From a virus (taxonomy: Duplodnaviria; Heunggongvirae; Uroviricota; Caudoviricetes): a stretch of DNA of 16,102 bases. The notes beneath the pieces were generated by a model that was not told the DNA's origin, did not search any database, and worked only from the letters and a program-made list of their open reading frames with translations. Of this stretch, positions 1-16,102 are shown one piece after another (positions within the stretch are counted from its first letter, which is position 1; every line of letters starts with the position of its first letter). A program made the translations under genes and the position numbers. The stretch spans positions 146,759 to 162,860 of the IMG/VR virus record IMGVR_UViG_3300027673_000001; one strand, written 5' to 3'.

Positions 1-658
1 CAAGGGCTTCAATAACTCGGTTGGGTATGATCCAACCCACGTTGGCGTCGTCTGGCTCAGCGAGGATGAAGTCAGCAAGCTCATCAAAGTCACCGTGGTC
101 AAGTTCAAGATAGCCCGCCCAGGCTCCTCTACGAGCAGTTCCTTGAGCAACATCACGCATATCATTGACATGGCCCTTAAACACAGGTACAACGCCAGAC
201 GCCTTACCGCCGACGCTGATCTTGGAACCTCTTGGTCGAATACCACCGAGGTATGAGCTAGTACCAAAGCCCATCTTCGTGAGCATTGCCGTCTCGAGTC
301 TGTTCGAGTAGAAGCCATGGATACTGTCACCCACTACGCTTCCAGAACAGGAGACGGGCAGGCCTCGACTCGTCCCCATATTTGCCAACACAGGAGTAGA
401 TGGAGAGAGCCAGCCCTTCCACAGTAGTTCAAAAAACTTGCCCTCTGCTTGTGTTTCGTACTTCGTACCTACTAGGTGAGCAGCGGCAGTCCTTGCAATT
501 CTCTTGAACTGGCCGAGTACAGATTCGCCGTTGGTTTCATACTCATAACGTTCCTTGAACATCTGGTATCCACCAGTGGTGTACCACATAGGAACCTTGC
601 CTTCTTCCTGGAGACGCTTTCGTTCCTCGCTCAGTTTTGTGTAGATGTTTTCGCTCAT
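1..658 (-). CDS. nrdA: Ribonucleotide reductase class I alpha subunit, 5' part (runs off the left edge; absent from the ORF track)
   Basis: Manual translation from ATG at 658 gives MSENIYTKLSEERKRLQEEGKVPMWYTTGGYQMF...FFELLWKGWLSPSTPVLANMGTSRGLPVSCSGSVVGDSIHGF...LTKMGFGTSSYLGGIRPRGSKI...QGTARRGAWAGYLELDHGDFDE, open to the window edge. SPSTPVLAN, the VSC catalytic Cys, the GxGTS/IRPRG motifs and RRGA are class I alpha hallmarks. The start overlaps the nrdB stop (ATGA). Confidence 0.93.
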   Translation of the reverse strand, partial: MSENIYTKLSEERKRLQEEGKVPMWYTTGGYQMFKERYEYETNGESVLGQFKRIARTAAAHLVGTKYETQAEGKFFELLWKGWLSPSTPVLANMGTSRGLPVSCSGSVVGDSIHGFYSNRLETAMLTKMGFGTSSYLGGIRPRGSKISVGGKASGVVPVFKGHVNDMRDVAQGTARRGAWAGYLELDHGDFDELADFILAEPDDANVGWIIPNRVIEAL

Positions 659-1638
659 GCTGCCAGTACCTCTTCTGCCTTTTTCCAAATAAATCCAGAC
701 TCATCCCAGTTTCTATGGTACTGATTGCCCACGCCCGAGAAGAAGTCATTGAAGCTATAGTCATTGATTGCCTTGTAGAACCATTCACCAATTGGATTAT
801 ACTTGACGTCGTAGAGCTTTTCAAATCCAAGTTCCTTCATGCACTCATTTATTCTTGACTTCACAAAGTTCTCAAGCTGGTGTTCAGTGATACCATCAAT
901 CTTTCCCTTGGAGAAGGTCATCTTGATGATTTCAATTTCGTGCTTTAGAAGGAGTTCAGCGCCAGCAATGATACGTGGCTTAACGTAGTTCTCGAGGTAA
1001 TCCTTGCTTACTTCCTTGGCTTTATGTTTGAAGCTCCAAGCACCGGCGAGGGAGTGGAGATTTTCGTCTCTAAGAGAGAAGTTGATTCCACGCACCAAGT
1101 TCAGAATCTTGTTCTTACCTTGGGACTGGAAGTGTTTCAGATATGCGAAAGAGGAATACAGAACTACACCTTCGACCATGGAGAACATACCAAGAGACAC
1201 CAAGTCACTCTTGTCGTCAATGATTTCGCCAATGTGCTTCATGCGGTCCTTGAGGGTGTCGCTTTCCTGGTAAGACAGATAGAACTCAGGTGTGTTGATG
1301 TGTAGGAGTTCGTTGATCTTGTTGTAGAAGGGAGCGTGTATTGCCAACTCAAACATAGCAAACACAGAAGCCATTCTGTGGAATTCCGCGCCGTCAAATA
1401 TTTTCTTGTACCTACCACCCCAGTACTCATCACCTGCGTGAGTCTCGTACAGCGAGAACAATTTTAGGGTGGTAATGACACCGTGTTTCTCTGCCTCTGT
1501 GAAGTTCACCAGGATATCCTGAATGTCTTTTTCTACTTTCACCTCGCTATGTGTCCAAAATATCGAGAGCTGCTTGTCAGCAAAGACAGTAGGCTCTGGA
1601 CAATCTTCAATAGGCAAAAGATGCTTCTTTAGTTCCAT
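655..1638 (-). CDS. nrdB: Ribonucleotide reductase class I beta subunit
   Basis: Ferritin-like ligands: E65 (FSLYE), E97/H101 with Y105 (FELAIHAPFY), VEGVVLYSSF, RDENLH. N-terminal W28 (IFWTHSEV) and C-terminal DFFSG tail. SD AAGGA upstream of the ATG. Confidence 0.95.
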   Translation of the reverse strand: MELKKHLLPIEDCPEPTVFADKQLSIFWTHSEVKVEKDIQDILVNFTEAEKHGVITTLKLFSLYETHAGDEYWGGRYKKIFDGAEFHRMASVFAMFELAIHAPFYNKINELLHINTPEFYLSYQESDTLKDRMKHIGEIIDDKSDLVSLGMFSMVEGVVLYSSFAYLKHFQSQGKNKILNLVRGINFSLRDENLHSLAGAWSFKHKAKEVSKDYLENYVKPRIIAGAELLLKHEIEIIKMTFSKGKIDGITEHQLENFVKSRINECMKELGFEKLYDVKYNPIGEWFYKAINDYSFNDFFSGVGNQYHRNWDESGFIWKKAEEVLAA

Positions 1639-2680
1639 ATGTTTTCCTTTGTTGTTTTTCTACTAGATTCCAATGAGAAAACCTCAGCATAGCCGTGGCT
1701 CCTTGAAATGTGTTGGAATCAATGAGATCGATCAATTCTTCTTTACTCATTCCACTCATAATGTGCTCATTGATGTCCTTTGTCTTTATCCTATGAGGAA
1801 GAAGACAGACCCTATAACCAAGTTTGATGTGCTTGTTGATTAGCTTGCACACTTCCCTTGATCTTGGTTCGTTATCTGGGATCAAAGTCAGGACGCTCTT
1901 CAGAGCCCTTGTTGTGTCGCAGTCAAAGTTAGAACCTGAGACAGCAATACAGTTGGGGAGAAAGAGACTATCCAAAGGTCCCTCCACGGCATAAATTTTA
2001 CCGAGTTTGTTATTTATGCGGTCAAGCCCATAAACTCTCTCCCTGTCGTCAAGTTTTATGGTAAAATACCTCAGGGGATGGTCGTCTAGAGCTCTTGCGC
2101 TATAGGCAAACATCTTCCCATGGTTGTCAAAGTAAGGTATGATTAGCCTTGGATGCTCTTCCATATCCTTGATCTTGCCAGGCAGAAGATTGTTTGTGTA
2201 CTTAACAAAGCTAGGTGTGTAGTACAGCAGATGCCACCTATCCATGGGAATCTTTCGATGCCTCAGGAGTTCAACAACTTCATGAGTTGAAGGAAGTTTA
2301 TCACACCTCAACAAATCATCCACAGCGGCATCTGTGAGTGGAGCATCTACCTTTACTTTCTCTTTATCAAGAAAGTCAGTGTGGGGTACATGAGGCACGT
2401 TTGTGGCTTTGTACCTTTCGTAGGCAAACTCCTTGTAGATAGCAGGGAACTGCAACTTCAAAAAGGAACCAAGAGATGAGCTATGCCCACAATGGTGGCA
2501 CTTAACGTTCAGATGGTTGGCTCCCCCTGGTCTATAAATGTAGGCTCGGGCTTTTTGTTTGCCCTTGGACATATCGCCACAGATAGGACAGGAGAAGTTC
2601 CAAAGGTACTGGGACTTCTGCTTGAAGTTCTTAAGGTAAGTGCCTATGCGGGAAGCATAGGGTAGTTCAATGTGTAGCAT
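1607..2680 (-). CDS. 61: T4-like DNA primase (gp61)
   Basis: Zn finger NFSCPICGD...KARAYIY...KCHHCG, PRLIIPYFD, TOPRIM VEGPLDSLFL and DNEPRS, KDINE motif. Confidence 0.93.
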   Translation of the reverse strand: MLHIELPYASRIGTYLKNFKQKSQYLWNFSCPICGDMSKGKQKARAYIYRPGGANHLNVKCHHCGHSSSLGSFLKLQFPAIYKEFAYERYKATNVPHVPHTDFLDKEKVKVDAPLTDAAVDDLLRCDKLPSTHEVVELLRHRKIPMDRWHLLYYTPSFVKYTNNLLPGKIKDMEEHPRLIIPYFDNHGKMFAYSARALDDHPLRYFTIKLDDRERVYGLDRINNKLGKIYAVEGPLDSLFLPNCIAVSGSNFDCDTTRALKSVLTLIPDNEPRSREVCKLINKHIKLGYRVCLLPHRIKTKDINEHIMSGMSKEELIDLIDSNTFQGATAMLRFSHWNLVEKQQRKTYGTKEASFAY

Positions 2681-2707
2681 GATGTAGGTTAGGTTACAAC
2701 AATCTTA

Positions 2708-2735
2708 AGTCTAACACCAAAAAGAATTTTGTCAA
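2708..2735 (-). promoter_or_regulatory. Sigma70-type (early) promoter for primase-nrdB-nrdA
   Basis: Minus strand TTGACA (2735-2730), 16-nt spacer, TAGACT (2713-2708) with an extended -10 TGt. About 27 nt upstream of the primase ATG. Confidence 0.7.
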
Positions 2736-2750
2736 ACTGTTGAAAAAGTG

Positions 2751-2779
2751 TTGACTGAATGCTTGACGCGTCGTAAACT
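2751..2779 (+). promoter_or_regulatory. Divergent sigma70-type promoter firing antisense toward the late block
   Basis: TTGACT (2751-2756), 17-nt spacer, TAAACT (2774-2779). Confidence 0.55.
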
Positions 2780-2815
2780 AACCGTGTACTGGATGATAAT
2801 CAACAGGGATTATAC

Positions 2816-2853
2816 AGAAAGAGAAAGCCACAAACATTACTGTTCATGGCTTT
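2816..2853 (-). terminator. Intrinsic terminator closing the late block
   Basis: Minus-strand RNA AAAGCCAUGAACA-GUAA-UGUUUGUGGCUUU is a 13-bp stem (two G-U pairs) with a GNRA loop, followed by pyrimidine-rich CUCUUUCU. It lies 18 nt after the stop at 2872. Confidence 0.75.
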
Positions 2854-2871
2854 TCAGGTATAGGAACGAAC

Positions 2872-3429
2872 TTACTCGTTGTGAAGCTTTTCTTGTTCCC
2901 GTATCCATGATTGCAGAGCCTTGAGTTGCTCTACAACTTCATGGTATGTACCATAGTTCTGTGCTACTGTTTCTGCAACGGTAGAGAGCTCAACTCCGGT
3001 GGTGTTCTCATTAACACTTCTGGCGGCGTCGGGAACTTCAACTGGGTTGTTTGTTGCGGCGGCGTTGTGCAGCCAGACAAAACCATCAGGAATAGTGCAG
3101 GCAGCATCAGCTTCTTGTGTAACGTATATAGGTACTTCACGGATAATCTCCTCGGCTCTTTCTTTAACTACTCTCACTCTGTCAACATACTTAGTCACTT
3201 CAACCACGGTTATCTGCTCAGACTTGGCCTGTATGACTAGGTTTTGTTCCCTGAGTTCAGCAGCTTCTTTCTCTAGCTTTGAGAACTTAGCTTCCCATGA
3301 CTTTTCTGTATGGCTATGTCCAAAGTAGGCGCCTATAGCTACAAATACGGCGGGAACCCAGAATCTCCAGTATTCAAAAATCAGGGAGCCAAAGTTCTTA
3401 ATAACGGACAGTATAAGCATTATGTTCAT
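2872..3429 (-). CDS. Rz-like inner-membrane spanin (i-spanin) candidate
   Basis: N-terminal hydrophobic segment (FWVPAVFVAIGAYFG), coiled coil, then VTKYVDRVRVV...EVPIYVT..ADAACTIPDGFVWLHNAAA and TVAQNYGTYHEVVEQLKALQSWI, recalled from Rz-like proteobacterial phage proteins. Start placed at ATG 3429 (AAGGAG SD upstream) rather than 3447. Confidence 0.55.
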   Translation of the reverse strand: MNIMLILSVIKNFGSLIFEYWRFWVPAVFVAIGAYFGHSHTEKSWEAKFSKLEKEAAELREQNLVIQAKSEQITVVEVTKYVDRVRVVKERAEEIIREVPIYVTQEADAACTIPDGFVWLHNAAATNNPVEVPDAARSVNENTTGVELSTVAETVAQNYGTYHEVVEQLKALQSWIREQEKLHNE

Positions 3430-3964
3430 GTAGGAGCACTCCTTCATCTTCTATGAATATCACTTCATTCTCTTTGGGCTCGATGATACTCGGTCTCTTT
3501 TCGAGCCTCTTGAACTTTCTACCTCGTATCACAGGCTCGTCGCTGGATACTGCTGGGCCTGTTGAGTTCACAGGAGCATCCTCAAACAAAGCCAGGAAGT
3601 TCTTTATGTCTATGGTTTCCTCGACTAGGGTAACATCACTCTCAATAAGTCTCTGGAACGAATCATCAAGCTCTTCGTCTGTTATGGATTCGTTGTTGAT
3701 GTTTTCTCTAACAAGGAAGTATGCTGCGGCGAAACTTTTTAGTCTGTTGTCTCCCCCTGGGAGTTGCGCTAGAAGCCTCTTCAGGTTAAACACCAGTCGC
3801 ACCAACATATTGTAGGCGTCCTTCTCTTTCTGGGTTTTTAGGTCGGCCAGATTTTTGAGGCGCTTTCCCTGCTCATCTATGATGCCCAACTTGAACGCCT
3901 CTGTTTCCTTGAACGGCGTTACTAGCATATAGAGCACTCTAAAGGCTATAAGGGAATCTATCAT
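3398..3964 (-). CDS. Conserved T4-like hypothetical protein, probably virion-associated
   Basis: PFKETEAFKLGIIDEQGK...LVFNLKRLLAQLPGG...SFAAAYFLVRE motif recalled from T4-like cyanophage-type genomes. The tail has an EDAPVNS motif after an LFE site. Coupled to the upstream gene by ATGA overlap. Confidence 0.7.
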   Translation of the reverse strand: MIDSLIAFRVLYMLVTPFKETEAFKLGIIDEQGKRLKNLADLKTQKEKDAYNMLVRLVFNLKRLLAQLPGGDNRLKSFAAAYFLVRENINNESITDEELDDSFQRLIESDVTLVEETIDIKNFLALFEDAPVNSTGPAVSSDEPVIRGRKFKRLEKRPSIIEPKENEVIFIEDEGVLLHEHNAYTVRY

Positions 3965-4320
3965 AGTTGGTTAAGCTCTTGTAGTATTTTCTGGTCTATC
4001 GCGAAGTCAGAAAGAAAGATGCCAAACTCAGGTATTGTGTCTGGCATCCTGTCTATGAACAACAGAAAGGTTATCAGCTTGCCCCAGTAAATTTTGTCTA
4101 CTTTGTAGAACATCATCCCAAGGGCCGCGTCACCGAAACAGTTGAAGGCTATGATGATATGGTTTAGAAGAAGGTGAACTTTTACATCTTCTCTAGCTAG
4201 ATGCTTCTTGATGTATGTAAACACCCTTAAGTCATCCTCAAATTCGTCTACCGTGGGGCATGACGGAACTGAATAGTTATTCATAGCATAGAGAAGAAAG
4301 TTTTCTTCACTCAAAACCAT
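3961..4320 (-). CDS. Conserved T4-like hypothetical protein (LSEENFLLYAM...LLLNHIII family)
   Basis: ENFLLYAMNNY...EFEDDLRVFTYIKK...HLLLNHIIIAFNCFG is a recurrent T4-like/cyanophage hypothetical family (DUF7207-like, from memory). Confidence 0.7.
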   Translation of the reverse strand: MVLSEENFLLYAMNNYSVPSCPTVDEFEDDLRVFTYIKKHLAREDVKVHLLLNHIIIAFNCFGDAALGMMFYKVDKIYWGKLITFLLFIDRMPDTIPEFGIFLSDFAIDQKILQELNQL

Positions 4321-4335
4321 AACGAAAAGCCCTGA

Positions 4336-4908
4336 TTAAGCGGAGACGGTGAGTACTGCTACGTCAGAGGTAACAGGAGCAGCTCCAGAGCCCGAAACTT
4401 CTACTCTGTACTTGTCGCCGTTGTTTGCAACTGTTCTTGCGGTGAGAGCTAGAGAAGCAGAAGTTGCTCCAGGTACGTCAACCCAAGCACCAGTTTCAGC
4501 AGCTGGCTGATATTGCCACTGGTAAGCGAGAGTACCGGAAGGAGCAATGGTTGCTGTGGTTGCAAAAGTTGCTGCTCCGGCCACTGCAGTCTGGTCGGTA
4601 GGCTGAACAGTGATAGTTACTTCCACGTTTACGTCAGGCACAAACAGATCATCTGCTGCGTCTCCTGATGTTGCCACAGGCACGCTCATCGCAACGATAA
4701 GCTCTGCTTTCCAGCGCTTCTTGCCGGATGAGTCCTTGTGTGTCTTGAGAACATACCAGCCTGGGCCCTTGATTCCCTTCTTCTTGTTTGCTTCCAGAGC
4801 AGCTTCTTCTCTGTCTACGAAAAGAAACTGCGTGCCTGCTGGGTAGTCAGCAGCCTTAAGCCAGTTTGGTCTAGACGGTGTAGCGTCTGTTTTACCCCAT
4901 AGTGCCAT
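4336..4908 (-). CDS. Virion structural protein with C-terminal Ig-like domain
   Basis: N-terminal MALWGKTD...PGW motif of T4-like virion proteins. C-terminal ITVQPTDQT...TF...LAYQWQ...DVPGATSASL...GDKYRVEVS...TSDVAVLTV is a classic Ig I-set pattern. AAGGAG SD. Confidence 0.8.
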   Translation of the reverse strand: MALWGKTDATPSRPNWLKAADYPAGTQFLFVDREEAALEANKKKGIKGPGWYVLKTHKDSSGKKRWKAELIVAMSVPVATSGDAADDLFVPDVNVEVTITVQPTDQTAVAGAATFATTATIAPSGTLAYQWQYQPAAETGAWVDVPGATSASLALTARTVANNGDKYRVEVSGSGAAPVTSDVAVLTVSA

Positions 4909-4913
4909 TCTCT

Positions 4914-5534
4914 TTACTCCTTGATTTGCTTGGTGATGAAGGAAGCGAGAGAATCTACGCTAAGCCCTTCTGCTATTGGTTGAGTTTCAACTGACTCAGT
5001 CTTAGGCGCTGGCTTTTCTTCAGCTTCCTTCTTCTTGATGTTGCTTACTGCTTTCTTGCCTGCCTTGTAGAGCATTGCGCTACCTCTAGGTGCGCTCTTT
5101 ACACCTTCTTCGACAGCCTCTTCATCATCATCATCCTCTTCGTCACTTTCGTTCATGGCGTCAAGAACATCCATGAGATCTTCATGATCCAGGCTTTCGA
5201 GGAAGGACATGACTTCTTCTTCGGTTTCCATGGAGTCGATAATATCGAGGCTTTCCTTTACCTTCTTCTTGTAGGAGCCATACTTGCCAGGTGGACGACC
5301 ACGCCCACGCTTAACAGGCGCGCCGCCGGTTTCACGGTTCGCTGGCTCTTCGCTTTCACCATCTTTGTTGTAACGTCTAGTGACTTTAGTCACGCCATCT
5401 TTCTTTTCGATGTCGTGCCTAGCTCCCCTAGTAGCACCGGTCATGCCCTTTGCGGCGCCGTGCTTTTTGTTGTATTCGGGAGTACCTGGCCATGCTTCTA
5501 GCAGGCTTTCGATGAGTTGATTATAGGATTTCAT
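4914..5534 (-). CDS. Putative internal head protein with AT-hook and acidic segment
   Basis: N-terminus MKSYNQLIE|SLLE|A (CTS-like), AT-hook KRGRGRPPGK (aa 75-84), acidic tract ESDEEDDDDEEAVEE. AAGGAAG SD and late box upstream. Confidence 0.65.
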   Translation of the reverse strand: MKSYNQLIESLLEAWPGTPEYNKKHGAAKGMTGATRGARHDIEKKDGVTKVTRRYNKDGESEEPANRETGGAPVKRGRGRPPGKYGSYKKKVKESLDIIDSMETEEEVMSFLESLDHEDLMDVLDAMNESDEEDDDDEEAVEEGVKSAPRGSAMLYKAGKKAVSNIKKKEAEEKPAPKTESVETQPIAEGLSVDSLASFITKQIKE

Positions 5535-5558
5535 AGTCTTCCTTTGTTGGACTTGTTT

Positions 5559-5565
5559 TATTTAG
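5559..5565 (-). promoter_or_regulatory. T4-type late promoter box CTAAATA
   Basis: Intergenic, 24 nt upstream of ATG 5534. Matches the TAAATA core of the T4 gp55 late consensus TATAAATA. Confidence 0.6.
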
Positions 5566-5578
5566 TTGAAGAGAAATG

Positions 5579-7216
5579 TTACTTGGGTTCCTTGGCTTTG
5601 ACAACATATTTGTCATCGCCTACGGGCTTCTGGACGGTGAGCTCTTCCTTGCCGTCCTTAATCTTAGTACCTGGCTTCAGATGTGTTTCGTTAACCATCC
5701 CTGCGTGTTCTGCTCCGTGCACTTTGTATCCGGACTTCTTGTAGTGAGCCTTCGCTTTTTCTACGGCGGTCTTTTCGTCTGCTGCGGTAACACGAACAAA
5801 CTTTTGCTTGGTCGCCTTACGCATTGACACAGCAGGGTGGTCTGGTTCCGATACCGTTACTGCAACACGATGCTTTTGCTCAGTTACTGTTTCAACTTCC
5901 TCATTGGCATGCTTCTTTATGTCATTGGCAAACTGCTTCTTGGTTGCTTTGATGATACCAGAGTAACGCTTATCACCCTTCTTGAAGTCGCCCTTGGCAT
6001 CAGCAGCGGTCGCATCGGCCGATGCCTTCTTCTTGTATTCGCCTAGCTTCTCGCTGGATAGTTCCTCAATAGATTCGCCTTCTGAGTGTTCAATAGAGTC
6101 ACCCATGTAATGACCCCTACCACGACCATATCCCATTGCTCTAGCCTGTGCGGCTGACTTCTTTTGGTCGGCTGTTAACCCATAATCTGGTCTGCTATTC
6201 AGGCGATTTAGGGCCTTCTTAACACCAGCAGCTCTCTTTTCCTTCTTAGGGTGGTCAGGGTTTTGTTCGTCCTGATGAGCTTTCTTCATGTAGCTTCGAA
6301 CAGTGTCTCTGTAGAGTTCTTCAATCTGTTCTTCTTCATTGATTGCCCTAACCTTGACAGTGCGGATATTATTTTGCTTCTCGAGCTTCTTAGCAAATTC
6401 ACGAGCATCGCGCTCTGCCTTATCGGGGGAGTCGTTTTTACTTTTCATGAACTTCTTTGTGGAAACCTTATAGTCGAGGTCTGACCAAGTCACAACAAAA
6501 GCAGACTCTTCAATCTCTGTTTCTTCTTTAGTAATTGAGTACCTAATCCTGGACAATACACCATGTTGGTCAGGGTACTTACCTGTTTTCTTTTTTACTT
6601 TGTTTGCTGCTCTAGCTTCGCCTTCTTCTCTGCCTAGGACTCTTTGCTTTTCTTTCTTAGATGCAGTCCCAGCAGACCACTTATCGTTTAGGCGTTCTCT
6701 GTCTTTTTCTGCTGCATCAGAATACTTCAGCATCTTATCTACTGACAACTCATCAATCTGTTCAGAGTCTTCAGACACTTTCTTACCAAGGAGTTTGTTC
6801 TTCTCCTTGTTCTTCTTTACGACTTCCTTGACCTTCTTGGCTAGGGCTGGATCTGCTCTAAGCATCCAACCTGGTCTATGGTTGCCTTTAACTTCGTCAA
6901 CAGATGCACTTTCAAGTCTAACGTCGTCGGGCAGTGTGATGGAGTTCTTAACTTTGTCCTTTACTGCTTTCTTCATTGGCTCTTTTTCGTTACCATCTTT
7001 GTCAGCATCGATGAAGTCAGGCTTTTGTGCCTCGTTCATCTTTCTAGCTAGGACAGTTCTTCTTGCTGCGAGTTTAGCCATGGACTTCTTGATTGAAGTC
7101 TTCATAGTTTCGTCTTTGGCTCTGGAATAGACTTTATTGAGGTACTCAATTCTATCCTTGATGTCCTTGAGTTCGTTCTCTTTTTCTACTCTGTCGTTTT
7201 CGTTGATGTCTTCCAT
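5579..7216 (-). CDS. Modular Lys/Glu-rich putative internal head polyprotein
   Basis: 545 aa with three I[DE]EL-x7-Y..K..A repeats, a KPDFIDADKDGNEKEPMKKA motif and many hydrophobic-x-E sites. No catalytic motif seen. Confidence 0.65.
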   Translation of the reverse strand: MEDINENDRVEKENELKDIKDRIEYLNKVYSRAKDETMKTSIKKSMAKLAARRTVLARKMNEAQKPDFIDADKDGNEKEPMKKAVKDKVKNSITLPDDVRLESASVDEVKGNHRPGWMLRADPALAKKVKEVVKKNKEKNKLLGKKVSEDSEQIDELSVDKMLKYSDAAEKDRERLNDKWSAGTASKKEKQRVLGREEGEARAANKVKKKTGKYPDQHGVLSRIRYSITKEETEIEESAFVVTWSDLDYKVSTKKFMKSKNDSPDKAERDAREFAKKLEKQNNIRTVKVRAINEEEQIEELYRDTVRSYMKKAHQDEQNPDHPKKEKRAAGVKKALNRLNSRPDYGLTADQKKSAAQARAMGYGRGRGHYMGDSIEHSEGESIEELSSEKLGEYKKKASADATAADAKGDFKKGDKRYSGIIKATKKQFANDIKKHANEEVETVTEQKHRVAVTVSEPDHPAVSMRKATKQKFVRVTAADEKTAVEKAKAHYKKSGYKVHGAEHAGMVNETHLKPGTKIKDGKEELTVQKPVGDDKYVVKAKEPK

Positions 7217-7219
7217 TTT

Positions 7220-8806
7220 TTAATCCTTAGAGAGTCTATCTTTTTCGAACTGCCTTACTTTAGGCAACATCTTTACTGCGAGTCTAGCAATGACTGGCTT
7301 CATACGTTCCAGCCTCTTTTCTAGCTTTTCCTTTTCGCTAACAGTCAGCTTACTTAGATCCTTTTTAGCTAGCCTCTTCTTTAGAGCTTGAATAGCCAGG
7401 CGACGTGCTCTTTTGCTAGCTACCTTACCGTCGCTTCTTCGACTTAGAGCTATTCTTGCTCCTCGTTCTCTCTTGGCTTTTGTCCTAGCCATCTTGACCT
7501 TTGCTCTCATTCTAGCTATTCTGGAAAGTACTTCGTTGAGTCCTTCAAAATTTTCGACTTCTACTTCCTGATCGTTTTCGTCAAGTATAACAAAGTCGTC
7601 ATCATCGTAGGCTTCGTCGGATATGAAGTCATCAGTAACTTCAAGAACTATGGAGTCAAGTTCCTCATCCTCTATCGACTCATGAGCCTTGTAGTGTATC
7701 TTTCTTATTCTAGCGTACCTTTTTGACTTATCAGAAGGTAGGGTACTTAGGTGCATTAAGTGATGAGTTTCGTCTTCCTTAGGTAGATCAAGCTCAGGAA
7801 CTTCGCCCTCTGTTAGACTCTTCGCTAGGTTTTCATCAAAGGATATTTCCATCTTCCTGGCAAGATCCAACATCCTTCTTAGGATATCCTTTGCTTCCTT
7901 GTTTAGGACTTTTCTCTTTGACAACCTGAGTGCTGAATTGACTATCATTACAGGATCTGTCTTTGTCTCCGCTTCCTCAAACCCCAGAGCCATGGCAATG
8001 ATTCTAGCTGCTCTTATCTTTTCTTGTTGCTTTACCACGACTGCCTCGTTTACTTTTTCTGTTGGGATGATGTCCTTGAGCCAGACCTTTTCCTGGTTGT
8101 CTAGAATGACATAGTTTGATCCCCTGAACGTAACAGTCCTCTCGAGGATTCCGTGCGTTACTATGTCGCCAATACAGAACAACTCGTTCTTAACGTACTC
8201 TTCTCTCGCTTCGGTTCCTTCTATGATGTTCATTGCGGCCCTTAGGTCATTGAACATCATCTTTGCTGATGCGTTTGATATTGTCTTAGGAACACCAGAA
8301 AGGAACGCAGTGAAGTTATTATCCTCTGCTGCCTTTCTCATTTTGGATGCGGACATCCCAGCGGTGCCGTCGGCGTCTGGGTCTCTTTCACCCGCAGACA
8401 CTACGAGTATCGAATCGAAGTTGTAGTCCTTGCCGTTGTACTTGTCCAGGAGTGTCTTATACTCCAGAACTCTATCCGAACCTGCTACGACTATGAGTTT
8501 GGAGTATTTGGTGTTTAGGGCCCTGGCGGCTTCCATGATAGTTCTAATGCTATCTGTAGCGGGCTGAATGTTGACGCCCTTGAAAGCCATCCTTGCGAAC
8601 TTAACCTTTTGGTTAACATTCAAGGGATTCTTTTTGGGGTCTTGTGTCTTGGTCAGATATATGACATGATCCGCAGAGTACTTCTTTGACAGCACTTCGA
8701 CGGCCTTTACCAGAACCCCATGCCCTATCGTAGGTGGGTTCATCCTGCCCCAGGCTAGGACAATAGTCTTGCTCTTGGCTTCTAGTATAGGTTTCATATA
8801 TCCCAT
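7220..8806 (-). CDS. HIGH-superfamily nucleotidyltransferase ('cytidyltransferase'-like) with additional C-terminal modules
   Basis: IVLAWGRMNPPTIGH (HIGH-like), VVAGSDRV, VSAGERDPDA and GMSASKMR (KMSKS-like) motifs in aa ~14-190, followed by a highly basic C-terminal module. Confidence 0.85.
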   Translation of the reverse strand: MGYMKPILEAKSKTIVLAWGRMNPPTIGHGVLVKAVEVLSKKYSADHVIYLTKTQDPKKNPLNVNQKVKFARMAFKGVNIQPATDSIRTIMEAARALNTKYSKLIVVAGSDRVLEYKTLLDKYNGKDYNFDSILVVSAGERDPDADGTAGMSASKMRKAAEDNNFTAFLSGVPKTISNASAKMMFNDLRAAMNIIEGTEAREEYVKNELFCIGDIVTHGILERTVTFRGSNYVILDNQEKVWLKDIIPTEKVNEAVVVKQQEKIRAARIIAMALGFEEAETKTDPVMIVNSALRLSKRKVLNKEAKDILRRMLDLARKMEISFDENLAKSLTEGEVPELDLPKEDETHHLMHLSTLPSDKSKRYARIRKIHYKAHESIEDEELDSIVLEVTDDFISDEAYDDDDFVILDENDQEVEVENFEGLNEVLSRIARMRAKVKMARTKAKRERGARIALSRRSDGKVASKRARRLAIQALKKRLAKKDLSKLTVSEKEKLEKRLERMKPVIARLAVKMLPKVRQFEKDRLSKD

Positions 8807-8820
8807 TGATGTAGTGTTTA

Positions 8821-9555
8821 TTATTTATGGTTTCCCAGGATTGACTTGTGAAGCTTGATATTCAACTTGCTCTGTATCATTTCCCATGCTTCTTTGTTCT
8901 TACCTGCAGAGACTAGAGCCTTAAGTTTTACCTTCTCTTCCGTTGTCGCTATAGAGAAGAATTTAACCATTTCCATGGCGCCTACGTTCCCCTCATATGA
9001 TGCTTCCTTGAGAGTGTCAGCCCAGTTCTTAATAATGACGTTTGATTTTATACCAGACAAATACACCTTTGCGCTATTCCTAGTGAAGTTCAGGACTTCG
9101 ACTATCTCCTCGGCTTCTCGTTTTGGGGCACCATACCACAAGCTAATGTGTGGGGAAAAGTCAGGGTATGTGTGATTGCAACCCATTCCCTTGAGGTACT
9201 CGTGTATGTTTCTCAGGGTCTCAGATTCTATCTTTGCCACAATGGTAGCCTTTGCTTCGTCTCTTTCGCCATCCTTCGGTAAGTCATCGAAGCAAGCATA
9301 ACCAGAAACTATACCATGGCAGGAACCAGTGAAGCTCATTTTAACCATTTCGCCCAATAGAAAAGGGTCAAGGTTACTATCCGGAGAATACATCAAGGTG
9401 ATGTGTTTCTTTTCTGCAGGCACTTCTACGCCTTCTGCAGGCCTCAGGTTTGGTGTTATCGTCAGCTCATATATCTCAGGGTTGTCAACGCCTATGGAGA
9501 GGTAGTTGCCCTTGTTCTGAATCTGGCCTGTGTAGTATTCCTTGAAGCTTACCAT
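8821..9555 (-). CDS. acb1: Acb1/gp57B-like 2H phosphodiesterase (anti-CBASS nuclease family) with ~60-aa C-terminal extension
   Basis: H51-I-T53 (KKHITLMYS) and H136-I-S138 (HTYPDFSPHISLWY). N-terminal SFKEY...NYLS and C-terminal IIKNWADTLK align with T4 gp57B as recalled (EFKDF...LYVA; IHSTICYS; HDFDDYTPHITLSY; LKLDWADDLK). Confidence 0.85.
   Translation of the reverse strand: MVSFKEYYTGQIQNKGNYLSIGVDNPEIYELTITPNLRPAEGVEVPAEKKHITLMYSPDSNLDPFLLGEMVKMSFTGSCHGIVSGYACFDDLPKDGERDEAKATIVAKIESETLRNIHEYLKGMGCNHTYPDFSPHISLWYGAPKREAEEIVEVLNFTRNSAKVYLSGIKSNVIIKNWADTLKEASYEGNVGAMEMVKFFSIATTEEKVKLKALVSAGKNKEAWEMIQSKLNIKLHKSILGNHK
8822..8828 (-). promoter_or_regulatory. T4-type late promoter box ATAAATA
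   Basis: Overlaps the last codons and stop of the Acb1-like gene (CAT AAA TAA), 15 nt upstream of ATG 8806. Confidence 0.6.
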
Positions 9556-10193
9556 GCCTTGCAGCTCCAGTATCTTGCCTTCGTCTTTGGACCTGGGTTA
9601 TCGCAGTTGTGTCTAGCCCTAAAGGACTTCCTACGCTCAGGAATGTGCTTCTTGATGCTCATGTTCTTGTCGCCAAACTCTACTTTGACAACATTGCCTT
9701 TTTCGTTCTTGACGTAGACTTTGGACTTCTTAACGTCGCCCTTCATGGGTTTGTTTAGGGGTTTGCCTTCCTCTTCGTAGATGAAAATAATCTCACCCTC
9801 AGTCCCATCTTCGAAGATGAACCCGTCACCAAGTTGCATTTCTTCTGGTATGCAGTTGGGCACTTCCTTGCCATTCTTTTTCTTCATGCCGAGTTGTTTG
9901 TATCCCTTCCAGCAAGGATCTTTATTCTCTTCAGACTCGTTGAAGAAATGTTTATCATGTGCTTCAAGTTTTTTATTCCCGAACTTAGATCTCAACAACA
10001 TACCGATATACTCTTGCTTTGACTTTGCTGAGTGTACTCTAAATTGTTGATTAGCCATTCTTTTCAGAGAATCTGTAGGTTGCTTTTTCAGCATGGATAT
10101 ATGGTCCGCTACTTCTTTCACGTCGTCGGGAGCAGCATCATATTTCTTTTTGTAAGATTCTTCCAATGATTGGTATTCTTTGAATGATGTCAT
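9549..10193 (-). CDS. Modular basic protein: CTS-like leader, CWKGY...PNC module, C-terminal FRARHNC...YWSC (DUF6321-like) module
   Basis: True start probably ATG 10193 (MTSFKEYQSLEE; ATGA overlap with the upstream stop, GGAG SD), not 10220. Both motifs are recurrent in phage hypothetical proteins. Confidence 0.7.
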   Translation of the reverse strand: MTSFKEYQSLEESYKKKYDAAPDDVKEVADHISMLKKQPTDSLKRMANQQFRVHSAKSKQEYIGMLLRSKFGNKKLEAHDKHFFNESEENKDPCWKGYKQLGMKKKNGKEVPNCIPEEMQLGDGFIFEDGTEGEIIFIYEEEGKPLNKPMKGDVKKSKVYVKNEKGNVVKVEFGDKNMSIKKHIPERRKSFRARHNCDNPGPKTKARYWSCKAW

Positions 10194-10387
10194 TTGCTCT
10201 TCTCCGCTCTTTCTATCCATGCCTTGGCGTCACGCCTAAGGTCAAACGTATCGTATATGTATCCGTCCTTGGTATCAACTACGTTGTAGGCAGACTTTAT
10301 TCTTCCTCTTGTGTCAGACACTTCGGTTTTCTTTATGGCGTACTTTGACTTGGATTGCTCTGTTATGTAATCTTGCAAGCTAATCAT
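10190..10387 (-). CDS. Small basic putative internal protein (65 aa)
   Basis: ATG 10387 overlaps the upstream stop (ATGA). Starts MISLQDYITE|Q (CTS-like) and fills the gap between two coupled genes exactly. Confidence 0.65.
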   Translation of the reverse strand: MISLQDYITEQSKSKYAIKKTEVSDTRGRIKSAYNVVDTKDGYIYDTFDLRRDAKAWIERAEKSK

Positions 10388-11625
10388 CTCTGCCAACCTT
10401 TCATGAACATAGGGTCGAAGTTTGCCAATGAAAACTCATAGCGATCAACCAGCTTGATGGCTCCATGGTCTGATATAGCAACAAACCCCTCAGGTGATGT
10501 TACTCTAAATCCGCTCTTAGTTTTGAGGAATGTACCTATGTTGTTTGCCTGGTTCATCTTCTTGATGAGATATAGCTTTGCCTCTGCAATCATCTTGGAG
10601 AGTTCAAACAAGGCGATAATTTCTCTCTTTGGGTGCACAAGGAAGAAGTTTAGTATCTTAGTGCGACGAGCATCTGTTCTGTCTTTACCTGCCTGTGTTT
10701 TCATTCCAGATGCTTCCTTAGTAAAGCGATCATCTATGAACTTGTAAAGACCATCTACGTGAGCTTCTACGTTTGTAATCTTCTCTCCTGCTCTTACCTT
10801 GCTGTTGTCATAGGTGTGAACAAGCATAAGGAGGTCTGGGTCCTTATGTATGGCGTTGAGTGTCTGAGAGGGCATCTTTTGAAACGCTCTGCCTATGTTA
10901 GCTAGCATTGCGTCAAACGTTTTTCTCTCTTCAGGTGTGAATGTTGCTGCGCCTGTCACATCCTTGAACGTAGCATCTTCCATCCATGAGGAAGATGACT
11001 TACGAAACTTTGACGTTATGTTCTTACCAAAGCTAGCACTCAGATTTTGTATTGAGTCGCCTTCGTAGGTTGTGTGCCAAACGATTCCTATGTTGCTACC
11101 TAGTATCCTCTTGCCTAGCGCAGAGTTTAGGGGGACGGCGTAGAGTATTGTGTTGGGATGAAAGGTAATGTACTTGGTGCCATCTATAGTCTGGCTTTTC
11201 AAGTCATTACGGGTGAACATGATGTCTCCCTGGTAAACACCACTCTTTATCCCCAGCTTCTTACACTCCGTGAAAGCCACTTTTAGCTTGTCTGCTAGGT
11301 CGCCTGAGGTATCGGAGTCTATGTCCTCATGACTGTAGTATAGCTTGGGGTTCTTGTTAAACAAGCCTTTCTTGGCTATGAAGAACTTTCCGTTTTCGGG
11401 GTTGATACCAGCAAAGACAGCTGGCGCCCCGTCCCATTTCACTGTGGTTACGGTCTTCTTGTTGTCGTTGCCTTGGCTTAGCATATCCCTAACGTCTCTC
11501 AGGAACATGATTGCCTTGCGTGTGCCTTCAACACCCAGGTCAAAGACTAGCTGTTCTAGGTGCTGCATATGGGTATTGGCAGCAGCCTCATTCATATAGG
11601 ACTTAAGAGATCTTACATTAGGCAT
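10384..11625 (-). CDS. ATP-dependent ligase-fold (RNA ligase-like) nucleotidyltransferase, DUF6267-like
   Basis: Motif I TVK63WDG, motif III-like GVYQGDIMF, motif IV PE379GFV, motif V-like AIK391LVDR. N-terminal NTHMQHLE is typical of this T4-like family. Confidence 0.7.
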   Translation of the reverse strand: MPNVRSLKSYMNEAAANTHMQHLEQLVFDLGVEGTRKAIMFLRDVRDMLSQGNDNKKTVTTVKWDGAPAVFAGINPENGKFFIAKKGLFNKNPKLYYSHEDIDSDTSGDLADKLKVAFTECKKLGIKSGVYQGDIMFTRNDLKSQTIDGTKYITFHPNTILYAVPLNSALGKRILGSNIGIVWHTTYEGDSIQNLSASFGKNITSKFRKSSSSWMEDATFKDVTGAATFTPEERKTFDAMLANIGRAFQKMPSQTLNAIHKDPDLLMLVHTYDNSKVRAGEKITNVEAHVDGLYKFIDDRFTKEASGMKTQAGKDRTDARRTKILNFFLVHPKREIIALFELSKMIAEAKLYLIKKMNQANNIGTFLKTKSGFRVTSPEGFVAISDHGAIKLVDRYEFSLANFDPMFMKGWQR

Positions 11626-12425
11626 TTGAACTCTGCTTTGTTTTCTATAATGTTGACTGTCTTACCATCTATGGGTGCTATGTTGTAGGGGGAAGAGTTC
11701 TTAGGCAGAGCAAATTCGATGGTAAACGTAAACTGGTATCCCTGAGCACCAATCCTTCCTTTGGATTTTTCCTCGGCGTCAGCCTTTGTGACGCCCTTGG
11801 ATTGGCAACGAACACGAGCCGTGATCCTACACACATCCTCAAACCTGGGGATCAAAGGTTGTCCCAGCTTAGCCATTCTTTGATTCAACCCAAGAGGGTC
11901 TTGACTTCCCAACAGATAAAACCCATGAGTACCTACGTTGATGTAATAGGTGCTTTTCAGGTTATAATACCTAGTCATGGAGTTTGAGGGCAGCTCCATC
12001 TTTATGTCAGGACACGTCTTGAGGTCCATGTCATAGCGATCTCTTAAGGGAATGCCTAGCATTTGTCTTTCCCATTCAGGCGTTCTATCAGAGACGTTAT
12101 AAACAGGCATGGTCCACTTGTCGTTGATCTTTTGTAGAACACCAGAGAACTTTGCCAAATCTGCCAGAAACTGCTTTTCTGTTTCGTCGTGCTCAATCTC
12201 TCCAAACCTCCAATGTGGCTTGGATCTAGCATAGGCCTTGATAACAAGGGAGCCGCCAGCAGTTGGTGATATCTTTAGTTCACACCCAGCTTGCTTACCT
12301 CTTACGGTTAGCATCAGGTCAGGCCTGGTGTGTGAAGCGCCAGCAGTTATTCCGTCAGACAGGTCAAATTTCTTGAGGAACTTTGTGGCGTTTTCCTCAT
12401 ACACAAACCCTTGTTGAGCCGCCAT
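11613..12425 (-). CDS. PD-(D/E)XK restriction-endonuclease-like protein (paralog B)
   Basis: GFVYE10...AGASHTRP35D36L...GCE49LK51. AAGGAG SD and TAA-ATG junction with the upstream paralog. Confidence 0.7.
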   Translation of the reverse strand: MAAQQGFVYEENATKFLKKFDLSDGITAGASHTRPDLMLTVRGKQAGCELKISPTAGGSLVIKAYARSKPHWRFGEIEHDETEKQFLADLAKFSGVLQKINDKWTMPVYNVSDRTPEWERQMLGIPLRDRYDMDLKTCPDIKMELPSNSMTRYYNLKSTYYINVGTHGFYLLGSQDPLGLNQRMAKLGQPLIPRFEDVCRITARVRCQSKGVTKADAEEKSKGRIGAQGYQFTFTIEFALPKNSSPYNIAPIDGKTVNIIENKAEFKCLM

Positions 12426-13115
12426 TTATGGTTTCTCCTTTGGATCAACATCCAAGTCATGATGTGACTTATCCGCATCCTTGAGACCCATAACGATTAG
12501 AGCACCGTATTTCTTCTTGCCGTTTTTGTCGGTGCCTCTGTACTTCATTCTGGCTCTTAGTTGAGTTTTTCCATGAAGTTCCGGTGAACCCAACTTGCCC
12601 TCGTCATGGCCGGTGTGGTAGAAACCATGCCCTCCACCAATTTGGATATAGTTGGTCTTTCTGTCCTTGCCGTAATGAGCCTTGATTGGATCAGCATCTG
12701 GGTGCATATGGTAAACGTTACCCTTCTGCAGATCCTTATCATAGTCTCCGGTGGGCTTATCCCACTGCTTGTTTACTTTCTCAAGGAAACCCGTGGCATG
12801 AATAGCTTCTGCTGTGTGGGGATACTTCTTTGCTGCCTTGGGGGAAATATGCCATCTTTCACCGTCATGATGAAGTTCGATTTGCCCGAACATGGCTTTG
12901 TGATCGGCCTTGATTTCTAGGTTGTGTTCCTTACCATTGTGGTGGAACTTCGCATCAGGGGCGTCAGCAGAAGACCCGGCCACTTTGGCGTCCTTGTCTG
13001 CTTTCCCGTGTTTCTTCAGGCGATCGTTGATAGTGACTTCATAGTCTCTCCCTCCTTGCCCTACGGCCTCGGAAAGATACTTTGCGTATGAATAGTCTTT
13101 GAAATTTTGAAACAT
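12426..13115 (-). CDS. PD-(D/E)XK restriction-endonuclease-like protein (paralog A), CTS-like leader
   Basis: MFQNFKDYSYAKYLSE|A leader, then GRDYE26...AGSSADAP53D54A...NLE67IK69. Confidence 0.7.
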   Translation of the reverse strand: MFQNFKDYSYAKYLSEAVGQGGRDYEVTINDRLKKHGKADKDAKVAGSSADAPDAKFHHNGKEHNLEIKADHKAMFGQIELHHDGERWHISPKAAKKYPHTAEAIHATGFLEKVNKQWDKPTGDYDKDLQKGNVYHMHPDADPIKAHYGKDRKTNYIQIGGGHGFYHTGHDEGKLGSPELHGKTQLRARMKYRGTDKNGKKKYGALIVMGLKDADKSHHDLDVDPKEKP

Positions 13116-13116
13116 A

Positions 13117-13153
13117 AAAACCCCATAAATGTATTGACTATTTATGGGGTTTT
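13117..13153 (-). terminator. Perfect 14-bp hairpin after the helicase gene, containing a late-promoter box (ATAAATA, 13145-13139) and the RBS of the next gene
   Basis: AAAACCCCATAAAT (13117-13130), 9-nt loop, ATTTATGGGGTTTT (13140-13153). Immediately after the helicase stop (13158) and 1 nt before ATG 13115. Confidence 0.8.
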
Positions 13154-13157
13154 GTCT

Positions 13158-14546
13158 TTAGAACTTGAGTCCGTCTGCCTTTATCCTCTTACCAAAACTG
13201 GACTTGTCAAACGCAGGGGTATCGTCATCTTCGTTTGTTTTGCCCCTGGCAAACCCTTGTTGAGCAGCTTGCTCAACGTTATGGAACTTCATCCTAGCAG
13301 CATCCATTCCGACAACAAAGGTTCTATACCTAGACACATCGCCGTATCTATTCTTGAGCTGCTTTATCATTGCCTGGCCAAGGTCATCAAGCTCCTCAGT
13401 CCTAATCAAAGCCAAGTAGAGGTCAAGAGCGTGTACGATACCCATGGACTCAGAAGTATCTGTCATGTCCACATCAGAGGTTCCTATGCCTCCTCGGTTA
13501 AGCTGAGTAGCAGTTACCCCAGGGCAGTCATTCTCTATCATCAAAGCCCTTAGTTCCTCCGCAACACTTTTCATGATAGTGTAGGAGTTGGCTTGGGCGT
13601 TCCTGACTCTCTGTGATGTGAAGATATTCAGGTAGTCGATGCAGATTAGGTCTGGCTTGAAGTTCTTCTTGGCTTTCAGTTCCTCAATAAGAGCCCTGAT
13701 ATGCCCGGCGTGAGCTGTAGAGGTGGGGTACTCCTTGACAATCAGTTTTCCTTCTGTCTTTGCTTTGATCTTTTCAATCCTGTTAATGAAGATGTCATGA
13801 GGTACATCCTTGAGCTCGTTAACAGGGGTGTTCATCATGTTGGCGTCGATTCTCTGGGCTATCTTCTCCTCGCTCATTTCAGCAGTGACGTAAAGAACAT
13901 TCTTACCTTGCTTCAGGGCGTTTGCTGCTATGTGGCACATAAGAATGGACTTACCACCGCCGGTTTGAGCTGCGATACAAGTTAGAGTTTTCTTACGAAG
14001 ACCAACGCCGTCTGTAATCTCATTCAGTAGATCAATATCGAAGGGTATGCCTTCTTCTTTCGAGTGATAGGAGTCGAAACGTTCCTCGGCATTCTCCAGG
14101 TAGTCATGCCCAACGTTCATATCGAAAGTAACAGACAAGGCTTCCTGAAGAAGAGAAGGGATTGCATCCTCGCTCAATTTACCATTCTTGCCGTCTATGA
14201 TTTCGATACTATCAAGAATAGCTAAGTAGACTGCTCGCTTCTGATAGTAAGACTCCGCTTGGTTGACAAGCCACTCGGCATTTGTATCTTTGTTTTCCAG
14301 GGACTGAACAAAGGCAGGAATGAATTTGGCATCATTCTGAGACAAATCTTTTCTAGCCAGAACCTCTACTTCAAGAATGTCCTTTGTGATGACCTTGTTG
14401 TACTTGTTGAAGTACTCCTGAATAGTGGAAACTATGATTTGGTTTGAGTGGTCTTCAAAGTAGATTGGCTTCGTAAAAGGGAGGACCTTTCTACAAAACT
14501 CCTCACTAAAAACGAAGCCACTGATGATTTGTTCTTCTAGATTCAT
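13158..14546 (-). CDS. 41: T4-like replicative DNA helicase (gp41, DnaB family)
   Basis: Walker A AQTGGGKS, YVTAEM, LIVKEYPT, Walker B ICIDYLNI, TATQLNRGG, SESMG, QLKNRYGD. Confidence 0.96.
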   Translation of the reverse strand: MNLEEQIISGFVFSEEFCRKVLPFTKPIYFEDHSNQIIVSTIQEYFNKYNKVITKDILEVEVLARKDLSQNDAKFIPAFVQSLENKDTNAEWLVNQAESYYQKRAVYLAILDSIEIIDGKNGKLSEDAIPSLLQEALSVTFDMNVGHDYLENAEERFDSYHSKEEGIPFDIDLLNEITDGVGLRKKTLTCIAAQTGGGKSILMCHIAANALKQGKNVLYVTAEMSEEKIAQRIDANMMNTPVNELKDVPHDIFINRIEKIKAKTEGKLIVKEYPTSTAHAGHIRALIEELKAKKNFKPDLICIDYLNIFTSQRVRNAQANSYTIMKSVAEELRALMIENDCPGVTATQLNRGGIGTSDVDMTDTSESMGIVHALDLYLALIRTEELDDLGQAMIKQLKNRYGDVSRYRTFVVGMDAARMKFHNVEQAAQQGFARGKTNEDDDTPAFDKSSFGKRIKADGLKF

Positions 14547-14839
14547 GTTCCGCCGATGAAAGCAATGGGTAAGTTTCTAAGACCGTTTGATAGACAATGA
14601 ACTAGAAAGTCCCCTATCCTCAATGAGAGTTCAGGAGAGTCAGGACCCTTTAGTACTTCATAAGTATAACTTATCTTTGCGTTTTCTTCAACTTCATTCT
14701 CTGTGATTTTGACTTCCCCAACAATGAACTTGGTTGCGGGGAAGTCATCCAGAGTAATGACGTACCGAGGAGCATCGTTGATTTCGATCTCCTCTACGTT
14801 AAACTCTACAGGTCTCATCTCAATCTTCAATGCTTTCAA
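14543..14839 (-). CDS. Small protein at the gp40 (head vertex assembly chaperone) position
   Basis: 98 aa between uvsX and gene 41, overlapping both. Synteny only; sequence similarity to T4 gp40 is not evident by eye. Confidence 0.5.
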   Translation of the reverse strand: MKALKIEMRPVEFNVEEIEINDAPRYVITLDDFPATKFIVGEVKITENEVEENAKISYTYEVLKGPDSPELSLRIGDFLVHCLSNGLRNLPIAFIGGT

Positions 14840-15884
14840 TCACTTCGTCCAATTCCGTATCGGACATGATTGAACCAGAAGCCACTTTGTAGGTCTTCTC
14901 TACCCAGTCCTTGAATGTCTTGTCCTTAAGTACAGGACCCCAGAATGATTCATTGAAGGTGTCCTTCAGGCGATACTTCTTGTCCTCAATCTCGCCAGTT
15001 TCAAGATTGACTCTAGAGTACCAACCGTTGGAAGGTTTCATAACGTGACCACTCTCGAGAGCCATATCCAACAGACCAGAGTACTTGTTGATACCGTGCT
15101 CGTGAGTTACAGTAATCGGTATCTTTGCCTTCTCGCGAGTGAAGCGAGACTTTTCAATGTTGATGACGAAGTTGTAACCAACCAGATCTGCTCCGTCTTT
15201 TTCTTGCTGACGCCCGATGACGAAGATAGTGTTTGCGGAGTAGTAGATACCCGTTCCGCCAGACACAACAGTCTTGGAGAACATTTCCTGTGTCTGATAT
15301 GTGTGGTTGATAACCCAGAAAGGCAACTGCTTGATAGTCAGTACGGGAGTCACCATCCTGAACAGGGACTTTAGTTGTTTTGCTCTCGACATATCCGCAA
15401 CGGACTTTCCTTCGAGGGCGTCTTCAACTTCTTTCTTGGAAGCGATGTTACCAGCAGAGTCTAGGGCGATGAAGATCTTGTCTCCACGCTTGATCTCCTC
15501 AAGCTGCTTCATAATATCGAACTTCAATTCCTCGATGTTAGCTACTGGGGTGTGAACAACTCTTGAAACATCAATACCGAAGCTCTCGAAGTAGGACTGG
15601 GGAGATCCAAACTCAGAGTCATAGAACAGCACTACCCCGTCCTTGTGTTTGTCGAGGAATGCCTTAATTGCCAGAAGCGTAAAGCTGGTCTTGAAGTGCT
15701 TGGAAGGACCTGCGATAACAGTCAACCCCGAAGAGTAGCCACCGTCAAGGCTTCCGCTAAGTGCTACGTTGAAAGCAGGAACGCTAGTCCTCACGAACTC
15801 CTGGTCCTCGAAGAACTTTGATTCGCTGAGTACGGATGTTTCCTTGATTGTGCTATTCTTTTTCAGTTTGTCTATGAGACTCAT
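14820..15884 (-). CDS. uvsX: UvsX RecA-like recombinase
   Basis: NVALSGSLDGG, Walker A GPSKHFKT, LFYDSEFG, ALDSAGN, DMSRAKQLKSLFR, INHTY, SGGTGIYYSA. Confidence 0.97.
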   Translation of the reverse strand: MSLIDKLKKNSTIKETSVLSESKFFEDQEFVRTSVPAFNVALSGSLDGGYSSGLTVIAGPSKHFKTSFTLLAIKAFLDKHKDGVVLFYDSEFGSPQSYFESFGIDVSRVVHTPVANIEELKFDIMKQLEEIKRGDKIFIALDSAGNIASKKEVEDALEGKSVADMSRAKQLKSLFRMVTPVLTIKQLPFWVINHTYQTQEMFSKTVVSGGTGIYYSANTIFVIGRQQEKDGADLVGYNFVINIEKSRFTREKAKIPITVTHEHGINKYSGLLDMALESGHVMKPSNGWYSRVNLETGEIEDKKYRLKDTFNESFWGPVLKDKTFKDWVEKTYKVASGSIMSDTELDEVIESIED

Positions 15885-16047
15885 TTTCTTTCCTTAATGC
15901 TTCGATTGTGTTTGCAGCTTCTTCTAGGAGGTCGCTTAGCCTATCGGGTTTCCCCTCCTGAACACTCTTCCTAGAAGGAATCTGCCGGCGGATGTTTGCT
16001 CGTGTTCTGAGCCGTGTAATGATATCTATACTATCAGAAGAAGTCAT
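15853..16047 (-). CDS. Small conserved phage hypothetical protein
   Basis: RLRTRANIRRQIPSRKSVQEGKPDRLSDLLEEAANTIE matches a recurrent phage hypothetical motif (from memory). GAGG/GGTGG SD; overlaps both neighbours. Confidence 0.6.
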   Translation of the reverse strand: MTSSDSIDIITRLRTRANIRRQIPSRKSVQEGKPDRLSDLLEEAANTIEALRKENESHRQTEKE

Positions 16048-16102
16048 CTAGAGAACCACCTTCCTCAGTTTTCCAGCCTATGGGTTCCATCAGAGTTTCC
16101 AT
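16034..16102 (-). CDS. 43: C-terminal tip of T4-like DNA polymerase (gp43), partial
   Basis: The minus frame from the right edge reads ...METLMEPIGWKTEEGGSLDDFF-TGA. IGW...SLDDFF is the sliding-clamp-binding tail of gp43 (T4 SLDFLF), and the position upstream of uvsX-41 fits. Confidence 0.8.
   Translation of the reverse strand: METLMEPIGWKTEEGGSLDDFF

What the first reader, a model, noticed from the sequence alone, without database searches (positions are those of the whole stretch)
4914..13115. Late-expressed cassette of enzymes with capsid-targeting/prohead-protease leaders: a possible packaged and injected counter-defence kit
Seen: consecutive genes begin MFQNFKDYSYAKYLSE|A (13115), MPNVRSLKSYMNE|A (11625), MISLQDYITE|Q (10387), MTSFKEYQSLEE|S (10193), MVSFKEYYTG (9555), MGYMKPILE|A (8806), MEDINE|N (7216) and MKSYNQLIE|S (5534). 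Only paralog B (12425) lacks such a start, and none of the flanking replication genes has one. Three of the four minus-strand TAAATA boxes I found by eye lie 15-24 nt upstream of starts in this block. Known: T4 internal proteins use the leader MKTYQEFIAE| (IPII/III) or MKTFKEF... (IPI), and Alt uses MELITE|. These leaders are removed by the Glu-specific protease gp21, and the proteins are injected with the DNA. Inference: here the cargo is not only small IPs but a set of enzymes (2H phosphodiesterase, ligase-fold NTase, HIGH NTase, PD-(D/E)XK nuclease) that would act before any phage transcription.
Basis: partly seen in the sequence, partly recalled or inferred. Interest (0 to 1): 0.88.

Follow-up and report, generated by a model that had tools for sequence, protein, structure and literature searches.

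The report
Capsid-targeting leaders on phage enzyme cassette
In this uncultured T4-like phage, a run of late genes for enzymes (a restriction-type nuclease, a ligase-like enzyme, an Acb1-like phosphodiesterase, an NMNAT-like transferase) starts with the short tag that phage T4 uses to load proteins into its head, so they are probably packed in the virion and delivered with the DNA.

Summary
All quoted N-termini exist. Five of the nine genes carry a full T4-type capsid-targeting leader: hydrophobic residues at positions 4 and 7, then (L/I/M)-x-Glu. Three carry a partial one, and paralog B has none.

A scoring matrix trained only on outside sequences puts 6 block genes in the top 9 of 235 ORFs (p = 3e-8). 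The same leader heads 96% of DUF6267 homologues, 93% of cytidyltransferase-like, 69% of nuclease-family and 68% of Acb1-like homologues. It also marks the syntenic gp41–gp61 blocks of Melnitz, HTVC008M, DLP6, C48C1 and S-CRM01.

The genome encodes gp21 protease, gp22 scaffold and gp23. Published virion proteomes of cyanophages S-SM1, S-SCSM1 and S-CREM2 contain the cytidyltransferase homologue and its block neighbours.

The enzyme assignments held:
- HhaI-like PD-(D/E)XK nuclease (Z 11.8).
- Acb1 family (Pfam, above the cut-off).
- HIGH-motif transferase.
- Ligase-type fold (moderate support).

Late expression rests only on CATAAATA boxes and a terminator. Cleavage, injection and a counter-defence role are untested; only the Acb1-like enzyme points to counter-defence.

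This scan has already reported similar leader sets in at least six other uncultured T4-like phages. I rate it a new variant of a known mechanism.

The parts
13117..13153 (-). Hairpin plus U-run (intrinsic terminator) between the gp41 helicase stop and the first block gene. Its 5' arm holds the late-promoter-like box CATAAATA (13146-13139), 24 nt before the ATG at 13115.
   Evidence: Fold -17.2 kcal/mol, z = -4.6, 0 of 200 shuffles as good. Sequence. Box position.
12426..13115 (-). Paralog A, 229 aa. Leader MFQNFKDYSYAKYLSE|A followed by an HhaI-like PD-(D/E)XK nuclease domain (D54, E67, K69).
   Evidence: phrog_26930. AF2 pLDDT 91.5. R.HhaI 6uke_X Z 11.8, rmsd 3.7, 176 aligned, followed by MspI, I-Ssp6803I, NhoI, Hjc and HinP1I. 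Invariant D54/E67/K69. Homologues carry the leader.
11613..12425 (-). Paralog B, 270 aa. Same nuclease fold family, no leader. It begins at the position of A's mature N-terminus, so it is the presumed unpackaged, cytoplasmic copy.
   Evidence: Alignment A2: 26% identity to A, catalytic D/E/K columns kept. phrog_26930 2e-6.
10384..11625 (-). DUF6267 protein, 413 aa. Leader MPNVRSLKSYMNE|A followed by a ligase-type nucleotidyltransferase-like fold (K63-W-D-G, E379-G, K391) with a large helical insert.
   Evidence: PF19782 2e-105, profile starts at residue 17. 114/119 homologues carry the leader. Invariant residues. AF2 pLDDT 81 with residues 1-19 disordered. RNA and DNA ligase matches Z 6.3-7.6 over 167-188 aligned residues.
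10190..10387 (-). Small basic protein, 65 aa. Leader MISLQDYITE|Q. The mature 55 aa have pI 9.6, like a classical internal protein.
   Evidence: ATGA overlap with the upstream stop. Second-best leader score in the genome.
9549..10193 (-). 214-aa protein. Leader MTSFKEYQSLEE|S, a CxxGY...VPNC motif, and a C-terminal RHNC...YWSCKAW domain.
   Evidence: The C-terminal domain stands alone behind its own leader in C48C1 (MKKFKQYIDE|G) and is fused to the transferase in Melnitz. The motif is shared with virion protein S-CREM2 gp160.
8821..9555 (-). Acb1-like 2H phosphodiesterase, 244 aa (H51-x-T53, H136-x-S138). The N-terminus MVSFKEYYTG has positions 4 and 7 but no Glu. A 60-aa C-terminal module follows LKE184|AS.
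   Evidence: PF23474 Acb1 1e-10, 41.9 bits against a cut-off of 27. PDB 7t26 Acb1 5e-5. Homologues begin MISFKQYLxE...GNYVSI. T4 57B begins MMEFKDFSTG. Module context.
8822..8829 (-). Second CATAAATA box, 16 nt before the ATG at 8806.
   Evidence: The same octamer precedes the portal-adjacent, tail and baseplate-region genes of this genome, and TATAAATA precedes gp22.
7220..8806 (-). Cytidyltransferase/NMNAT-like HIGH-motif nucleotidyltransferase, 528 aa (T26-I-G-H29) with a long charged C-terminal half. Shortened leader MGYMKPILE|A.
   Evidence: phrog_3041 2e-57 and phrog_395 1.5e-50. PF01467 17.1 bits, below the cut-off of 21. 111/119 homologues carry the leader. Orthologues are virion proteins in S-SM1, S-SCSM1 and S-CREM2.
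5579..7216 (-). 545-aa Lys/Glu-rich basic protein (pI 9.5). Starts MEDINE|N, like the T4 Alt propeptide. Contains a PDFIDADKDGNEKEPMKKA motif.
   Evidence: The motif is shared with virion proteins S-SCSM1 ORF92 and S-CREM2 gp111. The C-terminal part matches phrog_26930.
5559..5565 (-). CTAAATA box, 25 nt before the ATG at 5534 (weaker late-promoter-like site).
4914..5534 (-). 206-aa protein. Leader MKSYNQLIE|S, an AT-hook-like RGRGRPPGK and an acidic tract.
4336..4908 (-). Adjacent 190-aa virion protein with no leader (conserved MALWG start, Ig-like C-terminal part). It closes the late block.
   Evidence: phrog_613 'head protein' 1.5e-41. The homologue S-SCSM1 ORF95 is annotated as a virion protein. 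The MALWG start is conserved in Melnitz, HTVC008M and DLP6.

Best explanation
The genes between the gp41 helicase and the gp61 primase form this phage lineage's internal-protein locus.

Most of its products begin with a roughly 10-residue propeptide of the T4 capsid-targeting type: Met, two polar residues, a hydrophobic residue at position 4, two polar residues, a hydrophobic residue at position 7, then (L/I/M)-x-Glu.

Proposed mechanism, with what is shown and what is inferred:
1. The block is cut off from upstream early/middle transcription by a terminator and is transcribed late from CATAAATA promoters. Inferred from motifs.
2. The leader binds the gp22/gp21 prohead core, so the protein is built into the prohead. 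Inferred by analogy with T4; supported by homologues found in virions.
3. gp21 cuts after the Glu and frees the mostly basic mature proteins, which stay with the DNA. Inferred.
4. They leave with the DNA at infection and act before any phage gene is expressed. Inferred.

The cargo consists of enzymes rather than the small inhibitor proteins known from T4: an HhaI-like nuclease, a ligase-type nucleotidyltransferase-like protein (DUF6267), an Acb1-like 2H phosphodiesterase and an NMNAT-like transferase. Small basic proteins are also present.

The leaderless nuclease paralog B would be the copy that stays in the cytoplasm.

My odds: leader is a head-targeting signal and most of these proteins are virion cargo, about 0.75. 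Delivered into the host and active early, about 0.5. Mainly counter-defence, about 0.3.
For: - Leaders are present and enriched.
- The conserved positions are those shown to matter in T4 IPIII: targeting at 4 and 7, processing at 8 and 10 (PMC9026906). T4 IPII/III MKTYQEFIAE and IPI MKTFKEF...ITE were read from the T4 genome.
- The leader is conserved on four unrelated families: DUF6267 96%, transferase 93%, nuclease family 69%, Acb1-like 68%.
- It lies outside the folded domains: the Pfam profile starts at residue 17 and AF2 gives residues 1-19 as disordered.
- Syntenic leader-bearing blocks occur in Melnitz, HTVC008M, DLP6, C48C1 and S-CRM01.
- gp21 (PF03420), gp22, gp23 and gp20 are present. 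gp21 and gp22 start with LLTE|S and LLEE|S.
- Virion proteomics of relatives. S-SCSM1 ORF89-93 and 95, in the same gp41-gp61 interval, are annotated as virion proteins; ORF89-92 start with leader-like N-termini (MDSKTFNSLSE|A, MATVAETLLALNE|I, MKSFLQFLKE|A, MTHLNDISKVYME|K). The S-CREM2 gp154 transferase (MKNFSSFLTE|A) is a virion protein. The transferase was detected in S-SM1 virions and is a cyanophage core gene.
- CATAAATA lies 16-24 nt before two block genes. CATAAATA or TATAAATA also precedes five head-, portal- and tail-region genes, and a related AATAAATA precedes only one other, doubtful ORF (Fisher p = 0.01).
- A terminator follows gp41.
- Mature products are mostly basic, pI 9.2-9.6, against about 5 for the leaderless neighbours.
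- The leaderless paralog B starts at A's mature N-terminus.
Against: - There is no direct evidence for this phage: no virion proteome, no N-terminal mapping, no expression data.
- The published proteomes used fully tryptic searches and do not show cleavage. Their authors themselves note that contamination by abundant proteins is possible.
- I did not find the DUF6267, nuclease or Acb1-like homologues themselves listed in a virion proteome.
- In this phage three leaders are degenerate: the 2H protein has no Glu, the transferase leader is shortened, and the 545-aa protein has only MEDINE.
- ATAAATA is not over-represented in the genome as a whole (16 seen, about 21 expected).
- No mature part is homologous to T4 IPI-III.
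Confidence: 0.7

Rival explanations
1. The proteins are packaged and delivered through the leader, but the kit serves host takeover and nucleic-acid handling rather than counter-defence. The HhaI-like nuclease would cut unmodified host DNA while the phage's modified DNA is spared. The ligase-like enzyme would seal or repair nucleic acid at entry. The NMNAT-like enzyme would adjust the nucleotide or NAD pools.
For: - The nuclease is closest to a type II restriction enzyme (Z 11.8) and keeps its catalytic residues.
- GCGC is not avoided in the phage genome (observed/expected 1.12), as expected if its own DNA is protected in some other way.
- The authors of the cyanophage proteomes propose metabolic priming for the NMNAT-like protein.
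Against: - The 2H enzyme passes the Pfam threshold for Acb1, a known anti-CBASS enzyme.
- T4's CTS cargo IPI-III are all anti-restriction proteins (PMC12373910).
- The specificity of the nuclease cannot be read from 15% identity.
Confidence: 0.35
2. The leader takes the proteins into the prohead core, but there they act as assembly or core components. Like most of the scaffold, they are degraded and expelled before DNA packaging, so nothing functional is delivered.
For: gp21 and gp22 of this genome begin with similar (L)xE-ended N-termini. In T4 most core proteins are cleaved to small peptides (established T4 biology; PMC9026906).
Against: - Homologues are detected in CsCl-purified mature virions of three cyanophages.
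- The cargo keeps the catalytic residues of four enzyme families under strong conservation, which an assembly filler would not need.
Confidence: 0.1
3. The shared N-terminus is not a capsid address. It could be a translation-initiation or mRNA feature, an oligomerisation helix, or a recognition tag for a modifying enzyme, as this scan proposed for a shared tag in phage RB43. On this view the virion detections are carry-over of abundant late proteins.
For: - The authors of the S-CREM2 proteome raise contamination as a possibility.
- An earlier scan finding (e1-127136) shows that a shared N-terminal tag can have a different meaning.
Against: - Conservation is at the amino-acid level and at the same positions as the T4 determinants.
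- The tag always ends in a gp21-type site.
- It occurs in genomes that have S77 protease genes, next to virion genes and behind late-promoter boxes.
- A leaderless paralog exists.
Confidence: 0.08

Closest known systems
T4 capsid targeting sequence (CTS) of internal proteins IPI, IPII and IPIII, removed by prohead protease gp21 (Mullaney & Black 1996, as reviewed in PMC9026906; Ip1-3 functions in PMC12373910)
   Same: - An N-terminal propeptide of about 10 residues with hydrophobic residues at positions 4 and 7 and (L/I)-x-E at 8-10 (MKTYQEFIAE|A against MKTFKSFLVE|A, MISLQDYITE|Q).
- The tag is the only thing shared by otherwise unrelated proteins.
- The genome has gp21, gp22 and gp23.
- The products are mostly basic.
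- The genes sit in a variable locus.
   Different: - The cargo is mainly 23-60 kDa enzymes, not small stoichiometric inhibitors.
- The locus lies between gp41 and gp61 in Kyanoviridae-type phages.
- No mature part is homologous to IPI-III.
- Leader length is variable (9-16 residues), and some leaders are degenerate.
- Nothing has been shown experimentally for this lineage.
T4 Alt (ADP-ribosyltransferase packaged in the head, 6-residue propeptide MELITE|)
   Same: It is an enzyme that is packaged, processed by gp21 and injected. The 545-aa protein starts MEDINE|N.
   Different: No ART domain is present here. Resemblance is limited to four of six propeptide residues.
Acb1 (T4 gp57B and relatives; PF23474, PDB 7T26)
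   Same: 2H fold family with both HxT/S motifs and a Pfam score above the cut-off. T4 57B itself starts MMEFKDFSTG, much like MVSFKEYYTG here, and lies next to ipI.
   Different: - Acb1 has not been reported as a virion protein, to my knowledge.
- Most homologues found here carry a complete cleavable leader.
- The window's copy has an extra 60-aa C-terminal module.
- The substrate is untested.
Virion-associated cytidylyltransferase/NMNAT-like proteins of T4-like cyanophages (S-SM1 T4-GC190, S-SCSM1 ORF91, S-CREM2 gp154, S-CBWM1)
   Same: Orthologous N-terminal transferase domain (31-36% identity) in the same genomic neighbourhood. They were detected by MS in purified virions.
   Different: In the passages I read, those papers report the detection and consider carry-over, and they do not name a targeting leader. 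Here the leader explains the detection and extends it to the neighbouring genes.
Ejection proteins of giant phages (phiKZ, SPN3US), processed by their prohead proteases
   Same: Many enzymes and proteins are packaged in the head after propeptide removal at a Glu-ending motif.
   Different: Different protease lineage and motif context, large propeptides and an inner-body structure. I did not test for homology.

Membership tests
T4-type CTS / internal-protein system | N-terminal propeptide of about 10 residues with hydrophobic residues at positions 4 and 7 (the targeting determinants) | tested here: met
   Five genes match fully, and the 2H and transferase genes match partly. The feature is conserved in homologues.
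T4-type CTS / internal-protein system | Propeptide ends in a gp21 site, (L/I)-x-E | tested here: met
   LSE, MNE, ITE, LEE, ILE, LIE and INE in seven of nine genes. Absent in the 2H protein and in paralog B.
T4-type CTS / internal-protein system | Genome encodes the S77 prohead protease and the scaffolding core | tested here: met
   PF03420 2e-40, PF25623 7.5e-61, PF07068 2e-143 and PF07230 6e-174.
T4-type CTS / internal-protein system | Late expression together with the head genes | tested here: inconclusive
   CATAAATA boxes and an upstream terminator only. I found no transcript data.
T4-type CTS / internal-protein system | Protein present in mature virions | not testable with these tools
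   Literature on relatives only: the transferase and its block neighbours in S-SM1, S-SCSM1 and S-CREM2.
T4-type CTS / internal-protein system | Leader removed by the protease, and protein injected with the DNA | not testable with these tools
   No N-terminal peptide data were held in the supplement I searched.
T4 IPI/IPII/IPIII protein families | Sequence homology of the mature part | not tested
   I made no direct comparison with the T4 IP mature parts. The block proteins fall into other families (DUF6267, Acb1, cytidyltransferase PHROGs, phrog_26930). They share the address, and I do not claim membership of the IP families.
Acb1 (PF23474) | Profile score above Pfam's gathering cut-off | tested here: met
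   41.9 bits against 27, E = 1e-10. PDB Acb1 7t26 at 5e-5.
Acb1 (PF23474) | Two HxT/S catalytic motifs of the 2H fold | tested here: met
   H51-I-T53 and H136-I-S138, read from the sequence and from the alignment to 7t26.
Acb1 (PF23474) | Hydrolysis of cyclic oligonucleotide signals | not testable with these tools
   This needs a biochemical assay.
PD-(D/E)XK nucleases (R.HhaI-like) | Fold match that stands clear of the background | tested here: met
   6uke_X Z 11.8, rmsd 3.7, 176 residues. The next matches are other PD-(D/E)XK enzymes at Z 4.6-5.8. The model has pLDDT 91.5.
PD-(D/E)XK nucleases (R.HhaI-like) | Catalytic D ... E-x-K | tested here: met
   D54, E67 and K69 are invariant in 39 sequences, paralog B included.
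Covalent nucleotidyltransferases (RNA/DNA ligase superfamily) | Motif I KxDG, motif IV EGxV, motif V lysine | tested here: met
   K63-W-D65-G66, E379-G380-x-V382 and K391 are invariant in 48 sequences.
Covalent nucleotidyltransferases (RNA/DNA ligase superfamily) | Fold match to a solved ligase adenylyltransferase domain | tested here: inconclusive
   - NgrRnl Z 7.6 over 182 aa.
- T4 Rnl2 Z 6.7 over 177 aa.
- Trl1 Z 6.3 over 188 aa.
- DNA ligase Z 6.5.
The family signal is consistent but within the tool's background range. Foldseek found no significant hit, and the profile found no PDB sequence hit.
HIGH-motif nucleotidyltransferases (PF01467; NMNAT/cytidylyltransferase type) | Profile match and (T/H)xGH motif | tested here: inconclusive
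   Pfam gives 17.1 bits, below the cut-off of 21. PHROG cytidyltransferase families match at 2e-57 and 1.5e-50, T26-I-G-H29 is present, and many homologues carry PF01467. The substrate is unknown.

The most novel reading that the evidence does not exclude
Across Kyanoviridae-type T4-like phages (cyanophages, pelagiphages, methylophages and their uncultured relatives) the T4 capsid-targeting signal is conserved and serves as a general loading tag for enzymes.

On this reading, virions deliver a ready-made restriction-type nuclease, a ligase-like enzyme, an NMNAT-like enzyme and an Acb1-type anti-CBASS phosphodiesterase together with the DNA. The injected proteome of these phages could then be read directly from sequence.

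A corollary: Acb1 began as, or in many phages still is, an internal head protein. T4's own gp57B keeps a vestigial, Glu-less leader beside ipI.
Probability: 0.35. Interest if true: 0.8.

Novelty: new variant of a known kind. Interest (0 to 1): 0.62.

Why it matters
T4-like phages of cyanobacteria, SAR11 and methylotrophs are among the most abundant viruses in water.

If their virions carry enzymes addressed by a recognisable tag, three things follow:
- The puzzling 'non-structural' hits in cyanophage virion proteomes get a mechanism.
- Injected effectors can be predicted from genomes and metagenomes.
- Some counter-defence (Acb1-type signal degradation) and host-attack functions (a restriction-type nuclease) may act from the first second of infection, before any phage gene is expressed. 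That changes how the timing of defence and counter-defence is modelled.

It would also give DUF6267, a widespread family of unknown function, a context as ligase-like virion cargo.

Tried and rejected
- DNA search of the block against 50,697 phage records (megablast): no match. Relatives were reachable only at protein level.
- Foldseek against the PDB gave nothing significant for either model. Only the exhaustive aligner gave usable matches.
- Sequence and profile searches of PDB chains found no ligase for DUF6267 and nothing for the transferase.
- Complex prediction of gp22 scaffold with the 65-aa leader protein returned no verdict (score 0.01, controls not run). It counts neither for nor against binding.
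- I suspected that Sullivan's virion 'core' protein T4-GC15 was DUF6267. The supplementary table places it among the baseplate genes, so I dropped the idea. I could not establish from the parts I read whether any DUF6267 orthologue has proteomic support.
- Per-gene expression classes for homologues: the pelagiphage transcriptome paper does not include HTVC008M, and the P-HM2 paper's held supplements list no phage gene classes for these genes.
- Peptide-level evidence for or against leader cleavage was not in the S-SCSM1 supplement.
- Sigma-70-type promoters are not enriched in the block (14 found against 11.1 +/- 3.4 in shuffles).
- GCGC avoidance, as a hint to the nuclease's specificity: none seen.
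- A rigid gapless matrix under-scores leaders with a shifted Glu, so I report it as a ranking test only.

Full report
**Context.** The window is the last 16.1 kb of a 162,860-bp genome. All real genes in the window are on the minus strand. The order is uvsX, a small ORF, gp41 helicase, then the block in question. After it come a 190-aa virion protein, three small genes, gp61 primase, nrdB and nrdA. The closest cultured relatives share about 50% identity in gp41. They are Methylophilales phage Melnitz, T4-like cyanophages (Kyanoviridae), Pelagibacter phage HTVC008M and Stenotrophomonas phage DLP6. The structural module elsewhere in the genome encodes gp23, gp22, the S77 prohead protease gp21 and the portal gp20.

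**Observation.** The starts at 10193 and 10387 each overlap the upstream stop as ATGA. The start at 11625 is backed by an 85%-identical homologue that begins MPNVRTFKSYVNE. Public gene calls for this genome clipped two leaders: DUF6267 is on record as 403 aa and the transferase as 525 aa.

I read the T4 comparators from the T4 genome instead of relying on memory:
- ipII and ipIII begin MKTYQEFIAE|A.
- ipI begins MKTFKEF...ITE|A.
- alt begins MELITE|L.

In T4 the first ten residues of IPIII are sufficient for encapsidation. Residues 4 and 7 carry targeting, and residues 8 and 10 carry processing (PMC9026906).

Measured against that, the nine genes fall into three groups:
- Five have complete leaders: 13115, 11625, 10387, 10193 and 5534.
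- Three are partial. The 2H gene (MVSFKEYYTG) keeps F4 and Y7 but has no Glu. The transferase (MGYMKPILE|A) is a three-residue-shorter version of the leader seen in a homologue (MGNMKTIKSILE|A). The 545-aa protein (MEDINE|N) resembles only the Alt propeptide.
- Paralog B has none.

**Statistics.**
- A strict pattern finds 4 block genes and one spurious internal start among 235 ORFs.
- A position matrix trained only on leaders of foreign DUF6267 proteins ranks 6 of the 9 block genes in the top 9 of 235 (p = 3e-8). Without the DUF6267 gene itself it is 5 of 8 in the top 8 (p = 5e-7).
- A loose pattern gives 5/9 in the block against 15/226 elsewhere (p = 2.7e-4). Two of the outside hits are gp21 (MKFIIDSLLTE|S) and gp22 (MTVEATIQSLLEE|S), both prohead-core proteins.

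**Conservation.** Four unrelated families were searched in large protein collections, and the leader comes with each of them:
- DUF6267: 114 of 119 homologues begin M(K/L/I)x(F/L)Kx(Y/F)(I/L)xE(A/E), for example MKTFKSFLVE|A.
- Transferase: 111 of 119, for example MITYKELLE|A and MKDYKQLIKE|L.
- Nuclease family: 36 of 52 by the strict spacing, and most of the rest with a longer spacer.
- Acb1-like family: 42 of 62, for example MISFKQYLxE...GNYVSI.

The leader lies outside the folded domains. The Pfam DUF6267 profile starts at residue 17, and AlphaFold leaves residues 1-19 unstructured.

The syntenic intervals after gp41 in related phages carry leaders on orthologous and on different genes:
- Melnitz: MQGFKTFLSE|A, INFSKYITE|D, MKKFSEIIE|A, MKNFKNHIAE|E.
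- HTVC008M: several comparable leaders.
- DLP6: MMKFTQFLAE|S, MKNIKDILE|A.
- C48C1: several comparable leaders.
- S-CRM01: several, including one on an 821-aa Ser/Thr kinase (MISFDQFLSE|K).

Domains are shuffled among leader-bearing proteins. The C-terminal domain of the 214-aa protein stands alone behind its own leader in C48C1 and is fused to the transferase in Melnitz.

**Experimental support from relatives.**
- In S-SCSM1 the GenBank record marks ORF89-93, 95 and 97 as MS-detected virion proteins. All lie between gp41 and gp61. ORF91 is the transferase orthologue with the leader MKSFLQFLKE|A, and ORF92 and ORF95 share segments with the window's 545-aa and 190-aa proteins.
- Within that S-SCSM1 interval, the four ORFs with leader-like N-termini are all virion proteins, as are three ORFs without one.
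- In S-CREM2 the transferase gp154 (MKNFSSFLTE|A) and its neighbours gp155, gp156 and gp160 are virion proteins.
- Sullivan et al. found the transferase (T4-GC190, a cyanophage core gene) in S-SM1 virions.
- These authors note the repeated detection of transferases and kinases and consider carry-over. The passages I read name no targeting signal. A full-text search for 'capsid targeting' together with 'cyanophage' found only a T4 review, and 'DUF6267' appears in no paper held.

**Expression signals.**
- Between the gp41 stop and the first block gene lies a 16-bp hairpin followed by a U-run (-17.2 kcal/mol, z = -4.6). Its 5' arm contains CATAAATA, 24 nt before the ATG.
- A second CATAAATA lies 16 nt before the transferase gene, and a CTAAATA lies 25 nt before the 206-aa gene.
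- Genome-wide, ATAAATA falls within 60 nt upstream of a start nine times. Two are block genes, six lie in the structural region, including gp22 and portal- and tail-region genes (five with a clear start), and one is a doubtful ORF.
- S-CRM01 also has an annotated terminator just before its block.
- All this fits late transcription but does not prove it. The heptamer is not enriched overall, and I found no transcript data.

**What the cargo is.**
- Paralog A folds with high confidence (pLDDT 91.5). It matches R.HhaI at Z 11.8 (rmsd 3.7, 176 residues), far above the next hits, which are also PD-(D/E)XK enzymes. D54, E67 and K69 are invariant.
- The 2H protein passes Pfam's Acb1 threshold and matches the solved Acb1. 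It has H51-x-T53 and H136-x-S138.
- DUF6267 has invariant K63-x-D-G, E379-G and K391. Its model aligns over about 180 residues with NgrRnl, T4 Rnl2, Trl1 and a DNA ligase at Z 6.3-7.6. The signal is consistent but not decisive.
- The transferase matches phage cytidyltransferase PHROGs strongly and has T-I-G-H. Its substrate is unknown.
- The remaining products are charged and mostly basic.
- Paralog B aligns with A from A's predicted mature N-terminus, so it is a natural leaderless control.

**Interpretation.** The simplest account is a T4-type internal-protein system whose cargo is enzymes. What is shown here: the tag, its conservation, the head machinery, the enzyme folds, and virion detection of homologues. 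What is inferred: binding to the core, cleavage, retention in the head, injection and early action. 'Counter-defence' has homology support only for the Acb1-like enzyme.

**Relation to earlier scan findings.** Earlier scan notes on this window about the ligase motifs and the Acb1 fusion agree with my tests. The scan has also reported comparable leader sets in at least six other uncultured T4-like or large phages. The phenomenon is therefore recurrent and is not a new kind of system. I rate it a new variant of a known kind, with interest 0.62.

Noticed in passing
window 8821-9005 (residues 185-243 of the 2H protein): The 60-aa C-terminal module (YxGNIGxMEMxKF...) is a mobile domain. It occurs alone, behind short leaders, or inside larger proteins. 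In 60 of 63 occurrences it is directly preceded by (L/I/V/M/F/T)-x-E-(A/L)-(S/A/V). It may be a unit released by the prohead protease, or a core-binding piece.
   Followed up: partly
L002:15953-16411 (T4 gene 57B, next to ipI): T4 Acb1 (gp57B) begins MMEFKDFSTG. This has the hydrophobic positions 4 and 7 of a CTS but no Glu, just like the window's MVSFKEYYTG. Most metagenomic homologues carry a complete cleavable leader. Whether T4 Acb1 is head-associated appears never to have been asked.
   Followed up: partly
window 10384-11625 and 7220-8806: The public protein records for this genome start DUF6267 at M11 (403 aa) and the transferase at M4 (525 aa), which clips the leaders. Automatic gene calls can hide this signal.
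   Followed up: yes
G000:C1:27525-29272 (L010:2526-4273): The gp22 scaffold and the gp21 protease themselves begin with leader-like N-termini that end in LxE (MTVEATIQSLLEE|S, MKFIIDSLLTE|S and VLTE|G).
   Followed up: no
window 4914-5534: The 206-aa leader-bearing protein has an AT-hook-like RGRGRPPGK followed by a long acidic tract (DEEDDDDEE). The mature pI is 5.0, unlike the other, basic, cargo proteins.
   Followed up: no
window 5579-7216; L006 ORF92; L007 gp111: A near-identical motif, PDF(I/L)DxDKDGNxKEPMKKA, is shared by the 545-aa protein and two MS-confirmed cyanophage virion proteins that are otherwise dissimilar.
   Followed up: no
L001:1-917 (Melnitz hhaIM), and window 12426-13115: Melnitz encodes an M.HhaI-type methylase a few kb from its block, while the window's packaged-type nuclease is structurally closest to R.HhaI. 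In this genome GCGC is not avoided (observed/expected 1.12), whereas GGCC (0.44), CGCG (0.56) and GATC (0.62) are.
   Followed up: partly
L009:8682-11147 (S-CRM01 g130): In S-CRM01 an 821-aa Ser/Thr kinase sits in the same block and starts with the leader MISFDQFLSE|K. This fits the reported frequent detection of kinases in cyanophage virions.
   Followed up: no
window 4336-4908: The 190-aa virion protein (phrog_613) has a strictly conserved MALWG start in Melnitz, HTVC008M, DLP6 and S-SCSM1, and no leader. Different records annotate it as S-layer protein, tail fibre or head protein.
   Followed up: no

What the first reader, a model, noticed from the sequence alone, without database searches (positions are those of the whole stretch)
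8821..9555. Acb1-type anti-CBASS phosphodiesterase fused to a cleavable C-terminal module and embedded among putative head proteins
Seen: the Acb1 homology ends at WADTLK183, where T4 gp57B itself ends (WADDLK). It is followed by a protease-type site LKE184|A and a 60-aa helical module (ASYEGNVGAMEMVKFF...EAWEMIQSKL). The N-terminus MVSFKEY is CTS-like, as is T4 57B's recalled MMEFKDF. Known: Acb1 hydrolyses cyclic di/trinucleotide CBASS signals through two HxT/S motifs. Inference: this copy may be packaged, trimmed back to the canonical Acb1 length and delivered at injection. The residue aligning with the recalled base-contacting Glu141 of T4-type Acb1 appears to be Asn172, and the second motif is HxS, so substrate range may differ.
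Basis: partly seen in the sequence, partly recalled or inferred. Interest (0 to 1): 0.75.

Follow-up and report, generated by a model that had tools for sequence, protein, structure and literature searches.

The report
Acb1 nuclease fused to cleavable module
An uncultured T4-like phage from wastewater encodes a true relative of the anti-CBASS nuclease Acb1, joined through a head-protease-type cutting site to a small, widespread and undescribed helical module, which suggests (but does not prove) that the enzyme is loaded into the capsid, trimmed and injected with the DNA.

Summary
Window 8821-9555 (minus strand) encodes a 244-aa protein. Residues 1-183 are an Acb1-family 2H phosphodiesterase: Pfam Acb1 scores above its cut-off, the match to T4 Acb1 is collinear and ends at WADTLK/WADDLK, and the nearest solved folds are phage Acb1-type enzymes, not LigT.

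Residues 185-244 are a separate basic three-helix module with no Pfam, PHROG, PDB or GenBank-phage match. IMG/VR holds 407 copies, either stand-alone or fused to unrelated enzymes. In 118 distinct copies the module is preceded by Glu (117) with L/I/V/M three residues before the cut (92%), which is the T4 prohead-protease motif. The genome encodes that protease.

Most members of this Acb1 subfamily start with a T4 capsid-targeting-like leader, MxxFKxYLxE. In 12 of 18 relatives the gene lies beside the major capsid gene. Some members are fused to ART-PolyVal.

This copy lacks the N-terminal cut site. It also lies between the helicase and primase genes, not among head genes. Packaging and cleavage are therefore inferred, at about 50%. 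A role in RNA-end healing is a real rival.

This scan has noted capsid-targeting leaders on Acb1-like genes in other genomes before. The C-terminal module is the new element here.

The parts
8821..9555 (-). Whole ORF: 244-aa Acb1-module fusion protein (P0001)
   Evidence: Its start overlaps the stop of the upstream gene by 7 nt. Identical on contigs from two independent runs.
9508..9555 (-). N-terminal leader, residues 1-16. It begins MVSFKEY and resembles T4 IPI (MKTFKEF) and T4 Acb1 (MMEFKDF), but has no L/I-x-E site.
   Evidence: The subfamily consensus is MxxFKxYLxE.
9004..9555 (-). Acb1-family 2H phosphodiesterase domain, residues 1-184 (20.7 kDa, pI 5.3)
9397..9405 (-). First catalytic motif, H51-I-T53 (T4 H44/T46)
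   Evidence: H is conserved in 64/65 and T in 65/65 subfamily members.
9142..9150 (-). Second catalytic motif, H136-I-S138 (T4 H113/T115)
   Evidence: The subfamily has T in 40 and S in 25 members at the third position.
9040..9042 (-). Asn172, aligned with the adenine-contacting Glu141 of T4 Acb1
   Evidence: ungapped BLASTP alignment. The subfamily has E in 30/65 and N in 8/65. PMC9117128 describes the role of E141.
9007..9024 (-). C-terminal lid, W178-ADTLK183 (T4 W147-ADDLK152)
   Evidence: Lid function is described in PMC9117128 and in preprint 10.1101/2025.08.21.671373.
9001..9012 (-). Predicted prohead-protease site, L182-K183-E184 | A185
   Evidence: 118 module copies have P1 Glu in 117, P3 L/I/V/M in 92% and P1' Ala in 108. 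The T4 motif and the Alt precedent are in PMC5694885.
8824..9003 (-). Mobile three-helix module, residues 185-244 (6.7 kDa, pI 9.6)
8822..8829 (-). CATAAATA late-promoter-like motif, 23 nt before the next gene (cytidylyltransferase-like). It overlaps the last codons and the stop of this ORF.
13116..13157 (-). Spacer between the helicase gene and the first cassette gene. It holds a terminator-like hairpin (-17.2 kcal/mol plus a U run) whose 5' arm carries CATAAATA (13139-13146). This is the likely start of the operon that includes the Acb1 gene.
4914..13115 (-). Surrounding cassette of tightly packed genes, several with CTS-like starts. It includes a DUF6267 ligase-like gene (10384-11625) and a cytidylyltransferase-like gene (7220-8806).
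   Evidence: It is syntenic with L085.

Best explanation
The gene encodes an active Acb1-family 2H phosphodiesterase, which most likely hydrolyses cyclic oligonucleotide immune signals. It is made late in infection as a precursor. The precursor carries the N-terminal leader that T4-like phages use to load cargo into the prohead core. After assembly, the phage's gp21-type prohead protease cuts at L182-K183-E184|A185. This releases a 20.7-kDa enzyme that ends exactly where T4 Acb1 ends, together with a free, basic 6.7-kDa three-helix module. Both then travel with the DNA into the next host.

Shown: family and fold membership, the domain boundary, the independence and wide spread of the module, the conserved protease-type motif in front of it, and the presence of the protease gene. 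Inferred: late expression, packaging, cleavage, injection and substrate.
For: Family and fold. The catalytic tetrad and three of four ligand-stacking residues are conserved (Y18, Y130, W178).

The boundary and the separate tail.

The junction motif before 118 non-redundant module copies has P1 Glu in 117/118, P3 L/I/V/M in 92%, a variable P2 and P1' Ala in 108. It is the same in 64 N-terminal and 54 internal copies. When the module is N-terminal, this site is the end of a T4-like leader, for example MKTYKQFIQE|A in P0067.

The protease family PF03420 is present in this genome (E 1e-41) and in 4 of 5 other module-bearing viral records.

Subfamily leader: the consensus is MxxFKxYLxE, and 49/76 members have [LIVM]xE within 16 residues. 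The same leader occurs as an internal linker in ART-PolyVal-Acb1 fusions. Four of five relatives with other C-terminal extensions have an L/V-x-E site just after the lid.

The gene lies next to the major capsid or gp3-like genes in 12 of 18 relatives. Five of 16 have NATAAATA within 80 nt upstream.

CATAAATA precedes the cassette and known head genes in this genome: 16 copies of NATAAATA on the coding strand against 1 on the other.

Precedent: T4 Alt, a packaged enzyme, loses 63 C-terminal residues at LTE-619 through gp21 (PMC5694885).

The module's partners are unrelated enzymes: GH19, zincin, P-loop kinase, HAD, amidoligase and nucleotidyltransferase. A shared location is a more plausible common factor than a shared substrate.
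Against: There is no protein-level evidence of any kind.

This copy lacks the N-terminal L/I-x-E site; its first such site is IYE30, inside the fold.

Here the gene lies between replication genes, not head genes.

The CATAAATA before the operon sits inside a terminator-like hairpin and could be incidental.

T4 Acb1 activity appears only about 15 min into infection and is needed late (PMC9117128). Late expression therefore does not require packaging.

The conserved [LIV]xE-A could be a structural part of the module rather than a cleavage site.

The leader regex used for the enrichment test was written after seeing the sequences.
Confidence: 0.5

Rival explanations
1. This is a cytoplasmic, late-expressed Acb1 with a permanent accessory domain. 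The protein is never packaged or cut. The three-helix module is an adaptor or nucleic-acid-binding domain that works attached to the enzyme. The [LIV]xE-A residues are simply its conserved N-terminal cap.
For: T4 Acb1 acts from about 15 min of infection without known packaging. Thirteen of 75 phage 2H PDEs are reported as multidomain proteins. This copy lacks the N-terminal cut site. The gene lies outside the head module. The module is basic, with median pI 9.65, which fits nucleic-acid binding.
Against: The module joins directly to the C-terminal lid, which is needed for T4 Acb1 activity. The hydrophobic P3 preference is kept across 54 internal contexts with unrelated upstream sequence, while P2, P4 and P5 vary. 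The module's partners share no substrate. The subfamily-wide CTS-like leader and its position beside the capsid gene would go unexplained.
Confidence: 0.25
2. This is an RNA-end-healing enzyme. The 2H domain opens 2',3'-cyclic phosphate ends left by host anticodon nucleases or other RNases. It would work with the ligase-like DUF6267 protein three genes upstream as a heal-and-seal kit, whether or not it is packaged.
For: In 62 of 80 module-bearing loci the module gene lies one or two genes downstream of a DUF6267 homologue. In that slot the module's partner is a HAD DxDxT protein (PHROG 415 'polynucleotide kinase', E 2.6e-8) or a P-loop kinase (PHROG 505, E 3.9e-11), resembling the two halves of T4 Pnkp. 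DUF6267 has a KxDG motif. PHROG 755, the family matched by this protein, is labelled 'RNA ligase'. Acb1 catalysis passes through a cyclic-phosphate step.
Against: Sequence and fold are closest to enzymes shown to degrade cyclic oligonucleotides. The base-stacking Tyr, Tyr and Trp and the lid that clamp a small cyclic ligand are conserved. Most subfamily members are not near DUF6267 at all; they lie next to the capsid gene. None of the 80 module loci contains an Acb1 domain, so the pairing with the cassette is the exception.
Confidence: 0.18
3. The fusion is an artefact or a decaying gene, arising from a lost stop codon or a mis-assembly that joined two neighbouring genes.
For: It is the only protein among the 150 best hits that carries both parts. 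The syntenic relative L085 has a stand-alone 183-aa Acb1 followed by a separate small gene.
Against: An identical sequence with no gaps lies on long contigs from two runs of two studies. The reading frame is intact. The junction forms a clean L-K-E|A site. All catalytic residues and all invariant module residues are kept.
Confidence: 0.03

Closest known systems
Phage T4 Acb1 (gp57B) and phage FBB1 Acb1 (PDB 7T26/7T27; Hobbs et al. 2022, PMC9117128)
   Same: The match to T4 Acb1 is collinear from the first residue to the C-terminal WADxLK lid (E 4e-10). Both share the 2H fold and the Hx[TS] pair, and the Tyr12, Phe107 and Trp147 equivalents are conserved. Foldseek gives E 1e-7 and TM 0.73 to 7t26. 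T4 Acb1 also starts with an IPI-like MMEFKDF and lies next to ipI.
   Different: This domain is about 30 residues longer. The adenine-reading Glu141 is Asn here. It carries a 60-aa C-terminal module after a protease-type site. It belongs to a subfamily that mostly has a full CTS-like leader. No activity data exist.
Burkholderia phage BCSR5 phosphodiesterase '2H PDE-9' (PDB 9Q2Y/9Q2G; Doherty et al. 2025 preprint)
   Same: This is the best structural match (E 2e-8, TM 0.73-0.75). It is in the same structural group as Acb1 and degrades CBASS messengers.
   Different: PDE-9 uses an N-terminal lid. This protein keeps the Acb1-type C-terminal Trp lid and also has a conserved N-terminal helix. Sequence identity is only 16%.
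T4 capsid-targeting sequence (CTS) cargo: IPI, IPII, IPIII and Alt, processed by the prohead protease gp21
   Same: The leader is similar to that of IPI (MKTFKEF). A gp21-family protease is encoded in the genome. The cut motif is L/I-x-E. Alt is a packaged enzyme that loses 63 C-terminal residues at LTE-619 (PMC5694885), close to the 60 residues predicted here.
   Different: This copy has no N-terminal cut site. The C-terminal piece is a conserved, mobile, folded domain with no significant similarity to the Alt propeptide. Presence in virions has not been tested.
Polyvalent proteins of phages and conjugative elements (Iyer et al. 2017, PMC5512222)
   Same: Relatives of this Acb1 domain are fused to ART-PolyVal and HicA. 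The module's partners (zincin, lysozyme-like, kinase, amidoligase) are typical polyvalent-protein domains. That paper already predicted that 2H domains counter nucleotide signalling and are delivered with the DNA.
   Different: This is a small two-part protein of a T4-like phage. Processing would be by the head protease at L/I-x-E linkers, not by an embedded metallopeptidase. The module itself is not among the Pfam or PHROG families.

Membership tests
Acb1 (Pfam PF23474; anti-CBASS 2H phosphodiesterase) | Sequence match above the curated family threshold | tested here: met
   41.9 bits against a cut-off of 27, E 1.1e-10. BLASTP to T4 Acb1 gives E 4e-10 over the full length.
Acb1 (Pfam PF23474; anti-CBASS 2H phosphodiesterase) | 2H fold with two Hx[TS] motifs forming the catalytic tetrad | tested here: met
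   H51-I-T53 and H136-I-S138. The AF2 model has pLDDT 87.5. The top PDB folds are phage Acb1-type PDEs, and LigT is about 10^4-fold weaker in E-value.
Acb1 (Pfam PF23474; anti-CBASS 2H phosphodiesterase) | C-terminal lid with a stacking Trp (T4 W147), plus aromatic base-stacking residues (Y12, W74, F107) | tested here: met
   W178, Y18 and Y130 align with W147, Y12 and F107. The W74 equivalent could not be placed with confidence.
Acb1 (Pfam PF23474; anti-CBASS 2H phosphodiesterase) | Glu141 contact to adenine N6, the basis of the adenosine requirement in T4 Acb1 | tested here: not met
   Asn172 aligns with Glu141 in an ungapped stretch. The subfamily has E in 30/65 and N in 8/65. This is a specificity determinant, not a family-defining residue.
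Acb1 (Pfam PF23474; anti-CBASS 2H phosphodiesterase) | Hydrolysis of 3'3'-cGAMP, cUA or cAAA, and protection against CBASS | not testable with these tools
   This needs enzyme assays and phage-defence assays.
T4-type packaged internal or ejected proteins (CTS cargo) | The phage encodes a gp21-family (Peptidase_S77) prohead protease | tested here: met
   PF03420 gives E 1.2e-41 at G000 28763-29203.
T4-type packaged internal or ejected proteins (CTS cargo) | N-terminal capsid-targeting leader ending in an L/I-x-E cut site within about 6-20 residues | tested here: inconclusive
   The leader core, MVSFKEY, is present and shared with cassette neighbours (4 of 9 against 1 of 211 other ORFs; the pattern was written post hoc). 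No [LIVM]xE occurs before residue 28. Of the relatives, 49 of 76 do have one.
T4-type packaged internal or ejected proteins (CTS cargo) | Late transcription | tested here: inconclusive
   CATAAATA precedes the first cassette gene and the gene after Acb1, as it does scaffold, portal and other structural genes. The first copy lies in a terminator-like hairpin. No usable expression data exist; the RNA-labelled run is held only as contigs.
T4-type packaged internal or ejected proteins (CTS cargo) | Physical presence in virions and a processed terminus | not testable with these tools
   This needs virion proteomics.
Polyvalent proteins (Iyer et al. 2017) | Several unrelated conflict-related domains in one polypeptide | tested here: not met
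   This protein has one enzyme domain and one small module. Relatives P0026, P0035 and P0059 (ART-PolyVal plus Acb1) and P0011 (Acb1 plus HicA) do qualify.

The most novel reading that the evidence does not exclude
The 60-residue module is a previously undescribed, widespread virion-cargo domain of phages that have a T4-type head protease. It may be a DNA-associated internal protein or a core-tethering propeptide, released at a conserved L/I-x-E|A site. In this phage it would hold an anti-CBASS nuclease by its catalytic lid until head maturation. The virion would then deliver a pre-made, protease-activated signal-degrading enzyme at the moment of injection. That would be a mode of counter-defence not yet shown for any cyclic-nucleotide nuclease.
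Probability: 0.3. Interest if true: 0.8.

Novelty: new variant of a known kind. Interest (0 to 1): 0.62.

Why it matters
Acb1 is so far known only as an enzyme made during infection. A packaged, protease-trimmed form would mean that some phages arrive already armed against cyclic-oligonucleotide immunity (CBASS, type III CRISPR and related systems).

The data also define a small domain with hundreds of copies in uncultured phages. No database names it, yet it sits behind a head-protease motif on lysozyme-like, protease, kinase, phosphatase and nucleotidyltransferase partners. It could therefore serve as a marker for finding injected phage effectors in metagenomes, and as a natural cleavable tag for loading cargo into T4-like capsids.

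The Glu-to-Asn change at the one base-specific contact of Acb1 gives a simple, testable handle on substrate range.

Tried and rejected
- tblastn of the whole protein and of the module against 50,697 GenBank phage records found nothing.
- The word-indexed protein search found only the query itself.
- Pfam and PHROG scans of the module found no family.
- Foldseek of the module against PDB and BFVD gave no match at E<=0.001. The best BFVD row (E 3.7e-3) is an uncultured-phage cytidyltransferase-like protein 45% identical over the aligned module, so it very probably contains the module.
- Atlas structure neighbours included two 'scaffold/capsid assembly' clusters at TM about 0.6. For a 50-residue helical bundle this carries little weight and was not used as evidence.
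- Two attempts to build one composite alignment (Acb1 relatives plus module copies) for folding mis-aligned GNY with GNxG and were dropped. The two parts were folded from separate alignments instead.
- The module HMM against T4 Alt and its 63-residue C-terminal propeptide gave no significant match. A faint likeness (E|SVIYDGDHLME against E|ASYEGNVGAME) is probably chance.
- The exact T4 late promoter TATAAATA is absent from the window. Only the CATAAATA variant occurs.
- The first locus search with the 65-sequence Acb1 alignment failed for lack of a conserved stretch. It was repeated with 14 close sequences.
- The search for virion proteomics of cyanophage homologues of the cassette genes gave nothing usable.
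- Run X3 holds only short, diverged pieces and says nothing about this gene.
- No complex prediction was run, because no specific binding partner is claimed.

Full report
**What is there.**
The window is the last 16.1 kb of a 162,860-bp viral record with 127-bp terminal repeats and 46% GC. Nearly all genes lie on the minus strand. The genome is T4-like. It has a Peptidase_S77 (gp21-type) prohead protease, UvsX, a DnaB/gp41-type helicase and both ribonucleotide reductase chains. Its cassette genes are most similar to those of cyanophages, pelagiphages and Methylophilales phages. The DNA occurs in wastewater metagenomes.

The finding's coordinates, 8821-9555, are an intact minus-strand ORF of 244 aa.

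**The enzyme part.**
- Pfam Acb1 (PF23474) matches at 41.9 bits against a cut-off of 27.
- The solved FBB1 Acb1 matches by sequence.
- T4 gp57B/Acb1, translated here from NC_000866, aligns from residue 1 to its last residue (E 4e-10) with residues 1-183 of this protein. T4 begins MMEFKDF and ends LDWADDLK. This protein begins MVSFKEY, and the match ends at NWADTLK183.
- An AlphaFold model built on 65 relatives has mean pLDDT 87.5.
- Its best PDB matches are the phage BCSR5 phosphodiesterase PDE-9 (E 2e-8) and FBB1 Acb1 (E 1e-7, TM 0.73). Usb1, poxvirus cGAMP PDE and LigT follow three to five orders of magnitude behind. The refutation criterion 'closer to LigT' is therefore not met.
- The residues that Hobbs et al. 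(PMC9117128) name for T4 Acb1 map as follows: Y12 to Y18, H44/T46 to H51/T53, F107 to Y130, H113/T115 to H136/S138 and W147 to W178. The adenine-reading E141 maps to N172 in an ungapped stretch.
- In the subfamily that position is Glu in 30 of 65 sequences and Asn in 8. The second motif is HxS in 25 of 65. The Asn is therefore a real but not unique departure, and HxS is ordinary.

**The tail is a separate, mobile module.**
In the exhaustive search of 1.84 billion representatives, Acb1 relatives are mostly 170-190 aa and cover query residues 1-~183. Residues ~180-243 hit a different set of proteins. Among the 150 best hits, 66 carry the module and 85 the Acb1 domain. Only the query carries both.

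The module occurs in several forms:
- alone, in proteins of 64-117 aa;
- at the N-terminus, middle or C-terminus of proteins with GH19 lysozyme-like, zincin-like, Zeta/AAA_33 kinase, HAD-type (DxDxT), amidoligase and cytidylyltransferase-like domains.

IMG/VR holds 407 confirmed copies. The 50,697 GenBank phage records hold none. Pfam and PHROGs have no family for it. This genome has exactly one copy.

Folded from its own alignment, it is a three-helix bundle (helices at 193-202, 205-216 and 220-231, pLDDT about 90) preceded by an extended, highly conserved E-A-x-Y-x-G-N-[IL]-G segment. It has no convincing structural relative. It is basic, with median pI 9.65 across 52 copies, whereas the Acb1 part is acidic at pI 5.3.

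**The junction.**
In 118 non-redundant module copies:
- the residue before the conserved Ala is Glu in 117;
- the residue two before that is L/I/V/M in 92% (L or I in 71%);
- the residue between them varies;
- flanking upstream positions show no hydrophobic preference (13-21%).

The pattern is the same in 64 N-terminal and 54 internal copies. This is the (L/I)-x-E cut motif of T4 gp21 (PMC5694885).

Where the module is N-terminal, the motif is the end of a leader that is nearly the T4 capsid-targeting sequence. Examples are MKTYKQFIQE|A in P0067 and MKxSEFITE|L in others.

In this protein Leu182 and Lys183 belong to the Acb1 lid, and Glu184 to the module. The fusion therefore itself creates L-K-E|A.

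Four of five other module-bearing viral records encode the S77 protease. The fifth is estimated to be only 47% complete.

There is a direct precedent. T4 Alt, a packaged enzyme, loses 63 C-terminal residues by gp21 cleavage at LTE-619 (PMC5694885). The Alt propeptide shows no significant similarity to the module.

**Evidence from the Acb1 subfamily.**
- The 65-sequence alignment has the N-terminal consensus MxxFKxYLxE followed by GNY.
- 49 of 76 short members have [LIVM]xE within 16 residues.
- In three relatives the Acb1 domain follows an ART-PolyVal ADP-ribosyltransferase, and the leader persists as an internal linker (…FLIE|S/A…GNY). One relative carries a HicA domain.
- Four of five relatives with other C-terminal extensions have VME|S, LDE|A, LTE|M or LAE|M just after the lid Trp.
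- In 12 of 18 IMG/VR loci the gene lies directly downstream of the protease-scaffold-major-capsid genes, or just upstream of the gp3-like gene that follows them.
- 5 of 16 loci have NATAAATA within 80 nt upstream, in one case straight after a terminator.
- In T4 itself, 57B lies next to ipI, whose product starts MKTFKEF.

Here the gene is not among head genes. It lies in a roughly 10-kb cassette between the helicase and the primase. Only one neighbour (4336-4908) matches a 'head protein' PHROG.

The cassette genes are tightly packed or overlapping, and several begin with CTS-like peptides such as MKSYNQLIE|S, MTSFKEYQSLEE|S, MISLQDYITE|Q and MFQNFKDY…LSE|A. Such starts occur in 4 of 9 cassette genes against 1 of 211 others. 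The search pattern was chosen after seeing them, so the p-value is optimistic.

An 8.4-kb contig, L085, is syntenic. It has a stand-alone 183-aa Acb1, then a small basic leader-bearing gene, then the cytidylyltransferase-like gene and so on, and one of its genes starts MKTFKEF.

CATAAATA occurs 9 times on the coding strand and once on the other. It lies 23-54 nt before the scaffold, portal and other structural genes, before the first cassette gene and before the gene after Acb1. The copy before the cassette is in the arm of a strong terminator-like hairpin, so its promoter role is uncertain.

**Most likely mechanism.**
This is a late-made Acb1 precursor that enters the prohead through its leader. 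It is then cut at E184 into an enzyme of canonical Acb1 length and a free basic module, and both are ejected with the DNA.

The lid is required for T4 Acb1 activity (preprint 10.1101/2025.08.21.671373), and the module hangs on it. Cleavage may therefore also activate the enzyme; that step is speculation.

I put the whole chain at about 0.5. Family membership alone is about 0.9.

**Rivals.**
1. *An unprocessed cytoplasmic two-domain enzyme.* T4 Acb1 activity appears at about 15 min and matches the late onset of CBASS, so late expression needs no packaging.
2. *An RNA-end-healing role.* In 62 of 80 module loci the module gene lies one or two genes after a DUF6267 homologue. There its partner is a HAD or P-loop protein matching 'polynucleotide kinase' PHROGs. 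This resembles the T4 Pnkp halves placed next to a KxDG ligase-like protein, and here a 2H enzyme fills that slot. Against this, none of those 80 loci has an Acb1 domain, and most subfamily members lie beside the capsid gene.
3. *An artefactual fusion.* Identical contigs in two studies argue against it.

**Novelty.**
Acb1, the T4 CTS system and multidomain phage 2H enzymes are all known. The 2017 polyvalent-protein paper predicted delivered 2H domains. Notes from this scan already describe CTS-like leaders on Acb1-like genes in other genomes, and on this cassette.

Three things are new here:
- the C-terminal module as a defined, widespread, unnamed domain behind a conserved protease motif;
- its unique fusion to the Acb1 lid;
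- the family-level link of Acb1 genes to the capsid gene cluster.

Noticed in passing
window 10384-11625 (-), with 80 related loci L005-L084: The DUF6267 protein (E 2e-105) has a KxDG motif (TVKWDG). In 62 of 80 loci it is followed, after one small ORF, by a module-bearing HAD (DxDxT), P-loop kinase or cytidylyltransferase-like protein. The arrangement looks like a conserved, possibly packaged, RNA heal-and-seal kit.
   Followed up: partly
window 7220-8806 (-) and 9549-10220 (-); protein P0077: A 727-aa metagenomic protein fuses three parts that are spread over three genes here: a cytidylyltransferase-like domain, the module, and the Cys-rich C-terminal domain of the gene upstream of Acb1 (…RARHxCDNPGPK…YWSC..W; DUF5754/PHROG 7595). 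This suggests polyprotein-like shuffling at L/I-x-E linkers.
   Followed up: partly
window 13116-13157 (-): The 42-nt spacer after the helicase gene folds into a 16-bp hairpin (-17.2 kcal/mol) followed by a U run. Its 5' arm contains CATAAATA. A terminator and a late-type promoter appear to be superimposed.
   Followed up: partly
L003 (T4 NC_000866) 3592-4411: In T4, the Acb1 gene 57B lies directly beside ipI. Their products start alike (MMEFKDF and MKTFKEF). Whether T4 Acb1 is itself a minor capsid cargo seems not to have been asked.
   Followed up: partly
L087-L099 (IMG/VR contigs): In 12 of 18 related phages the Acb1-subfamily gene is inserted between the major capsid gene and the gp3/uvsY/uvsW block. 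In this genome that slot (G000 about 26087-26195) is empty and the gene lies 130 kb away.
   Followed up: partly
window 5579-7216, 11613-12425, 12426-13115 (-): Three cassette proteins match different parts of one 698-residue PHROG (26930). They look like paralogues or split pieces of a larger protein of unknown function. The 545-aa and 206-aa proteins are extremely Lys/Glu-rich.
   Followed up: no
L119 (T4 alt) C-terminal 63 residues: The T4 Alt C-terminal propeptide starts E|SVIYDGDHLME. This faintly resembles the module start E|ASYEGNVGAME, and the two are almost the same length (63 and 60 aa). The HMM score is not significant.
   Followed up: yes
window 4336-4908 (-): This 190-aa protein matches 'head protein' PHROG 613 (E 1.5e-41). 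Its repeats also occur in two large structural proteins of the same genome (G000 62475-64916 and 38758-40644). It may be a decoration or Ig-like domain protein inside the cassette.
   Followed up: no

Follow-up and report, generated by a model that had tools for sequence, protein, structure and literature searches.

The DUF6267 protein of this phage, encoded on the minus strand at 10384..11625 of the window (the whole 16,102-nucleotide stretch of DNA analysed here), is predicted to be a nucleotidyltransferase of the ligase superfamily. A structural model, read together with the conserved residues, makes it very probable that the protein has the fold of a ligase and a live active site. The overall explanation that we favour, with modest confidence, is that of a divergent covalent (lysyl-NMP) nucleotidyltransferase, most probably a polynucleotide ligase, that is packaged by means of an N-terminal leader; that the protein joins polynucleotides is in itself slightly more probable than improbable. 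Few unexplained genes are as common in marine T4-like phages as DUF6267, which in the classic comparison is a core gene of the cyanomyoviruses (16/16). A ligase fold, of which we found no description for DUF6267 in the published literature, provides the family with a testable biochemical function.

The DUF6267 gene and its conserved motifs

The open reading frame has no internal stops over its 413 aa and matches DUF6267 (PF19782) at residues 17-404 with an E-value of 2.4e-105 (353 bits against a cut-off of 27); the family comprises 2,543 clusters at 50% identity. Comparison of sequences supports M1 as the start of the protein and not M11, the start in one rival gene call (P0002, 403 aa). M1 is preferred because residues 1-13 are kept in P0003 and P0004 and match a family-wide leader. 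A scan of cellular genomes returned 14 DUF6267 matches, all on MAG contigs from unrelated taxa and none in a cellular context, which we read as mis-binned phage DNA.

Across 79 aligned homologues (33-85% identity) just 18 columns never vary, and K63, D65, G66, G133, D134, E379, G380 and K391 account for eight of them. These residues lie in the four adenylation motifs recognized by the first-pass annotation, whose positions are confirmed by translation. The short cyanophage forms (295-324 aa) retain 16 of the 18 residues, the exceptions being G133, which is replaced by Ala in S-SM1 and Syn9, and G180.

Motif I (T-V-K63-W-D65-G66; 11428..11445, minus strand, as are all features below) forms a strand-loop-strand in the model, with flanking strands at 59-63 and 69-74. 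K63-W-D65-G66 is invariant in 79/79 sequences and K63, with its codon at 11439-11437, is the presumed nucleotidyl acceptor; Pro68 takes the place of the Arg in KxDGxR. In motif III (G-V-Y-Q-G133-D134-I-M-F; 11215..11241) the invariant D134 sits on strand 130-138, an Asp where this motif usually has Glu, and a motif IIIa-like strand pair follows (F155-x-P-N158-T-I-x-Y162; 11140..11163) in which N158 and Y162 are invariant. Motif IV (P-E379-G380-F-V-A; 10477..10494) places the invariant pair E379-G380 at strand 380-385. The motif V strand (A-I-K391-L-V-D-R395, then F398-S; 10429..10461) contains a single Lys, the invariant K391, with Val at +2 instead of the second Lys of K-x-K, and R395 is nearly invariant. 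The protein terminates 22 residues past K391, so that no domain can follow motif V; the absence of an OB domain at this point, as originally noted, is borne out. At the other end, a family-specific motif, H19-x-x-H22-x-E-D (11551..11571), in which H22 is invariant and H19 occurs in 77/78 sequences, immediately precedes a long helix (residues 23-51).

The first-pass annotation had also described an insertion of about 240 aa between motifs III and IV. An insert does exist, but 245 residues is the spacing of the two motifs; the insert itself measures only ~130 aa and is helical, and in the model the remainder consists of ordinary strands of the fold. Its six helices (residues 231-358; 10552..10935) pack with helix 23-51, N274 is invariant and K350 near-invariant, and the middle of the insert is missing from the short cyanophage forms. 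A helical module within the catalytic domain instead of an OB domain is an unusual architecture for this superfamily.

Predicted fold and relation to known ligases

The AlphaFold2 model of the protein has a pLDDT of 93.6 and a pTM of 0.90. An exhaustive structural search with it ranked RNA ligases at the top (NgrRnl, Z 8.3 over 183 aa; REL1, 7.9; Trl1, 7.7; T4 Rnl2, 7.6; T4 Rnl1, 6.7), followed by DNA ligases including T4 gp30. A second search again had NgrRnl as its best entry (Z 8.7, 184 aa, rmsd 3.6), and every non-ligase structural match was a helical bundle aligned to the insert. Foldseek against the PDB likewise listed ligases first, but with weak E-values (0.035), and the Z scores, up to 8.7, are at the edge of the grey zone. 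The alignments run from end to end: NgrRnl 142-338 covers residues 15-404 of the model and T4 Rnl2 3-233 covers residues 15-400, while K170, E312 and motif V of NgrRnl fall about one residue from K63 (once the longer N-terminal helix is allowed for), E379 and K391. A putative convergence of the motifs is argued from their order, the secondary structure and these alignment ranges. Structure prediction and fold search, the check proposed with the original ligase reading, returned covalent nucleotidyltransferase ligases almost exclusively and did not refute that reading, and motif order, strand placement and register against NgrRnl and T4 Rnl2 are those expected of motifs I, III, IV and V. On the model, the assignment to the covalent nucleotidyltransferase (ligase) fold holds at the fold level.

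A link between DUF6267 and ligases was not found at the level of sequence. Neither phmmer nor a profile hmmsearch against PDB sequences yielded one, NCBIfam gave no ligase match and Pfam gave DUF6267 alone, with no match to PF01068 or PF09414. When the DUF6267 alignment was compared by hhalign with that of the Rnl5-type ligase family to which another gene of this phage belongs, the probability was 0.3%, and shape and feature searches of the ESM Atlas retrieved DUF6267 clusters only. This lack of detectable homology, together with Z scores below 9, would suit a ligase-like protein without activity that serves as a scaffold or inside the head, or else an accidental likeness in how the strands are arranged. 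Such a reading is very improbable given that 48 of the 50 best entries in the second structural search are ATP-dependent ligases, a single enzyme superfamily, and that none of the residues defining motifs I, III, IV and V varies among the 79 homologues or in the truncated forms, bar G133 (Ala in two of the latter).

The best match to the core is provided by the Rnl5 ligases (Naegleria gruberi NgrRnl, 5cot/6vt0, and Deinococcus DraRnl; Z 8.3-8.7, ~184 aa, rmsd 3.6), which share the K-x-D-G form of motif I and whose motifs IV and V, counted from the C-terminal end, are in register with those of DUF6267. Identity to them is 12-14%, with no profile match; Rnl5 enzymes have an N-terminal OB domain, whereas DUF6267 has none and instead carries its helical insert between motifs IIIa and IV and a single-Lys motif V. 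The nucleotidyltransferase domain of T4 Rnl2 and Trypanosoma brucei REL1 aligns over 178-193 aa (Z 7.6-7.9), but motif I reads K-x-H-G in both enzymes, the C-terminal nick-sensing domain of Rnl2 is wanting in DUF6267, and the internal helical module occurs in neither of the two. Overall, the model contains no OB domain with motif VI, no Rnl2 C-terminal domain and no Rnl5-type N-terminal OB domain. The isolated N-terminal domain of Rnl2 self-adenylylates and seals pre-adenylylated nicks; since this domain works alone, an OB domain is not obligatory.

By the mechanism that we propose, K63 would accept AMP from ATP, or possibly from NAD+, and D134, E379 and K391 would hold ribose, metal and phosphate in the manner of motifs III, IV and V of known ligases. 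The AMP would then be transferred to a 5′-phosphate end, and attack by a 3′-OH would seal the break. Helix 23-51 and the insert, with its invariant N274, may grip the nucleic acid in place of an OB or C-terminal domain.

Partner enzymes and the choice of substrate

The conserved partner of DUF6267 is a HIGH-type adenylyltransferase (7220..8806) with a helical C-terminal extension and a fold that matches PPAT, NadM, NadD and NMNAT. In 65/80 viral loci its gene is the next one downstream, in the same orientation, and fusions of the two proteins exist in both orders (including phrog_455). A complex prediction for DUF6267 15-413 with adenylyltransferase 10-330 scored 0.00, which is uninformative on binding either way. 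In some relatives a Zeta/AAA_33 P-loop kinase forms fusions with DUF6267 (P0134) or with the adenylyltransferase (L074, L037), or is encoded separately nearby; it is fused or adjacent in ~14/80 loci and is also found in HTVC008M. In this phage alone, a 2H phosphoesterase (Acb1/LigT-like; 8821..9555) lies between DUF6267 and the adenylyltransferase. DUF6267 may act together with the PPAT/NMNAT-like enzyme, in relatives also with the kinase and here possibly with the 2H phosphoesterase, and partners of these kinds point to the repair or sealing of broken nucleic-acid ends. The adenylyltransferase has no role in textbook ligation.

Kinase and 2H phosphoesterase are also the domains that accompany the ligase in fungal Trl1 (ligase-kinase-CPD), and DUF6267 could accordingly be read as an RNA (tRNA) repair ligase, assisted by a kinase and a cyclic phosphodiesterase in Trl1-like healing and sealing against host anticodon nucleases. 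Among the structural matches, the ligase domains of fungal Trl1 give the longest alignments (200-211 aa, Z 7.5-7.7), and T4 Rnl1 reaches Z 6.6-7.3. Both resemble DUF6267 in having a helical accessory module and an association with a P-loop kinase and a 2H phosphoesterase, the latter two genes away in this phage; the helical domain follows motif V in Trl1 and Rnl1, however, and precedes motif IV in DUF6267. The kinase and 2H partners of DUF6267 are sporadic: none of the 80 related loci has the 2H gene, and this phage lacks the kinase, which in relatives fits Zeta-toxin/AAA_33 models only generally. The near-universal partner is an adenylyltransferase, for which RNA repair has no need, and an Rnl5-type RNA ligase is already encoded elsewhere in this genome. 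We regard the tRNA-repair reading as unlikely.

The constancy of the adenylyltransferase lends itself to a different proposal, namely that DUF6267 transfers NMP by way of a lysyl adduct without joining polynucleotides. It might cap or adenylylate a small molecule, a protein or the end of an RNA, and the donor could be a dinucleotide (NAD+-like) made by its partner. That a PPAT/NMNAT-like enzyme is so tightly paired with DUF6267, and in some genomes fused to it, would fit, as would the kinase-adenylyltransferase fusions, which are reminiscent of NadR, the missing OB domain, the single-Lys motif V and the conserved, family-specific H19, H22, K86, H184 and N274, which have no equivalents among the ligase motifs. 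The best structural matches are nevertheless all but exclusively ligases and do not include capping enzymes, which normally require an OB domain. A transferase of this kind is more doubtful still than a tRNA ligase, and the capping-type role that the first-pass annotation had entertained beside a ligase is not favoured.

A polynucleotide ligase, the preferred reading, could also serve DNA. The gene lies between those of the gp41 helicase and the gp61 primase, here and in cyanophages, and in this replication module DUF6267 might be a replicative or repair ligase, a non-orthologous replacement of gp30 that seals DNA nicks on Okazaki fragments in the cytoplasm and for which the leader is secondary. 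ATP-dependent DNA ligases (T4 gp30, Chlorella virus ligase, PF01068) share the superfamily fold (Z 5.6-6.5) and K-x-D-G, and cyanomyoviruses have been reported to lack gp30 (PMC2984593). The complete genomes of five marine cyanophages (S-CAM3, S-SZBM1, S-CREM2, S-SM1 and Syn9) contain no PF01068, PF01653 or PF09414 and all contain DUF6267, their sole ligase candidate. T4-GC71, the gene cluster that corresponds to DUF6267 and for which there is no proteomic detection, is present in 16/16 cyanophages and in 0/10 gp30-bearing non-cyanophage T4-like phages (PMC3037559 supplement); cyanophage copies, moreover, are leaderless and absent from virion proteomes. In cyanomyoviruses, DUF6267 is a candidate for the ligase hitherto believed to be missing.

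Several observations argue against gp30 replacement. This phage and Stenotrophomonas phage DLP6 carry DUF6267 together with a canonical ATP DNA ligase; the closest folds are those of RNA and not DNA ligases (Z 8.7 versus 6.5); and DUF6267 differs from PF01068 enzymes in having Pro68 for the motif I Arg and in lacking the OB domain and motif VI. The complementary distribution of DUF6267 and gp30 derives from two clades and hence from few independent events, and cyanophages could rely on the host LigA. We consider this role, too, improbable. With a canonical DNA ligase and an RNA ligase of the Rnl5 type already in the genome, DUF6267 would have to fill some special role as a third joining enzyme.

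The N-terminal leader and putative packaging

Residues 1-13 of the protein (MPNVRSLKSYMNE; 11587..11625) are disordered in the model and resemble the capsid-targeting sequence of T4, the 10-aa MKTYQEFIAE (PMC8442874). The N-termini of 174/240 DUF6267 proteins fit M-[KL]-[TS]-[FL]-K-x-[YF]-[LI]-x-E, as do leaders on 35/63 partner adenylyltransferases. By analogy, the cleavable leader postulated by the first-pass annotation stands as a family-wide, T4-like feature, and cleavage after E13 is presumed. The copy in this phage is itself atypical, however, with three extra residues and Met at P3, a position occupied by Leu or Ile in 168/174 leader-bearing N-termini.

The leader is also a property of the neighbourhood. 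Six genes of a nine-gene block (4914..13115) open with the same leader type, compared with 5/216 elsewhere in the genome (p = 2e-7), and a small ORF (10190..10387), whose ATG overlaps the DUF6267 stop codon (ATGA), begins with the leader MISLQDYITE. The phage encodes a gp21-type protease. The arrangement recalls the T4 internal proteins IPI-III, which have the same ten-residue pattern of [LI]-x-E followed by a small residue, a leader common to a cluster of otherwise unrelated neighbouring genes and the attendant gp21-type protease; in contrast to DUF6267, the T4 internal proteins are small and basic and are not enzymes of the kind proposed here. DUF6267 would accordingly be made as a pro-protein that is loaded into the prohead by its leader and cut after E13 by the gp21-type protease, and the mature enzyme would enter the cell together with the DNA.

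Leader-bearing adenylyltransferases are present in the virions of S-SM1, S-SZBM1 and S-CREM2, in 3/3 published proteomes (PMC3037559, PMC9146016, PMC10665884), which supports enzyme packaging for the partner. In the same three proteomes DUF6267 was undetected; all three of these copies are leaderless. The identification of DUF6267 with T4-GC15, a virion protein of Sullivan et al., was rejected, T4-GC15 being a gene of the baseplate region. Nor does the leader on DUF6267 track canonical DNA ligases: it occurs without PF01068 in C48C1 and Melnitz, whereas this phage and DLP6 have both. By analogy with T4, the chances that this particular DUF6267 protein is packaged are evenly balanced.

The T4-like leaders on DUF6267, its partner and its neighbours suggest that marine T4-like phages package enzymes, beyond small inhibitors, for delivery to the host. 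In a more tentative extension, DUF6267, the adenylyltransferase and the other leader-bearing neighbours (the 2H phosphoesterase and small proteins, with the kinase in relatives) would make up a capsid-loaded, injected enzyme kit, whose sealing and nucleotide-cofactor chemistry would precede phage gene expression, and the leaderless cyanophage copies would be the missing phage ligase of that group.

Of the late-promoter motifs sought, TATAAATA gave 0 matches, and ATAAATA gave three compared with 1.5 expected, which is not significant. One of the ATAAATA matches lies inside a terminator-like hairpin.

The predicted ligase fold of the DUF6267 protein

The 413-aa product of the open reading frame at 10384-11625 (minus strand) is very probably a live, divergent member of the ligase superfamily, as judged from its predicted structure. 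The ORF is open, and the ligase-type motifs proposed for it in the first-pass annotation are all correct, as are their coordinates. The protein strongly matches the Pfam family DUF6267 (E 2.4e-105) as well as the N-terminal half of phrog_455, and its family is very large, with more than 8,000 close relatives and 2,543 clusters at 50% identity. An alignment of 79 homologues (33-85% identity) contains just 18 invariant columns, eight of which are K63, D65, G66, G133, D134, E379, G380 and K391; H22, K86, N158, Y162, H184 and N274 are among the remainder. Short cyanophage forms of 295-324 aa, such as S-CREM2 gp87 (L010:3891-4778), S-SM1_189 (L111:1796-2770) and Syn9 gp183 (L112:1272-2234; L-numbers denote other loci compared), retain the 18 invariant residues except G133 and G180, with G133 replaced by Ala in S-SM1 and Syn9. 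In these forms the central part of the helical insert is missing and the N-terminal helix is incomplete, but N274 and K350 are retained; for biochemistry, the short forms would offer useful natural minimal versions.

The AlphaFold2 model built from the homologue alignment is confident (pLDDT 93.6, pTM 0.90) and follows the strand pattern of the ligase nucleotidyltransferase domain: a strand-K63xDG-strand unit comes first, followed in order by the strands bearing D134, F155/N158/Y162, E379G and K391. Foldseek matches are weak, with DNA ligases and T4 Rnl1 at the head of the list. An exhaustive structural search placed NgrRnl (Z 8.3 over 183 aa), REL1 (7.9), Trl1 (7.7), T4 Rnl2 (7.6), T4 Rnl1 (6.7) and many DNA ligases, T4 gp30 (5.6) among them, in its top group, and a second comparison again ranked NgrRnl best (Z 8.7, 184 aa, rmsd 3.6), all scores that lie at the edge of the search tool's grey zone. 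Ligases dominate the top matches of the predicted model: the non-ligase matches of the exhaustive search are all helical bundles on residues 28-362, and ATP-dependent ligases make up 48 of the 50 best entries in the second comparison. From the aligned ranges, E312 and motif V of NgrRnl line up with E379 and K391 to within about one residue. The relationship is invisible to every sequence or profile method tried, so the evidence for the assignment is the predicted structure together with the invariant motifs.

Residues 1-14 are disordered in the model, and a family-specific motif, H19-x-x-H22-x-E-D, directly precedes a long helix (23-51). Against this first helix pack six helices between motifs IIIa and IV (residues 231-358), an insert of about 130 aa rather than the roughly 240 aa initially estimated. 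The absence of an OB domain after motif V is borne out; the chain ends 22 residues past K391 with no other C-terminal domain, and a helical clamp may stand in for the OB domain. Departures from canonical ligases are the Asp of motif III, the lone Lys of motif V and, at the position of an Arg in DNA ligases, Pro68.

Candidate roles, partner genes and other ligases

The balance tilts slightly towards the joining of polynucleotides, which is the most probable activity of the protein. It would be the third ligase-superfamily gene of this phage, since the phage genome (G000) also has genes for a canonical ATP-dependent DNA ligase (G000:C1:94658-95197, L002; 435-aa frame) and an Rnl5/TIGR02306-type RNA ligase of 353 aa (G000:C1:3960-4460, L003; PF09414 and PF21189). 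Repair of RNA is one candidate role. Another is the sealing of DNA during replication, for which cyanophages make the best case: PF01068, PF01653 and PF09414 were absent from five complete cyanophage genomes, in agreement with the reported lack of gp30 homologues in cyanomyoviruses (PMC2984593), and in the set of Sullivan et al. every one of the 16 cyanophages has the DUF6267 cluster T4-GC71, which the ten other T4-like phages all lack. A search of the open-access literature turned up no publication that mentions DUF6267 by name and no report of a comparable cyanophage ligase.

A third candidate role is the transfer of AMP to something else. In the favoured reading, the enzyme would join polynucleotides together with an adenylyltransferase partner. 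In 65 of 80 related viral loci, the gene immediately downstream of DUF6267, and on the same strand, is a homologue of the HIGH-type nucleotidyltransferase at 7220-8806 (minus strand); cultured phages share this arrangement, and in other phages the two are fused, in either order. This gene is usually annotated as a cytidyltransferase, but the model of its product (pLDDT 82) resembles adenylyltransferases (PPAT, NadM, NadD and NMNAT) rather than cytidylyltransferases. The product has T-x-G-H as its HIGH motif and a long helical C-terminal extension, and relatives carry an added P-loop kinase and DUF5824. A Zeta-toxin/AAA_33 P-loop kinase recurs on the DUF6267 N-terminus, behind the adenylyltransferase in fusions, or free-standing; it occurs in about 14 of the 80 loci and in pelagiphage HTVC008M, and is absent from the genome of this phage. 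Here, a 2H phosphoesterase gene (8821-9555, minus strand) stands between DUF6267 and its usual partner; none of the 80 related loci has it, which makes the insertion specific to this phage. Its Acb1/LigT-like product matches Pfam Acb1 (anti-CBASS; E 1e-10) and phrog_755 ('RNA ligase', LigT-like).

A capsid-targeting-like leader

Most DUF6267 N-termini (174 of 240) fit M-[KL]-[TS]-[FL]-K-x-[YF]-[LI]-x-E, and 140 of the 174 have a leader of exactly ten residues. This resembles the T4 capsid-targeting sequence, MKTYQEFIAE (PMC8442874), which is cleaved once by the prohead protease (PMC3012670); a gp21-type protease is encoded by this phage. The cleavable leader proposed earlier finds a match in the family, but the phage's own copy, MPNVRSLKSYMNE, is atypical, with Met at the P3 position. 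The same leader is found on 35 of 63 partner adenylyltransferases, and in this genome on six of nine genes within 4914-13115 versus five of 216 elsewhere (p = 2e-7). The six, all on the minus strand, comprise the DUF6267 gene itself, three others with the leader-type N-termini MKSYNQLIE (4914-5534), MISLQDYITE (10190-10387) and MFQNFKDYSYAKYLSE (12426-13115), the 2H phosphoesterase gene, whose product starts with the leader-like MVSFKEYY, and the ORF at 9549-10220, which contains MTSFKEYQSLEE internally; the adenylyltransferase begins with MGYMKPILE. Leaders also occur on clustered genes in C48C1, Melnitz, DSL-LC02 and HTVC008M.

Published virion proteomes detected the adenylyltransferases of S-SM1 (T4-GC190), S-SZBM1 (gene 140) and S-CREM2 (gp154), all three with the leader at their start; the DUF6267 proteins that these phages encode (T4-GC71/S-SM1_189, gene 141 and gp87) are leaderless and were not detected. 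This association of leader with detection supports the leader as a packaging signal, although for DUF6267 itself the evidence is not direct. The chances are about even that the DUF6267 protein of this phage is loaded into the head via its leader.

Genome setting

The virus record is complete (162,860 bp, with direct terminal repeats), and the window forms its final 16.1 kb. Its genes are all on the minus strand, with the gene content of a T4-like myovirus: UvsX recombinase (14820-15884), gp41 helicase (13158-14546), a poorly known block, gp61 primase (1607-2680), and then NrdB and NrdA. Between the end of the helicase gene and the start codon of ORF 12426-13115, a hairpin at 13117-13153 (minus strand; a 14-bp stem with two further pairs in the loop, then a T run; -17.2 kcal/mol, z -4.6) looks like an intrinsic terminator and a transcription boundary ahead of the leader-bearing block. 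The DUF6267 stop codon overlaps the ATG of the small ORF 10190-10387 in an ATGA (10384-10387), which suggests translational coupling of the two; the automated call of the small ORF begins three codons earlier, at a TTG.

The N-terminal part of phrog_26930 has two matches in tandem ORFs (11613-12425 and 12426-13115), one of them strong and the other weak; its C-terminal part is matched by ORF 5579-7216, 5 kb away on the same strand. No Pfam family matched any of the three, which may represent an unknown protein that has been duplicated and split. The minus-strand gene at 4336-4908 encodes a 'head protein' (phrog_613), and S-SZBM1 gene 136 ('virion structural protein'), at the corresponding position, was detected in virions; the region therefore mixes replication genes with virion-associated proteins.
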